Assembly: GCA_964355645.1 (NCBI GenBank)
Contig: CAYHDI010000001.1
Span: 92,897-156,896 of the forward strand
DNA: 64,000 nucleotides
Reading direction: 5' to 3'
Origin: an uncultured Candidatus Saccharibacteria bacterium
Lineage (GTDB): Bacteria > Patescibacteriota > Minisyncoccia > Phycocordibacterales > Zambryskibacteraceae
Part shown: piece after piece, positions 1-64,000 of the stretch
Layout: the number at the start of each line of letters is the position of its first letter
Numbering within the stretch: position 1 is the first letter of the stretch
Made by a program: the position numbers and the translations under genes
The notes under the pieces: generated by a model
The model's database searches: none
What the model was told of the DNA's origin: nothing
Seen by the model: only the letters and a program-made list of their open reading frames with translations

Positions 1-1003
1 TGTCACTTGAAATAGATTGGAAACAATCCGTGAGATATCGATGATTCACATTAATAACAAGGTCTGCTCCTTCTATCACCGCCTCAACGGCATAGACATT
101 TTCTCCAACATTATTGTTTTTTGATTCAATTTCAAAGAGTTTTTTAGAAGGAGCGAGGGTTATTCTGAGTTGATTGAGGGAGTCTGAAAAAACAAGGGCT
201 GTTTTCAGAGAGTTAATTAAATCTTGCTTGAGGACAACGGCTTTGGATGTGGTTTCTTTCGGAATAATTTGTTTGTAGTCCGGGAAAACCCCATCAATAA
301 TCCTTGATGTAAGATAAATTCCTCCTCCTCGAAAAGCAATTTGGTTTTCTTCTATAGAAAGAGAGATATCCTCGTTGATTGAATCGAAAACTCGAACGAT
401 TTCCGCTGCGTTTTTTTGAGGAATTAAAACTTGTTTAAAGTTTGGAATTTTTTTTGTTTTTATTTTCTTTTCAGCTAGTCTAAATGAGTCTGTGGATACA
501 AATACGAGATGGTCTTCCTCCCGAGTTAAATAAATGGAAGAGAGCTCAGGCTTCATACTTCCAGTAGAAGCCGCGTACATGACCGATTTGAGGCCAATAA
601 CAAGGTCTTTTGATGGTAGAGAGAAATTCTCTTCGTCTTTTATTTCGGGAATGATTGGAAAATCTTCAGTTGATAAGGTTTTTATGGATGTTTCCGTACT
701 ACTTGTCTCAATGTGTAGGGTTTGGTCTTTAGTATTTAGAATAATACTTTTATCTTTGGTTAATGAATTAAGGAAAGAATTCAAAACATGAGCTGGAACA
801 ACTATTTCCCCAGGTTCAACAATTTTTACCGGGATTGAAATTAAGATTCCTAAATCAAGATTAGTGGCCCGAATGTTTAGAGTATTTTTTTTCGCTTCCA
901 AATAAAGTCCAGAAAGAATCGGGAGGGTTGGATTTCTACCCGCAATCTTTTCCGCTCTCCCCACCGCATCCGCGAGCCTGTCTCTAATGCATTCTATTTT
1001 CAT
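1..1003 (-). CDS. dnaN: DNA polymerase III beta sliding clamp, 3'-partial (runs off window start)
   Basis: Minus-strand translation from the ATG at 1003 gives MKIECIRDRLADAVGRAEKIAGRNPTLPILSGLYLEAKKNTLNIRATNLDLGI..., which matches the DnaN N-terminus. It sits downstream of dnaA in the classic arrangement. It is absent from the ORF track because there is no stop codon within the window. Confidence 0.8.
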   Translation of the reverse strand, partial: MKIECIRDRLADAVGRAEKIAGRNPTLPILSGLYLEAKKNTLNIRATNLDLGILISIPVKIVEPGEIVVPAHVLNSFLNSLTKDKSIILNTKDQTLHIETSSTETSIKTLSTEDFPIIPEIKDEENFSLPSKDLVIGLKSVMYAASTGSMKPELSSIYLTREEDHLVFVSTDSFRLAEKKIKTKKIPNFKQVLIPQKNAAEIVRVFDSINEDISLSIEENQIAFRGGGIYLTSRIIDGVFPDYKQIIPKETTSKAVVLKQDLINSLKTALVFSDSLNQLRITLAPSKKLFEIESKNNNVGENVYAVEAVIEGADLVINVNHRYLTDCFQSISSD

Positions 1004-1213
1004 ATAAATACTTGTTAATACTATTAGTTCTGTGGATAAGTGGATAGCCTATTTAACCAATCATGACAACATATTCTAGACACCGAAAAATTTTTCTTGT
1101 GGATAGCCGAAGAAAAGAAATTTAAACAAAGATTTATTTTTTGAAATAAATCAATTATTCTCATCTTTTCCTGCCCCCTATCAACATGTTTGTACTCGTT
1201 TCTCAACATATTA
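1004..1213. promoter_or_regulatory. dnaA-dnaN intergenic region with DnaA boxes (oriC candidate / DnaA autoregulation)
   Basis: Perfect TGTGGATAA at 1031-1039 and a 1-mismatch TGTGGATAG at 1098-1106, with a further near-box at 1040-1048. An AT-rich tract follows (aaatttaaacaaagatttattttttgaaataaatcaattattc). Confidence 0.5.
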
Positions 1214-2563
1214 TTACACAATTAAAAGATTTCTAATTTGAGCAATCTCTTGAGAAAGAGCCACGTCTTCCTTAAGGTCGTTCTTCATTTTTTCACACGA
1301 ATGGATGACTGTCGTGTGATCTCTCCCCCCCAGTTTTTGACCAATCGACGGATAAGAGATATTAAAATCCTCCCTTAAGAGATACATAATAATTTGTCTC
1401 GGTCGGATAACCTCCTTTCTTCTTGTTTTCTCATAAATACTTTCTTCTTCTATAGAATAAAAATCGGAAACAATCTTCACAATATCCTTTACGGAAACAT
1501 TTCTTTTTGGCTTGGTGCTTGTTTTCACAAAATTTCTTACTTCGTTCATGGTTATTTCCTTCCCCTTGAGTTCGGCGTGGCAAATTAGAGTATTAAGAAT
1601 CCCTTCAAGATCTCTGATGTTCCCGTTCACTGTGTGGGCCAGATAATCAATAATTTCTTGGGAAAGAGCGAGCCCCTGCCCGGAAGCCTTTTTAGTGATA
1701 ATAGCGATTCTAGACTCTTCATCAGGAGGCGGAATGTCTATAACCATTCCGGCTGAAAAGCGAGATTTAAGGCGCTCCTCAAGGCCAGAGATGAAATGAG
1801 GGTTCTTGTCGGACGAGAGAATAATTTGTTTGTTGTTGTCGTAGAGGCTATTAAAAAGATGGAAAAGCTCCTCCTGGAATTTTTGTTTGTCAGTGAAGAA
1901 TTGAACATCGTCCATAATGATGACGTCGTATTTTCGGTATTTCTCCTTGAAAGAAGCCATTTTTTGGTACTGCAAGGCGTTCATACAATCCTGGCAGAAC
2001 CTTTCAGAGGTCATGTAGTAAACTTTCTTGTTTGGATTGGTTTTTTTAATATGGTTACCGATGGCCTGAACCAAATGGGTTTTCCCGTGTCCAGTAGAAC
2101 CGTAGATAAACAAAGGGTTGTATAGCACCCCGGGGTTTTTAATCACAGCCTGGGCGGCCGCATGAGCCAGCTCATTAAAAGGTCCAACAACAAAAGTTTC
2201 AAAGGTATAGCGGGGGTTGAGGTTGTCCTCCTTGTTCACGGTTATTTCAGGAATTGGCAGTTCATTCATTCCTAAATACCCAGAAATGGCTCGGTCTTCT
2301 CTCCTACGAGATTCTTCCTTGTTTATCACATATTCCACGCTATGCACCGAGCTTTCGAGAGAACGAAGAGTTTTAAGAATAGTGTTGTGATATCTCTCAA
2401 GAAGCCACTCCTTCACAAATGCGTTGGGGACAGAAAGAACTATTACCCCACCCTCTTCTTTCACAATACGGGTATCTTTAAACCAAGTAGTGAAATTTGC
2501 TTTTGAAACACCAAGTTCTATTTCGACTAGAACGCTCTGCCAAAGTTGTTTCGGATCAATCAT
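1214..2563 (-). CDS. dnaA: chromosomal replication initiator DnaA
   Basis: Walker A GSTGHGKTHL, the IIMDDVQF box, and the C-terminal DNA-binding domain (GGRDHTTVIHSCEKM) over a 449-aa product. Confidence 0.95.
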   Translation of the reverse strand: MIDPKQLWQSVLVEIELGVSKANFTTWFKDTRIVKEEGGVIVLSVPNAFVKEWLLERYHNTILKTLRSLESSVHSVEYVINKEESRRREDRAISGYLGMNELPIPEITVNKEDNLNPRYTFETFVVGPFNELAHAAAQAVIKNPGVLYNPLFIYGSTGHGKTHLVQAIGNHIKKTNPNKKVYYMTSERFCQDCMNALQYQKMASFKEKYRKYDVIIMDDVQFFTDKQKFQEELFHLFNSLYDNNKQIILSSDKNPHFISGLEERLKSRFSAGMVIDIPPPDEESRIAIITKKASGQGLALSQEIIDYLAHTVNGNIRDLEGILNTLICHAELKGKEITMNEVRNFVKTSTKPKRNVSVKDIVKIVSDFYSIEEESIYEKTRRKEVIRPRQIIMYLLREDFNISYPSIGQKLGGRDHTTVIHSCEKMKNDLKEDVALSQEIAQIRNLLIV

Positions 2564-2670
2564 GGTTTTTGTATCAAAGTTCTAGTAGTATATCCTCCGA
2601 GCCAGAGACACAAAACTTGTAAAAGAGCATAAACATGTTTATAATGTGTTTATAACTTACTTCGAAATTC

Positions 2671-2805
2671 ATGTCTATAACATACCAACCAAAGAAAAGA
2701 AAGAGGGCCAGAGCCCATGGATTCAGAAAACGAGCCAAAACCACCGGAGGTCAAAGAGTAGTTAGGGCCCGCCGCAGAAAAGGTCGAACAAAGCTCGCGG
2801 CTTAA
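2671..2805 (+). CDS. rpmH: 50S ribosomal protein L34
   Basis: A 44-aa ORF below the ORF-track cutoff: [44 protein letters not shown]. It has the canonical L34 sequence and the canonical position upstream of rnpA. Confidence 0.85.
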
Positions 2806-2808
2806 TCC

Positions 2809-3162
2809 ATGCTTCCCAAAAAATTACGAATTCCACGTAAACTTTTTTCAGAGCTTCTTCTTAATTCAAGATATACCAATTCCCCCATTTTCTCGTTGCG
2901 CTTTGTTGTTGATTCTTCAATAAAAGAAACAAGAGTTGGTGTTTCTGTTTCCAAAAAGATTTCCAAAAGCGCGGTGGTTAGAAATAAAGTTCGTCGTCGG
3001 ATTTATGATGCGCTTAAACCAATCATTTCTAATTTTCCGAACGGTCTTTTTCTTTTTATTACCAAACCAGGCATAGAAAAATTCAAAAAAGAAAAATTAG
3101 CCGATGAATTAAAAGGACTTCTAGAAAAAGGGCCGTTTGTTCTGGGAGATAAAAAAAGTTAA
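2809..3162 (+). CDS. rnpA: RNase P protein component
   Basis: 117-aa basic protein (VGVSVSKKISKSAVVRNKVRRRI) in the rpmH-rnpA-yidC synteny. Confidence 0.85.
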   Translation: MLPKKLRIPRKLFSELLLNSRYTNSPIFSLRFVVDSSIKETRVGVSVSKKISKSAVVRNKVRRRIYDALKPIISNFPNGLFLFITKPGIEKFKKEKLADELKGLLEKGPFVLGDKKS

Positions 3163-3176
3163 ACTAATACGACCGA

Positions 3177-3914
3177 ATGACCGCCTTCTATCACATTTTT
3201 ATTCACGATCCCTTGTACAACGGTTTAATTGGTATCTTCACCTTGTTGCCGTGGGCGGACGCTGGTGTGGCCATCATTATTCTCACTTGTGTGGTTCGTC
3301 TTATTCTCTTCCCTCTTTCAAGGAAGGCGGTGCACACTCAAGTGAAGATGCAGGAAATCAATCCGGCTCTGGCTCTAATAAAAGAAAAATACAAAGACAA
3401 TTCTCAAGAACAGGCCAAGAAGACTTTGGAGCTTTATAAAGAAAAAGGGGTTAATCCATTCTCCGGAGTTTTGGTTCTTTTAATCCAACTTCCAATCATT
3501 CTTGCTCTTTATAGAATTTTCTTATATTCAGGATTGCCAGCTGTAAATAGTTCGATCTTGTATTCTTTTATTCATGCTCCCACTCAAATCAATACAGTTT
3601 TCCTTGGGTTAATAAATCTCACTGAAAAAAGTGTGGTCCTCGCTGTTCTTGCCGCCGTCACCACCTTTTTCCAATTAAAATTAGCGGCTCCTATCCCTAC
3701 TAATAAATCAAAAGATGGCTCGAAATCTTTCGGAGACAACCTGGCTCAAAGTATGCAAACCCAAATGAAATATTTTTTCCCAGTCCTCGTGTTTTTTATT
3801 TCATATAAAATCTCCGGAGTGATTGCTCTTTATTGGTTGGTGTCAAACCTCTTCACTATTGGACAGGAAATCGTGGTTAGAAGAAAACTGAAAGCAAAGA
3901 TTAGTTTAGTTTAA
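3177..3914 (+). CDS. yidC: membrane protein insertase YidC/Oxa1 (short form)
   Basis: Multi-TM protein with the conserved YidC core (RLILFPLSRKAVHTQVKMQEINPALALIKEKYKD..., NPFSG). Lies downstream of rnpA. Confidence 0.9.
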   Translation: MTAFYHIFIHDPLYNGLIGIFTLLPWADAGVAIIILTCVVRLILFPLSRKAVHTQVKMQEINPALALIKEKYKDNSQEQAKKTLELYKEKGVNPFSGVLVLLIQLPIILALYRIFLYSGLPAVNSSILYSFIHAPTQINTVFLGLINLTEKSVVLAVLAAVTTFFQLKLAAPIPTNKSKDGSKSFGDNLAQSMQTQMKYFFPVLVFFISYKISGVIALYWLVSNLFTIGQEIVVRRKLKAKISLV

Positions 3915-5127
3915 GCGCCCACAAAGTCAAATCATTTTTATTCATGAAGAAGAGATAATCTTCATTAGGAGAAAGGCTTGGATTAATCAGATCTATATCT
4001 GTTCCAGAGTCTTTTTTAGGTTCAAAAAGAATTTCGCTTGTGTAGGTGATAATACTAAATCTCCAAATTTGATCAGAAAAATGAGTTATCCCTTGATACC
4101 AATTATCAGGTTCACCAGGACCAATAGTTGTGCTTGGAGTTCCACAATACAAAACCCCCGCACTCTTTTTGCTCCAAATACATTTATCTGCAAACGTTGT
4201 GGGCAAAATTTGGTCGCTTAAGCCATCAGACAAGTTTTTAAATTCAAACACAGTCTTACCATTTGAAACATAGGAGTAAACAACCCTCTTCCCGTCCGAG
4301 CTTTCTGAAAAGGTCAAAGCGTTTAATGGCCCAATAATTTTAGTTAATCTTCCTGTCGTTGGATTTAAATTATAAGCGAAACCCGAGACGGCTGAACTGG
4401 CTTTAGTAACCAAACTAACAATATTTGTATTTGGCCAAGACATTCTCCAATCAGTGAATCCAGATGAAAGGAGATTTGTCCCCTTGCTTCCATCAAAGGC
4501 GGAGGAGACAATCGATCCAGAATTTCCTAAAACATAAACCAACAGATTAGTTGGTCCCACAGACACATCTTTGATATCACCGATTAGATTTGTGGCTTTT
4601 ATTGTATACAAACTATCGGTAGTTGTTGCTTTGGGGGCGGTGAGGGACAAAGAAATGTTTTCAACTGTGTCGCTATCCCCTTTCAAATCTCTCAAAAGAA
4701 CTGATGAGCCATCGTTCTTGAAATAAGCCTCTTGGATTTTTGGAAAAGTGGTATTTGTGATTTTAGTTTTTTCTAATGTAATCGGGCTGACATCATAAAT
4801 ATGACCAGTAGCCCGATCTACGTAGCGGACGACCGTCTCCCCAGACTTTTTGTTGAAGGCAACCATTCCGGCGACAGGTTGTTCAGAAACACGAAAGAGT
4901 TTAGCTATGGGTTTCCCTTGAGCATCAAGGCCTGTAGGAGTGTTTTGACCGGTTGAAGTATTTGCTCCGATAGGAATATTTTCTCCACCTTGTCCAAAAG
5001 GTGAACCGGTTCCAGTTGTTGGAATTGCCGGTGTGGTCGGTTTGCTAAAAAAGAAATACCAACTTAAAAAACTAACAATTATTACCGCGACGATTCCGAT
5101 TATTATTACTGTAGTTTTTCTGGTCAT
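3901..5127 (-). CDS. hypothetical membrane-anchored extracytoplasmic protein (first gene of T4SS-like cluster, reading direction reversed)
   Basis: N-terminal TM helix (VIIIGIVAVIIVSFLSWYFFF) followed by a long beta-rich domain. No recognisable motif. Confidence 0.5.
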   Translation of the reverse strand: MTRKTTVIIIGIVAVIIVSFLSWYFFFSKPTTPAIPTTGTGSPFGQGGENIPIGANTSTGQNTPTGLDAQGKPIAKLFRVSEQPVAGMVAFNKKSGETVVRYVDRATGHIYDVSPITLEKTKITNTTFPKIQEAYFKNDGSSVLLRDLKGDSDTVENISLSLTAPKATTTDSLYTIKATNLIGDIKDVSVGPTNLLVYVLGNSGSIVSSAFDGSKGTNLLSSGFTDWRMSWPNTNIVSLVTKASSAVSGFAYNLNPTTGRLTKIIGPLNALTFSESSDGKRVVYSYVSNGKTVFEFKNLSDGLSDQILPTTFADKCIWSKKSAGVLYCGTPSTTIGPGEPDNWYQGITHFSDQIWRFSIITYTSEILFEPKKDSGTDIDLINPSLSPNEDYLFFMNKNDLTLWALKLN

Positions 5128-5130
5128 AAA

Positions 5131-6105
5131 TTAGTAGCTTATATGGAAACTAGGAGCAGTATTATATTTATAGTCCGATGATTTTGAAACGTCCCTCAGA
5201 ATAGCTGGATCTACTCCAGCTGCTGACAAATCATTGTAATTAGCAGTATTGACTTCAAAAATAACCCCAAGATCATTTGTTCTTATAACTTTAGCAAAGG
5301 CATTGATTTCATCTGTCTGCGCTCTAGTTGGTTTCCCCGAAACATACTTATTTGTAGTAAGGTTGGTGTCTATACAACTCCCAATACTATGACAGTTAGC
5401 AGAATGTGGGCTTGTAGTTGGCCACGCTTCCGTGACTTGCCATCCAAATACTATTAGAGAAGCTGCCACTTTTAATTTTTGAAGTAGACCAGCGTTCATT
5501 GATGAATTATTTTTGAAAGACAATCCCTGAATTCCCAAACCGCTTGTGCAATTTATACAAGTACACGGTGCCTTGGTACCGTTTTTGTCTACTACACAAC
5601 TTGAGGTCGCGTTAATTCCCAATGTTTCGGGAGTAGTTGATCCAAGATCTGTACTTATCGGCGCTCCGACTCTTAACCCAGCAATATCAAATTTAAAGGT
5701 AACTAAGTTTGGATTGAGAGTATACAAAATGATGTAAGCACTTATGGCGAGTAGAAGCCCAATGAGAGCATTGTTGATAGTTTCCTTCGCATCACTTTTC
5801 TTTTCGAAAGCATCAGAAGTCATATATTGAATACCGCCCATCATGATTCGAAGAACCGCCAGGGCTCCAGCAATGCCTATGATTAGTTTGATTACCGCGG
5901 GGATGTAAGTGTTTATGTTTACCGGAGTCTTCGCGTTTTCAGAAATTCCAGGAAGTGCAGTCAACGGGCAATAGCCGTCTGGTCCAGGAACACAGGTGGT
6001 TTGTGCATAAATCGGCGCAACGTTCACTAAAAACATAAGAGTGATGAAAGTGAATGCGAAGAATTTAAAAAAAGATTTCATATTATAAATTATTTTGAAC
6101 ACCAA
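5131..6105 (-). CDS. VirB2/TrbC-like T4SS pilin with ~170-aa Cys-rich C-terminal extension
   Basis: Signal peptide, then two hydrophobic helices separated by a short charged loop (IPAVIKLIIGIAGALAVLRIMMGGIQYMTSDAFEKKSDAKETINNALIGLLLAISAYIILY), the hallmark of TrbC/VirB2 pilins. There is no type IV prepilin G|F motif. The Cys-rich tail is unusual. Confidence 0.5.
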   Translation of the reverse strand: MVFKIIYNMKSFFKFFAFTFITLMFLVNVAPIYAQTTCVPGPDGYCPLTALPGISENAKTPVNINTYIPAVIKLIIGIAGALAVLRIMMGGIQYMTSDAFEKKSDAKETINNALIGLLLAISAYIILYTLNPNLVTFKFDIAGLRVGAPISTDLGSTTPETLGINATSSCVVDKNGTKAPCTCINCTSGLGIQGLSFKNNSSMNAGLLQKLKVAASLIVFGWQVTEAWPTTSPHSANCHSIGSCIDTNLTTNKYVSGKPTRAQTDEINAFAKVIRTNDLGVIFEVNTANYNDLSAAGVDPAILRDVSKSSDYKYNTAPSFHISY

Positions 6106-7102
6106 ATTCTATACTCATTGATTTCTCTATGGTTTGAAGAATATTGTTTGAATTTTCTATTTTTAAACCAAGAGTTGAGTTCCCTGCCACCCCTTGTTGG
6201 CCCCGGAGAGTAATAGAGTTTTGGTTTGGGGAGCTAATGTTCGAACCGTTCAGGGTCCAAGTATATTTTAGGGCGCCAGCCTGCAAATCCTTGTTTGAGA
6301 AAAAGTATGGGACCCCGATTACATTTACTTCGGAGGCAGAAAGTTTGAAACCGTTTCCAAGTTCTTGGTTATAAAGAATGCCGAGAAGAGGATTATTCTC
6401 ATAAAAAAGAATTATTGGAAAATCAGGTCGCATGGAGATTGAACTTTTTGTCACAATACTTTTATCAAGGGTAGAGGCCACCACTGAAACATTCATGGGT
6501 AATCCAAGGATAGAATCCACGAGAGTAAGGGAATTTTTCCCCGTACCAGAGAGACTCCCGAGAACGCTCCCATCTTTCGACCAAGTATAAATAACATTTT
6601 TAGGACTCACGACATTTCCATTTTGGTCGATGATGTTTGGTATGGCCACGAAAGTGATACTTCCCTGATTAGTAAACATAGCTCTACCTTTATAAAATGG
6701 TGGTACATATGAATCTCCTTGCCAGAGGAGGTCGACGCTTGCTGGAGTAAGGGTGATGGTTTTTTGAAATGAGTCTCCGTTTGAGGGTTGAATCGAGAGA
6801 TCAACCGAGGTGACAGTGCCTATATTTCCAGTTTTTAATTTCAAAACTTTTTGTCCCATTCCATCCTGAACCGTTTTTCCATTTACAGCCCAAGTGATTT
6901 GAGCACTGTTTAAATCAGTCGAATAGCTTTCAATTCTTATAATCACATCAGTATTTGGCCCAGGGTTCTCCGGGTTTATGCTGACATCAATATTTTCAGA
7001 CAATTGCTGTAAGGCTGCTTCAGGAGAAAGTTGGGCGTGAGTAAAAGCTGGAAGTAGGGAGAAAGAAGAAAGGAGGAGAATAAGTAATATTCTGGATTTC
7101 AT
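6083..7102 (-). CDS. secreted hypothetical protein (T4SS-like cluster)
   Basis: Signal peptide MKSRILLILLLSSFSLLPAFTHA, then a beta-rich mature domain with no motif. Confidence 0.5.
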   Translation of the reverse strand: MKSRILLILLLSSFSLLPAFTHAQLSPEAALQQLSENIDVSINPENPGPNTDVIIRIESYSTDLNSAQITWAVNGKTVQDGMGQKVLKLKTGNIGTVTSVDLSIQPSNGDSFQKTITLTPASVDLLWQGDSYVPPFYKGRAMFTNQGSITFVAIPNIIDQNGNVVSPKNVIYTWSKDGSVLGSLSGTGKNSLTLVDSILGLPMNVSVVASTLDKSIVTKSSISMRPDFPIILFYENNPLLGILYNQELGNGFKLSASEVNVIGVPYFFSNKDLQAGALKYTWTLNGSNISSPNQNSITLRGQQGVAGNSTLGLKIENSNNILQTIEKSMSIEFGVQNNL

Positions 7103-7120
7103 ACTTCTATTATATACGTT

Positions 7121-7546
7121 CTATAGCGGTTTGTTTAACCTTTTCCCCACGTCCTCTATTTTGTTGGTAATTTTCCCCGCTCTTTCTAAAGATTTATCCA
7201 AAATTGGTAAGGCTTTCTCAATCTTACCCTCAGCTTTGTCCCAAGCCATGATTAGAATTACGTCCAATGTCCAAAGAGGCAGTGCGTCTATAATCGGGAG
7301 CTCTTCTCCAACGAAAGAGGCTATCAGTGAAAGTATTTTCTTGGCATTCAATTTCACTCCCCTCAACCAGAAATAGGCGGGTAATACCATTCCCACTACG
7401 ATATCTATAAATCTGTTAGCAATAACTCCTATAGCAAACATGTCCAAAACAATTTGAACCACATCTACTGTGGCCACAGCCCCAATGACCAATCCCCATT
7501 CGAAGTTTGGTATTTTACTGCCCTGTTGTGGTTGTTGCTCCGGCAT
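7121..7546 (-). CDS. small two-TM membrane protein (possible VirB3-like accessory)
   Basis: 141 aa with two hydrophobic helices and a charged C-tail. Its start overlaps the end of the VirB4 ATPase gene. Confidence 0.4.
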   Translation of the reverse strand: MPEQQPQQGSKIPNFEWGLVIGAVATVDVVQIVLDMFAIGVIANRFIDIVVGMVLPAYFWLRGVKLNAKKILSLIASFVGEELPIIDALPLWTLDVILIMAWDKAEGKIEKALPILDKSLERAGKITNKIEDVGKRLNKPL

Positions 7547-9395
7547 TATTTATAGGATTAGGTGACACAATAGGAACTTCCTTTTCTGTTTCAAGTTCCT
7601 GGCGCGCTTTTTTCATGGCAAGGACTTGTGAAGGGTCTGAAGTAATGATTTGGTCCTCGGTGTATGAAGCGATAGCTTTGATGGCCACATGCTTAAGCCC
7701 AGCGAAGAAGATTCCTTCCCCCACATCAGATTCTAGAAGAAGATATTTCTCTTCATCGGTCAGATTAAATGTTTTCTGTAGGTCATCAATAATAGTTGGA
7801 GATTGTTTGAGGAGAATTTGAATCGAAGAGTTTGTGATGATAGGCAAACCGTATGGAGATTTGAGGAAGTCGCCAACGTCTTGAGTGATGGTGGCTATCC
7901 CAAGATAATATTTGCGTCCACGCTTGGCTAGGCCCATGAGGAATGAAGCCGTGTCTTCGGATTTCATCATCCACCACGCTTCGTCTATCACGAGGAGCCT
8001 CTTCTTGAGCTCTTTGCGGATAGCATTCCAGATGAAGTGCATAACGATATACATGGCGATAGGTTTGAGCTCGTCTTCCATGTCTCGCAGAGAGAAGACC
8101 ACGAACTTTTTGTTTATGTCTACATTTGTGGGTCGATTAATGAAGCCGGACCATGTACCTTTCGTGTATTTGGTCAAACGTTGAGCCAGCGATTCTCCTC
8201 CCTCGAGACCGGAGAGAACAAGTTCGAAGTCGGACATGAGAGGAGGCTCAACGGTTCTGAAATCTGATTCAGCGGTGATGTCTTTGAGCGCATAAGTTTC
8301 GGTGATGGCTCGGTCAATAATCGCATCCTCTTCGGCCGTCAGTCCGCCCATCATCAATCTGAACAATCCGACGAGATTAATAATATTTGAACGCAAGACA
8401 TTCGCGCTTGATTCATCCGGACCGGGTACAGGGAGGTCGAACGGATTAATGTGGTGTTCAGAATTAAGAGAGATTTTGAAATATCTTCCACCGGTGGCCT
8501 CGGCCATGTATTCGTATTCATTTTCTGGATCGAGACACAAAACTTCGGTGTCAAACATCAAAGTTCGAAGAATTTCTAGTTTGGTGGCATAAGATTTTCC
8601 TGCCCCAGCCTTCGCGAACATGATTGAGTTGTAGTTTTCGAGGGAGAATCGATCGAAGAGAACGAGAGATGAATTGTGTCTGTTTATCCCGTACAAAATT
8701 CCTTTGTCTGAAGTGAGGTCGAATGAGGTGAATGGGAAGAGTGATGAAAGCGGAGAAGAATTCAATTTAGAATGCACGGCGAGAAGGTCGTTCCCGAGAG
8801 GAAGAGTGCTTTGGTATCCTTGTTCTTGTTGAAAGAGGGCCGGTTTGATATATACAAGCTTCGCATCAAGAATAGATTTGATTTCCGTTTCTACTTTGTC
8901 GAGTTCTGCTTCGTTGTCTGCATAAATAGTGATGTACAAACCAACATCAAAAAGTTTTTCTTGAGCTTGTTGAAGTTGGTCGCGCAAATTCTCGAGGTCT
9001 TGATAAGCCACATCAAGCATTGGGTCACGCACGAGACCTTTGTCTTCTCTCGTATGAATCTGGCTCTGAACCTCGGCTACTTTCTTTTGAAATTGTCTGA
9101 GCACTTTTGAAGTTTCGACCGGGTGAACAAAGATAGAAACGTCGAAAACTTTATCCATGTTGATAATCGGGGCGAACCAACTTTCAGAAAGGAATCTAGG
9201 ATAAGAGATGACGAAGAAACTACGAAGAATCTTTTCTCCAAGGTTTATTTCTTTCGGGGTGACGGAGAGAGCCGAAGGGGCGATGATGTCTTTCAATTCA
9301 AGCACCCCGGCTTGAAATATTTCTTGAGGCAGGATAGAAGCGATGTCCGGCTTCGCGTTTTCTTTCCCTCCAAATAAGTTTGAAAAAAAACTCAT
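7515..9395 (-). CDS. VirB4/TrbE/PrgJ-family T4SS ATPase, C-terminal (ATPase) portion
   Basis: Walker A FAKAGAGKSYAT and Walker B LLVIDEAWWMM with the surrounding conserved VirB4 architecture. The VirB4 N-terminal domain is absent from this ORF. Confidence 0.85.
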   Translation of the reverse strand: MSFFSNLFGGKENAKPDIASILPQEIFQAGVLELKDIIAPSALSVTPKEINLGEKILRSFFVISYPRFLSESWFAPIINMDKVFDVSIFVHPVETSKVLRQFQKKVAEVQSQIHTREDKGLVRDPMLDVAYQDLENLRDQLQQAQEKLFDVGLYITIYADNEAELDKVETEIKSILDAKLVYIKPALFQQEQGYQSTLPLGNDLLAVHSKLNSSPLSSLFPFTSFDLTSDKGILYGINRHNSSLVLFDRFSLENYNSIMFAKAGAGKSYATKLEILRTLMFDTEVLCLDPENEYEYMAEATGGRYFKISLNSEHHINPFDLPVPGPDESSANVLRSNIINLVGLFRLMMGGLTAEEDAIIDRAITETYALKDITAESDFRTVEPPLMSDFELVLSGLEGGESLAQRLTKYTKGTWSGFINRPTNVDINKKFVVFSLRDMEDELKPIAMYIVMHFIWNAIRKELKKRLLVIDEAWWMMKSEDTASFLMGLAKRGRKYYLGIATITQDVGDFLKSPYGLPIITNSSIQILLKQSPTIIDDLQKTFNLTDEEKYLLLESDVGEGIFFAGLKHVAIKAIASYTEDQIITSDPSQVLAMKKARQELETEKEVPIVSPNPINNAGATTTTGQ

Positions 9396-9443
9396 AGACT
9401 AATTATCAATGAACAATGAACAATAAACAATGGACAGAAATGA

Positions 9444-9803
9444 TCATGTTTTTAATTTTTTCTTAAAACCACCCAATTGCCGGGCAATACTAGACGCTTT
9501 TTCTTTGGCTATCAAGAAGTCTTTTTGATCAATTAGGTTGTTTGTTTTTAGAATGTCAACATTTGCTACTGTTTCATATAAAGAACCCAGCGCTATATCG
9601 AGAAAGTGGGAAAAATCCTTTCTAGAAGCTTTTCCGCTTCCTTCCGCAATATTAAGCACTATTGAGGAACTCGACCTTATCAGTTGAGCACTTAACTCAA
9701 ATCTGTATTCCTTTGGTAATTTTCTTATTATTCCTAGACAAAATGAAGACAAATCCTGGGCATCTTTGTAAACTGGCCAGTCTAGAAAATTGAATTGGTT
9801 CAC
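9444..9803 (-). CDS. four-helix-bundle protein (TIGR02436-like, '23S rRNA intervening-sequence protein' family)
   Basis: 119 aa with GTG start; LNIAEGSGKASRKDFSHFLDIALGSLYE is characteristic of the family. Lies between the two halves of virB4. Confidence 0.75.
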   Translation of the reverse strand: MNQFNFLDWPVYKDAQDLSSFCLGIIRKLPKEYRFELSAQLIRSSSSIVLNIAEGSGKASRKDFSHFLDIALGSLYETVANVDILKTNNLIDQKDFLIAKEKASSIARQLGGFKKKLKT

Positions 9804-9846
9804 TTGTTAATTGTTTATTATTTATTGTGCATCAAGCCTTTGAAAG

Positions 9847-10551
9847 CTAATTAGCTTTCAAAGGCTTTTCTGATTCCCCCGGGTTAAAGGCCTTGTAGAA
9901 CAATTCAATCACCTCTTCCGTCCCAAGGCGAGCCACTCGAATTCCCGTACGAATTAATCCTTGTTCAACTACACTCAAACGCTCTTCGAGCTGAGTGCGG
10001 TTCTCTTCGAATCCAGCTTCGGCCACAGCGGATTTTTCTTTTATGCTTTGCCCACCGAAAATTCCACCGAGGCTAGAAATCTTCCCGGCAGAAATTGTGG
10101 CCGGAGAATAAGAAACAACAACAAAAAAGTTCTTGGTCATGATGTTTGTGCTCTCGGTGAAGCTCTTGATGAATTCGATGTATTCTTTCGTTTGAATTTT
10201 CATCAAGTCATTCACCTGCTTTTTCTCCTGTTCTTCAAGCAGGGCGATGTATGGTCGGATATCAAGCTTTCTAGACTGGATGACAATTTGCACAGAAAAA
10301 TCCAGAGAATTTAGGAAGTCTTGAAATTGGAAAATAATCGCATTCTTCTCATCTTCTGATTTCAAAGAGAAGTTGAGGGACGAAGCAAGGAGGATGGCGC
10401 GCATTCCGCCGTCCTTCAAGAGGAGGATGCCGTCGCGAACTTCCTGAATCGGGACAAATTGTTGGGTCGAGTTTTTACTCGGGGACATAGAATCATTATA
10501 TATTAACAATAGACAATGGACTATAAACAATAAACTATAAATAATTAACAA
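9847..10551 (-). CDS. VirB4 N-terminal domain encoded as a separate ORF (likely true start at 10488, MSPSKNST)
   Basis: FVPIQEVRDGILLLKDGGMRAILLASSLNFSLKSEDE aligns with the VirB4 N-terminus (YIGHLSDHIVLLEDGSIMSIARIDGVAFELEE). Its stop codon sits in the centre of a 34-bp perfect palindrome. Confidence 0.6.
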   Translation of the reverse strand: MLIIYSLLFIVHCLLLIYNDSMSPSKNSTQQFVPIQEVRDGILLLKDGGMRAILLASSLNFSLKSEDEKNAIIFQFQDFLNSLDFSVQIVIQSRKLDIRPYIALLEEQEKKQVNDLMKIQTKEYIEFIKSFTESTNIMTKNFFVVVSYSPATISAGKISSLGGIFGGQSIKEKSAVAEAGFEENRTQLEERLSVVEQGLIRTGIRVARLGTEEVIELFYKAFNPGESEKPLKAN

Positions 10552-10574
10552 AATACAATAAACAATGGAATACC

Positions 10575-11033
10575 TTATTGTCTATTGTCTATAGTAACTT
10601 GTTTATTATCCTGTGTAACAGGATTGTTATTATCTCGAATATCTAAACTCCAAGACAAATCTTTGAGCTTGGATTCTGAAAGTTTAGGCACATAAATTTG
10701 TGGGGCTGGCTTATTGTTCATCGCATTTTGTTCATTGTTTATCATTGGCTTCTTTTCCTCTTTCTTCCAAACATAAAGCTTCGAAGAGGTGGAGTAGTGC
10801 AGAAAATCTTCAACCACTTGAATAAACGGACGTTCGTTCACTTTATAAAACGCGAGAGCTGCCCCGAAGACTGCGACAGGTATAGAAAGGATAATGGCCA
10901 CGAACATCGGCAATAGACTGAAGAAGATGACGCACAACCCCACTGCCCCGGCGATATAGATGAATTGTTTGAAGGTCAAAGGCCCGAACAGTTTGTCTTC
11001 AATCTCAATGAATTGAGGTACTTGGAATCGCAT
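10575..11033 (-). CDS. PrgI/VirB3-like T4SS membrane protein
   Basis: MRFQVPQFIEIEDKLFGPLTFKQFIYI, two TM helices, and ...FIQVVEDFLHYSTSSKLYVW match the PrgI family (pCF10 PrgI VRVPKEIREYKEKIIFGLNLRQFICL...YIQSIYRYQTSPKKRYY). Directly upstream of virB4, as in Gram-positive T4SSs. Confidence 0.6.
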   Translation of the reverse strand: MRFQVPQFIEIEDKLFGPLTFKQFIYIAGAVGLCVIFFSLLPMFVAIILSIPVAVFGAALAFYKVNERPFIQVVEDFLHYSTSSKLYVWKKEEKKPMINNEQNAMNNKPAPQIYVPKLSESKLKDLSWSLDIRDNNNPVTQDNKQVTIDNRQ

Positions 11034-11119
11034 GCATTAATGATAACAAAAAAACCGACCAAAATCTGGTCGGCTCCAACGTATAGAATGAAGAAAGTTT
11101 AATAAAGACCAGTCGCAAC

Positions 11120-11644
11120 CTAATGTACGAACAGAAGATAACCAACCACCACAATTATTGCCACGGCTAGTATTTCCAGTGGTGTAGTGGGTATTTCCAC
11201 ATTTGGATAACAGACTGAATGCCACGAATAACCATTCTTGAGAGTAGTTACCTCTTGGTAATCAGGAAATATCGGTAATGAGCATGTCGGGCAATTGTTT
11301 CTTGAAACTCTCAGTGGCCCATTTGAACCACATCCGTGGCACACTGATTCCACTTTTAGAACTCCTTGAGAAGACAGAGCTTTACCACACTCGCAACATC
11401 TTAGAGTTTTTGTAGTGACATTTACTGTACGAATTCTTTCATCCAAACAGCTTGCATGAATGTAGTGGCTCGACCAACCCAAAGGTTCACTTGTACGAAC
11501 CATTTGGTCTAGACGACCCATTTTTTGGCACAACCTACACTTAACATAATCAAAACGTTTTTCTCCACACCTCGGACACTTTTCAGCTGATTGGCTTATA
11601 GAATGTCCACATTTCACACACGGAACGAGTTTTATCGAAGACAT
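11120..11644 (-). CDS. multi zinc-ribbon protein with C-terminal TM anchor
   Basis: Repeated CxxC pairs (CVKCGH...CPRCG, CRLCQ, CCECG, CHGCG, CPTCS) and a C-terminal hydrophobic helix (LAVAIIVVVGYLLFV). A rho-independent terminator follows (GGAGCCGACCAGATTTTGGTCGGTTTTTTT on the minus strand, about 11046-11075). Confidence 0.5.
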   Translation of the reverse strand: MSSIKLVPCVKCGHSISQSAEKCPRCGEKRFDYVKCRLCQKMGRLDQMVRTSEPLGWSSHYIHASCLDERIRTVNVTTKTLRCCECGKALSSQGVLKVESVCHGCGSNGPLRVSRNNCPTCSLPIFPDYQEVTTLKNGYSWHSVCYPNVEIPTTPLEILAVAIIVVVGYLLFVH

Positions 11645-11721
11645 GGGACGCTCCTGGGGTCGAAGAACGTGATTTTCCTATTGACACTTATATCATTTTA
11701 GCGTAAAAAGCACAACACATT

Positions 11722-12342
11722 TTATTCTAGTGGTTCTCTATATGGGTCTTTTCCTCCCGGGTATCCTGCTTGTGGTGTCGGAGGAGTATATGGCTCGGGT
11801 TGTTGTTTTTGAGCTGGGGTTTGAATGGGAGCTTGAACCGGAGGTGTTTGAGTTGGTTTTTGTTGAATAGGAGGAACAAACGGTTTCGTATCGTGTACTG
11901 TTTCGCTCGCTTCAATCATTGGAAGATTTGCTGGTGGAACTTCAAGTTCGGTAGTTTTGGTTGGGGGGAGGCTTTCTAAATCAGGCTTCTCAATGACCGG
12001 TTGTATTTTTTCTTGCTCCACTGAAGATACATCAATTTCTGTTGGAAGAAACGCCATCATTTCTTTGAAAATTCGTTCATTTAATTCCATTGTCACGGCT
12101 TTCGCAAGGACTGGGTCAATTCCTAAACTTGTAGATAAGTTTTTTTCTAAATTACTTAGTAAATCTAAACCAATCAATGCAAACAAAACTTCATTTTCTA
12201 AAGATGTTTTTTGATCTAGTGACAATCCATCTTTTTTTGCTATATCTTCTACTACGGAAACCCATTTTTCTTCAGCAATAAATTTTCTAATTTCTTCAGG
12301 AGCGCTCGTTATTTGCTGTTCTAGTATTTTTGAATCTTCCAT
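11722..12342 (-). CDS. hypothetical protein with Pro/Gln-rich C-terminus
   Basis: 206-aa ORF in the cluster with no motif. Confidence 0.4.
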   Translation of the reverse strand: MEDSKILEQQITSAPEEIRKFIAEEKWVSVVEDIAKKDGLSLDQKTSLENEVLFALIGLDLLSNLEKNLSTSLGIDPVLAKAVTMELNERIFKEMMAFLPTEIDVSSVEQEKIQPVIEKPDLESLPPTKTTELEVPPANLPMIEASETVHDTKPFVPPIQQKPTQTPPVQAPIQTPAQKQQPEPYTPPTPQAGYPGGKDPYREPLE

Positions 12343-12345
12343 AAA

Positions 12346-14685
12346 TTATTCTTTTGGTTTTTCCTCACCACTTTCGGTTGTTTTTTCTTTGGCACCCCCC
12401 TCATCCTTCTTTTCATCTTTGATATCACCCGCTTCTTTAAGTATAGCCTCTAGCTGTTCTTTAACAGGCTTTTTACCCTTTCTCAAATTTGCAGCAGCTT
12501 GAAGTGAAGATTGTTTTACAGCTCCAACAAGAAACACCCTGTCTAGACTCACCAGACCAGGATTTGAGATATTAAGAGCTCGAGATTGCGTTCTAAGTTC
12601 TCCAATCCCTTTAGTTTCCTTTATCGCCTCTCTTCTAGTTTTGTATTCCTCTGAAATGGCCTTTTGAGAAAGAACACTTTGTTTCTTAGCGATTTCAAAT
12701 TCTTGGTTCTTGATTATAAGTTCTTTGTTTAGAGCTTCTTTTTGGGCATCGCTAGCTTTATTAATTTGATTAACGAGATTTTTTACTTGTTCGTCAAGAT
12801 CTTTTTCCTTTTTAAGGTTAGGATCTTTTCCTAGAGCAGTTTTCTCTTCTTCGTTTAAAGCCTTCTGTCTATTATCAAATTCTTTTTTATCAACACCTGT
12901 TAGCTTATCTACCTTTTCTTGAGTACTACGCACTTTCTCTTCAACTCCAGAGCTTGAAACCAATTGTTCAATCCCCCTCTGTCGGCGGGCCTCGTGTGCT
13001 TCTTGTATTGGCTTTGCTTGTTCCTCAAGTTCGGCCATTCGTTTTAATGCTCCAGCACGTGAGTCAACAGAAAGGCTTGGATTTTCAGACAGTTTCTTTG
13101 CTGTTTGTATATCATTTTCTAATTTGACCAAAACTTCTGGTTTTTTTAGAGTCGAGTCAACCGTTGTCGTTGCTGTTGCTCTGACTTTCTTTTCTTTTTC
13201 TTTTGCCTCATCTCGATCTTGTTTTGCTCGATCAATTACAGTATCTGCAGGAGCAAGAGATTTGGCGAATTCCTCTTTTTTCTTTGCTTCGTCTTTTATC
13301 ATTTGTTCACGCCCGCCCTTTCCACCAGCTTTTCCTGCCCCAAGAGAATCGTTTAATCCTGTTCCGCGCAAATCAAAACTTCCCTTCGCAGCCTTACTAG
13401 CAGCCGCAAGTTGTAATCTAGCTCGAATGCTTCCCTCGGCAGCTCTTTTCTTAAGATCTTCATTATTTAAATCAGCAACAGCTTTCGCACCAATAGTCCT
13501 TCGACCGGCGTACCCAACCAACCCAAGCGTGGCCCCTCCTGCAAATCCCATAGCCGCGCCCGTCATTTTACTTACCATTCCCCCCGCTTTATTCGCCATA
13601 TTCTTTGAAAGGATAAGAGTAGCGATGAGGAAAACAATTACCACAACAAAGTTAAACAACAGTGATGCGGAATCCGGGTTTATCACATCTTGTCCGTTAA
13701 CAGTTTTCATTGATCCCGTGAGAGCGTCTGCCAAGGTTCCCGTTCCCTTCGGCATGTGTTGAAAAATATTGATAGTAATCCAAGTTAGCAACATATATAA
13801 AGGAGCGAAGAAAGCTTGATTAAGAAGAGCATCTTTCCACTTTCCCCATACACCCTCAATACCCGGGATGACCCATGAAACAAACGCAATAGGAGAAAGA
13901 ATTAAAACGAAAATAAGAACCACATATCGAATCACAAACATCATGGCAATCGCGAAGAACACGAAAGCAGCAATCAAGGAAACAATTGAGCCCATCACAC
14001 CAATAGTGGCAAGGTTAGAAGGGTCGAGACCGCCAGCCATACTCCAAATTGACTGCAGACTAAGAGGCTCCATCAGAGCATTTGAAAGTCCAGTATTTAA
14101 AATTTGATCTGGTGTGCCGGCTGTGCCGCCTGGTACCATTGCATTATAAAAAGTAACAGCGAGAAGGTTCGAAGCATCTATCACTACCTTGGTAAAGAAC
14201 AAACTAAAGTTAATCAGGATGGCGGCGATGACAATATTTACAATTAGTTTCCTCGTATCTTTCCCCACACCCAAAATCATTTGAATCGAAGCATAGAGTA
14301 ATACAAAGATAAAACCCATGTTGGCTATGTCGCGCAAAGTGCCCCATGCAGTGTCTATGGCTGAAATCTTTCCGTAATTTTCTGCCACATTAACGACAGT
14401 GTAATTAACTACATAATTTAGAATAATTCCCGACAATCCGGTAATGAGAGAGACTATTTTAAGGACAAGAATCGCTATTGGAGTGACAACTGAGCCGATG
14501 ACGTCTGCTCCAGCTTGTTTCCAACCAGAAGGAGTAAGAGGACCACAAGCGGGGTTCAGGTAAGCTAAAGGATTTGATGCTGAACAGTCGTCGGCGTGTG
14601 CAACGTTTGGCCAAACACTTCCCCCTACTCCAAACATAACAATGAAGAGTAAACCAAATGTGATGATATGAGAATATTTTTTCAT
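12346..14685 (-). CDS. VirB6/TrbL/PrgH-like polytopic membrane protein with long charged coiled-coil tail
   Basis: Signal/TM N-terminus, at least 6 predicted TM helices in the first ~400 aa, then a ~350-aa Lys/Glu-rich tail. Architecture and position upstream of prgI-virB4 match VirB6-like proteins. Confidence 0.55.
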   Translation of the reverse strand: MKKYSHIITFGLLFIVMFGVGGSVWPNVAHADDCSASNPLAYLNPACGPLTPSGWKQAGADVIGSVVTPIAILVLKIVSLITGLSGIILNYVVNYTVVNVAENYGKISAIDTAWGTLRDIANMGFIFVLLYASIQMILGVGKDTRKLIVNIVIAAILINFSLFFTKVVIDASNLLAVTFYNAMVPGGTAGTPDQILNTGLSNALMEPLSLQSIWSMAGGLDPSNLATIGVMGSIVSLIAAFVFFAIAMMFVIRYVVLIFVLILSPIAFVSWVIPGIEGVWGKWKDALLNQAFFAPLYMLLTWITINIFQHMPKGTGTLADALTGSMKTVNGQDVINPDSASLLFNFVVVIVFLIATLILSKNMANKAGGMVSKMTGAAMGFAGGATLGLVGYAGRRTIGAKAVADLNNEDLKKRAAEGSIRARLQLAAASKAAKGSFDLRGTGLNDSLGAGKAGGKGGREQMIKDEAKKKEEFAKSLAPADTVIDRAKQDRDEAKEKEKKVRATATTTVDSTLKKPEVLVKLENDIQTAKKLSENPSLSVDSRAGALKRMAELEEQAKPIQEAHEARRQRGIEQLVSSSGVEEKVRSTQEKVDKLTGVDKKEFDNRQKALNEEEKTALGKDPNLKKEKDLDEQVKNLVNQINKASDAQKEALNKELIIKNQEFEIAKKQSVLSQKAISEEYKTRREAIKETKGIGELRTQSRALNISNPGLVSLDRVFLVGAVKQSSLQAAANLRKGKKPVKEQLEAILKEAGDIKDEKKDEGGAKEKTTESGEEKPKE

Positions 14686-16640
14686 CTTGGTTTGTATATG
14701 AATACTTCAGGTTGGCAGGCTGCTGAGGCTACACCACTATTCGCAATAAACGGATCCATATCTCTGACTGTTAGTTTTGCGCTCACATTGCGATCAGTCA
14801 AAACATTATCTTTATCAATTTCGTATAACCTACTCATTGAGATTTTTGTACTTCCATCAGGGAGTTTAGTGATTGTTTGAATAGCTCCACTTGAACCACT
14901 CGCCCAATGTCCATCCCCGTTTGAACCATCACCCCATCTTTGATTTGGATTCCATAGCTCCACTGCGAGTTTATCGTGAGGAGACCCGTATCTTCTCGTT
15001 TGAATAATCATACGAATTCTATCTACTTCTTCCCCAGACCAAACAATAGGATTATTTTTAGCCAAATTCCCTGAACCCCCAGAAACATTTGCCTCCCAAG
15101 TAACCCGAGCCATTCGCATTCTTCTTTCGCCCTTAATATCTATTTCAAACGGTGAGATCTCGTTTGCCAGAGATTCGCCAGTAGTTGAAGTACAGGAATT
15201 AACCACAAGCGGAGCATATTTTGACACCTTCACCCCGGGTGAACAGCTGATAGTTGATGTTTTCATTGTTGGTATAGAAGAATCATCTACAGACAACGAA
15301 GAAGTTATTTTTACCGAAGCCATTTTGTTGCCCTCGCTCGCATATTTCATAACCAGAGAACTACCAGTCGAATTTGCGGGCACATCCGTACCACTCCATT
15401 CATAGGTGTACGAAAGACCTGGTGAATCACTCGCTGTGGTGGTCCATGTGACTGAATCACTAAACACCGCATTATTTTTGTCTGGAGAACAAGTCATGCC
15501 TGATGTCGGATCGACTCCCTGACCAGTGTCAACAGTCCCTGGGTCATAAACTCCATTTCCCGAATCCACATAATCACTTCCTTTTGTGGTGCTATCAAAT
15601 AATCCTGCGGCACTCATAAAGATTTTTTTTGAAAGAGAGCCTACAAGAGCACTGACAATATCATCGAAAGATCTGGCCAATCCAAGATCATCCACACCAT
15701 GCCCGAGAATTTTATTGAGTTGAGTTTCAATCACTGAACCCGGAGTAATAGTTTGAGTGGCGCCGACGCAGCTGTCTTTGCCAGTAGTATTGTCGTGTAC
15801 GGTTGTGCCGAGACATTTGGTGGTAGAAAGAAATCCCTTATTCCAATTAGATTCAAGTGTCGCTAAGCCGGTTTTCTCGGCTATCCCTTGATCAAGATTA
15901 GATTTGGCCTCTAGATACGCTCCATATGGATTATTAGAATCACTTTGGGTCATAGAGAACCACGACTCCCAACCCCCCTCCGAAAAGTTCGTATAAAAGT
16001 TTTCTAGATTGTGCCCTATTCCAGTCAAAGTACATTGCGGATTGTATTCATTGCGCGAAGATTGTTGAAGAGAAAGCACGATTTGAGGTTTAAACGGGGC
16101 ACACAAATTTCCACCCGCCACCTGGCTAAGAAAATCTCCAGCGAAACCATTGGCAATGTCTGCGAAATATTGTCTCGTGTTAGTAATGTATTGCGGTTTA
16201 CCCTTACCATTTATCCATTCCACTGTGCTTTTGGTGAGTTGGTTTACCACTATTTTCATAGCAGCTTTTCGGATTGCGTCCCAACTTGAGAAAGGAACTG
16301 GAATACCCCAAGCGGTAATACCAACCGTTTTATTTTTTAAAGCAGAGGTGGCTTTTTTTGTGGCACAGGCGATACTGTTCTGTTTGCTTACGAGAAGGTT
16401 TGCAGCTACGCTATTTGTTGGGACACTCACAACGGCATTCGTAGTGTTTATAGTACCATCAGTCGTTTTAATCACCGCATCTCCCGTACCATTATTAATC
16501 AAACAAGGATCATTATCATCAAGAATAGCAGTAATTGACGCCGCTCTAACCATACTCGGTAAAAAAATAGTAGGTATAAATACTAGAGTTATGGCCAAAG
16601 AAGAAAATAGTAATTGTTTTCGCCAGTGAGTCTTTTTCAT
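14682..16640 (-). CDS. large secreted protein with PKD-like domain
   Basis: Signal peptide, then a PKD-like motif (SYTYEWSGTDVPANSTG...VKITS). Confidence 0.5.
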   Translation of the reverse strand: MKKTHWRKQLLFSSLAITLVFIPTIFLPSMVRAASITAILDDNDPCLINNGTGDAVIKTTDGTINTTNAVVSVPTNSVAANLLVSKQNSIACATKKATSALKNKTVGITAWGIPVPFSSWDAIRKAAMKIVVNQLTKSTVEWINGKGKPQYITNTRQYFADIANGFAGDFLSQVAGGNLCAPFKPQIVLSLQQSSRNEYNPQCTLTGIGHNLENFYTNFSEGGWESWFSMTQSDSNNPYGAYLEAKSNLDQGIAEKTGLATLESNWNKGFLSTTKCLGTTVHDNTTGKDSCVGATQTITPGSVIETQLNKILGHGVDDLGLARSFDDIVSALVGSLSKKIFMSAAGLFDSTTKGSDYVDSGNGVYDPGTVDTGQGVDPTSGMTCSPDKNNAVFSDSVTWTTTASDSPGLSYTYEWSGTDVPANSTGSSLVMKYASEGNKMASVKITSSLSVDDSSIPTMKTSTISCSPGVKVSKYAPLVVNSCTSTTGESLANEISPFEIDIKGERRMRMARVTWEANVSGGSGNLAKNNPIVWSGEEVDRIRMIIQTRRYGSPHDKLAVELWNPNQRWGDGSNGDGHWASGSSGAIQTITKLPDGSTKISMSRLYEIDKDNVLTDRNVSAKLTVRDMDPFIANSGVASAACQPEVFIYKPR

Positions 16641-17449
16641 ATACTGTTCCAGCCGAAGCCAGGATCGCTTTCATTAAAAATTATACCACTCTCAGAGAAA
16701 TATTGAGCCATTGTAGAAAGAATGATATCTTCATAATCTGAATATTGGCTAAAAGTGCTTATACCACTAATTGCAGACATGGAGTCATTGTTTATCTGAG
16801 CTAATTTTTTTAATGCTTGACCACTCGTTGCATAATTATTAAGAAGTTTAAGATGCAGGTTGGCCAGTTCACTCGGTACGGAGAGTTTAGAAAGTTCGCT
16901 TGCCGCCTTTATATACAAGTCTCCCGTAGCAATGAAACCACTTACGAATGAAGAACTTAACGGATCTGTTGCAAAATTTGCACTCCCGATTTGATTTTGA
17001 CTGTACAAATCCATATATTTTTTTCTAATTGCCCAAAATCCATTGGCATAATCTTTAATTTCTTTTAATGAAGCGTTGTCTACTAAATTCAAATCACTGA
17101 TTTGATACTGAACAGTGGCTTTGGTATCAAGCCCAGAAGCGATATTGTCTGCCAAGTCGGTTATTGTCTGGGGGTTTAGATTACCTGAACTTTGAAGGGC
17201 CGCAAAATTTGCAAAGAGTTTCTGGCTTACCAAATCTGTTTGGTTTGTGACCAAAGCTGATAAATCAGTCGAAAAGGCCGTTTCGTTTATTGAATTGGCC
17301 AAATTGTTTTGTTGGTTAGCGATATTGTCTACGTAGGCAAGCCGGCCATTTATCTTCTGAGTATTGACGAATCTTATGATTATAGAGGTCGCGATTAGCA
17401 CAAAGGCCAAAATGCATGCGATGACAACTTGGGGTTTAGATTTAAGCAT
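16637..17449 (-). CDS. N-terminally membrane-anchored hypothetical protein (VirB8-like topology?)
   Basis: Single N-terminal TM (VVIACILAFVLIATSIIIRFV) followed by a ~240-aa extracytoplasmic domain. Confidence 0.45.
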   Translation of the reverse strand: MLKSKPQVVIACILAFVLIATSIIIRFVNTQKINGRLAYVDNIANQQNNLANSINETAFSTDLSALVTNQTDLVSQKLFANFAALQSSGNLNPQTITDLADNIASGLDTKATVQYQISDLNLVDNASLKEIKDYANGFWAIRKKYMDLYSQNQIGSANFATDPLSSSFVSGFIATGDLYIKAASELSKLSVPSELANLHLKLLNNYATSGQALKKLAQINNDSMSAISGISTFSQYSDYEDIILSTMAQYFSESGIIFNESDPGFGWNSI

Positions 17450-17502
17450 TGTTTCATAAAGTATAGCAAATAATTCATCAAATCGTGATATGATTACTTC
17501 AT

Positions 17503-17877
17503 ATGAAGAAACCCCAAATATTTCTTGCCTCTCTAATTCTTACTTCATACTTCTTGCTCCCTACTTCAGTTCTAGCTGTGACCGGGGTTGGTTTTGGGGG
17601 CCTAGTCTCAGTTTCTGTTCCTTGTACTTGTTCAGGTGGTTTTTGGGTTTGGTTTACCCCCTTGTATATAAATTCGCCTGTGCCGACCACTGGGGCAATA
17701 TATTTCTCTGCTTTTCACACCGTTCCCTATTCTTGGTATGTCTTCGGAGTTCCAGGCACCTTTGAACTCGGGACTTTCACCCCTGGTGTCCAAGAATGTT
17801 TAGTTGCAACCCCCGTAGGCTGTACTATCCTTCCCACACTCGGCTCCATGATTATGGTTGGTACGAGCAAACTCTAA
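17503..17877 (+). CDS. small secreted Cys-containing protein
   Basis: Convincing signal peptide MKKPQIFLASLILTSYFLLPTSVLA and 4 Cys in the mature part. Convergent with rsmA, with a 4-nt 3' overlap. No obvious SD sequence. Confidence 0.4.
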   Translation: MKKPQIFLASLILTSYFLLPTSVLAVTGVGFGGLVSVSVPCTCSGGFWVWFTPLYINSPVPTTGAIYFSAFHTVPYSWYVFGVPGTFELGTFTPGVQECLVATPVGCTILPTLGSMIMVGTSKL

Positions 17878-18656
17878 GCCAAAATTTTCAGTAGTTTCCC
17901 CCAATCCTCAATCTTTATATCTTCCGCTCGGGTGTTTTCGTCCAGCTTTAATTTTTTAAAAGTTTCCAAAACTTTTTCTTTTGGGTAAATGGTCGAAAGG
18001 TTCGAAGAAAGTTTCTTCCTTTTGGATTTAAACCCAGCATGAAGAGCCCCAAAGAATTTTTCTTCGCTAAATTTATTAAAAAACTTTTTGGAAATATTTT
18101 CCACGAGTAATATAGCCGAATCAACCTTCGGTGTTGGGAAGAATGAACCGGCTTTGATCGTCTGAATATATTTTGGTTCGCCGTACGCTTTGACTGAGAT
18201 GGAGAGAATGCTTTCTTTATTGTCCTTGGCCACAATTCTATTCGCCACTTCCTTTTGAAGCATCAAGACCATTCGTTCGGGTTGGTTTTTTGTTTCAAGA
18301 AATTTTCTAATGAGTTGTCCGGTGATGTAATACGGTATGTTGGCGATTAATTTGTAGCCTTTAGCCTTTAGTTTTTTGTTCTCATATTCCAAAATATCTT
18401 GTTCAATTAAATCCAATTTACCATCCTTAATTTCTTTTTTAAATTTTTCTTCGAGATATGCAACGAGCCCGTGATCTTTCTCGATCGCAATTATCTTTCC
18501 GGCAAAAAGCAAAAGCTTTTTCGTCAACATCCCCTTTCCCGGTCCAACTTCGAGAATGATGTCATTTCCGGCGACATCTCCAGTATCAATAATTGTATCA
18601 ACCGCAGATTCGGAAGTGAGAAAGTTTTGCCCTAATGATTTTTTGGCGTATGTCAT
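17874..18656 (-). CDS. rsmA: 16S rRNA (adenine1518/1519-N6)-dimethyltransferase
   Basis: SLGQNFLTSESAVDTIID and ILEVGPGKGMLTKKL (SAM motif) identify the KsgA family. Confidence 0.9.
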   Translation of the reverse strand: MTYAKKSLGQNFLTSESAVDTIIDTGDVAGNDIILEVGPGKGMLTKKLLLFAGKIIAIEKDHGLVAYLEEKFKKEIKDGKLDLIEQDILEYENKKLKAKGYKLIANIPYYITGQLIRKFLETKNQPERMVLMLQKEVANRIVAKDNKESILSISVKAYGEPKYIQTIKAGSFFPTPKVDSAILLVENISKKFFNKFSEEKFFGALHAGFKSKRKKLSSNLSTIYPKEKVLETFKKLKLDENTRAEDIKIEDWGKLLKILA

Positions 18657-18661
18657 AATAT

Positions 18662-19324
18662 TTAGTTGCGAAGCCGTTTTCTCTTGTTGACACTCGGTGT
18701 CAACACAGATTCCCCCTCAAGTTCTTTCAGGAGGTCCTTCTTTTTAATGATGTCTTTTAGTGACTCTTCTGCGAACTTTTTATACTCCAGAATGTTTTTA
18801 AATTGTTCTAAAATTAAATTTTTTGTGCACAATTTATTGCCAGCCTTTCCCATATACTCATCCCAGCTTGATTTGTACAAAGCACTTTGAGGATAACGAT
18901 GGACTTTATTATTAAGGTTTACATAAACACTTGTATGCAAAAGTTGCTCATTTGTTTCAATATGCACGGCTTTAAATTTTCCTTGAAAAAGAGAGCCACT
19001 TCTTCTGTTTCTAATATTAAAATATTTTGCGTAACCCATTCCTATTTTATGCATAAATCGTTCCACCCCTTTGTCACAAACTTGACGGAGAATGAAATGA
19101 TAGTGGTTCGGATTTAAGCAATAGGCAATAAATTCTACTAATTTTTTACTCCTTGATTCGGAATGGTTTCTATCAATATTTCCAATCTTTTCTGAAGTAT
19201 TGAATTCAGACATTCCCTCAATAAATCTGTCTAAATCTTTAGAAGAAGTAAAAATAATTCGCTTATCAACCCCTCTGTTGAAAATGTGGTAAAATTCATT
19301 TTCTTCAAATTTTAAGTTTCGCAT
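18662..19324 (-). CDS. Y1 (HUH) transposase, IS200/RAYT-like
   Basis: HUH-type motif NPNHYHFIL with a downstream catalytic-Tyr region. Flanked on both sides by the identical hairpin GTTGACACTCGGTGTCAAC. Confidence 0.65.
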   Translation of the reverse strand: MRNLKFEENEFYHIFNRGVDKRIIFTSSKDLDRFIEGMSEFNTSEKIGNIDRNHSESRSKKLVEFIAYCLNPNHYHFILRQVCDKGVERFMHKIGMGYAKYFNIRNRRSGSLFQGKFKAVHIETNEQLLHTSVYVNLNNKVHRYPQSALYKSSWDEYMGKAGNKLCTKNLILEQFKNILEYKKFAEESLKDIIKKKDLLKELEGESVLTPSVNKRKRLRN

Positions 19325-19370
19325 ATTTCTTTATTTGCTTCACATTATCATGTTGACACTCGGTGTCAAC
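18686..19370. mobile_element. REP-flanked RAYT unit (palindrome-Y1 transposase-palindrome)
   Basis: Identical 19-nt hairpins (8-bp stem GTTGACAC/GTGTCAAC, loop TCG) at 18686-18704 and 19352-19370 bracket the Y1 transposase gene. Confidence 0.6.
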
Positions 19371-19373
19371 GGA

Positions 19374-21317
19374 CTAGTCAAATGATATATCAAGTAATGG
19401 TTTGCTCTTCCACGAATCTTCTCCTTCAAAAGTTTCTTCCTCGGTTAGTTCTTCGGGGATATCAAAAATAAATTCTGAAGGAATGTTCACTTGTCTTGAG
19501 CCGAAGATAGTTCGCATCTGGGCATATGAAAGGAAAATTTTCTTCTTGGCCCGAGTGATGGCCACATAGAACAGCCTTCTCTCCTCCTCCGCCTCTTCGG
19601 GTGTGATATTTTCTCTAGTGATTTTTTGATGAGGAAATAGTCCATCCTCAAGTCCAGAAACAAAAATTGTGTTGAATTCTAGGCCTTTTGAGGCATGAAC
19701 GGTCATCAATCGAACAGAGTTTTGTTCTTCCTTGAGTTCATCTTGATCACTATTTAAAGCCGAATCAGAGAGGAGTTGCTCTACCCCCTCTTCCGGATTC
19801 AAATCATCGTAGTGCTTGGCAAAAGCCACAAGCTCGTAAGCATTTTCTAATCTATCGAGATCTTCGCCCTGGTTTTCTTTCCATTCTTTTTCTAATCCCG
19901 AAGCTTTCAAAATGAAAGTGATGATTTCGCTCGGGTGTTTCTCAATCGTGCAAGCTTTTATCTCTTCGAGCAGAGAATAAAAATCTTTTATTTTTTTCTG
20001 AGTGGTTCCGGTCAGGCCCGCTTCAGCTCCAGAAAATAATTTGGCTACCGAGGCCTTCCCTATTCCTCGTGCAGGAACATTGATAATCCGTTTGATATTA
20101 GACAATCCGCTTGGATTAAGCGAAGCCCGGAGATACGCAAGGATGTCTTTAATTTCTTTGCGTTCAAAAAATCTTGTGCCGATAAGTTGATACGGCAGGC
20201 GATGTTGCATGAAGGCCTCTTCGAGAACTCGGGATTGAAAATTGGCTCTGTAGAGGACAGCAATTTCTCTCGGCTCGGTTCCCTCGCCGATTAGTTTCTC
20301 AGCTTTCGAAGCGATGAATTCAGCCTCGGCTGATTCGTCGAAGCCTTGAAAGATTCCAATTTTTTCTCCAGAACCTTGAGAAGTGAACAAAGTCTTCTTT
20401 CTGCGAATTTTGTTTTTCTCTATGACTGCGTTCGCTGCCTCAAGAATAGTTTTGGTCGAACGATAATTTTCTTCAAGCAAAATAATTTTCGCCTCGGGAT
20501 AATCCTTTTCAAAATCCAAAATGTTTTTTATGTCTGCGCCTCTCCAAGAATAAATGTTTTGATCTATATCCCCTACCACACAGATGTTTCTCTTCGGCCC
20601 AACCAAGAGTTTACAAATCTCGTATTGCACCCCACTCGTGTCTTGATATTCATCCACATGAACATAGTCCCAAGTTTTTTGATAAAAATGTCTGACTTCA
20701 AGATCAGTGCGCAAGAGCCACGCCATTTTTAAAAGCAAATCGTCGAAGTCGAGAGCCCCGTCTCTTTTTAAAATCTTTTCGTATTCTTTCCAAACCATCT
20801 CAACCACATCCGAGAAGTATCCTCTTTCGCTTCGATTCTCATAATCCGTTTCGTTTAATCCCCGGCCTTTCTCTTTGGAAATAATCGAGAGTACTCGAGC
20901 AGGGTCATGAGTTTTCACATCCAAACTGCACTTTTCGAGAGCCTCTTTTACCGCCTTTTTGCTATCATCTCGATCGAAAATAGTGAAATGTCGTCTAAGT
21001 CCGAGTTTGGCCGACTGTTCCTTGATGATATGAACTCCGAGCGAATGAAAAGTTGAGACAAACGGCCGTTCATTCATTGAAACCGGTTTGTTTATGGTTC
21101 TGTCTTCAGAAAGCATCTTTTCTATCCTCTCCTTCATTTCTCGAGCCGCTTTGTTGGTGAAAGTAATAGCCAGAATCCTCGAAGGAGAGGTCCCATTTTT
21201 CACCAGGTGTTTAATTCTTTCGGCAATGGTCTTGGTTTTGCCCGCCCCAGCCCCGGCCAAAATCAAAAGCGGTCCTTCGGTAGTCGAAATTGCTTCTTTT
21301 TGCCTTTCGTTTAGCAT
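19374..21317 (-). CDS. pcrA: ATP-dependent DNA helicase PcrA/UvrD
   Basis: Walker A LILAGAGAGKTKTIAER and ITFTNKAAREMKERI, with UvrD-family motifs throughout the 647-aa product. Confidence 0.9.
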   Translation of the reverse strand: MLNERQKEAISTTEGPLLILAGAGAGKTKTIAERIKHLVKNGTSPSRILAITFTNKAAREMKERIEKMLSEDRTINKPVSMNERPFVSTFHSLGVHIIKEQSAKLGLRRHFTIFDRDDSKKAVKEALEKCSLDVKTHDPARVLSIISKEKGRGLNETDYENRSERGYFSDVVEMVWKEYEKILKRDGALDFDDLLLKMAWLLRTDLEVRHFYQKTWDYVHVDEYQDTSGVQYEICKLLVGPKRNICVVGDIDQNIYSWRGADIKNILDFEKDYPEAKIILLEENYRSTKTILEAANAVIEKNKIRRKKTLFTSQGSGEKIGIFQGFDESAEAEFIASKAEKLIGEGTEPREIAVLYRANFQSRVLEEAFMQHRLPYQLIGTRFFERKEIKDILAYLRASLNPSGLSNIKRIINVPARGIGKASVAKLFSGAEAGLTGTTQKKIKDFYSLLEEIKACTIEKHPSEIITFILKASGLEKEWKENQGEDLDRLENAYELVAFAKHYDDLNPEEGVEQLLSDSALNSDQDELKEEQNSVRLMTVHASKGLEFNTIFVSGLEDGLFPHQKITRENITPEEAEEERRLFYVAITRAKKKIFLSYAQMRTIFGSRQVNIPSEFIFDIPEELTEEETFEGEDSWKSKPLLDISFD

Positions 21318-21537
21318 TATTTACACACTATAGCATGGTGGATATGTCGATTGCGGTGGCTGGTTATGAGCGTATAATGAAGGAGCGGTACAGAAGTATA
21401 CAGTGGGCCAGAAATATGGCCATACAGAGCCACCGACCGAAGAACTATAAATTTAACCCAAGTTTATTTCTAAAAAGTTAACCCTCAAAGGCCTTTTCTC
21501 GTCTCTCAAAGCCTTTGGCCTCCAAAATCCCCATATT

Positions 21538-22536
21538 GTGACAGGACTGCGAATCTCGCTCGTGACCGCTTTTTCTGTCCTTGTTGTGGTGCCTTCTCTA
21601 GCCAACGCCCGCGGTACTACCTTTTCTAAGGCTCCGGAAGTCATAATTAATCAAACCTCTCAAACGATGGCCTTGCTCGAGGCTCCAAAAAACATTAATC
21701 CAAGCGTTTCTGTTGGTCGAACTTTGGCTATTATAGATAATAGTGCACTTTATTATGAAGGAGACAGTGGTACGGCTTTCATTGATGCAGGCAAGTCTGG
21801 CACGGGCCAAATTAGTGTTTATGTGGTCAGAAAGGGTGATTCCCTTGCCTTGATTGCCAAGATGTTCGGAGTCTCAACCAACACCATCACTTGGGCCAAC
21901 AATCTTAAGGGAGGAGTTATCAAGGAGGGAGATCAGCTTGTTATTCTTCCGGTTTCAGGAATCAAACATACGGTGAAAAAGGGCGACACTCTCCAATATA
22001 TAGCCAAGCTTTATAAAGCAGATATAAACGACATTCTTTCATACAACGATGTCACTATTGATACAAAATTAGGTATCGGGGATGTGATTATTGTCCCGGA
22101 CGGAGAAATTGTTACCATCTCTATTTCTTCTGGTTCTTCAAATCAGTCGAAAGAACCTTTGCTTTTGAATGTAAACAATTATCCAACTTATGCGGGTTAT
22201 TATCAAAGACCAATCAATGGTGGAAGAAAGACTCAAGGAATTCACGGATACAATGGGGTTGACCTGGCGGCTCCTAAAGGTACTCCGATTTATGCAGCTG
22301 CCGATGGACGGGTTATTATCGCTCGAACCTCCGGCTACAACGGTGGATACGGACTCTATGTGGTTATTAGTCATACAAATGGCACGCAAACAGTTTATGG
22401 CCATATGTCCAAAGTAAATGTTTCAGTTGGCCAGAATGTTGTTCGGGGTCAAATCATCGGCGCAGTCGGCAACACCGGTCGTTCAACTGGTTCTCACGTC
22501 CACTTCGAAATCAGAGGGGCAAAGAATCCGTTTTAA
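21538..22536 (+). CDS. secreted peptidoglycan hydrolase, 2x LysM + M23 peptidase
   Basis: Signal peptide, two LysM repeats (YVVRKGDSLALIAKMFGV..., HTVKKGDTLQYIAKLYKA...), and an M23 core (GVDLAAPKGTPIYAAADGRV...TGRSTGSHVHFEIR). Confidence 0.85.
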   Translation: MTGLRISLVTAFSVLVVVPSLANARGTTFSKAPEVIINQTSQTMALLEAPKNINPSVSVGRTLAIIDNSALYYEGDSGTAFIDAGKSGTGQISVYVVRKGDSLALIAKMFGVSTNTITWANNLKGGVIKEGDQLVILPVSGIKHTVKKGDTLQYIAKLYKADINDILSYNDVTIDTKLGIGDVIIVPDGEIVTISISSGSSNQSKEPLLLNVNNYPTYAGYYQRPINGGRKTQGIHGYNGVDLAAPKGTPIYAAADGRVIIARTSGYNGGYGLYVVISHTNGTQTVYGHMSKVNVSVGQNVVRGQIIGAVGNTGRSTGSHVHFEIRGAKNPF

Positions 22537-22591
22537 GAGTTTTCCCCACTTCAAACAAATATTGTAGAATACTTGCTGTATAATTTGTTGC

Positions 22592-22990
22592 ATGCAAACA
22601 CAAAACAATAAACGTCCTATTTCTGCTTTTATTCTTGCTTGGTTGTTCTTGCTTGGTGGAGTATTCGGGATTATCGGTTCGATTCTTACTTTAGTGATCG
22701 TTCTTTCAACATCGGGTTCGACTGATGTTGCTTCTATTCAAATTCAAAATCTGAAAGGGATGTCTTTTTTGGTTGGAGGGTCTGGTGTAGTTATGGGCAT
22801 TTTAAGTATTATCGTGGCTTATGGTTTATTCAAAATGAAAAGATGGGCACTTGTTTTGCTGACTATTTTTGCTGCTACCGAAATCGTGTTATTCTTCGCT
22901 ACTTCTTTTCAGATTGGTAATCCAGTCTTTCTCCTCATCATGATAGTGCTGACGATTTACTTCTGGATGATAAGAGAAAAGTTTAATTAA
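22592..22990 (+). CDS. small 4-TM membrane protein
   Basis: 132 aa, four hydrophobic helices. Confidence 0.45.
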   Translation: MQTQNNKRPISAFILAWLFLLGGVFGIIGSILTLVIVLSTSGSTDVASIQIQNLKGMSFLVGGSGVVMGILSIIVAYGLFKMKRWALVLLTIFAATEIVLFFATSFQIGNPVFLLIMIVLTIYFWMIREKFN

Positions 22991-23002
22991 CTCGCCGAGC
23001 TC

Positions 23003-23060
23003 TCTCACATCAAATTTTTTGGGGCGAGATTCAACGGCTTCGAGAGCGTGAATATGGTTT
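23003..23060 (-). pseudogene. degenerate duplicate of the comM 3' end
   Basis: Minus-strand reading gives NHIHALEAVESRPKKFDV, against DHILEAVEYRPKKFDV* at the true comM end (23623-23670). Nucleotide identity is about 38/50. Confidence 0.4.
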
Positions 23061-23233
23061 GACAATCTAGCGTCAAGCCGTATACTTAATGTATTAGGTC
23101 CCTTCGGGGGACTCCGAGAAACCCGCCCTTCGGCGGGTTTTGATTTTGGCTACTTGCTTTATTTTAGGAGTTGACTATAATAATCATATTATGGCTTCGG
23201 CCTCCGAGGACCTCCGCAAGGGGGTCCGATTTG

Positions 23234-23617
23234 TTATAGTGATTCTAGCCAAGCGTTCTTAAGTTCGTTGAAGATTTTTTCATCAAGTACATCCACCTTG
23301 CGTAATAATCGTTTGTTGCTGATCACTCGCATTTGGCTAAGCTTTGCCCATATAACTCTTTCTTCCGTTTGAACTTTGTAATGGAATCTATCAGTTTTTT
23401 CTTTAGTAGTTAAAGGTAAGATTACAGCTGTTTCTTTGTTGTAAACTTTCATAATAATAACTGGGCGTTCGAAATTTTCATTCTTTCCGTCTATTTCCGC
23501 GCCAACATTAAGACCTAACGAACACCACCATATCTCTCTTGGGTGTACATATTTGGTAATAGGAGCTTTTTCAAGTTCCTTTTTATTTTTATTCCATGTG
23601 TCAAAATCTTTTTGCAT
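23234..23617 (-). CDS. PemK/MazF-family endoribonuclease toxin-like protein (no adjacent protein antitoxin)
   Basis: REIWWCSLGLNVGAEIDGKNENFERPVIIMKVYNKETAVILPLTTKEK aligns with B. subtilis EndoA/MazF ([28 protein letters not shown]...AIVAAITAQ). Confidence 0.55.
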   Translation of the reverse strand: MQKDFDTWNKNKKELEKAPITKYVHPREIWWCSLGLNVGAEIDGKNENFERPVIIMKVYNKETAVILPLTTKEKTDRFHYKVQTEERVIWAKLSQMRVISNKRLLRKVDVLDEKIFNELKNAWLESL

Positions 23618-23622
23618 TTGTT

Positions 23623-25164
23623 TTACACATCAAATTTCTTGGGCCTATACTCGACGGCCTCGAGGATGTGGTCGCGGGTAATTTCCTTAGAATTATCCAA
23701 ATCAGCGATGGTGCGAGCGACTTTAATCATTCGGTGATAAACACGCGGAGAGAATCCTAATCTATCGGACGCAAGATTGAGTGCAGATTTAGCTTCTGGT
23801 TCAAGGGTGATGAAATTTATCAAATCACGCGCACTCATCTCAGAGTTTTTTAATAAATAGGTTTTGTTATTTTTGTTTGATTCAGAAAATCTGGCGCGTT
23901 GAATATTCCTTGCATCAATCACTTTGTTTTTAAAGAATTCACTCTTGGCCCCTTCCTCAATACCTGAAAGTTGTTCAGCATTAATTCTGTCTACTTCAAG
24001 CCAAATATCTATACGATCAATAATCGGTCCGCTCATTTTTCTTCTATATCTTTGGAGTGATGTGGGAGTACAAATACAAGGTTTACCCCGAAAACCATAA
24101 TTACCACATGGGCAAGGATTCATGGCGGCGATTAGTAATACATTTGCTGGGAAGTTTGCTGTACCCTTCGCCCGAGCAACAGATATAACCTTATCCTCTA
24201 GTGGTTGTCTTAAACTCTCTACAACTCGTCTTTCAAATTCCGGAAATTCATCCATGAAAAGTACTCCACGATGAGCAAGAGTTATTTCTCCAGGTTTAGG
24301 CGTCGCTCCTCCACCAACGAGTGAAACATAGGATGATGTGTGGTGAGGCGAACGAAACGGGGGCTCGGTAATAAAATTAGCCAATGTACCAGCCACAGAA
24401 TGGATACTGGTGGCTTCGAGCGCTTCATCAAACGAAAGAGAGGGCAAAATACCAGAGAAGGCTTTGGCCAACATTGATTTTCCTGTTCCCGGAGGGCCAT
24501 ACATGGCCACATTGTGTCCACCAGCAGCGGCGATGAGCAGTCCCCGTTTGGCCCTCTCCTGTCCTCGGATATCAGAGAAATCAACACTAGAAACTTTGGT
24601 TTCTTTTTTAAATTCAGTTGTATTATTTTTTGTTAAAAGCCTTTTTTTGGTTAAGTGCCCAATTAATGAATTTAACGAATCAACCCCGTAGACATCTATA
24701 CCACTGATGATGGCGGCTTCTTCTGCATTTTCTTTAGGCACATATAATTCTTTGATACCTTTTAATTTGGCAAACTGAGTGATGGGCAATACCCCGCGTA
24801 CTGGGCGAAGTGTCCCATCCAATGATAATTCTCCAAGGAAAACTTTTTTCTCCGGATCAAAATCAATTTCTTCTGCAGATAATAAATATGAAAGGGCCAT
24901 AGCCACATCAAATGATGGTCCCTCCTTTTTTTCTGAGGCCGGGGCGAGGGAGATTACAATTTTATGGTTCTGTGCCTTTGGAGAATCATAACCAGAATTT
25001 TTTATGGCCGAACTTAATCTATCTCTGGATTCTTCTACGGCCTTATCTGGTAGTCCAACAACAGCAAAGGCATAAAGTGTCCGGGGCGTGATGTCAGTCT
25101 CCACAGAGACAATCCCCGCTGATAATGCTGAAGTCTGAGCGCTGTAAACTTTTGAGAAGCTCAT
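23623..25164 (-). CDS. comM: Mg-chelatase-like AAA+ protein YifB/ComM
   Basis: N-terminal Lon-like domain, Walker A GPPGTGKSMLAKA, and the YifB C-terminal domain. Confidence 0.9.
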   Translation of the reverse strand: MSFSKVYSAQTSALSAGIVSVETDITPRTLYAFAVVGLPDKAVEESRDRLSSAIKNSGYDSPKAQNHKIVISLAPASEKKEGPSFDVAMALSYLLSAEEIDFDPEKKVFLGELSLDGTLRPVRGVLPITQFAKLKGIKELYVPKENAEEAAIISGIDVYGVDSLNSLIGHLTKKRLLTKNNTTEFKKETKVSSVDFSDIRGQERAKRGLLIAAAGGHNVAMYGPPGTGKSMLAKAFSGILPSLSFDEALEATSIHSVAGTLANFITEPPFRSPHHTSSYVSLVGGGATPKPGEITLAHRGVLFMDEFPEFERRVVESLRQPLEDKVISVARAKGTANFPANVLLIAAMNPCPCGNYGFRGKPCICTPTSLQRYRRKMSGPIIDRIDIWLEVDRINAEQLSGIEEGAKSEFFKNKVIDARNIQRARFSESNKNNKTYLLKNSEMSARDLINFITLEPEAKSALNLASDRLGFSPRVYHRMIKVARTIADLDNSKEITRDHILEAVEYRPKKFDV

Positions 25165-25173
25165 AGCTCTGAA

Positions 25174-25530
25174 TTATTCCATGTGCTTCTTGCAGGTTGA
25201 AGCGGCCGGGTTGGCTTCCAATCTATCTGATTCTATTTCTTCACCGCATACTCGGCATATGCCGTAGGTGCCCTCGTCGATTCTCTGTAAGGCTTCTTTG
25301 ATTTCTTGAAGCTTCGGTTCAAGAGAGTTTACTATCGCGTTGTTGCTCTCATATTCATCTATACTGTTTCCTGCGGTGCTTTCTTCGTATACAGTGTCAT
25401 GCTCCTCGGGTACAGCTTCCCAGTCCCCTTCTCTATCAGGATTTTTTCTAGCAACTTCCAGTAGTTCTTTTTCAAGAAGAATTTTTTCATCGCGGAGCTT
25501 CTTTTCAAAATGTTTGGTGTCAATAGTCAT
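25174..25530 (-). CDS. DksA/TraR-family C4 zinc-finger regulator
   Basis: Coiled-coil N-terminus plus C-terminal CxxC...CxxH-type zinc finger (ICRVCGEEIESDRLEANPAASTCKKH). Confidence 0.7.
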   Translation of the reverse strand: MTIDTKHFEKKLRDEKILLEKELLEVARKNPDREGDWEAVPEEHDTVYEESTAGNSIDEYESNNAIVNSLEPKLQEIKEALQRIDEGTYGICRVCGEEIESDRLEANPAASTCKKHME

Positions 25531-25562
25531 GGAAGTATTGTATCAAAGTTGCTGGCCTCCGC

Positions 25563-26486
25563 CTAGCGAGAAAGTTTGGACGTGTTCAGTCGAATGATGA
25601 GGGCCCGCAAGCTCGGCTCGTTGTCTGTGATGATGAGCATGTTGTTGTCGTAGAACGAATAGAGAAGGAGAGTATTGTTGTTTTGGTCTTTGATAACACG
25701 AGCGTCTTTGTTTTGAATAGTGACATCTTGAAAAGGAATATCGCTCGGCATGTTTGAGACTGTCTCATCAGAAGCGAAGAGGGGCAGGAGGTCGTTCGAG
25801 AGGTCTTTCTCCCATGCGAGCATTCCTGCATAAGAATTTTCAAACGAATCAAGCTTGACTAAGAGGAAGGTGTGCGGAGTCGAACTCGCGAGAGATGTGT
25901 CTCCTATTAATCCGAGCATGAAGAGCGGGTCGAATGCTCGAACAAGACTGGCCTGAGCTTTGGTATTCAAAATATTTAAAAAATCTTCAGTGTTGATGAG
26001 AGGTGTACTCGTTGAGTTCCTTTTTAATTGTATCTGTTCAATATTTCCAGATTTAATTTCTTTGTTTCTCTCGAGATTAAAGGCGGAGAGGAAAGAATCT
26101 CGCGCCAAACCCGAAACATTCAAATCAACGGAGATTTCCGAAGAAATAAACTTATTTGGAACGATAGTCACAACAGGCAAAGCTGATTTTGTTTTGTATG
26201 AGGTGTAGGCGTAGAAAATTCCAATTCCGCCCAAAACAAAAAAGATAAGTGTCCCGAGGACAAGGAGCAAAGTTTTCTCTCGAGATTTCCTCAAAGCTTC
26301 TTCTTCGGGAGTTCTACGAGGAGCGAATTCATCGCCTCCGCCCTGTTTGACCAATTCTGCACGACGAATAGAAACGAGTGATTCATTTTGGTTTTTGAGC
26401 GCATCAGCTACGTCACCTTGATAGGTGCGAATTTGTTTAAGAGAGGAATTTTCTTCTGACTTTGGACTTTCGACTTCAGGATTCAT
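25563..26486 (-). CDS. membrane-anchored hypothetical protein
   Basis: One TM (LLLVLGTLIFFVLGGIGIFYAY). Confidence 0.45.
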   Translation of the reverse strand: MNPEVESPKSEENSSLKQIRTYQGDVADALKNQNESLVSIRRAELVKQGGGDEFAPRRTPEEEALRKSREKTLLLVLGTLIFFVLGGIGIFYAYTSYKTKSALPVVTIVPNKFISSEISVDLNVSGLARDSFLSAFNLERNKEIKSGNIEQIQLKRNSTSTPLINTEDFLNILNTKAQASLVRAFDPLFMLGLIGDTSLASSTPHTFLLVKLDSFENSYAGMLAWEKDLSNDLLPLFASDETVSNMPSDIPFQDVTIQNKDARVIKDQNNNTLLLYSFYDNNMLIITDNEPSLRALIIRLNTSKLSR

Positions 26487-26500
26487 TCTCTTATTCTACC

Positions 26501-27061
26501 TTATCTTGAGACTCTTTCACGAGTTCGTCTATCTTCCAAACCCATCAAAAACTTTTTTGGATTGGCATCGAGATCGAAGAAGTCATCGGCGACTTCAATC
26601 AGTTTGGCTGACGAGGATTTCCCGAAGGCCACCACTTCTACTTGTGTACCGTGAGTGTTTTGTAAATATTCTATAAGAGAAACGAAGTCGCCGTCGCCCG
26701 AAGCGATGATGACTGTGTCTAAGTGTCCTGCCATTTTAACCGCGTCCATGGCAAGGTCGATGTCCCAATTGGCTTTCTTCGCTCCACCGATGAAAATCTG
26801 TAGAGGTTTGGTGCGGGTTTCTATCCCTACTTTTGAAAGGGCTTCAAAGAAGCTTTTCTCTTCCCCCGTTTCGGTCGAAGCCACATAAGCAATAGCTCGA
26901 ACGAGGGTTCGTCCGTCTAAAACTTCTTTTAAAATGGCTCCGAAATTTGCTTTAGAATGATAGAGATTCTTCGCACTATGATAAATGTTTTGCGTATCTA
27001 TGAAAATGCCGACACGCTGGGCCTTGTGTTTGATAATTGACATGAAAATTATTCTTAACAC
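26501..27061 (-). CDS. NYN-domain (LabA/DUF88) protein
   Basis: RVGIFIDTQNIYHSAK...DIDLAMDAVKMAGHLDTVIIASGDGDFVSLIEYL matches the NYN fold motifs. Confidence 0.8.
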   Translation of the reverse strand: MLRIIFMSIIKHKAQRVGIFIDTQNIYHSAKNLYHSKANFGAILKEVLDGRTLVRAIAYVASTETGEEKSFFEALSKVGIETRTKPLQIFIGGAKKANWDIDLAMDAVKMAGHLDTVIIASGDGDFVSLIEYLQNTHGTQVEVVAFGKSSSAKLIEVADDFFDLDANPKKFLMGLEDRRTRERVSR

Positions 27062-27092
27062 TCGGTGTTGAGATTCCCAAACACCGAGTGTT
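27057..27092. repeat. REP-like perfect inverted repeat AACACTCGGTGTT-N10-AACACCGAGTGTT
   Basis: 13-bp arms seen directly. The core ACACTCGGTGT is shared with the RAYT-flanking hairpins. Confidence 0.7.
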
Positions 27093-27106
27093 TGTATAAA
27101 CGTGAT

Positions 27107-27373
27107 TTACTTCTTCAGACCGAGTTTCTTTTGGAGAGCGAGAGCCTGTTTAGGACTTTTCTTCTCCAGATACTTCATATGCGCCTGTCGTCCAGCCACC
27201 ATCGCGAGTAATCCTCGGCGAGAGTGATTGTCCTTGGCATTTTTCTTCAAATGTTGAGCAAGCTCTTCTATGCGCTTCGTAAGTATTGAAATTTGTACAG
27301 CCGCAGAACCCGTATCCTTATCATGGATTTGGGCTTCTTTGATAACTTTGGCTTTTTTGGTCTTGGAAATCAC
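27107..27373 (-). CDS. rpsO: 30S ribosomal protein S15
   Basis: DTGSAAVQISILTKRIEELAQHLKKNAKDNHSRRGLL is the canonical S15 sequence. Confidence 0.9.
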   Translation of the reverse strand: MISKTKKAKVIKEAQIHDKDTGSAAVQISILTKRIEELAQHLKKNAKDNHSRRGLLAMVAGRQAHMKYLEKKSPKQALALQKKLGLKK

Positions 27374-27461
27374 CGAATAACGATAGCATACAAGCCCAAA
27401 TTAAGCAAATCGGACAGTTTTGGATAGAAAAAAGCACAGGACGTGTCCTGTGCGTTGACGG

Positions 27462-27851
27462 CTATTCCCCGATTCGTTCGTTGATGATTTTCGTGAACTC
27501 AACGAGAGTACTGCGGGGAAGACTCGCAAAAAACACATCAACGAGTTCCGTTGCCTCAGCGAGCTTTGTCTCCTTGGGGAATGGTGACAGGCTAATAGGC
27601 ATTTCACGAAACTCGATGACTATGTTGTTCGGCAGATTGTGATTAGTTAGTCCAATAGGTGCCGTCATTCGAACAAATCTGGTTCCAGCCCCAACCTTTG
27701 GAGCTGAGAAATCATCTTTGTTTTCAATGACGATTTGAAACCCGCGAACAACACGGTTTGGGTCTAGGGTCCCTGTCCCTAATCGTCGAATGATATCCGC
27801 ATACATGCGCGACAGTTTCCCGAGTACTGCGTCAGCGACCTTGTGGGTCAT
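27462..27851 (-). CDS. hypothetical protein
   Basis: 129-aa ORF with no motif and slightly elevated GC. Confidence 0.35.
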   Translation of the reverse strand: MTHKVADAVLGKLSRMYADIIRRLGTGTLDPNRVVRGFQIVIENKDDFSAPKVGAGTRFVRMTAPIGLTNHNLPNNIVIEFREMPISLSPFPKETKLAEATELVDVFFASLPRSTLVEFTKIINERIGE

Positions 27852-27956
27852 GGGACGTCTCCTTTTAAGAGGGAAAAGAACGATTGCCTAGTGTAGGCGT
27901 TACTCATCTTAGTATTAAATAGACTCCCCGTCAATGGTTTCTCGGGACATGGTATA

Positions 27957-28934
27957 ATGTCGCACAATATGGGAACAACTACTGAACTTGAAAAGCTGAA
28001 ACGAGAATTTCTCGAATATACTGAGATAGAGAAGGGTCGCAGTTTGAATACCGTCCGAAACTACGAACATTACCTTGATAGATTCTTCGAATTTTCGAAA
28101 GCGAAGAAAGCGAGCGACATCACGGACGGTCTTCTTCGAGAATATCGTTTGTGGTTGAACAGGCAACCCACCTTCGCCAAGGCTTCGGTGGGCAAAGTCT
28201 CTAGAGCAGAGACTTTGAAAAAGAAAACCCAAAATTATTATTTGATTGCTCTTCGCGCGTTTCTGAAATACATTGCGAAGCGTGGAGTGAAGGTCCTCTC
28301 CCCCGAAGTGATTGAACTCGCGAAGGTTGGTGAGAGGCAAATTGATTTGATTACCTCTGAAGAATTGAATCGCTTGCTCGATGCGCCGGATACTGCCACT
28401 CTGCGCGGTTTGAGAGACAAAGCGATTCTTGAAACATTATTTTCGACCGGACTACGTGTTTCTGAACTCTGTTCCCTACCCCGCGAGATAAATCTCGAAA
28501 GTGATGAGTATTCGATTCGAGGCAAGGGTGAGAAAGTTCGCGTGGTCTTTCTTTCTGATGAAGCGAAACATTCAATCAAAAATTATTTGAATAAAAGAAA
28601 TGATTTGGACGATGCGCTCTTCGTAAAAATCGAAGAGCAAAGTCAAAAGTCAAAAGTCAAAAGTCAAAAGTTGAATGAAGTTGCACCGTTGACTCCCCGT
28701 TCAGTCCAAAGAGTTATTAAACATTATGCCATCAAGGCTGGGATATCAAAAAAAGTGACGCCTCACGTCGTGCGACACATGTTCGCGACCGACCTACTCT
28801 CAAACGGTGCAGATTTACGAAGTGTCCAAATGCTCCTCGGCCATGCAAATATCGCTACTACCCAAATTTATACCCACGTGACAGACGCAGCATTAAGGGC
28901 AACACATAAAAAATTCCATTCGAGGAGGAAATAA
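27957..28934 (+). CDS. xerD: tyrosine recombinase XerC/XerD family
   Basis: N-terminal core-binding domain (TVRNYEHYLDRFFEF) and catalytic R..H..R..Y region (HVVRHMFATDLLSNGADLRSVQMLLGHANIATTQIYTHV). Contains an internal (AGTCAAA)x4 tract. Confidence 0.85.
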   Translation: MSHNMGTTTELEKLKREFLEYTEIEKGRSLNTVRNYEHYLDRFFEFSKAKKASDITDGLLREYRLWLNRQPTFAKASVGKVSRAETLKKKTQNYYLIALRAFLKYIAKRGVKVLSPEVIELAKVGERQIDLITSEELNRLLDAPDTATLRGLRDKAILETLFSTGLRVSELCSLPREINLESDEYSIRGKGEKVRVVFLSDEAKHSIKNYLNKRNDLDDALFVKIEEQSQKSKVKSQKLNEVAPLTPRSVQRVIKHYAIKAGISKKVTPHVVRHMFATDLLSNGADLRSVQMLLGHANIATTQIYTHVTDAALRATHKKFHSRRK

Positions 28935-29318
28935 TTATATCTTCCTACAATTTTTCTTTATCCAAATTTCTAATTTTTTGATATTTATTTCCTTTGTTGC
29001 TACCTCGAGCACCACGAATGCAACTTCTTTGTTGGAAGCTGTCAGTTCATATTTGTTTTCGTGCAAAAAACGAGCCACGACTGTTAGGGCTGTGCGTTTG
29101 TTTCCGTCTATGAAGACGTGATAATTTACCAAAGCTTCCAGAAGCACCGCCGCCTTTTGAAAAACATTTTTATAAAGTTCTTTTCCTGCAAACATTGCCT
29201 GTGGTTTATGAACCGCGGCTTGAAGTAGTCCGAGGTCTCGGATCCCATGACTGCCTCCGATTTCATCTATGAGCAAAGCATGAACAATGAGAACCTCTTG
29301 GGCCGTTAAGTATTTCAT
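28935..29318 (-). CDS. doc: Doc (death-on-curing) Fic-family toxin
   Basis: Fic motif HVFIDGNKRTA. Start taken at MKYLTAQEV (29318) rather than the ORF-track upstream Met. Confidence 0.8.
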   Translation of the reverse strand: MKYLTAQEVLIVHALLIDEIGGSHGIRDLGLLQAAVHKPQAMFAGKELYKNVFQKAAVLLEALVNYHVFIDGNKRTALTVVARFLHENKYELTASNKEVAFVVLEVATKEINIKKLEIWIKKNCRKI

Positions 29319-29319
29319 A

Positions 29320-29550
29320 TTACTCGCGCGCCAGTGTTTCCAAGGCGTCCTTGTATTTGTGAATAAACTTTTTTGTCCAATCAACAAGCTCCGAAGAGAT
29401 TTCCACGGAAGGTTCAATAGTCATTCGTTTATGCGCGGTGTCCAAAGAGACGTTTACCCTGTCTCCAATTCGAAGACCCAAATTCTCGAGAGATTTCTTG
29501 GGGAGAGTGACAGCTGCGGAAGAACCTACTTGAAGTATTTTTTGGACCAT
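29320..29550 (-). CDS. AbrB/MazE/SpoVT-fold antitoxin (Phd-like partner of Doc)
   Basis: VGSSAAVTLPKKSLENLGLRIGDRV has the swapped-hairpin AbrB signature. Its stop is 2 nt upstream of the doc start. Confidence 0.7.
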   Translation of the reverse strand: MVQKILQVGSSAAVTLPKKSLENLGLRIGDRVNVSLDTAHKRMTIEPSVEISSELVDWTKKFIHKYKDALETLARE

Positions 29551-29802
29551 ATATTTTGTATTATAACGTTATTATAATCATCTGTATTGTCCTGTCAAGA
29601 GATTTCCCCCACTTAATATAATGGAGGATTAAGGAGGGGTTATAACTCAAATTTGACAAATTATTGTGTTTAGGTATATAATACAAAGGTAAATATGAGT
29701 AGTAGAAGTTCGCCCTTGGGCGGACTTCTTTCGTACCATTGGAGCTAACGGTTACAAATAATCTACCTCCAACGGTATAAATAGAAAATAATATATAAAA
29801 AC

Positions 29803-31008
29803 ATGTTCGACCTTAAAGTCATAAATTCAGTGCTCGGAGAACTCGAAGAAGTACGAGGTATTCCTCGTGAGAAAATCTTGGAGGCTATTGAAGCTGCCTT
29901 GGCCACGGCGTACAAGAAGGAATACGGCAAGCGCGGACAGATTATCCGCACTACTTTCGATGTGAAGACCGGAGAAGTCAATTTCTTTCAAGTGAAGGAA
30001 GTGGTAGACAAATCTACGGTAATTTTTGAAGACGAAGCTGAAGAATTAGAAAATGAAACTCCGGAATCAGCCGAAGTTGATGCGGACGAACGCTCGATTT
30101 ATGACCCAGAAAAACATATTCTCCTTGAAGATGCGAAGAAAATTAAGCGTGATGCAATCGTGGGCGAAGAAATTATTTTCCCTATTGAATCGAAGGGTGA
30201 CTACGGTCGTATCGCGGCTCAAACAGCGAAGCAAGTTATCATGCAGAAAATTCGTGAAGCAGAGAAGGCCCACCTCGTGACTGAATTCTCTTCGCGCGAA
30301 GGTACGATTGTTTCCGGCACGGTTCAACGTATTGAACGCGGGAATATTTTCATCGACCTTGGTCGGGCTCCCGGACTCTTGCCTTATGAGGAACAAATCC
30401 CCGGCGAACATTTCGCCCAAGGTGAGCGTGTTCGGGCTTATCTCTATAGAGTAGAAGAATCTCCTCGCGGAGTTTTCCTTCGACTTTCTCGTTCTCATCC
30501 AAAATTCCTCGAGAAACTTTTTGAAGCAGAAACTCCAGAACTTCAAAACGGTTCGGTTATTATTAAAGCTATCGCGCGCGAGGCGGGTTATCGTTCGAAA
30601 ATCGCCGCGGAGGCCAAGGATAATCACATTGATCCTGTTGGTTCGCTCGTTGGACAACGCGGAGTACGTGTCTCTACAGTCATGAGTGAACTTCGGGGAG
30701 AAAAAATTGATGTTATTGAATGGAATGAAGATCCAAAGAAGTTTATTGAAGAAGCCTTGTCTCCAGCGAAAGTGATGAGCATTGAACTTAAAGAAGATGA
30801 AACCGGCCTGCCCACCGGACAGGGACAGGTAAACAAAACGGCTGTAGTAAACGTTTCTGAAGATCAACAATCACTGGCCATAGGGAAGGGCGGGCAAAAC
30901 GTTCGCCTCGCGGCCAAACTCACTGGTTGGAAAATTGATATTCAGTCAGCGAAGGGCGAAGAACTCGCTTCTGCCGAAGCAGAAACAGTCAATTCGGAAA
31001 CCAAGTAA
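29803..31008 (+). CDS. nusA: transcription termination/antitermination factor NusA
   Basis: N-terminal domain (MFDLKVINSVLGELEEVRGIPREKILEAIEAAL), S1 domain and two KH domains. Confidence 0.9.
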   Translation: MFDLKVINSVLGELEEVRGIPREKILEAIEAALATAYKKEYGKRGQIIRTTFDVKTGEVNFFQVKEVVDKSTVIFEDEAEELENETPESAEVDADERSIYDPEKHILLEDAKKIKRDAIVGEEIIFPIESKGDYGRIAAQTAKQVIMQKIREAEKAHLVTEFSSREGTIVSGTVQRIERGNIFIDLGRAPGLLPYEEQIPGEHFAQGERVRAYLYRVEESPRGVFLRLSRSHPKFLEKLFEAETPELQNGSVIIKAIAREAGYRSKIAAEAKDNHIDPVGSLVGQRGVRVSTVMSELRGEKIDVIEWNEDPKKFIEEALSPAKVMSIELKEDETGLPTGQGQVNKTAVVNVSEDQQSLAIGKGGQNVRLAAKLTGWKIDIQSAKGEELASAEAETVNSETK

Positions 31009-31147
31009 TTTAAGGGTTTTAGGGCAAAAAACTTGACCAGAATGTTTTTTAGAGGTGGCTTGAGGGTGTAAATATGGATATGTGTTAAAATGTAGTAGTT
31101 CTCATACGGAAACGCCTGAATATAGTATCCACTTAACCCAAACAAAA

Positions 31148-31777
31148 ATGAAACGCACCAGTACTTTACTTGCAGGATTAATTGCCGTTGCACTCATTGC
31201 CACCCCTGTTTTCGCAGAAACAGCGAGTGTCAATGTCAAAAACAAAATCGAAGATAGAAACAAAAAGACAGAAGCTTCGACTACGATTAAGGTTGAGCAG
31301 AAAAAAACAGAAGACAAAAACAAACAGAGCGAATGGAATACCAGAGTTCTAGACAACAAAATTCGCAGTGACATCAAGGTTTTCACTGCCACAGCGAATC
31401 GTCTAGACAAGATTGTTGTTCGTATTCAATCGCGAGTAACAAAAATCAAAGCGGCTGGAGGAAATACGACTCAAATTGAGGCCAGCTTAAACACCGGAAT
31501 CACCAAATTGGCTGAAGCTCGTGCAGATATTTCAACCATTTCTTCAATTGACATCACTGGAGCAACTTCAAGCACAACTGTCCGCACCTTGTTCAACACG
31601 ATTAAAACTAATGCAGTGAAAGCTCGAGAGGCACTCAAAGCTTCTCACTCTGCACTGATTCAGGCCGTCACCTTTATGCAAGGTGTAGAGAAAAAGGTGA
31701 AAGTGAAAGACAGCAATGTCGGAGAGAATGAGACAAATTCTTCTACTGCCAGTACGACTAAGGAGGCCAATCGTTAA
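31148..31777 (+). CDS. secreted coiled-coil protein (start at MKRTSTLLAGL)
   Basis: Signal peptide MKRTSTLLAGLIAVALIATPVFA followed by an alpha-helical Lys/Glu-rich domain. Confidence 0.5.
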   Translation: MKRTSTLLAGLIAVALIATPVFAETASVNVKNKIEDRNKKTEASTTIKVEQKKTEDKNKQSEWNTRVLDNKIRSDIKVFTATANRLDKIVVRIQSRVTKIKAAGGNTTQIEASLNTGITKLAEARADISTISSIDITGATSSTTVRTLFNTIKTNAVKAREALKASHSALIQAVTFMQGVEKKVKVKDSNVGENETNSSTASTTKEANR

Positions 31778-31803
31778 TTATTAAAATTCTTAACAACATT
31801 CTT

Positions 31804-32097
31804 ATGGACGCAAACAACAACACGAATGGCGAAGGGTCGGTCGGGCCAGTGATCGCCACGATTATTATCTTGGCCGTGGTAGTCTTGGGCGGACTTTATT
31901 TCTGGGGACAAAGAAATACAGGTTCTGAGACGACTGACATCTACGGCAATCCGATTTCCACCACTACACCAGCCGCCACTCTGCCTGACACCTCAGCCAT
32001 AGATACTCAATCAAGTTCAGACAATCCTGCTTCAATCCAAAACGATTTGAATTCGACGAATCTTGATAATCTTGGAGCTGATATCAATGCCTCATAA
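31804..32097 (+). CDS. small membrane-anchored protein
   Basis: One TM (VIATIIILAVVVLGGLYFW) and a Ser/Thr-rich tail. Confidence 0.4.
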   Translation: MDANNNTNGEGSVGPVIATIIILAVVVLGGLYFWGQRNTGSETTDIYGNPISTTTPAATLPDTSAIDTQSSSDNPASIQNDLNSTNLDNLGADINAS

Positions 32098-32944
32098 TAC
32101 TTCGACTGTGCTCAGTATAAAACACTTCGACAACTTAAAAACCAAAAAGCTTCCGGATTCGGAAGTGGAGATCACCGGAGAGATTACCCTCTCCTTTTTG
32201 GTCGAATGTCGAGCCGCGGCTCTCAAAGAATTGAACAACCGTTCGGAGATTCCGGGATTTCGTCCGGGGAAAATCCCTGAAGACGTCTTGATTAAAAAAG
32301 TTGGTGAACTGGGTGTGCTCGAAGAATCAGCCGAGATTGCTCTGGGCAAGGAATATCCGAATATTATTAAAGAATTAAATGTGGCTGCGATTGGCCGACC
32401 GACGATTTCTATTACGAAGTTGGCGAAAGATATTCCTCTTGAATTCAAGATGATTACCGCGGTTGAACCGGAGTTTAAGTTGCCGGATTACAAAAAGATT
32501 GCGAAGGAAACCAAACTCGAGGAAGGTGAAAAAGGCAAGGAGAAGAAACGCCTCGCTATTATTGAAAAGCTGGTGAAAGAAACAGAAATCCTCGTGCCGA
32601 AAATTCTGCTTGAATCAGAACTGGCGAAGATGATGGGGCAATTCAAAGATGATGTCGTGCGGGCAGGATTGAAATGGGAAGATTATTTGAAGCAAATCAA
32701 GAAAACCGAACAAGATATAGAAAAGGAATGGAAGGATCAAGCCCTCGCTCGAGCGAAAGCTGAATTAATTGTAGGCAAGATTGCCATAGAAGAGAAAATT
32801 GAACCGACTGAGGCCGAACTTGAACACGAGACCACTCATCTTCTTGAGCATTACAAAGATGCCGATCCCCTTCGTGTACGGGTGTATGTCTACACCATGA
32901 TGAGAAACGAAAAAGTTTTAGAGTTTTTGGAAACACAAAAATAA
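32087..32944 (+). CDS. tig: trigger factor-like chaperone lacking PPIase domain (start at MPHNTST)
   Basis: Ribosome-binding signature GFRPGKIP in the N-domain plus a C-terminal chaperone domain. Only ~286 aa. In a tig...clpP context. Confidence 0.65.
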   Translation: MPHNTSTVLSIKHFDNLKTKKLPDSEVEITGEITLSFLVECRAAALKELNNRSEIPGFRPGKIPEDVLIKKVGELGVLEESAEIALGKEYPNIIKELNVAAIGRPTISITKLAKDIPLEFKMITAVEPEFKLPDYKKIAKETKLEEGEKGKEKKRLAIIEKLVKETEILVPKILLESELAKMMGQFKDDVVRAGLKWEDYLKQIKKTEQDIEKEWKDQALARAKAELIVGKIAIEEKIEPTEAELEHETTHLLEHYKDADPLRVRVYVYTMMRNEKVLEFLETQK

Positions 32945-32959
32945 ACCAAGTTTTTTGAT

Positions 32960-33477
32960 ATGATGGTTAGAATGGAAAACAAAGAAACAAACATCGCATT
33001 CATTGATGGGCAAAATCTTCATCTTGGGACTAGGGAACACGGCTGGTCTGTTAGTCATCAGCGATTACGCATTTATCTTAGTGAAAAATATAATATCACT
33101 GAAGCGTATTATTTCTTGGTTTCGTTTCCAGTGAAGAACAAGATTTATACGATAATCTTCAAAAAGCGGGCTATATTCTTTCATTTCGAGAGCATTCATC
33201 AGCTTTGAAGGGTAAAAAGAAGGGAAATGTTGATGGTGATATTATATTCGGAGTAATGAAAAAATTGGTTGATAATGAACCATTCGATAAAATTTTTATT
33301 GTATCTGGAGATGGAGATTATAAAAAACTTGTTGATTATTTGATAAAGAAGAATAAATTTGGGAAAATGCTTTTTCCCAACAACGAATTTTCATCATCGT
33401 TGTATAAAAGTTTAGGACGAGAGTATTTTGACTATCTCGAGGATAAGGATATAAAAGCGAAGATATCTCATAAATGA
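32960..33477 (+). pseudogene. NYN-domain gene disrupted by a single-base frameshift
   Basis: Frame 1 gives NIAFIDGQNLH...AYYFLV. The next frame then reads ...GFVSSEEQDLYDNLQKAGYILSFREHSSALKGKKKGNVDGDIIFGVMKK...IFIVSGDGDY. This is consistent with loss of one G in ttggg->ttgg near 33118. Confidence 0.7.
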
Positions 33478-33551
33478 AAAGGGCCCCTTAGGTATTTCAC
33501 CGTTTGGGTCCCTTTTCGTCTTAATACAATTCTTATTATACATGCACGCAA

Positions 33552-33800
33552 ATGAAAAGCAAGTGCAATTCCCATCTACATATGTATGGGATTGCTGGTA
33601 TACCAATATCATTAATTATGGGGTCACTACCCTTATATGCTATCAGCGTAGCTATTTTTGAAGATGAATTGGCCTATCTTATAATGCAAGGAAAAACCCA
33701 CCAAGATAATTATTCTCTTTTCTCTCTCATTGGCACAATTCTTTTTGTAATTGCTACGTTTATATTTAGAAGCTATATTATTACTCCATTTTTGACATGA
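33552..33800 (+). CDS. small membrane protein
   Basis: 82 aa, 2-3 hydrophobic helices. Confidence 0.35.
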   Translation: MKSKCNSHLHMYGIAGIPISLIMGSLPLYAISVAIFEDELAYLIMQGKTHQDNYSLFSLIGTILFVIATFIFRSYIITPFLT

Positions 33801-34252
33801 AATTAAGACTTTTACAAAAGAAAGATATTAAGGCCTGTGCAATTATTGTTGGCCAGAATTATTCTAAAAATTGGCAGAGAACATCATCTGCTGAATTAAA
33901 AAGCATGTTTAGCAATACAGCCATCAGGCCAGTGTATTGGGTTGCGGAAGATGAAAGAAAGATTGTTGGGTTTGCGGGATATATTCAATCGTGGATGGAT
34001 TACAATATTTATCAAATATTTTGGGTAAACGTTTTGCCTGAATTACAGAAAAGAGGTATAGGCAAGCAATTGGTTTCAAAAGTAATTAATGAAATTAAAA
34101 AAGATAAAAACGCTTACCTTATTCAACTTACGGCAACTACTCCGAACTCAAAATATTATAGGAAGTATTTCAAGTTTAAAAATACGGGCCACTTTGGGCC
34201 TAAGCCGTATCATCTTATGTCGCTTTCTATAGAAAGAAGAAAGAAACAATAG
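33797..34252 (+). CDS. GNAT family N-acetyltransferase
   Basis: Acetyl-CoA binding motif [15 protein letters not shown]. Confidence 0.7.
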
Positions 34253-34290
34253 AGTTTGATTTTAATAAAACTTTTCTATATAGTATCCGC

Positions 34291-34866
34291 ATGAGTTACT
34301 TAATCCCAACCGTCATAGAGAAGTCGCAGAATGGTGAACGAGCATATGATATTTATTCGCGTCTGCTCAGAGAGAATATTGTTTTTCTCACTGGCCCTAT
34401 TAATGATGAGGTGGCAAATATAGTTATTGCTCAACTTCTTTTTCTTGAATCAGAAAACCCAAAGAAAGATATCACCTTGTATATAAATTCCCCCGGTGGT
34501 CAGGTTACGGCCGGACTTGCGATTGTTGATGCGATGAATCATATCAAGCCAGCCGTTTCTACTTTGTGTATTGGTCTTGCTGCTTCTATGGGCGCTGTAA
34601 TACTTTCTGCAGGGTCAAAGGGTAAGAGATTTTCTCTACCGAATGCCGAAATAATGATTCACCAACCATCGGGTGGCGCAGAAGGTAAAGCTTCTGATAT
34701 TGAAATAAGCGCCAAGAGAATTGTGAAAGATAGAGAAGTTTTGAATAAAATACTAGCGAAAAACACAGGGCAGCCCCTTTCTCGGGTAGAAAAGGATGCA
34801 GACAGAGATTTCTTCATGGATGCCGAAGAAGCCAAGAAATACGGGATTATAGATAAAATACTATAA
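34291..34866 (+). CDS. clpP: ATP-dependent Clp protease proteolytic subunit
   Basis: [18 protein letters not shown] (active-site Ser), IMIHQPSGG, over the full 191-aa ClpP core. Confidence 0.9.
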
Positions 34867-35072
34867 TAATTGACTTCAGGCAGTGAGAGAATTTGAGAGC
34901 TTGCTCTCACAGAGCTCGAGCGAACCTGAAGCCAAACACGCAGTGTTTGACAAGATTCTTTAGTAGCGTATACTTCGGTAGTTCACTTATAAAAAATTAA
35001 TTGAAACGTTAACTTTCAGACTTTCGGCTTTCAGACTTTTTCCTTCCTGCCTCTCGGTTCCGCAACACCAAC

Positions 35073-36602
35073 ATGTCACTTAAATTAGCATTCTTGCTTG
35101 CTTTGCTTGCTGCATCAGCCGGTATTGGTCTTGGGTATTTGTTGCGCCTGATTATTGCTCTCGGGAAGAAGGGTTCGATGGAGCTCGACATCAAGCAGAT
35201 GGAGCTCAAGGCTCACGAAGACGCCCAAGATATTGTTTCCAAGGCCGAAACTCGCGCTGGAGAGATTATCAAGAAAGCCGAGGATATCATCAACGAACGC
35301 GAAGACCGCGCGAAGAAAAACGAAGACCGTTTAATCAAGAAGGAAGAATTTCTAGACAACAGACAGGTCGAGATAGACAAAGAAGTCGAATATGTGAAGA
35401 ACAAGGTCGCAGAAATCAAAACCATTCGCGACAAAGCCGATGAATTGATTCAAAAAAAGAACGAAGAATTGGCCAAGGTGGCCGGGCTTTCACCGAAGGA
35501 GGCACGCGAAGAACTTTTGAATATTGTCGAGAAGCAGTCCGAAGAAGATATCCTTATTCGTCTGCAGAAACTTGAAACTCAAAGTGAAGAAAAGATTGAA
35601 GAGAAGGCACGCCACATCCTCGCTACCACGATTCAACGTCTTGCTTCATCAGTGGCTGGAGAAGTGATGGCCACCTCTGTTCCCCTCGCTTCGGACGAAT
35701 TGAAAGGCAAGATTATTGGGAAGGAAGGCAGAAACATCAAATCTTTTGAACGCGCCACGGGGGTTGAAGTGATAGTGGATGATACACCCGGTTCTATTAC
35801 TCTTTCATCTTTCGACCCTGTTCGTCGCGCTGTGGCCAAGCTTGCACTTGAAAATTTAATTTCTGATGGAAGAATTCAGCCGGCGAAGATTGAAGAGTTT
35901 GTGGAGAATGCTCATGCAGAAATAAACAAAATAATAAAAGAGAAAGGAGAAGAGTCCGCCTTTGAATGCGGAGTTTATAATCTTGATCCGAAACTCCTTG
36001 CGATTCTCGGCCGACTGCATTTCCGAACTTCTTATGGACAAAATGTTTTGGCTCACTCGATTGAAATGACTCATCTCGCTGGGATGCTCGCCGAAGAACT
36101 TGGAGCGAACGTGGCTACAGCCAAGGCTGGCGCGCTTCTGCATGATATAGGCAAAGCGCTTGACCATGAAGTTTCTGGCACCCACGTAGAAATTGGCCGT
36201 AGAATTCTTCAGAAATTTAATGTAAGCGAGGATATCATCAAAGCAATGCAAGCTCATCATGGAGAATATCCTTATGAAACTATTGAATCAATCATTGTTC
36301 AAACTGCAGACGCTATCTCTGGAGGACGACCGGGTGCGAGACGCGATACGGTTGAACATTATCTCAAACGCCTTGAGGACCTTGAGGCTATTGCTCTTTC
36401 CTTCCCCGGTGTGGAGAAGGCTTATGCTCTACAGGCAGGCCGAGAAATAAGGGTCCTCGTCACCCCCGAGAAGGTGACCGATTTAGAAGCCAAAAATATG
36501 GCCAGAGATATAGCTATTCGTATAGAAAAGGATTTAAAATATCCGGGAGAGATTAAGGTTAATGTCATCCGGGAAGCTCGAGCCATCGAGTTTGCGAGGT
36601 AA
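35073..36602 (+). CDS. rny: ribonuclease Y
   Basis: N-terminal TM, coiled coil, KH domain (KGKIIGKEGRNIKSFERATGVEVIVDD) and HD domain (LLHDIGKALDHE). Confidence 0.9.
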   Translation: MSLKLAFLLALLAASAGIGLGYLLRLIIALGKKGSMELDIKQMELKAHEDAQDIVSKAETRAGEIIKKAEDIINEREDRAKKNEDRLIKKEEFLDNRQVEIDKEVEYVKNKVAEIKTIRDKADELIQKKNEELAKVAGLSPKEAREELLNIVEKQSEEDILIRLQKLETQSEEKIEEKARHILATTIQRLASSVAGEVMATSVPLASDELKGKIIGKEGRNIKSFERATGVEVIVDDTPGSITLSSFDPVRRAVAKLALENLISDGRIQPAKIEEFVENAHAEINKIIKEKGEESAFECGVYNLDPKLLAILGRLHFRTSYGQNVLAHSIEMTHLAGMLAEELGANVATAKAGALLHDIGKALDHEVSGTHVEIGRRILQKFNVSEDIIKAMQAHHGEYPYETIESIIVQTADAISGGRPGARRDTVEHYLKRLEDLEAIALSFPGVEKAYALQAGREIRVLVTPEKVTDLEAKNMARDIAIRIEKDLKYPGEIKVNVIREARAIEFAR

Positions 36603-36718
36603 TGCCCTGCCCCGAGCTTGCCGAGAAGTAGCACAAAAAAACGGCTTAGGATATAATTATATTGTCTTACACCCTTGACCGGGCGCTAGGAACTTTAGAA
36701 ATAATTGACGAGAAAAAA

Positions 36719-36991
36719 ATGAACAAGACAGACATCGCAAACGCAGTGCACGACAAACTCGGCGGCACAAAAGTGCAAGCAGAAGAAGTCGTAGACACCG
36801 TGATTGAATCTATCGTTCACACTTTGAAAAAAGGTAGTGAAGTTTCAATCGCAGGTCTCGGAATCTTCTCGACCAAAGTTCGCGCCGCACGTCAGGCACG
36901 CAATCCACGCACAGGCGAAGCCATCTCGGTTCCCTCGATGCGAGTACCGAAGTTTCGCCCGGCAAAAGCATTGAAAGATGCGGTGAAGTAG
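36719..36991 (+). CDS. hup: DNA-binding protein HU
   Basis: MNKTDIANAVHDKLGG...RNPRTGEAISVPSMRVPKFRPAKALKDAV is the canonical HU sequence. Start taken at MNKTD. Confidence 0.85.
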   Translation: MNKTDIANAVHDKLGGTKVQAEEVVDTVIESIVHTLKKGSEVSIAGLGIFSTKVRAARQARNPRTGEAISVPSMRVPKFRPAKALKDAVK

Positions 36992-37007
36992 ATCTAGTAG
37001 AACAAAT

Positions 37008-37068
37008 AAAAAATCTGAAGTCTTTACCCAGCAAAGCTGGGGCCTATAACTTCAGATTTTTTATTTAG
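37008..37068 (+). terminator. rho-independent terminator downstream of hup
   Basis: AAAAATCTGAAGT...ACTTCAGATTTTTTATTT stem-loop followed by a T-run. Confidence 0.6.
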
Positions 37069-37084
37069 TTTACCAAAGTTTTAT

Positions 37085-37495
37085 TTACTGACTTTCAAAT
37101 TGATTTGCAATATCTTCCATTGCGGTTTTAATCTCGCCAACGGTTGATTTAATTGTAATAGGAACAACTAAACTTAGAAAAGTTCTTTTTCTAAATCCGG
37201 TGTAGACAAAAGGTGTGCTAAATTTTTCAGCAATTATTTTGTTTTGTGGGCTGAGCATGTCGTAGGCGATAATAATATGTGCTTCTCCAGGAACATTCTT
37301 TTTATTTGCCCCGGACATTATTGTGGGGATATTTTTATCATAAAGAATTCTGCATGCCTCAAGAACGGGAAATTCTACTAGCTGATCGAGGTCTTTCCGA
37401 TCTGTTGGAGTAATCCCTCCTCCTTCGATAGGCTCGATTTCACTAATGGGTGTTGAGTCCATAATTTGTGCTTCTGATTCGGGGTTTTGTTTCAT
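37085..37495 (-). CDS. hypothetical protein
   Basis: 136-aa ORF with no motif. Confidence 0.35.
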   Translation of the reverse strand: MKQNPESEAQIMDSTPISEIEPIEGGGITPTDRKDLDQLVEFPVLEACRILYDKNIPTIMSGANKKNVPGEAHIIIAYDMLSPQNKIIAEKFSTPFVYTGFRKRTFLSLVVPITIKSTVGEIKTAMEDIANQFESQ

Positions 37496-37501
37496 TTTTC
37501 T

Positions 37502-38026
37502 TTATTTTACATTAAATCCAATTTTCCTGTGCTTGGTTTCGGGTGGAATCATAAGTGCCCGAATAGCATCGAAGACAACCGAAAAATTTTTGTCATATTT
37601 GGCTTCGAGTTGTTTGAGTTTTTCGGCCAAGTCGGCATGAGTGGCCAGGAGTTCACGAAGTTTTACGAATGTTCTGACTATTTCAATGCTTACTTGAATG
37701 GCCCGATTACTGTGCAAAGTGTTTGCGACCATTAAAGCGCCATACTCGGTAAATACATGAGGTAAATATCTCCGGCCTCCATGTGTAGAACTTGAGATTC
37801 CAGATTGGAATCTCAAGTTGGTGGACTCTTCCGCGGTGAGTTGAAACATGAAGTCCTCTGGAAATCGATCGAGATTGCGTCTAACAGCTTTGTTTAAGTT
37901 AAACGTGGTAACACCATATAATTCTGCCAAATCACTATCCAAGAGGACTTTTTCTTCACGAACAAAAAGTATTCGTCTTTCAATCATGCGAACAGAAACG
38001 AGAGCCACATTTTTATTTTGTTTCAT
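37502..38026 (-). CDS. ORF6N-domain protein (KilA-N-like)
   Basis: VLLDSDLAELYGVTTFNLNKAVRRNLDRFPEDFMFQLTAEE...GGRRYLPHVFTEYGALMVANTLHS matches the ORF6N family. Confidence 0.75.
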   Translation of the reverse strand: MKQNKNVALVSVRMIERRILFVREEKVLLDSDLAELYGVTTFNLNKAVRRNLDRFPEDFMFQLTAEESTNLRFQSGISSSTHGGRRYLPHVFTEYGALMVANTLHSNRAIQVSIEIVRTFVKLRELLATHADLAEKLKQLEAKYDKNFSVVFDAIRALMIPPETKHRKIGFNVK

Positions 38027-38040
38027 AGCTTTATTTTACC

Positions 38041-39549
38041 CTATCTCACCCCATGTTTCCCTTTTATCTTTTCAATTTCTTTTTCTTCTTCTCCTTCATT
38101 TTTCTTTCTCGCTCCTTCTCCTAATGTTTTTAATTCTTCGAATGGAAGGGAGTGCAACTCTACTACTCTCTTTTCAAGGTAAGTCTCTGTGTTAAGAGTA
38201 GGGTCTTCGAGGATTTCTGAAAGCAAAATTTCTAATATGAAACCAATGTATGGCCCGGGTTTTTCTCCGGTAAATTTCATTATCTTCTCACCATTTACCT
38301 TGAGCTGTTTGGCACTGATTGGGTCGCGCATCACTTCTTCAATCATCGAATGATATTTGCGTAGACGATACGGAGATTCTTTCGGCCTACCTGTGCCTAT
38401 CCTGTCGCAGGCGCGTACGTCCATGAGGTCCCAGATGAGCTCGGGTGAGACGTTCCTGACCATCCTTCTAACCGCAGAGAGTGAAATTTCTTCAGTGTCT
38501 GAGAAGAACATGTGCCAACGTACAAGCTTGGTCACTTTCTCCACGATTTCTTTCGGAAACTTCAAATCTATCAAGATATTCTTGGCTATTTTCGAGCCCA
38601 CCACTTCGTGTCCATAGAAGGTCCATTGTTCATTTTGCCACCTTTTGGTATGCGGTTTGGCTATATCATGCAGGAGTGTGGCCAGCCGAACATGGAGGGG
38701 CAAATTTTTCTTGGCCGAATGATCGAGGGAACGAAGAAGATGTTCCCACACAGTGAAAGCGTGGGCTTGATTCTGCTCAACTCCGATCCCCTTTTCAAAT
38801 TCCGGGGAAATGAATTTCAAAAGTCCAAGACGAGCAGAAAGATCGAGAGCGATAGCCGGCGAATCGGACATAATTATTTTCGTGAACTCATCTCTGATGC
38901 GTTCCTTACTGATATGTTCAAGCAAACTTGCATTTTTTTGTATGGCTTCCTGAGTTTTGTGTTCGATGGAGAAATCCAAAGTGGAAGCGAAGCGCAAAGC
39001 CCGAAGCATCCGCAGGGCGTCTTCATTAAATCTTTCTTCAGGCTTGCCCACAGTGCGAATAGTTTTCTTCTCAATATCTTTTTCACCCTCATACAAGTCG
39101 ATTAGTTTATTATTTTTTATATCATAGGCGAGCGCGTTCACAGTGAAATCTCTACGAGCGAGATCTTCTGCGAGAGTTTTTCCCCACACCACGGAGTCTG
39201 GTCGGCGAAAATCACTATAGACTGACTCCACGCGGAACGGAGTGACTTCGACGACTTTTAGACTTTCTGACTTTTCACTTTCATCTACGACCCCCACAGT
39301 TCCATATTCGTTTTCATAAAAAGTATGAGGAAAAAGTTTTTGGATTTGTTCTGGTGTGGCATTGGTAGTGATGTCCCAATCTTTTGGTTCTCTACCCAAG
39401 ATTAAATCTCGCACACATCCACCCACGACAAAATTTTCGAATCCAGACTTCGAAAGAATTTCTGAAATATTTTTTATTGGTTTAGGAATTTCGAGTTTGT
39501 TTGTTTCTGTTTTCATATTCAGGGTGCCCAGAACTAGATTATAAATCAA
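38041..39549 (-). CDS. cca: CCA-adding enzyme / poly(A) polymerase family nucleotidyltransferase with HD domain
   Basis: Pol-beta NTase head (FVVGGCVRDLILGREPKDWDITT) and HD domain (ATLLHDIAKPHT). Confidence 0.8.
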   Translation of the reverse strand: MIYNLVLGTLNMKTETNKLEIPKPIKNISEILSKSGFENFVVGGCVRDLILGREPKDWDITTNATPEQIQKLFPHTFYENEYGTVGVVDESEKSESLKVVEVTPFRVESVYSDFRRPDSVVWGKTLAEDLARRDFTVNALAYDIKNNKLIDLYEGEKDIEKKTIRTVGKPEERFNEDALRMLRALRFASTLDFSIEHKTQEAIQKNASLLEHISKERIRDEFTKIIMSDSPAIALDLSARLGLLKFISPEFEKGIGVEQNQAHAFTVWEHLLRSLDHSAKKNLPLHVRLATLLHDIAKPHTKRWQNEQWTFYGHEVVGSKIAKNILIDLKFPKEIVEKVTKLVRWHMFFSDTEEISLSAVRRMVRNVSPELIWDLMDVRACDRIGTGRPKESPYRLRKYHSMIEEVMRDPISAKQLKVNGEKIMKFTGEKPGPYIGFILEILLSEILEDPTLNTETYLEKRVVELHSLPFEELKTLGEGARKKNEGEEEKEIEKIKGKHGVR

Positions 39550-39589
39550 TTCTGGGCTACCCCGTAGTGAACTTTGTTCTACTTCGGGG

Positions 39590-39660
39590 TGCGGGATGGG
39601 GGAATCGGACTCCCGACTACAGTTTGGAAAACTGTCGTTTTACCACTAAACTAATCCCGC
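39590..39660 (-). tRNA. tRNA-Gly (anticodon TCC)
   Basis: Hand-folded cloverleaf: acceptor GCGGGAT/ATCCCGC, anticodon arm ACAGT-TTTCCAA-ACTGT, T-loop TCCGATT. One A-C mismatch in the T-stem. Confidence 0.65.
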
Positions 39661-39672
39661 ATTGGTATTCTT

Positions 39673-39743
39673 TCGGGGCGCCGAGAATCGAACTCGGACC
39701 ACATGCTCCCAAAGCAAGTATACTACCACTATACTACGCCCCG
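39673..39743 (-). tRNA. tRNA-Pro (anticodon TGG)
   Basis: Acceptor CGGGGCG/CGCCCCG, anticodon loop TTTGGGA, T-arm CCGAG-TTCGATT-CTCGG. Confidence 0.6.
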
Positions 39744-39757
39744 TTTATATTCATCTT

Positions 39758-39828
39758 TCGGGCTGCCGGGACTCGAACCCGGGTCTCACGAACCCGAATC
39801 GTGAATAATACCTCTATAATACAGCCCG
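39758..39828 (-). tRNA. tRNA-Pro (anticodon CGG)
   Basis: Acceptor CGGGCTG/CAGCCCG, anticodon arm CACGA-TTCGGGT-TCGTG, T-arm CCGGG-TTCGAGT-CCCGG. The D-arm is atypical. Confidence 0.55.
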
Positions 39829-39916
39829 TAGGAATTTATCCTAGCATGGAGAAGGTTATTTACCAAAGAAAAATAAACTCGATTTTTTTCGTAAGATAAG
39901 ATATTATCATCTAACT

Positions 39917-39987
39917 GCGGGTATGGTTCAGTGGTAGAACAACTGGTTGCCAATCAGTAGATGGGAGTCCGATTCTCCCTACCCGCA
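39917..39987 (+). tRNA. tRNA-Gly (anticodon GCC)
   Basis: GCGGGTA...TGGTTCAGTGGTAGAACA...ACTGG-TTGCCAA-TCAGT...GGGAG-TCCGATT-CTCCC-TACCCGC-A folds as a clean cloverleaf. Confidence 0.7.
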
Positions 39988-40013
39988 CTGAGAAAAATAT
40001 ACTAATATCGATT

Positions 40014-40087
40014 GGTGCCCCCGCTAGGACTCGAACCTAGAACGACTGCTTCGAAGGCAGTTATGATATCCATTTCACTACGGGAGC
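40014..40087 (-). tRNA. tRNA-Arg (anticodon TCG), CCA encoded
   Basis: Acceptor GCTCCCG/CGGGGGC with a 3' ACCA, anticodon arm ACTGC-CTTCGAA-GCAGT, T-arm CTAGG-TTCGAGT-CCTAG. Confidence 0.7.
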
Positions 40088-40138
40088 AGTGAGTTTTGTT
40101 TATAATACGCTATTAAAAACTTTTGCCAAGCAAGAGCT

Positions 40139-40474
40139 TTGGTGATGAAGGCTTTTCACTATCATATTCTCAACAATCTCATCATAGATGAATATAGAAA
40201 GCACAAGACGATGTCTCTCGATGTGCTCATCGAAAAAGGATTTGAACCAAAGGACAATGAAGCCGAACGCCCGTTTGACATGTTGGCTGGCAAGACGGCT
40301 CTCCTTCTTATCCAACAACTTCCGTTAAATTATCAAAAAGTGATGCGTATGAAGTTTGTCCAAGATCTCTCGCTCGAGGAGATGTCTCTTATCACTGGTC
40401 AAACAAAGAACACTATCGCAGTGCAAATACACCGAGGCCTTGCTAAACTCAGATTATTATATAACCCAGTTTAA
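40139..40474 (+). pseudogene. 5'-truncated ECF-type sigma-70 factor (regions 2.4-4 only, TTG start)
   Basis: HYHILNNLIIDEYRK resembles region 2.4 and LPLNYQKVMRMKFVQDLSLEEMSLITGQTKNTIAVQIHRGLAKLR is the region-4 HTH. Regions 2.1-2.3 are absent and the truncation point abuts tRNA-Arg. Confidence 0.5.
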
Positions 40475-40479
40475 CGGCC

Positions 40480-40923
40480 CTAAATAATGATGTTTTCTAA
40501 CATCTCAACTCTCGCCTTTCGGTTTGTCTGATCAATTTTGACCGTGATTATGTCTAATTGCCAATCCATATTGTCCAAACGCTTTTCAAGAATGTAAGTC
40601 TGAATCGCACGAGCCAAACGTTTTAGTTTTTGTGGGTGAACGTTCTCCTCTGGCCTATAACCAGCTTCATGAATAACATTAGCAGGCAATGTTACACAAG
40701 AAACACTCTTTACCTCTACAAAACGGATAATCCCCTTCCTTTTAGCAATAATATCAAGCTCGCCCCATTTGCGTAGGTAATTCCTATCAAGAATCTCAAA
40801 CCCGTGCCTTTTTAAGTAATCACAAGCGATATTTTCGCCGATATCGCCTAATTTTCTCTTTTCAGTCCGATTATCGGGTTTCGGGCTTGCCCTGAGCTTG
40901 TCGAAGGGTTTCATGAATAACAT
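40480..40923 (-). CDS. YraN/UPF0102 family endonuclease
   Basis: LGDIGENIACDYLKRHGFEILDRNYLRKWGELDIIAKRKGIIRFVEVKS matches the family. Confidence 0.7.
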   Translation of the reverse strand: MLFMKPFDKLRASPKPDNRTEKRKLGDIGENIACDYLKRHGFEILDRNYLRKWGELDIIAKRKGIIRFVEVKSVSCVTLPANVIHEAGYRPEENVHPQKLKRLARAIQTYILEKRLDNMDWQLDIITVKIDQTNRKARVEMLENIII

Positions 40924-41119
40924 AAAGTTAAATGTTTCACGTGAAGACGCTTTATGTATATATGGCCAAGATTAAGGATGAAAAGGGCAATAATTGTTAT
41001 GGACATGTCTTTAATACACAGTTTCCCCACACTTATCCACAGTTATAAAGTTTTGTGTTCTAGTAATCCCTAAAATTAAGGATTTTTTGGCACTTTTTGA
41101 TTTTAGCATGAAAATTTAA

Positions 41120-41450
41120 AGGACAAACAAAAACCGCCGGCGGGGCGATCCGCGGCGGGTGTCCACGACCGCTTTGCGGTCGGGAAGAAAGATAAGCCCC
41201 AGAACGAACTAGTGAGGCGAAGGATAAACTCAATCGCATAATTAAAGGTGAGGATTGGTGTCCTCCACCATACATAGTTCAAACCAGGCACTCCTTTCGG
41301 GGGAGTCGTACGACTCCCAATATATATTCGTCGACGTTTGTGCGATGCACCCGCCAGATCTTGTCGCTCAAGAGGAGAAACTTTCACCAGAGGAAGCGTC
41401 TGTACATAGTATACATCTTTAAAGGACAAATAATTAAAACAAAACTGTGG
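41120..41450. ncRNA. GC-rich structured element of unknown class in a 560-bp ORF-free spacer
   Basis: About 60% GC within a ~33% GC context. Contains GC hairpins (CCGCCGGCGG..., GGGGGAGTCGTACGACTCCC) and a ...CCTCCACCA stretch at 41262-41270. On the minus strand it ends in a GC hairpin followed by TTTTTGTTTG. No class could be assigned by eye. Confidence 0.2.
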
Positions 41451-41485
41451 ATAACGAAATTATTTTGTCTCTTAAATATATGGCT

Positions 41486-42265
41486 CTATTTAAGGGTTAA
41501 TTTGATAGGACAGTGATCTGAACCGAGAATGTTGTCAAGGATTTCCATGGATTCAATATTTTTCATCATTTCAAGTGAGGCAAAAAAGTAATCAATTCTC
41601 CAACCGACATTTCTTTCTCGAGCGAAAGTTTTCATATCCCAATATGTATAAGCCTCAGTTTTCTTCGGATTAAAATGTCTGAAAACATCTGTCCATCCAT
41701 GTGAGATTAACTTATCCATCCAAGCCCGTTCGATAGGGAGGAAGCCGACATGTGTTTCATTTTCTTTTGGTCTCGCAAGGTCTATGGCTGTATGGGCCAC
41801 ATTCACATCTCCACAAAAGATGATATTCGGCTGTTTCTTGTGTAACTCATCTATGAATTTTAGAAAATGGTCATAAAAATCAAGTTTATAGTGCAATCTT
41901 TCTGAAGCACCGCCTCCGTTGGGAAAATAACAGTTTATAAGTGAAAAATCCTTATAATGAGCCACAATTAAACGTCCTTCTTGGTCCATTTCCTTTATTC
42001 CAAGGTCGTTGGCTACCCCAATCGGCTCTTCTCTTGAATATATAGCTACTCCGCTGTAGCCTTTCTTGAGAGTAGGGAAGTGAAAGTAGGAATAGAAACC
42101 TTTCGGCGAACGAGCTTCGTCCGGAAGTTGTTCAGGCAAAGTTTTCGTTTCTTGAATACACAAGATATCAGGATTTTCCTCGAGGATTCGGTCAAAGGCC
42201 CCTTTCTTGTGCACTGCTCGCAGACCGTTCACGTTCCAAGAGATGATAGATAGATTTTTCTTCAT
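41486..42265 (-). CDS. xth: exodeoxyribonuclease III
   Basis: IISWNVNGLRAVHKK...ILCIQETK with the EEP-fold motifs through to the C-terminal SDHCPI. Confidence 0.9.
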   Translation of the reverse strand: MKKNLSIISWNVNGLRAVHKKGAFDRILEENPDILCIQETKTLPEQLPDEARSPKGFYSYFHFPTLKKGYSGVAIYSREEPIGVANDLGIKEMDQEGRLIVAHYKDFSLINCYFPNGGGASERLHYKLDFYDHFLKFIDELHKKQPNIIFCGDVNVAHTAIDLARPKENETHVGFLPIERAWMDKLISHGWTDVFRHFNPKKTEAYTYWDMKTFARERNVGWRIDYFFASLEMMKNIESMEILDNILGSDHCPIKLTLK

Positions 42266-42371
42266 GTTTTAATTCTAGCACGCGCGAACTGTGGATATAA
42301 AACGGCTCGCTTTTGTTCTAAAGATGTTAAACTAAATGTAGTTATAAATATTTTAATCTAAAGAACTTTTC

Positions 42372-43016
42372 ATGGAATCAAACAATCAATTTTCTCCAAT
42401 TCCAAACCCAGTCCCCCAACCAATCATCGCCGAAGGCGGGACCTCGCCAAAGGCGATGGCTCCTTCATATACACCTACGCCCGCATCATCTCCCGCGCCT
42501 CAAATGAAACCAGAGATGAAATCTATTTCGACTGGGACGAGTAGTATGTCGAGTCCAATTTGGCTTGGAGTGGCTGTGATAATTATTCTCATCGTCGCTT
42601 ATTTCTTGTGGAGTTCTTCAGGCAATAAAGTCAACAAAACAACTTTTAGTTCTGAAAATGTAGTAGTGAAAACAACCAACGTAGCTGTAGCGACTGAAGC
42701 AGAAAAGTTGCCGGCCGGATTCCTCAAATCAATTCCTGTGGAGACAACCTACATCACCGAAAGCACCACTCTGACTTATCCAGAGAGAAAAGCCGTTTTG
42801 TATTCCGTATCTTATTTCTCAACCAAACAACAACAAGAAATTTTTACCATATACGGAAATTTCTTAAAGGAAAATGGATACAAAATCACTAACACCAACA
42901 AATCGGCGAGTTATATGATGTATCAAGCAACGAAAGATAATAATGATATCACCGTGGTCATCACTCCTCAACCAGACCGAATAATGGTTCAAGTCAGCTA
43001 CGTGGTGAGAGGGTAA
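42372..43016 (+). CDS. membrane-anchored hypothetical protein
   Basis: Pro-rich N-terminus and one TM (IWLGVAVIIILIVAYFLW). Followed by the terminator AACAGCCCAAAATAGGGCTGTTTTAA. Confidence 0.45.
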   Translation: MESNNQFSPIPNPVPQPIIAEGGTSPKAMAPSYTPTPASSPAPQMKPEMKSISTGTSSMSSPIWLGVAVIIILIVAYFLWSSSGNKVNKTTFSSENVVVKTTNVAVATEAEKLPAGFLKSIPVETTYITESTTLTYPERKAVLYSVSYFSTKQQQEIFTIYGNFLKENGYKITNTNKSASYMMYQATKDNNDITVVITPQPDRIMVQVSYVVRG

Positions 43017-43099
43017 AAAAGTAGAAAGTAATTAGTAAACAGCAAACGAAAAGTTTGATTATTAAAACAGCCCAAAATAGGGCTGTTTTAAGGCTGAAT

Positions 43100-44300
43100 C
43101 CTGTGCACAGGAAAGATTGAATTAAGCAACATCATATCAGACACTCTTTAATCTTTTCCTTAGGTGTTAAGCCGTTAATTCCCAAATGTTCACGTTCATT
43201 GTTATACCAATCAATATAGACTTGTCTCTTTAAATCAAGATCCTCAAGGGTTTTGAATGATACTTGATTCCAGAATTCTTCTCTATCTGTCCGGTGGCTT
43301 CTTTCCACCTTGCCATTCTGAGATGGTTTGCCCGGTTGAATCAGATAATGAATGATTTTGTTTTTAAGACAAGTTTGATCAAACAAATGTTTCTTTCTTG
43401 CACCCAGGCTCTTGTATGCTCCAACATATCTATTAGTGAAGATGGAACCGTTATCTGTCTTAACCCCCAGGACTTTGAATGGGGCGTGTTTAATCACTTC
43501 ATCCAGAAATCTCGAAGCATTTAATGAATGTTGTTCCGAATAAAACTTCAAGAATCTCCATCTGGTGCAGCAATCTATAGCCGTGAACTGAAAGATCCAT
43601 TTATCTTTATATCTCTTCATTAAAGCCACATCTATCTCTATAAGTTCTCCAGGAACCAAACTCTTCGGTTTCCAGATATCAGTTCTAGGTATTCGTCTCT
43701 TGGTTCGTACTAACTTCTCACGTTTCAAGACTTTATGTATTCCTCTGGCACTCATCACAGTTCCTTCTTTCAAGAGTCTGAATCTAATTTTTTGAGCACA
43801 GAAATTGTGTTCACTTCTAATTTCTCGTATTCTTTGAACTATATGTATTGGAGTGGTATGAGGATGAGAGTGATGAGCTCTGGATTTCTCCTTGAGACCA
43901 GTTAATCCATTCTTGAGATAACTCCTCTTCCATCTATGCAAAGTATCTCGGCAGAACCCAGAACGTTGGCTTAACTCTGTGATTGATAAATTTCCTTCAA
44001 AATGAAGCTTGAGCCAACGTTCCCGTTCGCTGGCAATCAATATATCTGTTTTTCTTATCATCTTAACCATAGTTTTACACTGTCTGAGATGATGGTACAC
44101 AATACCATTTACACTTGCTTTATTTTCAATTAGTGGTAGTTTAACAATCAGAGCGGTTCCCTTATTCAGGAGTTCAGATGACCAAATCTCAAGAGAATTG
44201 TCATGATGAAGATATTGGCAAACTTGGTCAGAATCCATTTGCTGTAGCAGATGATCCGCCGGATTCTGATCAGATTCTCAAGCAACTCATGGTCGATTAC
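43100..44300. mobile_element. IS481-family insertion sequence (ends not resolved by eye)
   Basis: Single full-length transposase ORF. Terminal inverted repeats could not be defined confidently. Confidence 0.5.
43132..44238 (-). CDS. IS481-family DDE transposase
   Basis: N-terminal HTH (LSITELSQRSGFCRDTLHRWKRSY) and rve integrase core (KTDNGSIF...IQPGKPSQNGKVERSHRT...EREHLGINGLTP). Confidence 0.8.
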   Translation of the reverse strand: MDSDQVCQYLHHDNSLEIWSSELLNKGTALIVKLPLIENKASVNGIVYHHLRQCKTMVKMIRKTDILIASERERWLKLHFEGNLSITELSQRSGFCRDTLHRWKRSYLKNGLTGLKEKSRAHHSHPHTTPIHIVQRIREIRSEHNFCAQKIRFRLLKEGTVMSARGIHKVLKREKLVRTKRRIPRTDIWKPKSLVPGELIEIDVALMKRYKDKWIFQFTAIDCCTRWRFLKFYSEQHSLNASRFLDEVIKHAPFKVLGVKTDNGSIFTNRYVGAYKSLGARKKHLFDQTCLKNKIIHYLIQPGKPSQNGKVERSHRTDREEFWNQVSFKTLEDLDLKRQVYIDWYNNEREHLGINGLTPKEKIKECLI

Positions 44301-44312
44301 TAGAGGTTCCGT

Positions 44313-45602
44313 ATGAACCTCTTTTTTGTTAGTATGTCTGTATATATGAAATCTTTGACCAAATTTGGAGTAGAATTTCATCACGAAGTTTTAAGGAATG
44401 GGGTAAATCTTTTCTTGTTCAAAAGGAAGGGCATGCCTATTTATATAAGGGCCACTTTTTTTGCTGGTTCGCGTTTCGATTCAATCCACGGTACGGCACA
44501 TTTCTATGAACACATGCTCGTAGCTGGTACAAAAAAATTTCCCTCAAAAAATTTAATTGCAGACTATATTCAAAAAGTTGGAGGAGAATTTGGAGCGAGT
44601 ACCAGTAATACAATTTTGAAATTCAATGTAGAAATACCCGAGGCTAAGGATTTGGAGACAGGAATAGAAATTATGAGAGAGTGCCTGGTCAACTCGCTTT
44701 TTGATCCCAAGACTATCGAAACCGAAAGAGGCTCGATTATTTCTGAACTTAATGCGAAAAAAACAAACCCAAACGAATATGTTTTTGAAGTATTTTCTAG
44801 AATCGCCTTTCAAGACACGGCTCTTGAGAACAGTGTTCTGGGTACAGAAGCTGAGGTTAAGACAATTAAAAAAGACGATCTTTTAAATTTTGGATCCAAG
44901 TTTATACATTCAGGCAATCTCGCTTTTGTTGCCAGTGGAGATATCAATATTGATGAATTAAAAACAGCACTCGAAAGTATTCATATTCCAGAAGGAAAAA
45001 AATTTGAAGTAGAAAACCAGATACCAACAATAAAAACCCGAAATTCAGAGATTGAATTTTACTCTGGAGTTAAACAGCTACAAGTAATTTTTGGCTGCCG
45101 TACATCCATTGAAACATTTAAGGAATATTGTGCTTTAAGAGTTTTAAACAATGTTCTTGGGGGCGGGAGGGGTTCTCGGTTGATAACCAAACTTCGTTAT
45201 GAAAATGGTTTGGTATATTCAGTCTCAAGTAATATTCTTGAATCTGCTGATTGGGGAATGTTCAGAATAAGGTTATCTTGTGATAAGGATAATTTTAAAC
45301 TGGCGAAGCAGTTAATTTTAGATGAATTCGATAATTTAAAACAGAACAATATTACTACAGAAGAATTGGAGAACAACAAATCTAAAATCTCGAAAGGCTC
45401 AATTCGAGATTTGCAAACATCGATTTCTTGGGTTAATAATCACGAAACAGATTCTATTTTTAACCCAGAAGCTTTAAATACTATTGAAGACCATATTAAA
45501 ATGATAGAAAACCTGACGTTGGATGATATAAGTATGGTGATAAAAAAATATCTAAGAGAAGAAAACTTTTATACCGCTATTTGTGGAGATTATAAAAAGT
45601 AG
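44313..45602 (+). CDS. M16-family (pitrilysin/insulinase-like) zinc peptidase
   Basis: Inverted zinc motif HFYEH with a downstream Glu, and the two-domain M16 architecture. Confidence 0.7.
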   Translation: MNLFFVSMSVYMKSLTKFGVEFHHEVLRNGVNLFLFKRKGMPIYIRATFFAGSRFDSIHGTAHFYEHMLVAGTKKFPSKNLIADYIQKVGGEFGASTSNTILKFNVEIPEAKDLETGIEIMRECLVNSLFDPKTIETERGSIISELNAKKTNPNEYVFEVFSRIAFQDTALENSVLGTEAEVKTIKKDDLLNFGSKFIHSGNLAFVASGDINIDELKTALESIHIPEGKKFEVENQIPTIKTRNSEIEFYSGVKQLQVIFGCRTSIETFKEYCALRVLNNVLGGGRGSRLITKLRYENGLVYSVSSNILESADWGMFRIRLSCDKDNFKLAKQLILDEFDNLKQNNITTEELENNKSKISKGSIRDLQTSISWVNNHETDSIFNPEALNTIEDHIKMIENLTLDDISMVIKKYLREENFYTAICGDYKK

Positions 45603-45654
45603 AACCCCCCAGCTTACGCCAAGGGGTTCGACAATACCGCTGACCGCAGCTACT

Positions 45655-45756
45655 TTACGACGCCGGGGAATCAGCGTCGGAATCCTCGCTGTAGTCATCG
45701 CTGCTGACGTCATCGACGTCCGCATCGTTGGCGCTGTCGCCATCGTCTGCCATCAT
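45655..45756 (-). CDS. 33-aa highly acidic Asp/Ser-rich peptide in a GC-rich segment
   Basis: MMADDGDSANDADVDDVSSDDYSEDSDADSPAS. SD-like GAGGTG 4 nt upstream. Promoter-like TTGACA-N15-TATAAT on the minus strand at about 45845-45875. Not in the ORF track (<60 aa). Confidence 0.35.
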   Translation of the reverse strand: MMADDGDSANDADVDDVSSDDYSEDSDADSPAS

Positions 45757-45895
45757 GATACACCTCTCGAGAGGATTGGGCAGTTTTCCACGCTTCCCTG
45801 ATGTGGGGAGATCGCAGAGGGAGCAAAGATCACTCCTACTTTCAGATTATACCCGTATGGCTTTTTGTCAATATCCAACACGCGGGCCCTTTTTG

Positions 45896-46147
45896 TTATT
45901 TAATTTTTTCTATCTCTTTTGGTTTAATCAATTTTATATCAATAATTTGTTTAGTTTTAATATCAAGATAATCAACGACGGTATTATTCATGGCGTTAAA
46001 ACCTATACGAAAAGTTTTTTCATTTTCCTTCATTAATACCCCAACACATTTATACTTATTTTTATCGGCATCAAGCGCGGTCAACTCAATCACAATATTA
46101 TTTTTTTTGTTTTCTGGGCTGAATTTTGGAATAGGTTTTGCTTTCAT
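45896..46147 (-). CDS. hypothetical small protein (very AT-rich)
   Basis: 83-aa ORF with no motif. Confidence 0.35.
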   Translation of the reverse strand: MKAKPIPKFSPENKKNNIVIELTALDADKNKYKCVGVLMKENEKTFRIGFNAMNNTVVDYLDIKTKQIIDIKLIKPKEIEKIK

Positions 46148-46153
46148 AATTAA

Positions 46154-46645
46154 TTAAATAATTTTTATTTCAGTAATAAACGATTTCGGTATCATATAAT
46201 ATTTTGGTTTTTTCTGTGGATGATTTTTAATTGGTAATGGATGTGTTTTAATGGTTTCCGGATTTTTTAATACTAAATAAGAATTTGTTGCCTTATATAA
46301 AATACCCTCGGAGTACATAATCGAACAATCCCTCTTGGGCATATTTGCAATATAAACAATATCTCGCCATACAACGGATATATTCGACCCGATTTTAATT
46401 TTCTGTAGCCCTTGAATTTCAAAGTTTTTGTTTAAAGAAGTCAGCGCATTTGCTGGAATTATTAATCCTTTAATTATTTGTTTGTTATCTTTGTTTTTAG
46501 ATATTTGTTTTATGAATTCAATGGTTATGTTTTTCTTGCTTTTTCTCATATACCCATATGCTTCATGAATAGACAGTTTTGTAGGTAAATTCTTATTATA
46601 AAAATAAGATGCGTCAATGTATTTTATGTTAGATATTTTTTCCAT
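46154..46645 (-). CDS. hypothetical protein (start trimmed to MEKISNIKY; the ORF-track N-terminal 78 aa are read-through of a GC-rich insert)
   Basis: Composition switches sharply at 46650. The AT-rich part forms a coherent 164-aa ORF. Confidence 0.4.
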   Translation of the reverse strand: MEKISNIKYIDASYFYNKNLPTKLSIHEAYGYMRKSKKNITIEFIKQISKNKDNKQIIKGLIIPANALTSLNKNFEIQGLQKIKIGSNISVVWRDIVYIANMPKRDCSIMYSEGILYKATNSYLVLKNPETIKTHPLPIKNHPQKKPKYYMIPKSFITEIKII

Positions 46646-46700
46646 ATACTTTAATAATAAACCCGGGGAGGATGATAATCTATCCTCCCCGGTTGTGCTG

Positions 46701-46901
46701 TTACTTCTTGGACCCGAAGACGGAATCCCAGAAGCTTGTAGCGCGACTTCCAGATTCGTCGTCGCGACTGAACGATTGGCTGTTCTTCTCTGAGTTCCCC
46801 CGTTCGAACACGCCTGCCTCGGTGGCATCATCTTGTGCCTGGTGCTCTGCCGCCACAGCTTTGCTCGAAGAATCGCCACTGTCGCTTGAGTATTTGTTCA
46901 C
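46701..46901 (-). CDS. 66-aa acidic Ser/Asp-rich protein in a GC-rich segment
   Basis: GTG start preceded by AAAAGGAGG at an 8-nt spacing, and a minus-strand TTGAAA-N17-TATAAT promoter at about 46985-47015. Confidence 0.45.
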   Translation of the reverse strand: MNKYSSDSGDSSSKAVAAEHQAQDDATEAGVFERGNSEKNSQSFSRDDESGSRATSFWDSVFGSKK

Positions 46902-47157
46902 AGTTCTCGCCTCCTTTTCGAGCGGTTAAAGACAAGGCTGGCTGTCATCCGACTACCAGCATTATTTACATTCTATATGCAATTATAAGACAATAATTGA
47001 CTTGTTTCAAGCTTGTATAAGTTGTTTTACCCATCCAGCATGCGGGCCCTTTTTGTTTGAGAATTTTATTTAATGGTTAAGTTTCGCGATTGGTTTAAGT
47101 TATATGATTACTGTACAAGTTGTTGAAATTAATGTCTATTTATATTAAAATCATTTT

Positions 47158-48855
47158 ATGGAAAACCCCGATACATACGATGATTTTTCAATTAACAGGA
47201 AGGAGAATCCTGAATTACAAAAAAAGATTGCGGAGGCCGTTTTTCTGTCTGAGGCCTTATTAACACCTGAAGAATTAGAGAGAAAATATCCCGAGAGGGA
47301 ATTACCTCCAGAAGCGATGATCACAAGAGTTGGACCCAGTCCAACAGGATTTATGCATATCGGGGGAATATATATGGCCCTTATTTCTGAAAGATTTGCC
47401 CACCAAACGGATGGTATTTATTATCTTAGAATAGAGGATACGGATAGAAAAAGAGAAGTAGATGGGGCACGAAAAGTCATCGTTGATTCACTTCACAATT
47501 TTGGACTTGACCCGGATGAGGGAGAAAAGTTTGATGGTTTAGAGCATGGAAACTATGGACCGTATTGTCAATCAGAGCGAAGGGAAGTATATGGGAGTTA
47601 TATTAAGTCACTTCTTACAAGAGGTGACGCATACTTGTGTTTTTGTAGTGAGGAGGAGCTGGAAGCTATGCAAAAAATGCAGGAAACCTTAGGTGTAAGG
47701 AGAGGATATTGTGGGCCGTGGGCTAAATGGCGGGATGCATCTCAAGAAAAAGTTTTAGATGAATTATCAAGAGGAACTCCATATGTTGTCAGGTTTAGGT
47801 CCCAAGGAGACCCTAATAAAATCTTTACCCACCATGATTTACTGAAAGGCGATGTTATTTTATCAGAAAATGATTTGGATGCTGTGATAATGAAATCAGA
47901 TGGTTTGCCCACATATCATCTTGCTCATGCTGTTGATGATCATCTCATGAGAACAAGCCATGTTTTAAGAGGTGACGAGTGGTTGCCTTCCGTTCCCCTT
48001 CACTACGAATTGTTTAAGACCCTAGGATTCGATCTCCCAGAATATGCTCATATATCTCCGATAAATAAATTGGATAATGGGAATAAAAGGAAACTTTCGA
48101 AGAGAAAGGATCCAGAGGCCAATGTTTCTTTCTATCAACAGAAAGGTTATCCTCCCGAGGCTGTTTTGGAATACCTTTTAAATCTTGCTAATTCTGATTT
48201 TGAAGATTGGAGAAAAGAAAATCCAAACACGAGTTATAAAGAGTTTGAACTCAAAATGAGCAGGTTGGCCAATAGTAACGGGCCATTGTTTGATGAGAGT
48301 AAATTAAGGGATACAGCAAAAGAAATTATCTCAAAAATGTCTGCGGATCAAATATTCGAAAATGTTTTAAATTGGGCAGAAATTAATGATTATCAATTTT
48401 TTACTTTATTAAATAATGACAAGGAATATTGGACCAGTATTTTTGGTATTGAAAGAGGGGGTAGTAATTCAAGAAAAGATATTTCAGCATGGTCTGATGT
48501 GCGTGGATTTTACGAATTCTTTGATAAAGGAAAATATCAACTGCCAAATTGGGGGAATTTCGTCTCAATTTTTAACACCAAAGAAATAAAAGAGATTTTT
48601 AGTGAATACCTTGCCATTTATGATGAGAACGATTCCAAGGTGGAATGGTTAGAGAAAATTAGACAATTATGTATCAAATATAATTTGGCGCCAAATTTAA
48701 AAACATACAAAGCAGACAAAACTAATTTTAGAGGCCATATAGGAGATCTTACTCAGTGTATACGCTTTGCAATTACTGGAAGAACTCAATCGCCTGATAT
48801 TTTTGAGATAATAAAAATATTAGGCAAAAGTGAGGTTTTTCGAAGACTTGCATAA
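47158..48855 (+). CDS. gltX: glutamyl-tRNA synthetase
   Basis: Class I HIGH motif (PSPTGFMHIGGIYMAL), KMSKS-like KLSKRK, and an anticodon-binding C-domain over 565 aa. Confidence 0.85.
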   Translation: MENPDTYDDFSINRKENPELQKKIAEAVFLSEALLTPEELERKYPERELPPEAMITRVGPSPTGFMHIGGIYMALISERFAHQTDGIYYLRIEDTDRKREVDGARKVIVDSLHNFGLDPDEGEKFDGLEHGNYGPYCQSERREVYGSYIKSLLTRGDAYLCFCSEEELEAMQKMQETLGVRRGYCGPWAKWRDASQEKVLDELSRGTPYVVRFRSQGDPNKIFTHHDLLKGDVILSENDLDAVIMKSDGLPTYHLAHAVDDHLMRTSHVLRGDEWLPSVPLHYELFKTLGFDLPEYAHISPINKLDNGNKRKLSKRKDPEANVSFYQQKGYPPEAVLEYLLNLANSDFEDWRKENPNTSYKEFELKMSRLANSNGPLFDESKLRDTAKEIISKMSADQIFENVLNWAEINDYQFFTLLNNDKEYWTSIFGIERGGSNSRKDISAWSDVRGFYEFFDKGKYQLPNWGNFVSIFNTKEIKEIFSEYLAIYDENDSKVEWLEKIRQLCIKYNLAPNLKTYKADKTNFRGHIGDLTQCIRFAITGRTQSPDIFEIIKILGKSEVFRRLA

Positions 48856-48867
48856 ACGACAAACAGA

Positions 48868-49818
48868 ATGGACAGCTTGTTTTTTAAGAAAAAAGAGGTT
48901 GCCGAATCTTTAAAAAGACTTTCTAAAAACATTATTTCATATTATGTTGATTATAAACTAATGTCTAAGAATGCCATTCATGAACTCAACACAAAGACAA
49001 AGAATAGGCAATTTCAAAATAATATTATTGGCGCGTTCACACTGAGCACTTGTTTGCGGCAAGAAATTTATTCATTTGGTTCCAAAAAAAGTGTTGATGA
49101 TGAAAATTATTACGCATGTTTGAGTGGAAAATTAGCACTAAGAAGATTAATTACTATTGCCTGCGGTCTTCACTCAGAAATTATTGGTGAGAAAGAAATA
49201 TTTTTACAATTAGGTAATTCAATACTTTTTGCTTACGATCAGTCATTAATATCAAAGATGTTATGTAGCGATTTATTGAATATCTTATATATTGCGGATG
49301 AATTAAAGAAGAAATTTAGTATACAAACAGATGAGAACTACTCAACTGTCGGTGTTTCAATTATGGCAGGTTTTGCAAATTCTAATTCAACGTTATGTAT
49401 TATTGGTTCTGGATATATGGCTCATGTTTTTATTAAGAATTTCAAATCAATAGAGTATAAGAAAATAATATGGATTAGTCGGGACATAGACAGGCTTAAA
49501 AAAATAGTCGGTATTACAGGTGTTGACAAAGATAAAGTAGTTTACGTAGAAACAAAAGATGCAATTAAATATATACAAGAAGCGGATCTAATTTTTGCAG
49601 CTACAAATAATACTGATACCCCATATCGCCGTATGCTTTTCCCCAAAGCAAAAGCTATTATTGATGTTTCCTACCCGTCGCTTTTTTCTGAAGGTTGTAA
49701 CTCAAATTTTATTTCTATTCAAAACACATTTTTTGAAAAATTGATTAGTAAGCCGGTAGACAAAATATCAATACTCAAGGTTGAAAAGGCGATTGATAAG
49801 TTACTAAAAATTATATGA
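48868..49818 (+). CDS. glutamyl-tRNA reductase (HemA)-like protein, C-terminally truncated
   Basis: Block-wise alignment to E. coli HemA: FTLSTCLRQEIY vs VLSTCNRTELY (catalytic Cys retained); IACGLHSEIIGEKEIFLQ vs VASGLDSLVLGEPQILGQ; CIIGSGYMAHVF...IIWISRDIDRLK vs LLVGAGETIELV...MIIANRTRERAQ; EADLIFAATNN vs EADIIISSTAS; AIIDVSYPS vs LLVDIAVPRD. Lacks the ~100-aa dimerisation domain. Confidence 0.6.
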   Translation: MDSLFFKKKEVAESLKRLSKNIISYYVDYKLMSKNAIHELNTKTKNRQFQNNIIGAFTLSTCLRQEIYSFGSKKSVDDENYYACLSGKLALRRLITIACGLHSEIIGEKEIFLQLGNSILFAYDQSLISKMLCSDLLNILYIADELKKKFSIQTDENYSTVGVSIMAGFANSNSTLCIIGSGYMAHVFIKNFKSIEYKKIIWISRDIDRLKKIVGITGVDKDKVVYVETKDAIKYIQEADLIFAATNNTDTPYRRMLFPKAKAIIDVSYPSLFSEGCNSNFISIQNTFFEKLISKPVDKISILKVEKAIDKLLKII

Positions 49819-50477
49819 AAAAAGTGACCGATGCAAAGATTGTTGACCTTGTTGTAGATATGGTTCCCAAGACCAAGATAATTTTTATCACTGCCCAATA
49901 CGGGAAGTCAACAAGTGATGTTGATATCTATTGTGTTGCTGACGTTAGAAAATCATATGTTCACATTTTTTTAAAAAATGATCGTTTGTATGAAATTTTT
50001 ATTGATAGCATCAAAAATCTTAAGAAAAAAGCAAAAAATAAAGATGAGATAACTTTTTCATTTTTGCATAGAATGAGGTTGGTTTATGGTGACAAAACCG
50101 TTCATAATAATTTCAAGAATTTATTCCCAACAAGATATTCTATGCCCGAATACAGACTCCAGAAGTTAATATATCGAATTAAAGTTATTAGTTCGAAATA
50201 TACTTCCTCAAAAAATGATTTGTTGAGGAATTTTTTCCTAGGACAGCTTATTCAATATTTTATAATGTTGGAGTTTCATCTGAATGGTATATGGCCAGCA
50301 AGTCCTAAGAAATGGCTGGAACAACTTAGTCAAATGAATACGGCAACCTCTAAACAGTTAATAAGTTTGATTGCAAATAAAAACACAAATGTTGGCTCCC
50401 TTATATTAGAATACACCAAGAATTTTAAGGGGCTAGATTTGGAATATTTTACAACCAATCAAACATTAATTGTGTAA
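49815..50477 (+). CDS. putative nucleotidyltransferase-fold protein
   Basis: GKSTSDVDIYCVAD resembles the pol-beta NTase G-S...D-x-D signature. Start overlaps the hemA-like stop (ATGA). Confidence 0.4.
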   Translation: MKKVTDAKIVDLVVDMVPKTKIIFITAQYGKSTSDVDIYCVADVRKSYVHIFLKNDRLYEIFIDSIKNLKKKAKNKDEITFSFLHRMRLVYGDKTVHNNFKNLFPTRYSMPEYRLQKLIYRIKVISSKYTSSKNDLLRNFFLGQLIQYFIMLEFHLNGIWPASPKKWLEQLSQMNTATSKQLISLIANKNTNVGSLILEYTKNFKGLDLEYFTTNQTLIV

Positions 50478-50506
50478 TTATCGGTTCTTTCCCTGTTTTA
50501 GATCTT

Positions 50507-50590
50507 GTGGATACCCACAACTTTTTTAAAGAGAATACTATATAATAGAGAATAGTAATTCTTTAATTTTCTTAAACTAATGAAAAAAGA
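50507..50590 (+). repeat. copy 1 of 70-bp direct repeat + ATGAAAAAA (duplicated promoter/5' end of the surface protein gene)
   Basis: TGTGGATACCCACAACTTTTTTAAAGAGAATACTATATAATAGAGAATAGTAATTCTTTAATTTTCTTAA is identical at 50507-50576 and 52256-52325. Both copies continue into ATGAAAAAA. Confidence 0.85.
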
Positions 50591-50593
50591 GCG

Positions 50594-50620
50594 TTGTGGG
50601 GTTACCACAACGCTCCGTGT
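50594..50620 (-). terminator. rho-independent terminator of the metzincin cassette
   Basis: GAGCGTTGTGG-GGTTA-CCACAACGCTC (11-bp stem), followed on the minus strand by TTTTTTCAT. Confidence 0.6.
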
Positions 50621-50665
50621 TTCGCGCGAATGGATATCGCAGAAACTATGCAAATCAATCCAATC

Positions 50666-52033
50666 TTACTGGCAAACGGTTTTTTCGAGAGCAAGTTTGA
50701 GCATGAACTCGCGCTGACCCTGATGTGCTTCCATGATCGAGCACCGAAGACCACCGTACTTCCTCTCGAGATCCCTCGTCTTGTACAGCATGAGAATGTA
50801 CAGGACGTCGTACTTGCTGGGATATCCGGGCACGAACCCGGTGCGATCATCAATGGTGAATCCCTCGCACTTCTGACCCTGAAGGCTTTGGAATCCGCAC
50901 CCGTGACCAACTCCAACGAAATGGAGCAGTTCATGGCGGAAACTTCCCGGATTCTTGCGCCAATCGTCGAGAGACATGGATACGACTAGACCTGCCCCAA
51001 GCTCTCCATTCCCTAGATAACTTACTCCACCTTGAGCTGGGATAGGAGCAATCTTTGAGGAGATGTATACATTCACGCCGTCTGTCGTCGTGACCTCGCT
51101 CTGATTTCCAGCACGAAGGTATTGACTACCGAAGTACTGGTTCAGAACGTCTGCAGCTGACCATGCCAGTGCCGAATCGGTCGGAGCGAATTGAGCATCG
51201 CCCAAATCGTTTCGGAGCGCATACGGCTGTGGGAGGGTCTTGTGAGTGGCGTTGTTGTAATACCACACACCATTCACAAGTTGACGAGGGTAGAACGATG
51301 AACCATCACTCCCCGCAATGTACGCCAAGCTGATGTCGAACGGTAGCCTTACGCCGGCATACACGCCCGAAGGAATGGTCATGCCGAGAGGCTCAACAAC
51401 GAGTACAAGAGTCTTCGTCATGTCCGCCTTCCGGATGGTTCCGTCGCACTTCCTCGCCGTGTACAACCGACTCGTCCCAGGCATCGCGTCAACAATGCAC
51501 GAAACAGAATCGGTATTCGCAAGCGCGGTCGGAAGAGTGAAACTTCCGTCCGATGACGTCACATCAACACTTGCAGTGTCGGCACCCTTGAAAAGAGTGA
51601 CACGTACACTCTTCGGTGTAGCCCAATCATTTGCCAGGTCGACAATCATTACTCGACCATTCACAACTGACTGTGGTACAGGAACGGGCTTGCAGTCACT
51701 CTTGGTATCTCCGCTCTTTACCGAATGTACCGTAGCACAAACAGTATAGAGTCCGGGCATCGCGGGTACTGTGCCACACGTAGCTGGGTTGCCATTCACC
51801 GTGCAGTCAGTCGTAACGCTTCCAACGTTTGAGGAAGCTTGGACTGAAATCACGATCAGAGGCATCGGGTATGCCTGCGTCACAGACGCCGACACATTCA
51901 CCGAAAGCGTTTCTTGCACCGGCGGGGGCGGAGGATTTCCATTCCCCGTCGGAGAACTGCCACACGCTGTGGCAATGAAAGAGATCACGGCCGCGCAAAC
52001 GGCCGTGGCGAAACCACGGATGATGCGCGACAT
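50666..52033 (-). CDS. secreted lipoprotein zinc metalloprotease (metzincin-like HExxHxxGxxH), GC-rich foreign gene
   Basis: Lipoprotein signal MSRIIRGFATAVCAAVISFIATAC|GSS and the motif HELLHFVGVGHG. GC is about 55-60% against ~33% in the flanks. It has its own promoter (TTGACA x2 ... TATGGT) and SD (CAGGAGG) at about 52040-52200. Confidence 0.6.
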   Translation of the reverse strand: MSRIIRGFATAVCAAVISFIATACGSSPTGNGNPPPPPVQETLSVNVSASVTQAYPMPLIVISVQASSNVGSVTTDCTVNGNPATCGTVPAMPGLYTVCATVHSVKSGDTKSDCKPVPVPQSVVNGRVMIVDLANDWATPKSVRVTLFKGADTASVDVTSSDGSFTLPTALANTDSVSCIVDAMPGTSRLYTARKCDGTIRKADMTKTLVLVVEPLGMTIPSGVYAGVRLPFDISLAYIAGSDGSSFYPRQLVNGVWYYNNATHKTLPQPYALRNDLGDAQFAPTDSALAWSAADVLNQYFGSQYLRAGNQSEVTTTDGVNVYISSKIAPIPAQGGVSYLGNGELGAGLVVSMSLDDWRKNPGSFRHELLHFVGVGHGCGFQSLQGQKCEGFTIDDRTGFVPGYPSKYDVLYILMLYKTRDLERKYGGLRCSIMEAHQGQREFMLKLALEKTVCQ

Positions 52034-52255
52034 TGAAACCTCCTGCCTGACGAATCAGGACTTTTAGATTGGATGATTACAAAGAACTGTTCAGTCGAAC
52101 AGCTCTTCATAGAGGAGTCATTCGACTCAGGCGCTTTCGCACCTCTTACGTCCACCATACACCCAAACCATAAATTTGTCAAGTGTCAAGTCCATCTTCC
52201 CTGTGTATAGCTTTTTAGTCGGAAATCATGCCTAAGAGACATATTTACTCAATCA

Positions 52256-52337
52256 TTGTGGATACCCACAACTTTTTTAAAGAGAATACTATATAATAGA
52301 GAATAGTAATTCTTTAATTTTCTTAACAATGAAAAAA
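52256..52337 (+). repeat. copy 2 of the 70-bp direct repeat (native promoter of the surface protein gene)
   Basis: Identical to 50507-50576. Carries the palindromic TTGTGG-ATAC-CCACAA element and TATAAT-like boxes. Confidence 0.85.
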
Positions 52338-54596
52338 CAAATTTTATTTAAAAGCTTTATTCTCTTGTTTGTTGCAAGCATTACTCTTTTCAGTTCTCAA
52401 AAAGTTGAAGCGTATCAGATGGAATTTTTTGCCAGTGATGGGATGGGGGGTAATACATCGATAACATCGAACACCCTTGACGCTGTGGCTCCAACCTTAA
52501 CAACAACTTCCTCTTCTATCACATTGTATGTTGAGGGAGGGCCATTAGACGGGACACCATACCTTCTAAAATCATCGAGTCCAGCAACAGCATATAGTGG
52601 TACAACTGCTTTTCCTATAGATTCAGGATTTGACAACCAATATATCACTGGTCTTACGCCCGGTGATTACACGTTTCGTGCACGTCTATCAAACACCCAA
52701 GATGGCGGGACAACATATCTTTATGCAGAAATTCCTGTTCGTGTCGTAGCCACATCCGCCACAGTGAATGTTTCTCTAAACTCATGCCCAACTGGTACTA
52801 CGTACGGTTCGAGTACAGGGAACAATGGGACACAGCCGGGAGGAACCTTCACCTTTACTCCAGCATCAAATGGAACTCAAGTTACCATAAGTGTAACAAC
52901 TCCGGTTGATTATGTATTTGATTGGACGACGCCGAGTTCACAAATAGCTTATCAAGGAGGTTCCTATAATTTTACAGGGCTATGTAGACAACAAACACCG
53001 CCTGTAACTGCTGACATAAAAGCCAATGGTTCTGACGACCCAATTACTATTACTTCTGGACAATCAGCCTCGCTTACTTGGTCATCAACAAATGTAAGAT
53101 CTTGTTCGAGTGCGGATTTTTCAACTGGGAATGTCACTTCTAATTCAACAGGAGTATCTGTATCACCCACAGCAACGAAGACTTACAACCTAACTTGTAC
53201 ATCTAATGATGGGCGAACTGGAATAGATAGCGTAACCGTGAATGTTGTCTCCGCTCCAGCTCCAACGGTCACAGTTACCGCTAGCCCAGCTTCAATAAGT
53301 TCTGGGGGTTCTTCTACAGTCTCGTGGTCTTCAACGAATGCCACCTCTTGTGCTTCTAATTGGTGGAGTGGTTCCTCATCTACTTCCGGCTCGGTAACTG
53401 TTTCACCTTCTGTGACAACGAATTATACGAAAACCTGTTCAAACGCTTCCGGAAGCAACACTGGTTCTGCCACGGTTTCTGTCACTCCTGGTGCTTCGGC
53501 TAACCTGACAGCAAATCCAACTACCATGACGAAGGGTAACGGTACCATTCTGAACTGGACGAGTACCAATACGAGCTCGTGTAGTGGAGTCGGCTTCAAT
53601 ACTAGCGGAGCCACTTCGAATACAGTGTCTTGGTACTATTGGATTGCCCCAACTCAAACCACTACTTATACCTTGAATTGTATTTCAAGTGTCGGCGGCC
53701 CAAATCCATCATCAAGTGCGACAGTGACGGTGACTGCTCCGACTGTAGCTACGATCATACTTTATGCTGGTTTGGCTCAAGGTGGGGGAACTGTTAATCC
53801 TGGAAATTTTAGCAATACTGGTCAAACCCCGACTCCTATATATGTGACCCCGAATCCTACGAACGGTACGACTTACACTGTGACTCCTTATAATGTTTCA
53901 GGATACACAGCGTCTGTTGAAGATGGTCAGACAGGAGTACCTGGAGCTTCGGCCTTGCTGTTCCCCGGGGATTCCAAGTATTTCTCAGTGATTTACACTT
54001 CATCCTTCAATTATTCTCTCTCGAATTCTGGAGCAACCACAGTGCCGAAGGGTGGTTCAGGACAAAATACCATCACTGAAACACTCGTGAGTGGAACTTC
54101 TCAACCAGTCACCCTCGCTGTTTCTGGTGTTCCGGCCGGAGTTTCTGCCACACTTTCTACATGTTCTCCTGTGAATCCAACATGTACTTCGGTCATCACG
54201 TTTACAGTTCCTGCGAATACTCCAGCTGGGGATTACAACGTCACCGTGACCGGCAGTCCTTTGTCCAAAACAACGAATCTTACTCTTCGTGTAGTGAACA
54301 ATCCTGCTATTACTTCTACTTGCGTGGCCTCACCTTCCTCGGCCCTTGTTGGCCAAACGGTGACTTGGACAGCGAATGCTTCAGGTGGAACCCCGCCCTA
54401 TACCTATAGTTGGTCTGGTTCAGGAATTCCTACAGATCCCGCACCAAGTTCAGCCTCATTTGGTATCACTTACTCAACTATTGGACAGAAAACTGCTCAA
54501 GTCGTAGTGACCGACTCACTCTCGTCTACTGGTTCGTGCCCAGCCCCCGGTGGTACAGTTCAAATCAACTTCAACCCACAGTTCAAGGAGTTTTAA
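52329..54596 (+). CDS. large secreted surface protein with tandem Ig-like repeats and C-terminal PKD domain
   Basis: Signal peptide, then three ~85-aa repeats with the conserved pattern sWsSTN..SC...........TY.L.C (53040-53760), and a PKD-like ...GGTPPYTYSWSGSG near the C-terminus. Confidence 0.65.
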   Translation: MKKQILFKSFILLFVASITLFSSQKVEAYQMEFFASDGMGGNTSITSNTLDAVAPTLTTTSSSITLYVEGGPLDGTPYLLKSSSPATAYSGTTAFPIDSGFDNQYITGLTPGDYTFRARLSNTQDGGTTYLYAEIPVRVVATSATVNVSLNSCPTGTTYGSSTGNNGTQPGGTFTFTPASNGTQVTISVTTPVDYVFDWTTPSSQIAYQGGSYNFTGLCRQQTPPVTADIKANGSDDPITITSGQSASLTWSSTNVRSCSSADFSTGNVTSNSTGVSVSPTATKTYNLTCTSNDGRTGIDSVTVNVVSAPAPTVTVTASPASISSGGSSTVSWSSTNATSCASNWWSGSSSTSGSVTVSPSVTTNYTKTCSNASGSNTGSATVSVTPGASANLTANPTTMTKGNGTILNWTSTNTSSCSGVGFNTSGATSNTVSWYYWIAPTQTTTYTLNCISSVGGPNPSSSATVTVTAPTVATIILYAGLAQGGGTVNPGNFSNTGQTPTPIYVTPNPTNGTTYTVTPYNVSGYTASVEDGQTGVPGASALLFPGDSKYFSVIYTSSFNYSLSNSGATTVPKGGSGQNTITETLVSGTSQPVTLAVSGVPAGVSATLSTCSPVNPTCTSVITFTVPANTPAGDYNVTVTGSPLSKTTNLTLRVVNNPAITSTCVASPSSALVGQTVTWTANASGGTPPYTYSWSGSGIPTDPAPSSASFGITYSTIGQKTAQVVVTDSLSSTGSCPAPGGTVQINFNPQFKEF

Positions 54597-54617
54597 GGAA
54601 TTATTAAATTAGGTCAA

Positions 54618-54650
54618 TCAGAAACCCCGCCGAAAGCGGGGTTTCTGATA
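54618..54650. terminator. bidirectional rho-independent terminator
   Basis: GAAACCCCGC-CGAAAG-CGGGGTTTC perfect stem-loop. Confidence 0.6.
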
Positions 54651-54661
54651 TACTTAAACCA

Positions 54662-55420
54662 ATGGCAAAACAAATTTTGGTGGCCAATTGGAAAAATTAT
54701 CCTGATTCACTTGTGCGGGTAGGGGAAATTCTCGATGGGTTGGCAAAGAACTCAGGAATTTTCAAAAAAGTTTCTACTTTCATTGCACCACCGCTCGCGT
54801 ATTTTGAATCTATTAGTAAACGTACGAAGAGTTTCGCTCATCTGGCTTCTCAAGATATCTTTATTAAGAAGGGAACTATCACTGGAGCAATTGGTCTAGA
54901 TATTTTAAAAAGTTTCGGTGTTCGACTCTCTATCATCGGACACAGTGAACGTCGAGCGCTTGGTGAAACGAACGAAATAGTCGCGGAGAAAATAAAAGTT
55001 GCTTTGAAAGAAAATATTATTCCGCTTCTGTGTGTTGGTGAGAGCGAACGAGATAGAGAAGGGGAATATTTGGAATTTATCCGACATGAAATTCGCCTCT
55101 CACTCTCTGGAGTGAAGAAAAAGGATTCAGCGAAGAAACTTGTCATAGCTTATGAACCGATTTGGGCCATAAGCACGAAAGCTAAGGGGGTGATAGAGCC
55201 CGATGACCTGGCTCAAATGGTAATTTTCATCAGGAAAGTTTTGACTGATTTGTATGGACGTGAGACAGCAGACAAGATTTCTATTCTCTACGGAGGTTCG
55301 ATTGACCAGAACAATGTTGAAGCTCATATACGAACAGGAGTGAATGGATTCCTGGTTGGGCGAGCTTCTCTTGATTCAAAAAAGTTCGTGGAGATAGCCA
55401 AATCTCTAATTAAGAAATAA
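54662..55420 (+). CDS. tpiA: triosephosphate isomerase
   Basis: VANWKNY, IIGHSERR, YEPIWAI.T and the GGS motif. Confidence 0.9.
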   Translation: MAKQILVANWKNYPDSLVRVGEILDGLAKNSGIFKKVSTFIAPPLAYFESISKRTKSFAHLASQDIFIKKGTITGAIGLDILKSFGVRLSIIGHSERRALGETNEIVAEKIKVALKENIIPLLCVGESERDREGEYLEFIRHEIRLSLSGVKKKDSAKKLVIAYEPIWAISTKAKGVIEPDDLAQMVIFIRKVLTDLYGRETADKISILYGGSIDQNNVEAHIRTGVNGFLVGRASLDSKKFVEIAKSLIKK

Positions 55421-56466
55421 TGGATTTCAACACCATACTTGAAGCAGGAAATCTGGAAGGCAAGAGAGTTCTTGTACGAGTAGATTGGAATGTGCCTATA
55501 GAAAACGGTGTGGTTATGGACGATTTTCGTATCAAGAAGTCTCTGCCCACGATTGAATATTTGCAGAAAGCCGGTGCGAAGATTGTTTTGATTAGTCATC
55601 ATGATACGGAGAACGAAACCCTTAAAACCGTTTTTGAATATGTGAAAAACCTTTTGCCCATAACCTTTGTTGAACCAAGTAATTTAATGTTGCTAGAAAA
55701 TTTGTTCCTAAACGAAGGAGAAAAACAAAACTCTAGAGATTTCGCGGTCAAACTGGCTTCAAAAGCGGACATCTTTGTGAACGAAGCCTTCTCAGAATCA
55801 CATCGTGAGTATGCTTCTATCATTGGGCTACCGAAGCTTCTGCCTTCCTACGCCGGTCTGCAGTTTTATGAAGAAGTGAAACAGCTCTCAAATGCGTTTT
55901 ACCCCAAGCACCCATTTCTTTTTGTCCTCGGAGGGGCAAAATTTGAAACGAAGCTTCCCATTTTGGATAAATTTTTAAATATTGCGGACAATATTTTCGT
56001 CGGGGGCGCACTGGCGAATGACTTTTTCAAAGAAGAAGGGCAGGATGTTGGTTCCTCGCTTGTTTCAGAAGGGGATTTTAATCTGAAAGAGAAGCTTCAT
56101 CCACCGACTGGCGGAGGGAAAATTATTTTGCCCACGGATACGATTCTCGAAGGTACAAGGATTGTGGATGCGGGACCGAAAACCATAGAAAGTCTAAAGT
56201 CAAAAGTTGAAAGTGCGAAGTTTATCTTGTGGAATGGCCCCCTCGGTGAATTTGAAAAGGGTTTCAAAACCTCTACCCTTGAATTGGCGAAGTTAATTGC
56301 TGATTCAAGCGCCGAAACCATTGTTGGTGGGGGAGACACACTTTCGGCCATCAAAGAATTAAATCTACTTGATAAATTTAGTTTTGTTTCTACGGGAGGA
56401 GGAGCAATGCTTGATTTTCTAGCCCTAGGAACCCTGCCGGGGATAGAAGCCCTTAAGAGGAAATAG
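55420..56466 (+). CDS. pgk: phosphoglycerate kinase (short, 348 aa)
   Basis: RVDWNVP and VLISHHDT (cf. RVDFNVP, ILMSHLGRP), with a C-domain Gly-rich loop. Start overlaps the tpiA stop by 1 nt. Confidence 0.8.
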   Translation: MDFNTILEAGNLEGKRVLVRVDWNVPIENGVVMDDFRIKKSLPTIEYLQKAGAKIVLISHHDTENETLKTVFEYVKNLLPITFVEPSNLMLLENLFLNEGEKQNSRDFAVKLASKADIFVNEAFSESHREYASIIGLPKLLPSYAGLQFYEEVKQLSNAFYPKHPFLFVLGGAKFETKLPILDKFLNIADNIFVGGALANDFFKEEGQDVGSSLVSEGDFNLKEKLHPPTGGGKIILPTDTILEGTRIVDAGPKTIESLKSKVESAKFILWNGPLGEFEKGFKTSTLELAKLIADSSAETIVGGGDTLSAIKELNLLDKFSFVSTGGGAMLDFLALGTLPGIEALKRK

Positions 56467-56549
56467 TTTTTAATTTGGTCTTTGTCATATAGTTAATTTG
56501 ACATTATGTAATTTTTCTTTATAGTTGTTATAGATTTTGTTGGGCCAGA

Positions 56550-56948
56550 TTGTCTCCACCGAATATCTTCCAAAGGAGTAGACAAGTGTCAACCTTCCCG
56601 AAATGCCCCAATTGTGGTAACACAGATGATGGCGACAGCATTTGGACCTGTCGCGATTGCGGTTTGGTTCATTGCAAGGAATGTGATCCTCCTAATGGGT
56701 CATGCCCTTCTTGTGGTGGTTCTTGCAAGGAAGCTGGAACTATCGACAGTTCGAGTGGCCAGGATGAAGATGACGATGTTAGTGGATTCTCATCATGCCC
56801 AAATTGTGGCAAGAACGACGATGGTGATAGTATCTGGAAATGTGGACATTGTGGCCTTGTCCACTGCAAAGACTGCGACCCAGATGATGGAGGATGTCCG
56901 TCTTGTGGTAGCAATGATGTAAGCATTATTGGACATATCGACAGCTAA
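56550..56948 (+). CDS. tandem double zinc-ribbon protein
   Basis: Two copies of CPNCGxxDDGDSIWxCxxCGLVHCKxCDPxxGxCPSCG separated by an acidic linker. Confidence 0.45.
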   Translation: MSPPNIFQRSRQVSTFPKCPNCGNTDDGDSIWTCRDCGLVHCKECDPPNGSCPSCGGSCKEAGTIDSSSGQDEDDDVSGFSSCPNCGKNDDGDSIWKCGHCGLVHCKDCDPDDGGCPSCGSNDVSIIGHIDS

Positions 56949-57000
56949 AATAATTCAGAGACACCAAGTCAGGTTCCCTTGCCAAAATGCGGGGGAATTT

Positions 57001-57549
57001 TTATTTTGTATAAAGATAAAGAGTTTTTGCCAATTGATCGTTGTTAGTTTCTATCGAAATTGTTTCTATTGGTTTCCAATTTGGGAATTGATAATCGCAA
57101 GAAACGATTCGTGTCCCTATCCCGCATTCATTTTTTATTTTGGATTTCATCTTTTTCATTAAAGGAGAAGAAAGGTAACAATAAATATGGGTTGCTTGTG
57201 ACAGATTTGAATTTAAGATGTTTCCAAATTTAATTTGTACAGGAATCCTGCATGTATGAATTTTTGCACTGAGAAACGGCAAGATTCCAAATTCAATACC
57301 TACAGCATTAATCCCCGGCACATGTCTAACGGCTTCAATCAGTATTCGTGCATCCCCACATCCTAAATCATATAAAACACTTTCTTTAGATAAATTTAAT
57401 AATTTAATTATTTTTGTCAGAGCTCTTTTCCTAGTTGATACAAACGGAACATTTATAAACATTTGGTCTCTTAGAATAATTACAAAAATAATAGTGAAAG
57501 CTATGATTACAAACAAAAAACCAATAATTATCAAAAAAAGTAAATTCAT
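57001..57549 (-). CDS. membrane-anchored class I SAM-dependent methyltransferase
   Basis: N-terminal TM followed by motif I VLYDLGCGDARILIEA. Confidence 0.6.
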   Translation of the reverse strand: MNLLFLIIIGFLFVIIAFTIIFVIILRDQMFINVPFVSTRKRALTKIIKLLNLSKESVLYDLGCGDARILIEAVRHVPGINAVGIEFGILPFLSAKIHTCRIPVQIKFGNILNSNLSQATHIYCYLSSPLMKKMKSKIKNECGIGTRIVSCDYQFPNWKPIETISIETNNDQLAKTLYLYTK

Positions 57550-57562
57550 AAATATTTCTGTG

Positions 57563-57967
57563 TCAACTTATGTGTTTTCGGATTTTGTCTCCGATTTCTT
57601 TCATTTTCTCAAGACTTTCGTATTTGGTTGGAGGAGAAAAATGTATCTCATCATTCGGATAGCGCGGAATTAAATGTATATGAAAATGAAGGACATCCAT
57701 TCCCCAAATAACCAAGGCAATCGGGTCAGCTTCCAGAGCATTTTTTAATGGTTGCATTAGATGCTTTGCTCTCAAAAACATATCTTTTATTAAATTGTCT
57801 GGTACATCCGGCATCCTTTCATAATGCTCTTTAGGTATTAAGAGAAGGTCACCACAAACTTGTGGACTAATGTCTAGAAAGGCCAGCATTTCATCATCCT
57901 CATAAACAATTTCAGCCGAAATTTCTTTTTTTATAATCTTACAAAAAATACAATTTGGATCAGTCAT
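57563..57967 (-). CDS. HIT-family (Hint-like) nucleotide hydrolase
   Basis: CIFCKII and the histidine triad HFHIHLIP. Confidence 0.8.
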   Translation of the reverse strand: MTDPNCIFCKIIKKEISAEIVYEDDEMLAFLDISPQVCGDLLLIPKEHYERMPDVPDNLIKDMFLRAKHLMQPLKNALEADPIALVIWGMDVLHFHIHLIPRYPNDEIHFSPPTKYESLEKMKEIGDKIRKHIS

Positions 57968-57973
57968 ATTATT

Positions 57974-58978
57974 TTAATACGATTGATAATTAACTAATTT
58001 TCCTGCCGAATCAAAGAGAGAAATTATTTCATAATCCTTGGCCCACAACTCCCATTTCTGCCCAAGGAAAATTCTCCACTCCGAGCCCGAGAAGTCTGGA
58101 TCGTTCTGATGATAGGCAAGACATCCAGGATAGCTGAAATGTGATTTGATAAATGCGACGCACGAACTGGATAGGGTACTGTTCCCGTCCACACATCCGG
58201 TGCATGAATTTCCCTGACTGTCGGTGAGACGACCTTGAGTATCCACGGTGTTGAACTTGGGAGTATGGCAACTCGACATGCCGGAGATATAGTCTCTACA
58301 ACCAGTGTCCAAGTTTTCTATCCCAGGCTCGTTGCGAGGTTGAACACAATTTGTTTGAAGTGAGGGGGTGAAGGAATAGTTGTCCAACTTTTCAATATAT
58401 CCAGTGCAGATATTTTCTTTGAAACTCACAATTTTGTAAGGAATATTTATTCCCATCTGTCCTGTAGTAATGATGGCTGATTCATTCGGTTTGAGCACAA
58501 TGTTTTGCATATTGTTTGCTCCGTTTGGAGAAAGGATATAGGTACCTTGTGGGATAGAGACTGCCTCCGAAGGGAAGTATTGCAGAGAACTCCCAACGTT
58601 GTAAGCTCTTTGTCCTTTGCCGTTTTGAAGTTTCCAACCAGTGATAATAATATGTTTTGAATCACCGTTGGACAGGCTGATGTATTCATCATCCGGTTGG
58701 AAAGAATAAGGCCCGTTGCCCATACTCAAAGATATTGAATTGGCAAAGATAGAATCTTTCGTAATGTTTGTGTTGGCTCCGCCTGAATTGTTTGAATTAA
58801 AAGGTTGGTTGAAAGAACCGAAATTTCCTCCAAAGAGTGAGGGTAAACTAGGCGTTGGACCGGGTGGAGTCTTCGGCAGAATGAAGAGTATTAAGATTGC
58901 CACGAGGCCCAAGGCCATGACGAGACCCTCAATAAACCCCGATTGATGTTGCTTTTTCATATATTCATCATAATACAA
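57974..58978 (-). CDS. N-terminally anchored secreted hypothetical protein
   Basis: TM (LVMALGLVAILILFIL), then a Cys-containing extracytoplasmic domain. Confidence 0.45.
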   Translation of the reverse strand: MYYDEYMKKQHQSGFIEGLVMALGLVAILILFILPKTPPGPTPSLPSLFGGNFGSFNQPFNSNNSGGANTNITKDSIFANSISLSMGNGPYSFQPDDEYISLSNGDSKHIIITGWKLQNGKGQRAYNVGSSLQYFPSEAVSIPQGTYILSPNGANNMQNIVLKPNESAIITTGQMGINIPYKIVSFKENICTGYIEKLDNYSFTPSLQTNCVQPRNEPGIENLDTGCRDYISGMSSCHTPKFNTVDTQGRLTDSQGNSCTGCVDGNSTLSSSCVAFIKSHFSYPGCLAYHQNDPDFSGSEWRIFLGQKWELWAKDYEIISLFDSAGKLVNYQSY

Positions 58979-59009
58979 TAAGGGCGAATTCGCATGCTAA
59001 ACTAGGTCG

Positions 59010-60692
59010 ATGACCTTTCCTGAAATTTTTGAAGTTTTGCTTGAAGAACGAGGACTAGTAGGTGATTCTCGAGAAGAATTTCTGCATCCTGATTATGGGA
59101 AACTCCACCATCCCTTGCTTTTGCCGGATATGGAGAAAGCTCGAGACAAAGTGATTGAAGTCATGGGTCGAAATGAGCACATTGTGGTTTTTTCTGACTA
59201 CGATGCGGATGGAATTCCCGGAGCAGTAGTGCTCTCGGACTTTTTCCATCGGGCGAAATATGAAAATGTTTCATTTTATATTCCACATCGACACGATGAA
59301 GGCTTCGGTTTGAACATGGAAGCAGTGGATGAGATGGCCGAACGTGGAGCGAAGCTTATCATCACCGTGGATTGTGGAACCGCGGATATAAAGGAGGTGG
59401 CGAAGGCAAACAAAAAAGGCATGGAGGTGATTATCACAGATCATCACGAGAGTTCAAAATTACCCAAAGCGTATGCGATAGTCAACCCAAAGAGAAAAGA
59501 TAGTACTTATCCTTTCAATCCGCCAGCCGGCGGACTTTGTGGAGCGGCCTTAGCTTACAAACTAGTTCAAGCAATTCTTATGAAAGAAGAATCCGCCAGT
59601 TGGCGGATTGGGATTAAAACAGGACAAGAGAAGTGGTCGCTCGACATGGTGGGTATCGCCACACTTTCAGACATGGTTCCTCTCGTCGGGGAGAATAGAA
59701 TTTTGGCCAAGTTCGGTTTGGATGTTTTGCGCAAATCCCCGCGCCCCGGACTTTCAGCTCTCTTCAATAAACTCAAGATTGAACAAAGATTTTTGACCGA
59801 GGATGATGTCACTTTCATGATTACTCCGCGCATCAATGCTGCGTCGAGAATGGGTAAACCCGAAGATGCGTTCAAACTTCTTTCGACTACAAATATGTTG
59901 GAAGCCGTAAGACTGGCCGAACATTTGGAAAAAATAAACAATGAACGCAAAGGCACGGTCGCTGCACTTGTGAAGGAGGCGAAGAAACACCTCGAGGCTC
60001 GCGAAAAGATAAATTCGGTGATTGTGGTGGGGAATCCGGAGTGGAGGCCATCACTCCTCGGCCTTGTAGCCAACTCTCTCGTCGAAGAATATATGCGACC
60101 GGCGTTTGTGTGGGGAAGAGATGGAGATAATGTGCTCAAGGGTTCGTGTCGTTCATACAATGGATACAATTTGTTCGATTTGATGAACGGAGCAAAGGAT
60201 TCGTTTCTAGAATTTGGTGGACATGCTGGTGCGGGAGGATTTTCTGTGACCCTTGAGCAGATTACAAAGCTTGAAGAAAAACTTTCGGAAATGGTCGGGA
60301 AACACTCGGTGTCAAAGGATGCCCAGACACCGAGTGTTGAGGAGACCACGAAAAAAATTCAGATTTCACTTTCAGACATCGGAGAAGATTTGTGGAAAAC
60401 CGTAGAACAATTCGCTCCATTCGGTATGGGGAATCAGAAACCAATTTTCAATATCAAGAATGCAGAAATCAAACAAGTTCGACAATTCGGCAAAGAAAAT
60501 AATCATTTAGAGATTGTATTTAAAAGTGGAGCAAAGGATATAAAAGCCATCTCCTTCTTCTCTTCTCCTACTTCCTACTCCTTTCTCCCTACTCCAGGAA
60601 TCTCCTGCACTCTCACCGCCTGTCTCGAGAAATCCTATTTCCGCAATCGTCCAGAAGTCCGTCTTCGAATCGTTGATATTATTGAACAATGA
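59010..60692 (+). CDS. recJ: single-stranded-DNA-specific exonuclease RecJ
   Basis: DHH motifs (VVFSDYDADGIPGAV; VIITDHHE), a DHHA1 domain and a C-terminal OB-like domain. Contains an in-frame REP-like palindrome at 60301-60338. Confidence 0.9.
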   Translation: MTFPEIFEVLLEERGLVGDSREEFLHPDYGKLHHPLLLPDMEKARDKVIEVMGRNEHIVVFSDYDADGIPGAVVLSDFFHRAKYENVSFYIPHRHDEGFGLNMEAVDEMAERGAKLIITVDCGTADIKEVAKANKKGMEVIITDHHESSKLPKAYAIVNPKRKDSTYPFNPPAGGLCGAALAYKLVQAILMKEESASWRIGIKTGQEKWSLDMVGIATLSDMVPLVGENRILAKFGLDVLRKSPRPGLSALFNKLKIEQRFLTEDDVTFMITPRINAASRMGKPEDAFKLLSTTNMLEAVRLAEHLEKINNERKGTVAALVKEAKKHLEAREKINSVIVVGNPEWRPSLLGLVANSLVEEYMRPAFVWGRDGDNVLKGSCRSYNGYNLFDLMNGAKDSFLEFGGHAGAGGFSVTLEQITKLEEKLSEMVGKHSVSKDAQTPSVEETTKKIQISLSDIGEDLWKTVEQFAPFGMGNQKPIFNIKNAEIKQVRQFGKENNHLEIVFKSGAKDIKAISFFSSPTSYSFLPTPGISCTLTACLEKSYFRNRPEVRLRIVDIIEQ

Positions 60693-60723
60693 TAACAATT
60701 TTTACTGACGGTACGTTGAGATT

Positions 60724-60933
60724 TTATTCGAAGTCTTCTTTTGAGAGTTTGGATTGACGCAAGACTGAATGAAAAGTTCCCATTGGGATTTCTTTTTTAT
60801 TTGCGGGGATGATAACCACAAATCGTTTGGATTTAGAAACTAATTTTAGATGGCTACCTTTTTGAGAAACTATTGCAAACCCATTTGCTTCCAAAACTTT
60901 AACAATTTTTTTGGAAGAGTGGAGCCTAGGCAT
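60724..60933 (-). CDS. hicA: HicA mRNA-interferase toxin
   Basis: KKIVKVLEANGFAIVSQKGSHLKL...IPMGTFHSVLRQSKL matches the HicA/YcfA family. Confidence 0.75.
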   Translation of the reverse strand: MPRLHSSKKIVKVLEANGFAIVSQKGSHLKLVSKSKRFVVIIPANKKEIPMGTFHSVLRQSKLSKEDFE

Positions 60934-61144
60934 ACTGAAGCGAGGTGCTTCGAATGACTGGATTTGTAACCCTAGTTACTTTATTTGTTTGAGTGTTTTC
61001 AAGATACAATTCAAGAGCTTCTCTTATATTCGCCAGAGCTGATTTCTGTGTCCTACCAAAACTTGAGATATCAATATTAAGACACTGGGCAACAAAATGT
61101 CTCCCTTCTTTCCAAATCACGATTTGTAGATTAACTTTTCTCAT
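60926..61144 (-). CDS. hicB: HicB-family antitoxin
   Basis: ...WKEGRHFVAQCLNIDISSFGRTQKSALANIREALELYLE has the HicB/UPF0150 fold signature. 8-nt overlap with hicA. Confidence 0.65.
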   Translation of the reverse strand: MRKVNLQIVIWKEGRHFVAQCLNIDISSFGRTQKSALANIREALELYLENTQTNKVTRVTNPVIRSTSLQYA

Positions 61145-61187
61145 GTTTTTATATTATCACATGCTGACCCATGCTACAATTCTATCA

Positions 61188-61691
61188 ATGATAACAATTT
61201 TTACTGATGGGTCGTCGAAAGGGAATCCGGGGCCGGGAGGATGGGGAGCGGTAGTTAGTTATGAGAAGACAGTAAACAGTACACAGCAAGAATGGATTAC
61301 AGAGCTCGGAGGAAGAGAAAATCATACTACAAACAATCGTATGGAATTAACCGCAGCGATTAAGGCTCTCGAATCTTTATCTGTGGGAGTTGAAGTTACT
61401 CTTTATTCTGATGCGACATATGTGGTGAAGGGGATGACCGAATGGATACACGGGTGGATGAAAAACAATTGGCGCACGAGTGCGAAGAAAGCCGTCGAGA
61501 ACCAAGATTTGTGGATGGATTTGTATCAGGCGAGTGTGGACAAAAAAATTCATTGGAAACTTATTGCTGGCCATGCAGGTATTCAAGCGAACGAAAGGTG
61601 TGATGAGATAGCCACTTCTTTCGCGGACTCCGCGCCGACTCATTTGTATAATGGTGCGAAGCATGGATATAAAATTTCTCTTAGAGCATAG
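61188..61691 (+). CDS. rnhA: ribonuclease HI (start at MITIFTDGS)
   Basis: TDGSSKGNPGPGGWGAV, NNRMELTA, and the YSDATYVVKGMTEWIHGWMKNNW catalytic residues. Confidence 0.85.
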   Translation: MITIFTDGSSKGNPGPGGWGAVVSYEKTVNSTQQEWITELGGRENHTTNNRMELTAAIKALESLSVGVEVTLYSDATYVVKGMTEWIHGWMKNNWRTSAKKAVENQDLWMDLYQASVDKKIHWKLIAGHAGIQANERCDEIATSFADSAPTHLYNGAKHGYKISLRA

Positions 61692-63165
61692 GCATCTAAA
61701 TATTTTTGTTTTCATCTGGAGTTTTATCTTTGGTATACTCGTCGCATCAATTGTTCATATTCAACCGCTTTTCGCCCTTTTAATTTTTGTTGTTGTCCTC
61801 GGAATATTTGCGGGTGAGAAAATTTTGCATAATGAAATATCGAAAGCGATTCTAATTATTATTTTGTCTTTGTTCGCGTTCGGTTTAGGAATTTTGAGGT
61901 TTGACATAAAGGATTTCCATCTCTCGGAGACGCCAGTATTCACCGGAGTGATAGTGAGCGAACCTGAAATCAGAGAGAAAAATATGCGTTTTGTTTTCCA
62001 ATCAGACAATGGAGAGAAAGTTTTGGTCAGCACCAATCTTTATTCTGATATTAGATATGGAGACAAAATTAAAATTGATGGGAAATTAGAAAAACCAGGA
62101 ATTATTGCAGAAAGTGATTCGGGTCGAGAGTTTGACTACGGCGCGTATTTATCCAAGGACGATATTTACTACACGATGAATTTTGCTCAAGTGAATGTGA
62201 TTTCTCATGATAATGGTAATCCGATTAAAGCCATGCTTCTAAAAATTAAAGAAAGTTTTATAAACAAAATGAAAAGTATTTTTTCTGAACCACAAGCCTC
62301 GCTCCTCGCGGGATTGTTGGTATCAGGCAAACAAGCTTTACCTACTTCAATTCTCGATGAATTCAAGCGAGCGGGCGTGGTGCACATCGTGGTACTCTCG
62401 GGCTACAACATTATGATTGTGGCTGAATTTTTCAAAGATATTTTAAGTTTTCTTTCTCTGCGTATCGCTTCGAGTGTTTCAATCTTTGGTATTATTCTTT
62501 TCGTTCTTATGACCGGAGCTTCGGCTACGGTGGTGCGCGCGGCCATCATGGCTCTCATTGCTGTCTCAGGCAAAATGTTTGGTCGAAGTTATTCGGCTCC
62601 ACGTGCATTACTCGTTGCTGGATTCTTTATGCTCATAGAAAATCCAAAAATTTTAATTTTCGACCCATCTTTCCAACTCAGCATGCTCGCCACTATTGCG
62701 ATGATTTATGCAGTACCTATCGTAGATAGGTATCTGTCCCGCGGAGCCTTGGCGAAGTGGGATAAATTCCGAGAAATTTTATCCGCCACCATTTCTACTC
62801 AAATCTTCGTTTTACCTTTTCTCTTGTATTCGATGGGGAACATTTCTGTTGTTTCTTTGTTTTCGAATATTCTGATTCTCGCATTCGTGCCTTACACCAT
62901 GCTCGTAGGTTTCATCGCGACCACTCTCGCATATATGAGTTCTGTTCTTGCATTTCCATTTACTTATATCTCGCATCTTCTACTCTCTTGGATTCTCTTC
63001 GTTGCCAACACTCTCGGCAACCTTTCGTTGGCCAGTATAAACGTTTCATCGTTCCCACTTTGGGGAATGATGGTGGTATATATTATTTATTTGGTTACTT
63101 TGAGACGTTTAAGCCCACCTGTGCGGTCAGGAAATTCTCTTCAATCTTTCCCCAATTCAAATTAG
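61651..63165 (+). CDS. comEC: ComEC/Rec2-family DNA uptake channel (DUF4131 + competence domain; start probably MDIKFL at 61663)
   Basis: More than 8 TM helices and competence-domain motifs (GVVHIVVLSGYNIMIVAEF...SATVVRAAIMAL). No MBL domain in this ORF. Confidence 0.7.
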   Translation: MVRSMDIKFLLEHRHLNIFVFIWSFIFGILVASIVHIQPLFALLIFVVVLGIFAGEKILHNEISKAILIIILSLFAFGLGILRFDIKDFHLSETPVFTGVIVSEPEIREKNMRFVFQSDNGEKVLVSTNLYSDIRYGDKIKIDGKLEKPGIIAESDSGREFDYGAYLSKDDIYYTMNFAQVNVISHDNGNPIKAMLLKIKESFINKMKSIFSEPQASLLAGLLVSGKQALPTSILDEFKRAGVVHIVVLSGYNIMIVAEFFKDILSFLSLRIASSVSIFGIILFVLMTGASATVVRAAIMALIAVSGKMFGRSYSAPRALLVAGFFMLIENPKILIFDPSFQLSMLATIAMIYAVPIVDRYLSRGALAKWDKFREILSATISTQIFVLPFLLYSMGNISVVSLFSNILILAFVPYTMLVGFIATTLAYMSSVLAFPFTYISHLLLSWILFVANTLGNLSLASINVSSFPLWGMMVVYIIYLVTLRRLSPPVRSGNSLQSFPNSN

Positions 63166-63640
63166 CGAAGAAATCTTCAACATAATTTTTCTTTCCACTC
63201 GGTAGATAATCGGCGACGTATGAATGTTCCCACATATCGAGGGCGAGAAGTGGAACGCAGGCGGAGAGTTGCCCCAAATGCTGTTCATCAACCCAATTCT
63301 GTAAAAGTTGTTTCGATGTAGGGTCCCACACAAGCATGGCCCAACCCACTCCGCGCGTGAGAGCGAGGGCTTTAAATTTTTCCAAATCAAATCCTGCTTG
63401 AATCAAAGGACTTTCCGGTGAGAGTGGTTGTGGTCCGTTTTCGAAATGCGAGAAGTAAAGTTCGTGATTTCTCATACCATTAAATTCAAATGGGAAACGG
63501 CGATCATATTGTCCTGTGGCAAGTATCTCATTCGCATTCTTCACATATCCAGCATAGAGCTTCAAATGTTCCTCAATAGTTTTGGCTGATATTCCTTTTA
63601 ATGTTGGAATATTAAATTTTTGTTCTGTGAATGTTTTCAT
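63095..63640 (-). CDS. sod: Fe/Mn superoxide dismutase-like protein (start at MKTFTEQ)
   Basis: C-terminal DMWEHSYVADYLPSGKKNYVEDFFANLNW (cf. DVWEHAYYIDYRN.R..Y...FW.LVNW) and NGMRNHELYFSHF. The N-terminal His pair is incomplete. The 3' end overlaps the comEC ORF tail by about 70 nt. Confidence 0.6.
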   Translation of the reverse strand: MKTFTEQKFNIPTLKGISAKTIEEHLKLYAGYVKNANEILATGQYDRRFPFEFNGMRNHELYFSHFENGPQPLSPESPLIQAGFDLEKFKALALTRGVGWAMLVWDPTSKQLLQNWVDEQHLGQLSACVPLLALDMWEHSYVADYLPSGKKNYVEDFFANLNWGKIEENFLTAQVGLNVSK

Positions 63641-63655
63641 AAGACCAATTATACT

Positions 63656-64000
63656 ATGTTTATGAATTTTATAAGAAAGAACTGGCGAGAGGTTGTTTTG
63701 GGTGTTTTGTTGTTCGCAAACATAATTGTTTGGATAACAATTTATGAGAAACGACCGAGCGATATTCTCCGGGTTTATTTTCTGGATGTTGGGCAGGGTG
63801 ATTCTATATTTATTGATTCTCCAACCCACGGTCGACTGCTCCTCGACGGTGGGCCGAATTCAAAGGTGCTCACGGAGCTTGGGAAAATTTTACCTTTCGG
63901 TGATAGACGGATAGATGTGGTTATAGAATCGCATCCAGATGCAGACCATATTGGCGGTTTGGTGGATGTGCTTAACAGATATGATGTTGGAACATTTCTA
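63656..64000 (+). CDS. metallo-beta-lactamase-fold protein (ComEC C-terminal domain-like), 3'-partial
   Basis: TM helix, then LRVYFLDVGQGDSIFIDSPTHGRLLLDGG...HPDADHIGG, typical of the ComEC MBL domain. Runs off the window end. Confidence 0.55.
   Translation, partial: MFMNFIRKNWREVVLGVLLFANIIVWITIYEKRPSDILRVYFLDVGQGDSIFIDSPTHGRLLLDGGPNSKVLTELGKILPFGDRRIDVVIESHPDADHIGGLVDVLNRYDVGTFL

Follow-up and report, generated by a model that had tools for sequence, protein, structure and literature searches.

A four-helix-bundle cassette resembling rRNA intervening sequences in the gap between two VirB4 genes of an uncultured Parcubacteria bacterium

Introduction

Intervening sequences (IVSs) of 23S rRNA genes have been described as elements of 428–444 nt with a 28-bp stem of terminal repeats, an ORF for a four-helix-bundle (4HB) protein (S23p), tandem heptamers upstream of that ORF, and excision by RNase III (PMC4990558). 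More than 25 years after the discovery of rRNA IVSs, their origin and function, together with those of the conserved four-helix-bundle ORF, were still unclear according to the study of the Coxiella IVS (PMC4990558). ORFs of the 23S_rRNA_IVP type have also been found in rRNA insertions of the CPR (PMC11270868).

We analyzed a window of 64,000 nucleotides from an uncultured Parcubacteria (Patescibacteria) bacterium, in which the start of a type-IV-secretion-like operon contains a cassette that, by comparison, is built like a 23S rRNA IVS. Its size is similar to that of the rRNA IVSs with an S23p/23S_rRNA_IVP ORF from Leptospira, Coxiella, Xanthomonas and the CPR (~430–450 nt; PMC4990558, PMC11270868). 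As in these elements, the ORF codes for a member of the PF05635/TIGR02436 family and is enclosed by a 20–28-bp stem of terminal inverted repeats, tandem heptamers adjoin it, short ORF-less versions exist and the occurrence among relatives is sporadic. Unlike them, the cassette does not sit at an rRNA helix tip, where an IVS replaces the loop of helix 9, 25 or 45, but separates two neighboring protein-coding genes within an operon; Rfam detected no rRNA in the window. No host tetraloop is replaced, and a perfect, host-templated hairpin precedes the cassette. In contrast to the decaying ORF of the Coxiella IVS, the 4HB ORF of the window is under strong purifying selection.

The genes on both sides of the cassette encode the two parts of VirB4. 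A bipartite VirB4 is known from Gram-positive conjugation, namely TrsD/TrsE on pSK41 and pGO1 and TraD/TraE on pIP501. In these systems, as in the window, the ATPase gene directly follows a gene for a stand-alone homologue of the VirB4 N-terminus (~200 aa, TrsD/TraD type). The window differs from the plasmid systems in that it holds a chromosomal CPR operon with PrgI-like, TrbL-like and T4SS-pilin genes. According to our main reading, to which we assign a probability of roughly 55%, the split of VirB4 is ancestral and an IVS-like cassette, for which we propose processing at the RNA level, occupies the gap between the two genes. For the coordinates of all features see Table 1.

Table 1. Features of the VirB4 locus and its upstream junction (window coordinates).
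Feature	Position	Strand	Remarks
VirB4 ATPase gene (C gene), 626 aa	7515..9395	-	distal part of N-domain + P-loop ATPase
GATAAT + 6 nt + ATG of C gene	9396..9407	-	putative -10-like hexamer, read from sequence
Cassette, ~450 bp, in tiny N–C gap	9396–9846	-	imperfect inverted repeats of tandem heptamers around 4HB ORF
Right inverted repeat (IR-R)	9407..9436	-	4.3 tandem heptamers ATTGTTY
4HB gene, 119 aa, GTG start	9444..9803	-	PF05635, TIGR02436; cassette cargo
Left inverted repeat (IR-L)	9805..9832	-	28 nt, 82% complementary to 9409–9436
Perfect 34-bp palindrome, 17 + 17	9834..9867	.	AAGCCTTTGAAAGCTAATTAGCTTTCAAAGGCTT
VirB4 N-terminal-domain gene (N gene), stand-alone, 213 aa	9847..10488	-	TrsD/TraD-like; PF26593 TraC-like; NCBIfam and fused homologue
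ORF-less heptamer-repeat inverted-repeat element, PrgI–N junction	10489..10607	-	inverted repeats I2–I4, I16
PrgI/VirB3-like gene	10575..11033	-	PF12666, E = 3.1e-12
Short 7 + 7 hairpin ATCCTGT tac ACAGGAT, inside PrgI 3' end	10608..10624	.	

The two VirB4 genes

Translation yielded three minus-strand ORFs in the same direction: the VirB4 N gene, the 4HB gene and the VirB4 ATPase gene. The 626-aa product of the latter is a VirB4-type ATPase according to the profile NF045971 (E = 1e-110) and matched the TraG P-loop domain PF19044 (E = 8.6e-25) and PF12846 (E = 4.1e-11) of Pfam-A. The Walker A (AKAGAGKS) and Walker B (LLVIDEAW) motifs, which the sequence-only reading of this stretch had already placed here, are present in its translation. 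The C piece thus has the P-loop NTPase domain of a VirB4 ATPase.

For the N piece, a Pfam-A search gave no match and a PDB sequence search only a chance match to a P450 (E = 1.8). Its identity was then settled by NCBIfam matches and a fused homologue. The piece matched NF045971 (E = 1.3e-6), NF045975 (E = 2.8e-12, profile positions 100–234), TIGR00929 (E = 0.0024, positions 3–137) and the TrsD/TraD family of stand-alone proteins, NF041427 (E = 1.1e-5, positions 12–144 of 201), the last with 25.4 bits, far below its cut-off of 200. A TraC-like domain, PF26593, is precomputed on all homologues of the N piece. N and C pieces cover NF045971 collinearly and without overlap, N from 1 to 129 and C from 185 to 734. 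In the fused homologue (P0358, 797 aa), residues 7–214 cover the N piece with 43% identity and residues 225–796 match residues 29–599 of the C piece with 57% identity. The earlier assignment of the N piece to the VirB4 N-terminus is therefore borne out, although PF03135, which had been suggested as a check, did not match it; the tail of this model weakly matched the C piece instead. The N gene does not start at TTG 10551, as had been assumed, but at ATG 10488, in line with all 120 homologues listed, which are about 190–233 aa long (mostly 211–216). With this start, both proteins sum to 839 aa, close to the ~840 given before, and judging from their sequences they together make up one VirB4.

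Origin of the split

In the sequence-only reading an intact virB4 was split by the cassette and tolerated as two polypeptides, or interrupted by an intron-like element, in which case splicing would restore one mRNA. Such an origin could be suspected from the joint coverage of the full VirB4 profile by N and C and from the existence of a fused relative. However, N and C genes are separate in 80 of 80 related species-representative genomes, nearly all of them without an insert, and an uninterrupted virB4 was found in none of these; naturally separate genes in relatives are what that reading itself had named as evidence against it. The gap in relatives usually measures about 1–30 nt and contains no 4HB gene, and in the three closest relatives the genes are 1–24 nt apart (e.g. 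TAAtATG). An insert of more than 400 bp was observed at 10 of 81 N–C junctions, with 4HB inserts in 7 of the 10, while the remaining junctions are cassette-free or have only short ORF-less elements. In addition, a homologue search returned more than 8000 stand-alone N-domain proteins.

Comparison with the empty sites of relatives showed the stop codon of N and the start codon of C to be ancestral. Since both are kept and Rfam gave no group I or group II intron (nor any other family) at the gathering threshold or at E ≤ 1, the cassette is not a splicing intron. As the genes are separate in all 80 relatives, the split cannot be ascribed to the insertion either. We regard the idea of a broken or spliced virB4 as already refuted by these comparative data and leave it virtually no probability. 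Parts of the earlier proposal stand: N and C jointly form a VirB4, the 4HB gene and the sequences flanking it have been inserted when compared with most relatives, and the palindrome lies at the upstream junction of this insertion. Among its suggestions, "intron-like" came nearest, in the sense that the cassette resembles an unspliced rRNA IVS. The sequences indicate that this lineage naturally has VirB4 in two neighboring genes, one TrsD/TraD-like for the N-domain and one TrsE/TraE-like for the ATPase, and that this was so long before any insertion, the 4HB cassette not being the cause. A small gene between the halves of a "split" CPR enzyme thus need not have caused the split, which should be borne in mind during annotation.

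Structure of the cassette and its cargo

In the MFE as well as the centroid fold, IR-L is paired with IR-R, so that the terminal repeats form a stem around the element and its ORF, and TRF detected period-7 tandem arrays in the cassette. A 31-nt core of IR-R, TTGTTTATTGTTCATTGTTCATTGATAATTA, is identical in five of the six orthologous inserts and carries one substitution in the sixth (L089); it is nearly invariant while synonymous sites are saturated. IR-R is thus conserved in sequence and not in pairing alone. A plain RNase III stem would not need this, and we count it against an IVS/RNase III view. The GATAAT at its end would be a cassette-supplied, -10-like hexamer at leaderless-type spacing from the C gene; a consensus promoter scan did not flag it, which we likewise count against this view.

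The cargo protein is a four-helix bundle of the TIGR02436 type (E = 1.8e-26, 92.5 bits, cut-off 24), in agreement with the sequence-only reading, and matched PF05635 (23S_rRNA_IVP; E = 1.2e-26, 93.4 bits, cut-off 33.8) and PDB entry 2gsc (E = 2.3e-9). Among six orthologues pN ranges from 0.06 to 0.22 with a saturated pS of 0.72–0.95, which shows strong purifying selection; the host genes show pN values of 0.08–0.20 (N) and 0.04–0.09 (C). As both the cassette and its host genes show saturation at synonymous sites, no recent movement of the cassette is visible, and gain versus loss could not be dated. Avd, the accessory protein of diversity-generating retroelements (DGRs), is a pentameric four-helix bundle of the same fold family. 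Its profiles stayed below their cut-offs (NF033474, 22.6 bits versus 80; PF22296, 22.3 bits versus 40) and Avd was rejected as a candidate. In contrast to Avd, the 4HB gene is adjoined by the VirB4 N and C genes, neither of which is a reverse transcriptase, and no pair of template and variable repeats was seen in the examined stretch.

Two further kinds of element are comparable in organization. REP/BIME-type elements are structure-defined palindromes in operon gaps that could stabilize the upstream mRNA, and integron attC cassettes are promoterless single-gene units that are recognized by structure and not by sequence; the cassettes described here can be likened to both. Unlike in REP/BIME, each stop-codon hairpin is unique to its site and templated by the host gene instead of being a dispersed repeat. 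Unlike in REP/BIME and attC, inverted repeats are found on both sides of the ORF. No integrase, attI or RAYT gene was found near the cassette.

The stop-codon hairpin

The upstream junction of the insertion is marked by the palindrome. It is an exact 17 + 17 repeat, as had been read from the sequence, unique in the window and matched in 0 of 100 shuffles. The left arm (9867–9851) corresponds to the ancestral last six N codons (KPLKAN). The right arm (9850–9834) is their inverted copy at the start of the insert and holds the stop codon. This codon (9849–9847) had been placed exactly on the palindrome center; it actually begins one base past the center, which is located between 9851 and 9850. 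The hairpin is present in both the MFE and the centroid fold. Three empty sites (L001, L003 and L004) end in EKPLK(T/V/A)(N/K)-stop and have no palindrome.

A perfect stem of at least 9 bp was found at 7 of the 10 insert-bearing N–C junctions and at 2 of the 71 others, both of which carry ORF-less mini elements. Stems are given per locus, because the hairpin center shifts between loci. In the six orthologous inserts the hairpins are perfect and differ in sequence, each fitting the end of the N gene at its own locus, and arm-to-arm covariation is seen across loci. According to a hand tally for eight loci, they are wholly Watson-Crick paired over about 110 bp, and for this reason DNA-level templating fits better than compensatory evolution at the RNA level. 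The hairpin is absent from the cassettes of L084, L067 and L082 and from most metagenome loci, which again counts against an IVS/RNase III view, as does the lack of a U-tract behind it on the sense strand.

We think it very improbable that the palindrome arose by chance or acts as an ordinary intrinsic terminator for N. A consensus scan did give a terminator-like call, which concerns the antisense (+) strand; the T-rich tail found there merely complements GAAAAG codons. Downstream of the hairpin, the sense (-) strand reads GAUGCACAAUAAA and lacks the U-tract that, after a GC-rich hairpin, would characterize an intrinsic terminator, which was consequently rejected. The shuffles argue against chance. 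Moreover, wherever the hairpin occurs, a cassette or mini element is present as well, and cassette-free junctions never have it.

Recurrence of cassettes

At 25 of the 80 related loci we found 28 4HB and 2 GxxExxY ORFs, all on the operon strand and only at the x–PrgI, PrgI–N and N–C junctions. Inverted repeats were scored by ungapped Watson-Crick pairing with 560 ORFs as controls. The median score was 13 for the 30 related cassettes versus 6 for controls, and two thirds of the cassettes exceeded the 99th percentile of the controls. Long-range MFE pairs had medians of 29 for cassettes and 9 for PrgI, which is a poor control, because its flanks often hold neighboring cassettes and the two ends of long AT-rich RNAs pair with each other. 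A metagenome census, in which a single 4HB protein served as query (no column block was conserved enough for a profile), gave 32 of 71 cassettes above the control 99th percentile.

Cassettes were also located at groES–groEL, rpsR–efp and tktN–tktC junctions. Related uncultured bacteria thus carry similar cassettes in other core operons too, again between genes. Our search of the literature, which covered it incompletely, turned up no report of IVS-like 4HB cassettes from mRNA operons, and novelty is unproven. With a recurring architecture, strong purifying selection on the cargo, derivatives that lack an ORF and host-templated hairpins that remain perfect, the many cassettes at protein-gene junctions (VirB4 N–C, PrgI–N, groES–groEL, rpsR–efp, tktN–tktC) offer a much larger and more varied sample for studying movement and the role of the protein.

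The distribution also bears on the question whether the 4HB protein has been domesticated as an accessory of the secretion or DNA-uptake machine or as an operon regulator, with repeats and hairpin being ordinary regulatory or mRNA-stability signals. Its selection is comparable to that on N and C, its closest homologues (72–89% identity) are all found at the N–C junction too, and the operon carries cassettes in a good part of the relatives, as counted above. Most relatives, however, the three closest among them, run this operon in a form that lacks 4HB, unrelated 4HB subfamilies and the PD-(D/E)XK-like GxxExxY protein occupy the same slots, and the same kind of cassette is found in the groESL, rpsR-efp and transketolase operons. 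We give domestication little credence.

Proposed working of the cassette

For the IVS-like cassette in the ancestral N–C gap we propose the following. Located on the operon strand, the cassette would be transcribed either as part of the operon or from promoter-like sequences that lie at its edges. IR-L and IR-R of the transcript would pair into a stem of 20–28 bp, looping out the 4HB ORF. By analogy with rRNA IVSs, which RNase III excises without religation, this stem may be a substrate of the enzyme, and three separate messages (N, 4HB and C) would result from cleavage. The final N codons and the inverted copy of them form the perfect hairpin, which would cap and possibly protect the 3' end of the N message. 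The -10-like GATAAT at the end of IR-R, 6 nt before the C start, could keep the downstream gene expressed. In the stems of the inverted repeats, G·U and A·C combinations were counted 66 and 53 times, respectively; given this symmetry, there is no sign that selection acts on the structure of the sense RNA rather than on that of the DNA.

Alternatively, the cassette may be a structure-defined mobile element at the DNA level, transposon- or MITE-like, with heptamer arrays as terminal inverted repeats. RNA processing would then be incidental, and the palindrome would be a footprint left when the element inserts or is maintained, the end of the target being copied in inverted orientation during fold-back or template-switch synthesis. 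The patchy distribution on the host-gene tree, with five cassette-bearing lineages that each have cassette-free sisters and clean junctions, is in line with this. So are different cargoes (4HB, GxxExxY) in the same frame, ORF-less derivatives with the repeat type of the ORF-bearing cassette of the same genome (the window, L085, L089 and L074), hairpins with 100% Watson-Crick pairs whose right arm always mirrors the local target, and inverted repeats without an excess of G·U. On the other hand, no transposase or recombinase was found in or beside any cassette, and the repeat sequences differ completely between cassette lineages, unlike ends recognized by a transposase. Direct repeats of 6–7 bp at the ends of four of the six orthologous inserts were not above the permutation control, and the saturated synonymous sites reveal no recent movement. 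All cassettes are co-oriented with the host operon, a bias that a purely DNA-based mechanism does not predict. We consider this alternative rather unlikely.

For the IVS-like cassette, the anatomy, its recurrence, the covariation of the hairpin arms and the purifying selection on the cargo are shown by the sequences, whereas transcription, cleavage by RNase III, protection by the hairpin, and the arrival and mobility of the cassette are inferred. A broader suggestion, which we make tentatively and would not call likely, is that IVS-type elements belong to one general class: single-gene cassettes, defined by structure, that have heptamer arrays as inverted repeats, carry 4HB or GxxExxY cargo and colonize the gaps that separate closely linked genes in core operons across Patescibacteria. 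A strongly conserved 4HB pentamer might recognize the heptamer arrays and mediate mobility, maintenance or RNA processing. If this were true, IVS elements would be no curiosity of rRNA, and the IVS ORF family would gain a function.

The PrgI–N junction

The ORF-less element upstream of the N gene has the same repeat type (ACAATAR/ATTGTYT) as the 4HB cassette, with a period of 7 and 8.9 copies at 10505–10566 (TRF), and folds with a z-score of -3.45. Similar ORF-less elements are present in L085 and L089. Close cassette-free relatives have only a few nucleotides at this junction, e.g. a spacer of 7 nt in L001. The last codons of PrgI (TIDNRQ-stop) come from the left heptamer array of the element (period-7 array at 10576–10592, TRF), and PrgI proteins of relatives end earlier. 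Three relatives (L019, L025 and L043) have a 4HB cassette at PrgI–N, and their raw sequences contain hairpins of 14–16 bp at the place that matches the short hairpin in the PrgI 3' end of the window.

The VirB4 gene pair

VirB4 is encoded in the window by two genes, a stand-alone gene for its N-terminal domain (N) and the gene of the ATPase (C), with a four-helix-bundle (4HB) gene between them. The features of this region and of comparable loci in other genomes and metagenomes (L numbers) are listed in the table; the N|C notation denotes the junction between two genes. The assignment of the 626-aa ORF as a VirB4 ATPase, made in a previous sequence-only reading, is upheld (NF045971, E = 1e-110, both Walker motifs present). 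The assignment of N was likewise borne out, by NCBIfam profiles and by the fused VirB4 homologue P0358; the Pfam model proposed for it failed, as a Pfam-A search with the N protein gave no match. On the VirB4-like CD1110 profile (NCBIfam, 752 positions) N covers positions 1–129 and C positions 185–734, and this pattern is repeated on two further VirB4 profiles. When 1.8 billion cluster representatives were searched exhaustively, 2460 relatives of N emerged. The best 150 of these are nearly all stand-alone proteins of about 100–440 aa; one, P0358 (797 aa), is fused, its residues 7–214 aligning with N and its residues 225–796 with residues 29–599 of C (57% identity). N also matches the TrsD/TraD family of stand-alone proteins. 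Judged from profile coverage, P0358 and the TrsD/TraD match, N and C together make up a VirB4, and its two-gene form is already a known kind. The N start proposed earlier, TTG 10551, lies too far upstream: 120 of the 120 homologues listed are about 213 aa long and start at the position of ATG 10488.

Further T4SS-like genes follow C on the minus strand, among them a T4SS pilin (PF18895). Upstream in the operon are genes for a double zinc-ribbon protein of 174 aa that has a hydrophobic tail at its C-terminus (11120–11644) and for a multi-pass membrane protein of 779 aa whose C-terminal region is long and charged (12346–14685). The latter is considered VirB6-like because its counterpart in L004 carries PF19590 (TrbL_3). 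Five tRNA genes on both strands cluster at 39590–40087.

According to the sequence-only reading, insertion of the 4HB gene had split an intact virB4. Among relatives with long contigs, however, the three closest (N 85–90% identical) carry N and C separately, with a gap of 1–24 nt and no gene between them (for example ...AAACTAAtATGAGC...). Each of the 80 species-representative genomes that the N protein retrieved keeps the two genes apart, with gaps mostly of a few to about 30 nt, and in the window both the stop of N and the start of C are ancestral. The split of virB4 is the old event and the insert a secondary one; separate genes in the relatives are the outcome that the sequence-only reading itself had named as refuting it. 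The earlier observation was largely right, its causal interpretation is refuted, and the actual arrangement, which we consider moderately to highly interesting, is more general than suspected.

Features of the window and of related loci
Feature	Position	Strand	Remarks
PrgI/VirB3-like gene	10575–11033	minus	PF12666, E 3e-12
N gene, 213 aa	9847–10488	minus	ORF calling, NCBIfam
4HB gene, 119 aa	9444–9803	minus	PF05635, TIGR02436
C gene, 626 aa, VirB4-type ATPase	7515–9395	minus	NF045971, Walker A and B
Palindrome AAGCCTTTGAAAGCTAATTAGCTTTCAAAGGCTT	9834–9867		perfect 17+17
Left repeat of cassette	9805–9832		between palindrome right arm and 4HB ORF
Right repeat of cassette	9409–9436		82% complementary to left repeat over 28 nt
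End repeats	9846–9852 vs 9399–9405; also L085, L089, L090		resemble target duplications
ORF-less heptamer-repeat hairpin element	10489–10624		PrgI|N junction; heptamer type as in 4HB cassette
4HB cassette, groES|groEL	L094 2413–2900		
4HB cassette, groES|groEL	L092 2455–2898		
4HB cassette, split transketolase	L096 2476–2894		
N|C cassettes with GxxExxY cargo	L067 4613–5145; L082 1642–2437		TIGR04256, PD-(D/E)XK-like

Architecture of the cassette

Compared with empty sites, the window contains about 450 bp of extra DNA (9396–9846). The N stop is directly followed by the right arm of the palindrome, the left repeat, the 4HB ORF and the right repeat, which is made up of 4.3 tandem heptamers. Both the MFE and the centroid fold of 9380–9880 show a hairpin at the stop codon and a long-range stem of the repeats that loops out the ORF. 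As proposed earlier, the ORF is of the TIGR02436 type (92.5 bits, cut-off 24); it also matches PF05635 (E = 1.2e-26) and PDB entry 2gsc (E = 2e-9). DGR Avd was rejected, with scores below the cut-off and no adjoining reverse transcriptase.

In size, terminal-repeat stem, 4HB ORF and heptamers the cassette matches the published intervening sequence (IVS) of Coxiella 23S rRNA, which is 428–444 nt long, has a 28-bp terminal-repeat stem, holds an S23p (4HB) ORF with tandem heptamers upstream and is excised by RNase III (PMC4990558). Insertions in the rRNA of CPR bacteria are also reported to carry ORFs of the 4HB family (PMC11270868). The cassette is built like an rRNA IVS and by analogy would work like one. 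It does not have the location that defines the IVS family and its RNA processing is putative, so we treat it as a variant and do not count it as a member. An intron was rejected. We found no paper on IVS-like cassettes between protein-coding genes in an incomplete coverage of the literature.

The stop-codon hairpin

The perfect 34-bp palindrome was confirmed; it is present once in the 64-kb window and absent from all shuffles. The N stop, previously placed exactly at its centre, begins one base past it. The left arm is ancestral coding sequence (N of relatives ends in ...EKPLK(T/V/A)(N/K)*), and the right arm is new. Of 10 insert-bearing N|C junctions, 7 have a perfect stem of at least 9 bp straddling the N stop; of 71 others, 2 have one, and both of these are ORF-less mini elements. 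All six orthologous ACAAT-type inserts (window, L012, L085, L087, L089, L090) have this hairpin, with arms of about 12–20 nt that differ in sequence, and in each the right arm mirrors the N codons of its own locus. By our own count, all seven left-arm differences between the window and L012 are mirrored in the right arm. In a hand tally of eight loci all of roughly 110 pairs are Watson-Crick, and G.U pairs are lacking although lineages now differ in the coding arm. In our reading the perfection of the hairpin is actively maintained. The lack of G.U pairs is more easily reconciled with templated (template-switch-like) correction of the DNA than with stepwise compensation at the RNA level. The hairpin may protect the 3' end of the mRNA. 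A classical terminator was rejected: no U-tract follows on the sense strand, and a terminator-like call was obtained on the antisense strand only, where the complement of GAAAAG codons supplies the tail. Hairpins tallied by hand as entirely Watson-Crick, with no G.U, are those of the six ACAAT-type inserts and of L019, L035, L075, L083 and L094.

Conservation and mobility

Among the six orthologues of the 4HB gene pN is 0.06–0.22 and pS is saturated (0.72–0.95), with equal synonymous saturation in host genes. The 4HB protein is therefore subject to strong purifying selection, and the inserts are old. Despite their divergence, five of the six inserts have an identical 31-nt core, TTGTTTATTGTTCATTGTTCATTGATAATTA, in the right repeat, which implies a sequence-specific role, for instance as a promoter or protein site. 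The last six bases of this core are GATAAT, with 6 nt between them and the start codon of C. TATAAT or GATAAT occurs exactly 6 nt before the downstream ATG at 10495–10500 and 9402–9407, at ~4984–4989 in L001, and at the cassette 3' ends of L019, L025, L043 and L035. The hexamer is found at cassette-bearing and cassette-free junctions alike (e.g. TGTATAAT-ATATTT-ATG in L001). This spacing suggests leaderless mRNAs and candidate promoters gene by gene inside the "operon".

In a neighbour-joining tree of N and C every cassette-bearing lineage has cassette-free sisters, and therefore the cassettes were either gained several times at one site or lost precisely on many occasions. Direct repeats at the cassette ends were not significant: the identical strings of 6–7 bp near both insert ends (TAATTAG, TTAACTT, TAATTA, TGATAAT) did not exceed a permutation null. 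In the repeat stems G.U and A.C counts are symmetric (66 vs 53).

ORF-less elements and recurrence

The PrgI|N spacer measures 86 nt in the window versus 7 nt in L001. The ORF-less element at this junction contains heptamer arrays of 8.9 (10505–10566) and 2.4 copies (10576–10592) and folds as a long imperfect hairpin (z = -3.45), the left arm of which encodes the PrgI C-terminus (..QVTIDNRQ*). A 7+7 hairpin lies at 10608–10624; relatives with a 4HB cassette at PrgI|N have 14–16-bp hairpins at the same site. Similar elements are present at PrgI|N in L085 and L089, and ORF-less elements at N|C in L083, L051 and L074; those of relatives fold with z from -1.7 to -5.7, versus -1.1 and +0.5 for the empty L001 junctions. 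The 4HB cassette with the matching repeat type lies 650 bp downstream. With one repeat type common to both arrays, complementary arrays bracket the N gene (9804–9828 vs 10527–10551, 88%).

A jackhmmer census of all ORFs of 84 loci (L001–L084) found 28 4HB and two GxxExxY (TIGR04256) genes in 25 of 80 genome loci, all on the operon strand and all at three junctions (upstream of PrgI, PrgI|N and N|C). In L019 (2742–5040) each of three consecutive junctions of the operon holds a 4HB cassette; the three cassettes are different and each has its own repeat unit (CTAGAAGC-type, CAACAAC and TTACGAC). Every cassette has its own unit (ACAAT-type, CAACAAC, TTACGAC, GAGTTAC, CCTAAAT, GAAG, GAGCT or TACGAAAATTATGCGAA), and both arms always match within one cassette. 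The median ungapped Watson-Crick inverted-repeat score is 13 for cassettes versus 6 for 560 control ORFs; the control 99th percentile is exceeded by two thirds of the cassettes. In 71 further metagenome loci, many of which have heptamer-like units, 32 exceed it.

Distant 4HB homologues occupy the rpsR/efp gap, the groES/groEL gap and the gap between the N- and C-terminal genes of a split transketolase on other CPR contigs, with inverted repeats in three of three cases; at groES|groEL a 13-bp stop-codon hairpin is formed from the last groES codons. A perfect inverted repeat of 17 nt (TACGAAAATTATGCGAA) borders the GxxExxY cassettes, which lack the stop-codon hairpin. The cassette of L082 has a small membrane-protein ORF in addition. 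In L089 a small YafQ-like toxin/antitoxin pair (1235–1764) occupies the slot upstream of PrgI, a 4HB cassette site in other genomes.

Follow-up and report, generated by a model that had tools for sequence, protein, structure and literature searches.

The locus analysed here raises the question of whether a Y1 transposase-like gene, the identical hairpins that bracket it, and further palindromes elsewhere in the genome belong to one system of the REP/RAYT type. This was the original prediction for the 64,000-nt stretch of DNA under study (the window), in which one copy of the palindrome was thought to be inserted in frame in recJ. The coordinates and sequences of all the elements named in it were confirmed.

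The Y1 gene between uvrD and rsmA

The gene at positions 18662..19324 (minus strand) encodes a Y1/HUH tyrosine-transposase-like protein of 220 aa, an assignment that rests on the Pfam model Y1_Tnp, invariant residues, an AF2 model, Foldseek and synteny. The HUH motif (H74 and H76) lies in the segment NPNHYHFIL, and the putative catalytic tyrosine, Tyr134, lies within SVYVNLN; all three residues are invariant across 51 homologues. The profile search suggested as a check of the predicted HUH transposase, with Y1_Tnp (PF01797), was passed barely, the protein scoring 25.8 bits against a cut-off of 23. The RAYT equivalog model of NCBIfam, REP_Tyr_transpos (NF047646), was failed with 25.6 bits against a cut-off of 80.

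The AF2 model of the protein (pLDDT 85.6) was compared with the PDB using Foldseek. The top match was 4ER8, the TnpA_REP of E. coli (E = 2.9e-5), and the TnpA proteins of IS608 and ISDra2 ranked after it. Sequence searches of the PDB, both with the single sequence and with the 51-sequence profile, found no RAYT and nothing relevant; the kinship with TnpA_REP is therefore visible by fold search only. The prediction of a Y1 HUH transposase was thus borne out by the Pfam model and by the closest solved fold, that of a REP-associated transposase, and the protein is a divergent Y1/HUH enzyme, not a canonical RAYT. The description of the system as RAYT-type is supported, with the NCBIfam score, the lack of a GTAG tag and the mostly intragenic position of the elements (see below) as caveats.

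The window contains one copy of the Y1 gene. The order uvrD–Y1–rsmA is common to the window and to the related loci L001, L003, L004, L008 and L011, at 54–83% identity. As far as sequence comparison can tell, the gene is fixed, vertically inherited and domesticated, that is, transposase-derived and not mobile. Paralogues of the Y1 gene do exist in certain other genomes, for example in MFIM01 (L076 and L090).

Hairpins at the Y1 gene

The 11-mer ACACTCGGTGT has six exact matches in the window, where 0.5 are expected, and one further match with one mismatch. When the window was shuffled 100 times, the mean number was 0.5 and the maximum 3, and none of the 100 shuffles reached 7. Two of the six exact copies lie in 19-nt hairpins around the 220-aa ORF and the other four in two inverted doublets. 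The two hairpins are the identical 19-mer GTTGACACTCGGTGTCAAC and, as predicted, bracket the gene (coordinates of the palindromic elements are given without a strand). The upstream hairpin, GTTGACAC-TCG-GTGTCAAC (19352..19370), stands at −46 to −28 from the Y1 ATG. To the original description we add that the downstream hairpin (18686..18704) sits inside the 3′ end of the ORF, within its last codons, and encodes LTPSVN. Folded as single-stranded DNA, the single hairpins reach −7.1 and −8.6 kcal/mol and the doublets −13.7 (27057-27092) and −14.5 kcal/mol; the folding z-scores of these window elements range from −4 to −7.

Both hairpins are conserved in relatives. The position and stem of the upstream hairpin are kept in L001, L003 and L004, with loops that vary or flip, and the 3′-end hairpin is kept as well. 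The flanking hairpin of L008 has a compensated stem (GTGGACAC/GTGTCCAC) and that of L011 a wholly different one (GTCGTCTC/GAGACGAC). Within the locus of each relative, L008 and L011 included, all hairpin copies agree.

The same arrangement was found in the wider family. In 60 of 77 homologous metagenomic loci, two to five hairpins with the same stem occupy four fixed places: upstream of the gene, in or near the promoter (55 loci, equivalent to 19352..19370 of the window); two in-frame internal places, falling in two loops of the coding sequence of the Y1 protein itself; and the 3′ end (44 loci, equivalent to 18686..18704). The hairpins are perfect, with a stem of 8–11 bp and a 3-nt loop, and they are essentially the sole repeated hairpins in those loci. 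Copies are identical within a locus, in either orientation, and the stems differ between loci. What changes between loci are the 4 bp adjoining the loop, for which no fewer than 24 inner-stem variants were counted; the outer ACTTGG/CCAAGT part of the stem is conserved.

A GTAG or CGTC tetranucleotide tag is absent at the hairpins of the window and is not conserved across 167 hairpins. A GTAG or CTAC within 8 nt was seen for 22 of these 167, which by a rough estimate is about chance. The conserved outer stem AC-TTGG..CCAA-GT stands in place of the GTAG tag. Co-divergence of protein and stem was also considered, and its signal was too weak to be used (59% vs 56% identity). The nearest protein neighbour has the same inner stem in only 24 of 61 loci, from which we infer that the inner stem evolves faster than the protein.

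Hairpins at such fixed positions relative to a gene could be cis-regulatory: they might serve as operator or attenuator, or form a DNA or RNA structure through which the gene regulates itself. The doublets would then be sites of the Y1 protein as a regulator or structural factor rather than products of transposition. In 55 loci, the upstream hairpin is directly followed by GTGgTAtaAT, similar to an extended −10 box (a consensus observation only), so the hairpin overlaps a likely promoter. Most stem variants also have few dispersed copies. Against this reading, a strict promoter and terminator scan around the Y1 gene found nothing at the hairpins of the window. The HUH residues and the tyrosine are invariant, although a pure binding protein needs no catalytic residues, and the majority of the dispersed doublets are found within unrelated coding sequences, in either orientation, as indels relative to orthologues. 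We consider regulation alone an unlikely explanation; regulation and mobilisation are, however, mutually compatible.

Reading the TTGACA in the stem of the window as a −35 box was abandoned because the promoter scan around the Y1 gene was empty; TTGACA is a by-product of the stem of this lineage. An Rfam scan of the window returned five tRNAs only and no RNA family at the hairpins or doublets.

Dispersed doublets in the window and in other genomes

The predicted recurrence of the core as inverted repeats held at both sites, and the 64-kb window contains two such REPIN-like doublets. The first, AACACTCGGTGTT-N10-AACACCGAGTGTT (27057..27092), lies in the spacer between the stop codon of rpsO and the start codon of the NYN gene, and it is absent from the equivalent spacer in L001, L003 and L004. 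The second has the core AACACTCGGTGTC-N12-GACACCGAGTGTT (60301-60338) in the reading frame of recJ (59010..60692, plus strand; TIGR00644, 489 bits). Together with its outer flanks, as GGGAAACACTCGGTGTC-N12-GACACCGAGTGTTGAGGAG, it spans about 48 nt (60297..60344) and encodes GKHSVSKDAQTPSVEE. The flanks GGGAAA...TGAGGAG match a 51-nt family, CCGGGAAAACACTCGGTGT..ACACCGAGTGTTGAGGAGG, found in Giovannonibacteria and other MAGs. The stems of the window doublets (AACAC/GTGTT) are shorter than those flanking the Y1 gene (GTTGACAC/GTGTCAAC).

The recJ copy is in frame and falls, as had been proposed, in a linker, between the Pfam domains DHHA1 (336-429) and RecJ_OB (451-556). Its supposed size of about 14 codons could not be confirmed. 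In the alignment of 60 orthologues this linker is hypervariable in length, so the figure is only approximate; on balance, the linker is about 5–10 residues longer than in typical orthologues. A clean insertion is unreadable given this variability, and the site is better described as a recurrent one that carries different palindromes. The nearest RecJ orthologue inspected at the DNA level, in L213, carries one full hairpin at the same linker, in another frame and read as VDTECQ. No orthologue was found to have the peptide of the window without the palindrome, and only one, P0121 (92% identical, compared as protein), has this peptide at all. The finding that would have refuted the prediction, the same RecJ peptide without a palindrome together with no further copies of the motif, was not obtained, as further copies are abundant.

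For these copies, species genomes were scanned for the doublet. At least 120 stretches matched, whereas about one is expected by chance according to our own estimate (596 Gb x 31 gap lengths / 4^22). Among the matches listed, nearly all are from Patescibacteria MAGs, in which the doublet is the dominant form; the richest genomes have at least 32 (JAUSGE01), 12, 9, 7 and 6 doublets. The identical 11-mer occurs in Giovannoni-, Vogel-, Kaiser-, Niyogi-, Portnoy- and Sungbacteria and others, and the dispersed doublets are inverted pairs of the ACAC-TCG-GTGT hairpin.

The dispersed doublets are mainly intragenic. Among the matches listed, stop-free frames of at least 150 codons span 91 of 130 doublets (about 70%), and TLGV..TPSV is read in 59 of 89 frame-spanned doublets; 93 of 128 listed doublets have no stop in at least five of the six frames. 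With such locations, to which recJ, rsmA (L002 and L008) and the Y1 gene itself belong, the extragenic position that is a trait of REPtrons is not met.

Comparison of orthologues revealed filled and empty sites. The pairs L033/L207 and L083/L148 differ by 48 and 54 nt, respectively, so the doublets are discrete inserts of 48–54 nt, and their presence also differs in L113/L092, L076/L070 and L018/L071. The window, L003, L004 and L011 have an empty site in rsmA that is occupied in both L002 and L008; the frames differ between these two, and each carries the stem of its own lineage. In-frame palindromes in ORFs, present or absent among orthologues, are what defines an RPE-like element, and this is met here.

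Several Y1 loci carry the hairpins of the dispersed doublets. The Y1 gene of L039, from JAUSGE01, carries one doublet internally and a hairpin at its 3′ end, with a GGACAC stem that is shared with the doublets dispersed in this genome. L051 has a doublet just 5′ of the Y1 gene and L086 a TGTTGACAC hairpin upstream of it. Each CAYWCU doublet is a pair of complete hairpins of the ACTTGG-ACAC type, and the same type flanks the Y1 genes in L142, L143, L175, L181 and L201. In MFIM01, which is rich in ACAC doublets, the two Y1 paralogues are flanked by CGGC- and CGGT-type hairpins, and no ACAC-flanked paralogue was present in the sequence blocks examined. For most stem variants, about 11 extra same-stem copies were counted outside the Y1 locus in roughly 300 kb of flanks; given this sparseness, the hairpins of many family members may be mainly local.

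An identical 11-mer in many Patescibacteria lineages recalls family-wide uptake signals. The doublets could thus be a genome-signature motif unrelated to the Y1 protein, either a USS/DUS-like uptake sequence or a HIP1-like palindrome driven by repair or methylation, with the hairpins at the Y1 gene as mere further copies. The DUS of Neisseria also come as inverted pairs, and competence genes are present (ComEC in L009). Uptake signals, however, are built by substitution, without added residues and independently of a transposase, whereas the elements described here are discrete indels of 48–54 nt. The stems elsewhere in the family are quite different and yet are matched within each Y1 locus, with which they co-vary, and hairpin density is far higher in or next to the Y1 gene than elsewhere. 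We regard this explanation as very improbable.

Relation to known systems and meaning

The considerations above leave a REPtron-like system of Patescibacteria, consisting of a Y1 (HUH) gene and its cognate hairpins, as the likely reading of the locus, with mobilisation inferred. REPtrons combine a RAYT/TnpA_REP with REP, BIME or REPIN elements and are described in E. coli, Pseudomonas and Stenotrophomonas (PMC3333891, PMC3116915, PMC3479197, PMC8266576, PMC5581495). As in these systems, a single-copy, immobile and vertically inherited Y1 HUH gene, whose best structural match is 4ER8, is bordered by cognate palindromes; further copies lie away from the gene, as two inverted doublets in the 64 kb of the window and, in larger numbers, in other Patescibacteria MAGs. 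The geometry of the hairpins equals that of the group 3 REPs of S. maltophilia (a perfect stem of 8 bp closed by a 3-nt loop), and copies cluster near the gene, as they are concentrated near it in the REPtrons of Marinomonas (PMC8266576).

The differences from REPtrons concern both the enzyme and the elements. The Y1 protein, at 220 aa, has a helical C-terminal extension of about 70 residues and remains far under the NCBIfam RAYT cut-off. The host belongs to the Patescibacteria, whose elements have no GTAG or CGTC tag and are mainly intragenic and in frame instead of extragenic. In addition, two in-frame hairpins lie within the gene of the enzyme itself, and the 4 bp next to the loop vary by locus while the outer ACTTGG/CCAAGT is constant.

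The Rickettsia palindromic element (RPE) was reportedly described by Ogata and colleagues in 2000 as selfish DNA of palindromic structure that inserts into protein-coding genes in frame. The likeness lies in palindromic repeats that persist in frame in the ORFs of a reduced genome, encode peptides at tolerant places and vary in presence among orthologues. The units described here are shorter (19–51 nt, whereas RPEs measure about 100–150 bp) and have an identifiable Y1 gene associated with them, whereas to our knowledge no mobilising enzyme has been identified for RPEs. Rickettsia palindromic elements are mentioned in PMC10969869. For Patescibacteria, CPR or Parcubacteria, the literature searched contained no paper on RAYTs, REPINs or in-frame palindromic elements, and the hairpin/Y1 system of Patescibacteria is apparently undescribed.

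That the 685-bp hairpin–ORF–hairpin unit is an autonomous insertion sequence of the IS200 type, present here by chance, is scarcely credible: the layout of a Y1 gene between subterminal hairpins, the overall size of about 0.7 kb, the fold shared with the TnpA of IS608 and ISDra2, and hairpins at both gene ends of the kind recognised on single-stranded DNA are all IS200/IS605-like, but a unit that is mobile as a whole, multi-copy and equipped with distinct left and right ends is not what we see, since it stands at the same uvrD/rsmA site in all six lineages examined, even though protein identity falls as low as 54%, occurs once in the window, has identical end hairpins and no tnpB, and has its 3′ hairpin and two more copies within coding sequence.

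Under the REPtron-like reading, the following mechanism may be proposed by analogy with TnpA_REP and the TnpA of IS200/IS605. The Y1 protein would bind a hairpin extruded on single-stranded DNA, and its tyrosine would cut beside the hairpin and transfer strands; binding, cleavage and joining are all inferred. Strand transfer would copy or replace hairpins and doublets, which would keep the copies of a locus identical and seed new doublets. As these genomes are almost without intergenic space, the surviving insertions would be those in tolerant protein loops or linkers, with lengths in multiples of three. The element appears to be shaped to be harmless when translated, with five or six of six frames free of stops, and the phase of the spacer may make both strands read T-L-G-V...T-P-S-V. 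The link between the Y1 protein and the doublets is itself an inference from a shared core sequence and co-location, with no experiment or transposition intermediate behind it.

A broader proposal, which we put forward as a doubtful possibility only, is that the locus represents a large undescribed REPtron-like class of the Patescibacteria. Its members would combine an ACTTGG/CCAAGT handle with a fast-changing 4-bp "address", copies being kept identical by the copy-and-replace activity of the enzyme; a self-limiting, or feedback, switch of four hairpins in the enzyme gene; and translation-neutral doublet cassettes without stops in any frame, in which both strands read TLGV..TPSV. If this is true, the proteomes of these minimal genomes would be continually supplied with insertions in linkers and loops.

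REP/RAYT systems, described for the most part in Proteobacteria, are seen as extragenic, and how they spread is unresolved. We conclude that the locus probably belongs to a REP/RAYT-like system that has become adapted to an intragenic existence, its mobilisation by the Y1 protein being inferred and not shown. The case puts an identifiable RAYT-like enzyme beside palindromes that live inside genes, for which the RPEs of Rickettsia, without a known enzyme, are the closest in-frame precedent. At least 24 inner-stem variants and four fixed sites per gene in hundreds of loci provide natural variation that could be used for studying hairpin recognition. Paired hairpins add short peptides to proteins such as RecJ, which would help to account for some of the unusual insertions and length differences seen in proteins of Patescibacteria. 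This matters for the annotation of Patescibacteria MAGs, since linkers are lengthened by in-frame hairpins, which may pass for lineage-specific motifs.

The Y1 enzyme and its locus

The 220-aa product of the Y1 gene (18662-19324, minus strand) passed the Pfam Y1_Tnp model marginally (25.8 bits, cut-off 23) and matched the NCBIfam model of REP-associated transposases (RAYTs) only weakly (25.6 bits, cut-off 80). A protein search returned 2,879 relatives with a typical identity of ~55%, and those with a source name are labelled Patescibacteria, Paceibacteria or Minisyncoccia. The residues H74 and H76 (HUH) and Tyr134 (YVNLN motif) are invariant in an alignment of 51 relatives. The AlphaFold model made from this alignment was confident (pLDDT 85.6). 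Its top match among solved structures was 4ER8, the E. coli REP-associated tyrosine transposase with a REP hairpin (E=2.9e-5), followed by the TnpA proteins of IS608 and ISDra2; sequence-only searches of the PDB gave no match. The original prediction of a Y1 HUH transposase is supported by the Pfam match, the invariant residues and the best structural match.

The window contains one copy of the gene. It lies between a uvrD/pcrA-type helicase gene and rsmA also in the contigs of relatives at 83, 72, 66, 55 and 54% identity, and the wider neighbourhood (rpsO, the NYN gene, a Mg-chelatase-like gene and a LysM/M23 peptidase gene) is common to them as well. As the gene is single-copy in the window and keeps its place and neighbourhood in diverged relatives, we conclude that it is fixed and vertically inherited and is not a hopping insertion sequence. 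An autonomous IS200 is thus rated much lower than a REPtron-like system, that is, a RAYT-like gene with its cognate palindromes.

Hairpins at the Y1 locus

In the whole window (G+C 40.8%), ACACTCGGTGT or its complement occurs in six exact copies and one with 1 mismatch, while dinucleotide-preserving shuffles gave a mean of 0.5 and a maximum of 3. Two exact copies belong to the identical 19-nt perfect hairpins GTTGACAC-TCG-GTGTCAAC that had been predicted to bracket the Y1 ORF, on its downstream (18686-18704) and upstream (19352-19370) sides. The other four form the two predicted dispersed copies, which are inverted doublets with 13-nt perfect arms: one is located in the spacer that separates the stop codon of rpsO from the start codon of the NYN gene (27057-27092) and the other is in frame in recJ (60301-60338). 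Folded as single-stranded DNA, the single hairpins reach -7.1 and -8.6 kcal/mol and the doublets form long hairpins at -13.7 and -14.5 kcal/mol, all four far under shuffled controls. The downstream hairpin encodes LTPSVN within the last codons of the Y1 ORF. The rpsO-NYN doublet is missing from the equivalent spacer in three relatives.

Hairpins at both bracketing places were also found in the related loci L001, L003, L004, L008 and L011. The stem GTTGACAC/GTGTCAAC is kept in the first three, with the loop altered or flipped (CGA, TCG, or TAA in both copies); in L008 it is compensated (GTGGACAC/GTGTCCAC), and in L011 it is unrelated (GTCGTCTC/GAGACGAC). Within each locus all hairpin copies are mutually consistent. 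The Y1 genes of L008 and L011 contain an extra in-frame copy, and rsmA of L002 and L008 carries an in-frame hairpin at the same site in different reading frames, each with the stem of its own lineage; this rsmA copy is missing in the window, L003, L004 and L011. Where relatives have the first internal Y1 hairpin (GHRVST = cacCGAgtgtc in L008 and L086), the window has CATTCCGAATCA (19139-19150, Y1 codons 59-62, HSES). It could be a decayed hairpin relic, as 8 of its 12 bases equal CACTCGGTGTCA, but this evidence is weak.

A scan of metagenome contigs with the Y1 protein alignment gave at least 532 loci, the best 80 of which were examined. Of the 77 loci that had both flanks, 60 showed two to five perfect same-stem hairpins with 3-nt loops; this number is a minimum, as imperfect hairpins like those in L110 went undetected. 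They occupy four conserved positions: upstream (median -38), internal at ~+178 and ~+451, and at the 3' end (~+660). Both internal positions fall in loops of the Y1 model: one at residues 51-54, where confidence is low, and the other in the segment that follows the Tyr helix. Hardly any other repeated hairpins were seen in the examined loci. The outer stem AC-TTGG...CCAA-GT is ~95% conserved, whereas at least 24 variants of the 4 bp beside the loop occur in 61 loci, the window's ACAC being the most frequent. This inner stem is common to the nearest protein neighbour in only 24 of the 61 loci; it evolves faster than the Y1 protein. The loops at different sites of one locus are frequently reverse complements, indicating that the hairpins of a locus are mutual copies, in either orientation. 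The hairpins of this family carry neither a GTAG nor a CTAC tag.

A 10-nt consensus, GTGgTAtaAT, resembling an extended -10 box, directly follows the upstream hairpin on its 3' side (L133-L212) and ends ~10 nt before the ATG. Judged from the sequence, this suggests that Y1 transcripts may be leaderless or nearly so, with a promoter overlapping the hairpin; a strict promoter scan of the window itself detected no promoter there. Such an overlap is what purely regulatory hairpins might show, and this explanation is also rated much lower than the REPtron-like one.

Dispersed doublets within genes

One genome per bacterial or archaeal species was scanned for ACACTCGGTGT-N(4-34)-ACACCGAGTGT. At least 120 stretches matched against an estimated chance expectation of ~1, and nearly all of the matches listed are in Patescibacteria MAGs (Giovannoni-, Vogel-, Kaiser-, Niyogi-, Portnoy- and Sungbacteria, bins labelled Saccharibacteria, and others). 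JAUSGE01 has at least 32 doublets and four other genomes have at least 12, 9, 7 and 6. Cores seldom occur singly, which makes the doublet the unit, and subfamilies are distinguished by their spacer and outer stem. GGGAAA...TGAGGAG, the outer flanks of the window's recJ doublet, are those of a 51-nt family that is common in Giovannonibacteria. A few matches (L015, L018, L028, L032, L044, L060, L066, L101 and L108) are in MAGs labelled Chloroflexi, Gammaproteobacteria, Clostridia, Planctomycetota, Tardiphaga or Acutalibacteraceae. Some of these have a high G+C and outer stems that are longer and unrelated, and they may have arisen by chance or be palindromes of another kind; those of CAYHPG and JACRLA look Patescibacteria-type, and their contigs may be mis-binned.

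An uptake-signal or HIP1-like motif would be dispersed without relation to the enzyme. In the doublet blocks containing a Y1 homologue, the stems agree: the Y1 gene of L039 (JAUSGE01) carries a doublet internally and a hairpin at its 3' end, with the GGACAC stem also seen in the doublets dispersed through that genome; in L051 a doublet lies immediately upstream of the gene, and in L086 there is a TGTTGACAC hairpin upstream. The CAYWCU doublets consist of two complete ACTTGG-ACAC-TCG-GTGT-CCAAGT hairpins, exactly the type flanking the Y1 genes of L142, L143, L175, L181 and L201. MFIM01 is a counter-example, since the hairpins beside its two Y1 paralogues are of the CGGC and CGGT types, and the blocks examined contained no Y1 gene with ACAC flanks. 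Other stem types are also dispersed, at times as doublets; together with MFIM01, this suggests several parallel hairpin families per genome. The motif explanation is likewise placed well below the REPtron-like system.

Most doublets lie inside genes: 104 of 130 fall within a stop-free frame of at least 100 codons and 91 within one of at least 150. Spacers of 7, 10, 13 or 16 nt (80/128) put both arms in the same codon phase, and 93 of the 128 have no stop codon in five or all six frames. The reading T-L-G-V...T-P-S-V accounts for 59 of 89 intragenic doublets. Filled and empty orthologous sites differ by a 48-nt insert (L033 vs L207) or a 54-nt insert (L083 vs L148), and further orthologue pairs differ at the doublet site (L113/L092, L076/L070, L018/L071). 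The 51-nt element stands in opposite orientations at orthologous sites (L014 and L130 vs L049), and other such sites have different subfamilies in different frames (L057 vs L083).

In recJ, the doublet encodes GKHSVSKDAQTPSVEE between the Pfam domains DHHA1 (residues 336-429) and RecJ_OB (451-556), in line with the inter-domain position proposed originally. The proposed insertion of ~14 codons is right in kind, but its size is not exactly measurable because the linker is hypervariable among 60 orthologues and holds different palindromes: in L213 one complete GTTGACACCGAGTGTCAAC hairpin read as VDTECQ, in L009 another one. Beside recJ in the relative L009 (12945-14835), genes for a bAvd-like protein, an RVT_1 reverse transcriptase and an RNase H form what looks like a diversity-generating retroelement. 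P0121, the closest database RecJ (92% identity to the product of window 59010-60692), shares the peptide encoded by the doublet but continues as ..EETTKNSDFTFRH.., where the window has ..EETTKKIQISLSDIG... The reading frame apparently shifts at the A-run that directly follows the element (60353-60359), which might reflect either an error of sequencing or a true polymorphism.

A second in-frame rsmA insert of ~37 aa (SPSPRRREKGENITGTPLLKSRRGIDSNDHRSGGEVW) was seen in L002 (1440-1560) and L011 (rsmA at about 10678-11577) and is missing in the window, L003, L004 and L008. Its DNA contains another palindrome (CCCTTCTCC..GGAGAAGGG), and the RecJ orthologues P0122, P0124 and P0128 have peptides resembling it (..SPQAPLL..RRGD) in their linkers; it seems to represent another family of palindromic elements inserted in frame. 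Elsewhere in the window, ORF 37502-38026 (minus) contains a perfect hairpin (AACTTGAGATTCCA-gat-TGGAATCTCAAGTT, 37789-37819; stem 14 bp, loop 3 nt) that encodes ..NLRFQSGISS... This hairpin starts with AACTTG, as the Y1-family outer stem does, and may be another in-frame hairpin or the gene's native sequence. A perfect 34-nt palindrome (AAGCCTTTGAAAGCTAATTAGCTTTCAAAGGCTT, 9834-9867) lies at the junction of ORFs 9444-9803 and 9847-10551 (both minus), and five tRNA genes on both strands are clustered at 39590-40087.

A probable REPtron-like system in Patescibacteria

The best-supported interpretation is a REPtron-like system made of a domesticated Y1 enzyme, cognate hairpins and REPIN-like doublets. 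Its anatomy, conservation and insertion polymorphism are observed directly; mobilisation is inferred, without biochemical proof. It is like RAYT/REP systems in enzyme fold, single-copy vertical inheritance and bordering palindromes, and probably in its dispersed doublets, of which the window has two and some other Patescibacteria MAGs many more, but it fails the curated sequence model, its hairpins lack the GTAG tag, and its doublets are mostly intragenic instead of extragenic. Three features are not known from REPtrons: hairpins lying in frame in the gene of the enzyme itself, a handle that is conserved while the inner stem changes fast, and a predominance of intragenic doublets. The in-frame habit resembles that of the Rickettsia palindromic elements, which are not known to have an enzyme. 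None of the literature searched describes RAYTs, REPINs or palindromic elements of the in-frame kind from Patescibacteria.

By analogy with the biochemistry of TnpA_REP and IS200/IS605 (PMC3479197, PMC8266576), the Y1 enzyme would recognise the hairpin on single-stranded DNA, cut beside it and transfer strands. Such transfer would keep the copies at the enzyme's locus uniform and also disperse the doublets. With almost no intergenic DNA available, only in-frame, stop-free insertions in tolerant loops would survive, which would explain the translation-neutral design of these elements.

What the first reader, a model, noticed from the sequence alone, without database searches (positions are those of the whole stretch)
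22990..23640. MazF-like toxin gene inserted at the comM 3' end with a diverged duplicate of the comM terminus
The last ~50 nt of comM (23623-23672, encoding ...DHILEAVEYRPKKFDV*) reappear at 23003-23060 at about 75% identity (encoding NHIHALEAVESRPKKFDV with no stop). The two copies bracket a lone PemK/MazF-like gene (23234-23617) plus a GC-rich array of tetraloop hairpins (GGTCCC-TTCG-GGGGAC, CCGCC-CTTC-GGCGG, GGC-TTCG-GCC, GGACC...GGTCC at 23090-23232). No protein antitoxin gene is adjacent. The hairpin array could be a terminator set or a non-protein antidote.
Basis: seen in the sequence. Interest (0 to 1): 0.55.

Follow-up and report, generated by a model that had tools for sequence, protein, structure and literature searches.

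The report
MazF toxin cassette with RNA antidote
A 563-bp cassette behind the comM gene of a groundwater Patescibacteria genome carries a MazF-type RNase toxin gene and, on the opposite strand, two copies of a ~50-nt structured small RNA that sat beside this toxin in all 80 other genomes sampled; the RNA is most likely the toxin's antidote, a pairing I found in neither Rfam nor the literature searched.

Summary
A 127-aa PemK/MazF-family gene (23234-23617, -) starts 5 nt after the comM stop. The last ~50 nt of comM recur at 23006-23059 (82% over 39 nt; alignment score 43, next best in the window 23). Relatives show the empty site.

The "hairpin array" is two small-RNA genes on the + strand, 23093-23148 and 23188-23236. 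Each has a sigma-70-type promoter, a UUCG hairpin, a UCCGAG linker and a GC-rich terminator hairpin.

A covariance model of this RNA hits all 80 other genomes carrying a toxin homologue, always opposite the toxin and just past its stop codon, and nowhere else in 666 kb. Support for the RNA: 98% of cells paired, 233 compensatory cells against 66 in shuffles, 22 G·U against 0 A·C, and 41 GNRA loops against 2 on the other strand.

No protein neighbour is conserved. RNAs survive beside truncated toxins, but no toxin lacks the RNA. Rfam, PADLOC and the literature searches hold nothing like it.

Best reading: a toxin-antitoxin cassette with an RNA antitoxin, probably acting by direct binding (type III-like), less probably by 3' antisense pairing. 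How the cassette moves is unresolved. Target-sequence duplications flank it in 8 of 78 loci.

The parts
23623..25164 (-). comM (YifB/Mg-chelatase-like AAA+ ATPase), the host gene whose 3' end the cassette follows
   Evidence: Pfam ChlI, Mg_chelatase and Mg_chelatase_C. It is 80-89% identical in amino acids to the comM of syntenic relatives.
23626..23673 (-). T1: the functional comM terminus (DHILEAVEYRPKKFDV), the proximal copy of the direct repeat
   Evidence: The same peptide ends comM in L087, L090 and L091.
23234..23617 (-). MazF/PemK-family toxin gene, 127 aa. Its ATG lies 5 nt after the comM stop with no recognisable promoter of its own, so it is probably co-transcribed with comM.
   Evidence: PF02452 at 7e-14. 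MazF fold. R51-P52 and T70 align with R25-P26 and T48 of B. subtilis MazF. All family-invariant residues are present.
23154..23181 (+). Promoter of the proximal small RNA: TTGCTT, 16-nt spacer, TATAAT. The -35 is weak and the -10 is perfect.
   Evidence: Read from the sequence. It lies in register with the family promoter logo, TTGAC at -34..-30 and TATAnT at -12..-7.
23188..23236 (+). Proximal small RNA: 5'-AUUAU, P1 GGC-UUCG-GCC, linker UCCGA, P2 GGACCUCC-GCAA-GGGGGUCC, tail GAUUUGUUA. Its 3' end reaches the toxin stop codon.
   Evidence: Model R1 scores 60.1 bits, E=1.6e-21. Terminator-like site at 23208-23227.
23059..23086 (+). Promoter of the distal small RNA: TTGACA, 16-nt spacer, TATACT (11 of 12 consensus positions)
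23093..23148 (+). Distal small RNA, a diverged second unit: AUUAG, P1 GUCCC-UUCGG-GGGAC, linker UCCGA, P2 GAAACCCGCC-CUUC-GGCGGGUUUU, tail GAUUUUGG
   Evidence: Model R1 scores 38.1 bits, E=2.7e-12. Terminator-like site at 23118-23141. P1 keeps the hairpin through compensatory changes.
23006..23059 (-). T2: a pseudo-terminus of comM (NHIHALEAVESRPKKFDV, stop lost), the distal copy of the direct repeat. It abuts the -35 of the distal RNA promoter.

Best explanation
The region is a compact two-component toxin-antitoxin cassette of 563 bp, spanning 23060-22 to 23622, that is, 23060-23622. It sits between the comM terminus and a leftover duplicate of that terminus.

Toxin. The toxin is a MazF-fold endoribonuclease appended to comM and probably transcribed with it.

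Antidote. The antidote is not a protein. It is a ~50-nt small RNA made from its own sigma-70-type promoter on the opposite strand, and this window has two copies. The RNA has a short UUCG-capped hairpin, an invariant single-stranded UCCGA(G) linker, and a GC-rich hairpin with a U-tail that ends the transcript at the toxin's stop codon.

Mechanism I commit to (inferred). The abundant, constantly made RNA binds the toxin dimer directly. It presents the invariant single-stranded motif as a pseudo-substrate and blocks the active site, as ToxI does to ToxN in type III systems. When RNA synthesis stops, for example on cassette loss or phage shut-off of host transcription, the RNA decays and the stable RNase is freed.

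A second, compatible layer. Any toxin-sense transcript that reads past the stop codon is fully complementary to the RNA. Duplex formation could therefore also destabilise the toxin mRNA, as in type I systems.

Origin of the duplicate. The comM duplicate arose when the cassette entered by recombination rather than transposition, and the extra terminus kept comM intact.

Shown: the anatomy, RNA conservation and covariation, strand of the RNA, promoter, exclusive co-occurrence with the toxin, absence of a protein partner, and the insertion itself.
Inferred: antidote role, binding mode, trigger, and mode of entry.
For: RNA gene.
- A conserved element follows the toxin stop in essentially all loci.
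- The promoter logo lies in fixed register with the RNA 5' end: TTGAC at -34..-30, TATAnT at -12..-7, and A at position 0 in 78 of 78 units.
- Model R1 hits all 80 GTDB loci, always on the strand opposite the toxin and adjacent to its stop, with no other full-length hit in 666 kb. The window has two hits and no others in 64 kb.
- Covariation: 98.2% of cells are paired. There are 233 double-change cells against 66 +/- 5.5 in shuffles, 12 of 13 pairs show compensatory changes, and sliding the register drops pairing to 42-58%.
- Strand: 22 G·U against 0 A·C; 41 GNRA tetraloops on the RNA strand against 2 on the other; 79 of 84 tails have at least 4 U in 9 nt.
- The RNA is non-coding: 47 of 84 units begin AUUAG and so have no AUG.

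Partner role.
- No conserved protein neighbour lies within 900 bp in 80 loci of unrelated context.
- In the reverse search from the RNA motif in metagenomes, 34 true RNAs were found. 26 have the toxin, 3 sit beside truncated toxins and about 5 have none. No intact toxin lacked the RNA in 106 loci.

Active RNase is likely. The protein has a MazF fold, and R51/T70 align with the catalytic R25/T48 of BsMazF (their catalytic role is from my own knowledge).

Direct binding favoured over antisense.
- The linker is UCCGAG in 81 of 84 units and the 5' 21 nt are near-invariant across toxins down to about 46% identity. A cis-antisense RNA does not need sequence conservation.
- The toxin 5' regions are unconserved, often leaderless, and lack a Shine-Dalgarno target.
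- The loops are closed UUCG and GNRA tetraloops, which are poor sites for starting antisense pairing.
- L024 and L025 have tandem units whose inner unit lacks a promoter, which suggests processing from a precursor.

Insertion. Empty sites in relatives and the significance of the repeat.
Against: - There is no expression or biochemical data. Toxicity, RNA synthesis and neutralisation are all inferred.
- The decay asymmetry (orphan RNAs exist, orphan toxins do not) is weak on its own. The toxin gene is about four times the mutational target of the RNA gene, so roughly two RNA-less intact toxins would be expected under neutrality and none was seen.
- An obligate cofactor or guide RNA would produce the same co-occurrence.
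- The arrangement differs from every characterised type III system: one convergent unit with its own promoter, rather than an upstream same-strand tandem array.
- The toxin is a MazF proper. Every MazF I know of is neutralised by a protein, and an antitoxin encoded elsewhere in the genome cannot be excluded.
- The proximal RNA promoter in this window has a weak -35.
- Only loci with toxins at least about 46% identical to this one were examined. The 1537-cluster family was not surveyed for the RNA.
Confidence: 0.62

Rival explanations
1. The partners are the same, but the mechanism is type I-like. The small RNA acts only as a cis-encoded antisense. It pairs with the 3' untranslated part of the toxin or operon mRNA that is transcribed through it. 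The duplex is cut (for example by RNase III) or the mRNA is degraded from its 3' end, so less toxin is made. This is how RatA/txpA and SR4/bsrG work in Bacillus subtilis.
For: - The RNA is convergent with the toxin gene and its terminator ends at the toxin stop codon.
- In the toxin-sense direction P2 is followed by CUCGGAGG and no U-run, so read-through is expected.
- In about 20 loci a co-directional gene starts within 50 nt after the cassette, and in L041 within 1 nt. Sense transcription across the RNA gene must therefore occur.
Against: - Near-invariant primary sequence (linker UCCGAG in 81 of 84 units) is unnecessary for a perfectly complementary cis-antisense RNA.
- The RNA is almost fully locked in two very stable hairpins with UUCG and GNRA tetraloops, leaving only about 5-nt single-stranded stretches.
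- Known type I toxins are small membrane peptides, or SymE and RalR. None is a MazF.
- Pairing lies entirely outside the ORF and the ribosome-binding region, and many toxin mRNAs look leaderless.
Confidence: 0.2
2. The small RNA is a genuine partner but not an antidote. It could be a cofactor, guide, specificity subunit or natural substrate of the RNase. Alternatively it could be a regulator or insulator that protects the host operon from the inserted gene. In that case the protein is not a growth-arresting toxin in vivo.
For: Strict co-occurrence fits an obligate cofactor equally well. No toxicity data exist. The decay asymmetry is not statistically decisive.
Against: - The protein keeps the MazF catalytic Arg and Thr positions and the MazF fold, and MazF enzymes need no RNA cofactor (my own knowledge).
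- No other antitoxin candidate is conserved.
- RNAs persist beside toxins destroyed by deletion (L093, L138, L209). This is the usual end-state of toxin-antitoxin decay.
Confidence: 0.13
3. The hairpins are only bidirectional transcription terminators between convergent genes, and the toxin is an orphan or decaying MazF. The comM repeat would then be a relic attachment site of a decayed integrase-borne island.
For: Both P2 hairpins score as intrinsic terminators on the + strand. Rfam's only weak hits are terminator-type matches. A tyrosine recombinase gene lies about 4.4-5.3 kb away.
Against: - Terminators do not carry a conserved promoter, an invariant 21-nt 5' segment and a second conserved hairpin in 80 of 80 unrelated loci.
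- The toxin is intact, with all invariant residues.
- The recombinase gene is also present in relatives without the cassette (L090, L091).
- Flanking repeats at other loci are copies of different local target sequences, not a common att site.
Confidence: 0.03
4. This rival concerns only the origin of the duplication. The comM repeat would be a target-site duplication made in situ by a staggered-cut or template-switch insertion and since diverged, rather than the product of recombination with a diverged donor ortholog.
For: - The repeats abut both cassette ends closely: window 8 and 12 nt, L070 5 and 5, L041 31 and 1. This suggests defined element ends.
- For the window alone, 5 synonymous against 1 non-synonymous codon difference is not significant if half the changes fell on the selected copy (my calculation gives P about 0.28, from the counts).
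- T2 also shows decay: Y to S, a 6-nt insertion and loss of the stop.
Against: - In L070 the two copies differ at 13 of 186 nt, yet 60 of 62 residues are identical (P<5e-5 under fully random substitution; about 0.006 under the conservative half-and-half null, my calculation). Both copies therefore evolved as coding sequence before being joined.
- T2 is no closer to T1 (32 of 39) than to the terminus of relative L090 (34 of 39).
- Repeat lengths of 39-214 bp are far outside transposase-type duplications.
- The cassette carries no transposase or recombinase.
Confidence: 0.35

Closest known systems
Type III toxin-antitoxin systems (ToxIN, CptIN, TenpIN)
   Same: A protein endoribonuclease toxin with a Kid/MazF-like core is neutralised by a small structured RNA rather than a protein. 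No protein antitoxin is present. RNA and toxin are encoded within a few hundred bp. The abortive-infection logic is plausible here too. All of this is from my own knowledge of these families.
   Different: - The toxin here matches PF02452 (MazF/PemK proper), and no ToxN-type family appears among its Pfam hits. PADLOC, which I would expect to include those systems, gives no hit.
- The RNA is not an upstream same-strand tandem repeat array separated from the toxin by a terminator. It is a convergent unit downstream of the toxin with its own promoter and terminator.
- Usually there is one unit; there are two in this window, L024 and L025.
Type II MazEF / PemIK / Kid-Kis
   Same: The toxin family and fold match. 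The catalytic Arg-Pro and Thr positions align. The C-terminal helix motif aligns with B. subtilis MazF.
   Different: - No MazE, PemI or other protein antitoxin gene is adjacent in any of 80 loci.
- There is an extra conserved N-terminal helix (residues 5-17, KDFDxWNxxKK) absent from classical MazF.
- Identity to solved MazF structures is only about 20%, and a sequence-profile search of the PDB finds nothing.
Type I systems with 3'-overlapping convergent antisense RNAs (txpA/RatA, bsrG/SR4), and enzyme-toxin type I pairs (SymE/SymR, RalR/RalA)
   Same: The RNA is cis-encoded and convergent, with a 3' end that overlaps the toxin transcript. It has its own constitutive-looking promoter.
   Different: The toxin is a 127-aa soluble RNase, not a small membrane peptide. 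The RNA sequence is invariant across distant homologues. The overlap lies wholly outside the ORF.
Homology-facilitated illegitimate recombination, Campbell-type single-crossover integration, and islands that restore the 3' end of their target gene (for example tRNA or tmRNA islands)
   Same: The insert is bracketed by a functional gene end and a diverged duplicate of that end. The host gene stays intact. In L070 the copies differ almost only synonymously, as expected if one came from a diverged ortholog.
   Different: The insert carries no integrase. The flanking repeats differ in sequence and length from locus to locus. The repeats start within 0-37 nt of a defined cassette end, which simple illegitimate recombination does not predict.

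Membership tests
MazF/PemK toxin family (PF02452) | Sequence match to the family profile above the curated threshold | tested here: met
   52.4 bits against a cut-off of 23.1, E=7.2e-14, covering residues 27-122
MazF/PemK toxin family (PF02452) | SH3-like beta-barrel MazF/Kid/CcdB fold | tested here: met
   AlphaFold2 model at pLDDT 76.6. The top 40 or so Foldseek PDB hits are all MazF, with TM about 0.55-0.65 and probability 1.00. Residues 23-38 are low-confidence.
MazF/PemK toxin family (PF02452) | Catalytic Arg and Thr/Ser (R25/T48 in B. subtilis MazF; their role is from my own knowledge) | tested here: met
   R51-P52 aligns with R25-P26 and T70 with T48 in a pairwise alignment. R51 is invariant and T70 at least 90% conserved in 120 homologues.
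Type II MazEF module | Adjacent, usually upstream and co-transcribed, protein antitoxin gene (MazE, PemI or Kis) | tested here: not met
   No conserved ORF of 35 aa or more lies within 900 bp in 80 loci. The only recurring 'ORFs' are translations of the conserved RNA element. In the window the upstream gene is comM.
Type III TA (ToxIN/CptIN/TenpIN) | Toxin of the ToxN/AbiQ, CptN or TenpN families | tested here: not met
   Pfam lists PemK_toxin as the only family at E<=0.01. PADLOC gives no hit.
Type III TA (ToxIN/CptIN/TenpIN) | Antitoxin is a tandem array of direct RNA repeats upstream of the toxin and on the same strand, separated from it by a terminator | tested here: not met
   TRF finds no array. 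The RNA units are downstream, on the opposite strand, each with its own promoter.
Type III TA (ToxIN/CptIN/TenpIN) | The RNA binds and inhibits the toxin protein, and the toxin processes the RNA | not testable with these tools
   This can only be inferred, from the invariant single-stranded motif and from tandem units without an internal promoter in L024 and L025.
Type I TA | Antisense RNA complementary to the toxin mRNA, encoded at the same locus | tested here: inconclusive
   Complementarity exists only if the toxin transcript reads past its stop. No sense-strand terminator precedes the RNA gene, and downstream co-directional genes imply read-through. No transcript data are available.
Type I TA | Small (under about 60 aa) hydrophobic toxin peptide | tested here: not met
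   The toxin is a 127-aa soluble protein with a MazF fold.
Any Rfam 15 RNA family | Covariance-model match at or near the gathering score | tested here: not met
   Only sub-threshold terminator-type hits appear, such as P9 at 26 bits against a gathering score of 43, in the window and in two canonical loci.
Integrase-borne integrative element (att duplication of a gene 3' end) | A site-specific recombinase within the element and a common att core at all insertions | tested here: not met
   The 563-bp insert has no room for a recombinase. The nearby tyrosine recombinase gene is also present in cassette-free relatives. Flanking repeats at other loci are unrelated to each other in sequence.

The most novel reading that the evidence does not exclude
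This would be a previously unrecognised class of toxin-antitoxin module, widespread in Patescibacteria. In it a bona fide MazF-family RNase is held in check by a dedicated, convergently transcribed ~50-nt RNA acting as a pseudo-substrate. That would make it a type III-like mechanism evolved independently on a type II toxin scaffold. The minimal ~0.5-kb cassette spreads between genomes by recombination and lodges inside host operons, directly behind housekeeping genes such as comM, duplicating the target's end as it enters.
Probability: 0.4. Interest if true: 0.85.

Novelty: new variant of a known kind. Interest (0 to 1): 0.77.

Why it matters
MazF is the textbook type II toxin, and every characterised member I know of has a protein antitoxin. 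A large MazF clade that consistently swaps the protein for a tiny structured RNA would blur the type I, II and III boundaries. The clade comprises 1537 clusters at 50% identity at E<=1e-10, and the RNA was present in 80 of 80 sampled genomes.

It would also give a minimal RNA inhibitor of a MazF active site, with an invariant AUUAKGGCUUCGGCCUCCGAG element. It would explain why so many 'orphan' MazF genes are annotated in CPR genomes.

It provides a new conserved non-coding RNA family for ultra-small, uncultivated bacteria, in which few regulatory RNAs are known. The cassette's habit of sitting inside operons with duplicated gene ends is a visible trace of gene flow by recombination among Patescibacteria.

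The central claim is directly testable in E. coli with two small synthetic constructs.

Tried and rejected
- Known RNA families. Rfam 15 at E<=10 on the window region and at E<=1 on two canonical loci gave only sub-threshold terminator-like hits.
- Toxin annotation beyond Pfam. NCBIfam, PADLOC and a PDB sequence-profile search all returned nothing.
- Protein antitoxin. Clustering all ORFs of 35 aa or more within 900 bp of 80 toxins found no conserved partner. A peptide encoded in the RNA is excluded because 47 of 84 units lack the AUG.
- Type III tandem repeats. TRF found none.
- RNA pairing with the toxin ribosome-binding site through its CCUCC. The toxin 5' regions are unconserved and often leaderless, with no Shine-Dalgarno motif.
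- Phage carriage. No RNA-motif match and no toxin relative in IMG/VR.
- Diversity-generating retroelement (a diverged repeat of a gene 3' end). There is no reverse transcriptase and the differences are not adenine-specific (reading).
- Integron attC or integrase att site. There is no common core, and the recombinase is also present in cassette-free relatives.
- Y1 (IS200/RAYT-like) transposase as mobiliser. The gene at 18665-19324 has homologues near the toxin in only 3 of about 200 loci.
- Recombination breakpoint inside comM. Sliding identity to three relatives shows no clear switch.
- Toxin remnant in L087 and L090. Only 4 bits, so suggestive and not established.
- Raw metagenome hits to the 16-mer were mostly chance matches in GC-rich coding sequence and had to be filtered with the model.
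- Literature. Four full-text searches found no description of a MazF with a convergent small RNA or of this motif.
Full report
SOURCE AND ANATOMY. The window is identical to a 189-kb contig from Hainich groundwater well H52 (L001). Its proteins match Parcubacteria and Patescibacteria MAGs.

On the - strand, comM (23623-25164; ChlI, Mg_chelatase and Mg_chelatase_C) is followed after 5 nt by a 127-aa ORF at 23234-23617. That ORF matches PF02452 PemK_toxin at E=7e-14, 52 bits against a cut-off of 23. Beyond it lie four GC-rich hairpins, then a sequence resembling the end of comM, then a convergent 132-aa membrane ORF (22592-22990, +) and the LysM/M23 peptidase gene.

THE REPEAT IS REAL. The repeat finder reports 23006-23044 versus 23626-23664, 39 nt at 82% identity and 620 bp apart. 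With a 6-nt indel the similarity runs to 23059 and 23673. The local-alignment score is 43, against at most about 25 for shuffles and 23 for the next best place on either strand of the window. The peptides are ...DHILEAVEYRPKKFDV* and NHIHALEAVESRPKKFDV without a stop.

IT IS AN INSERTION. The closest comM relatives keep the synteny dksA-comM-peptidase-uvrD but lack the toxin. In L091 (80% aa) comM overlaps the peptidase gene end by 4 nt, which is a clean empty site. In L087 (89%) 103 bp separate the two genes. None of 80 other genomes with a toxin homologue has comM beside it. The two closest toxins (76% identity) lie after obg and after scpB.

THE HAIRPINS ARE TWO SMALL-RNA GENES ON THE + STRAND. 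I printed the 170 nt after the toxin stop in 80 GTDB loci. This exposed a conserved element. Read on the strand opposite the toxin, it has these parts:
- TTGAC, a 16-17-nt spacer, TATAnT, then about 6 nt.
- AUUAK-GGC-UUCG-GCC-UCCGA-[G-stem-loop-stem-C]-GAUKUUUU, ending at the complement of the toxin stop codon.

The promoter logo is in fixed register with the RNA start. T at -34 occurs in 69 of 78 units, TATAnT at -12..-7 with 55-72 of 78 per position, and A at position 0 in 78 of 78.

A covariance model (R1) finds two copies in the 64-kb window: 23188-23236 (60 bits) and 23093-23148 (38 bits). It finds at least one copy in every one of the 80 loci, always antisense to the toxin and next to its stop, and no other full-length hit in 666 kb.

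Structure support: 98.2% of 1058 cells are paired, against 72.8% in shuffles. There are 233 double-change cells against 66. Twelve of 13 pairs show compensatory changes. Pairing falls to 42-58% when the register is slid.

Three tests assign the RNA to the strand opposite the toxin:
- 22 G·U against 0 A·C.
- 41 GNRA tetraloops against 2.
- UUCG caps on P1.

The RNA is not coding, since 47 of 84 units start AUUAG and so have no AUG. Rfam 15 has no matching family.

In this window the distal unit has the better promoter, TTGACA-16-TATACT at 23059-23086. Its P1 is lengthened but still closed (GUCCC-UUCGG-GGGAC). The proximal unit has TTGCTT-16-TATAAT at 23154-23181. L024 and L025 also have two units, and in both the inner one lacks a promoter.

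THE PROTEIN. The AlphaFold2 model (pLDDT 76.6; residues 23-38 poor) is a beta-barrel with an extra N-terminal helix and a C-terminal helix. The best PDB matches are S. aureus, B. subtilis and M. tuberculosis MazF at about 20% identity. R51-P52 and T70 align with R25-P26 and T48 of B. subtilis MazF, which I know as the catalytic pair, and both are conserved in 120 homologues. hhalign confirms only the C-terminal motif. The family has 1537 representatives at 50% identity with E<=1e-10. NCBIfam, PADLOC and a PDB sequence-profile search are silent.

WHY AN RNA ANTIDOTE.
- No protein neighbour is conserved, while the RNA is present in 80 of 80 loci.
- I also searched in the reverse direction, scanning metagenomes for GGCTTCGGCCTCCGAG and filtering with R1. 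This gave 34 true RNAs. Twenty-six have the toxin, four of them cut by a contig end. Three sit beside toxins reduced to stubs or carrying an internal deletion (L093, L138, L209). About five have no toxin.
- Toxins without the RNA were never seen. RNAs without an intact toxin were. This is the expected direction of toxin-antitoxin decay, but it is not statistically decisive because the toxin gene is the larger mutational target.

WHICH MECHANISM. I favour direct protein binding, as in type III systems.
- The 21-nt 5' part, and especially the single-stranded linker (UCCGAG in 81 of 84 units), are invariant across toxins only about 46-50% identical to this one. A cis-antisense RNA would not need that.
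- The toxin 5' regions are unconserved and often leaderless, with TATAAT 7-12 nt before the ATG, so there is no trans target.
- The RNA is otherwise locked in tetraloop-capped helices.

Antisense action remains possible and may coexist. Nothing terminates the sense transcript before the RNA gene. In about 20 loci a co-directional gene starts within 50 nt after the cassette, so RNA complementary to the small RNA must be made.

THE DUPLICATION IN CONTEXT. I defined the cassette as running from the toxin ATG to the RNA -35. By that definition 8 of 78 loci have direct repeats of local target sequence flanking it (score >=36), against 2 of 266 control intervals. The repeats are 39-214 bp long and 78-94% identical. 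In five of the eight they abut both ends within about 40 nt. Examples:
- L070: 214 bp, the 3' end of a histidine kinase gene, lying 5 nt from each end.
- L041: 76 bp, the 5' end of a tatD-like gene.
- The window itself.

In L070 the copies differ at 13 of 186 nt, yet 60 of 62 residues are the same. Both copies must therefore have evolved as coding sequence, which points to recombination with a diverged ortholog rather than an in-situ duplication.

For the window (5 synonymous and 1 non-synonymous codon) and L041 (6 and 2) the bias is significant only under the naive null. T2 also shows decay: Y to S, a 6-nt insertion and loss of the stop. T2 is no closer to T1 (32 of 39) than to L090's terminus (34 of 39). 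T1-T2 identity equals the species-level divergence of comM, about 80%.

The cassette carries no recombinase, is absent from IMG/VR, and has a defined 3' end but no conserved 5' end. Its means of movement is unresolved.

VERDICT. The module belongs to the MazF toxin family but fails the defining organisation of type II, type III and type I systems. It is best described as a new variant: a MazF toxin with a convergent small-RNA antitoxin.

Noticed in passing
L087:5540-5600 and L090:5543-5594: In the closest cassette-free relatives a short reading frame directly after the comM stop ends in F[C/R]ALR[K/R]AWLE*. This resembles the toxin C-terminus (profile positions 108-125) but scores only 4 bits. 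It may be the scar of a lost cassette, which would make the comM site ancestral in this clade.
   Followed up: partly
window 22592-22990 (+): A 132-aa ORF with about four predicted membrane helices lies between the peptidase gene and the comM pseudo-terminus. It has no Pfam or NCBIfam hit. It is absent from L087 and L091 and from every other locus fetched, so it is a second lineage-specific gene in the same gap.
   Followed up: partly
window 18665-19324 (-): A Y1 (IS200/RAYT-like, PF01797 weak) transposase-like gene lies between uvrD and the rRNA adenine dimethylase gene. It is absent at that position in L087 and L091. Homologues occur near the toxin in only 3 of about 200 loci (L065, L153, L176), so no link to the cassette was established.
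   Followed up: partly
window about 27969-29550 (from L001:68-1649): The gene calls for the same contig list an AbrB/MazE-type antitoxin gene, a Fic-domain gene and a tyrosine recombinase gene in a row. This looks like a separate, conventional protein toxin-antitoxin pair. The recombinase is also present in cassette-free relatives.
   Followed up: no
L093:6139-6188, L138:2699-2753, L209:41-95; also L149, L201, L100, L190, L206: Intact-looking copies of the small RNA sit beside toxin genes reduced to stubs or carrying an internal deletion, or with no toxin at all. In L149 the orphan RNA lies next to the end of an RNase III gene.
   Followed up: partly
L020, L043, L050, L062, L065, L067 (second hits): Several genomes carry two toxin paralogues (35-46% identical to the query) within 1-2 kb. 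In L065 they share a duplicated upstream hairpin-plus-promoter segment about 100 nt long.
   Followed up: no
L009, L035, L044, L049, L056, L065, L066, L073, L086 (70 nt upstream of the toxin ATG): Many toxin genes have a TATAAT-like box 7-12 nt before the ATG and no Shine-Dalgarno motif, which suggests leaderless mRNAs. In 17 other loci, as in the window, the ATG lies within 15 nt of the upstream gene's stop.
   Followed up: partly
L029, L047, L053: Three toxin-plus-RNA loci come from MAGs labelled Hyphomonadaceae or Gammaproteobacteria. This could be mis-binning of Patescibacteria contigs or real spread outside the phylum. I did not check.
   Followed up: no
window 54620-54645 (+): A GC-rich GAAA-capped hairpin (AGAAACCCCGCCGAAAGCGGGGUUUC) matches only the P2 part of the RNA model at 18 bits. 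It looks like an ordinary terminator and not a third RNA copy.
   Followed up: no
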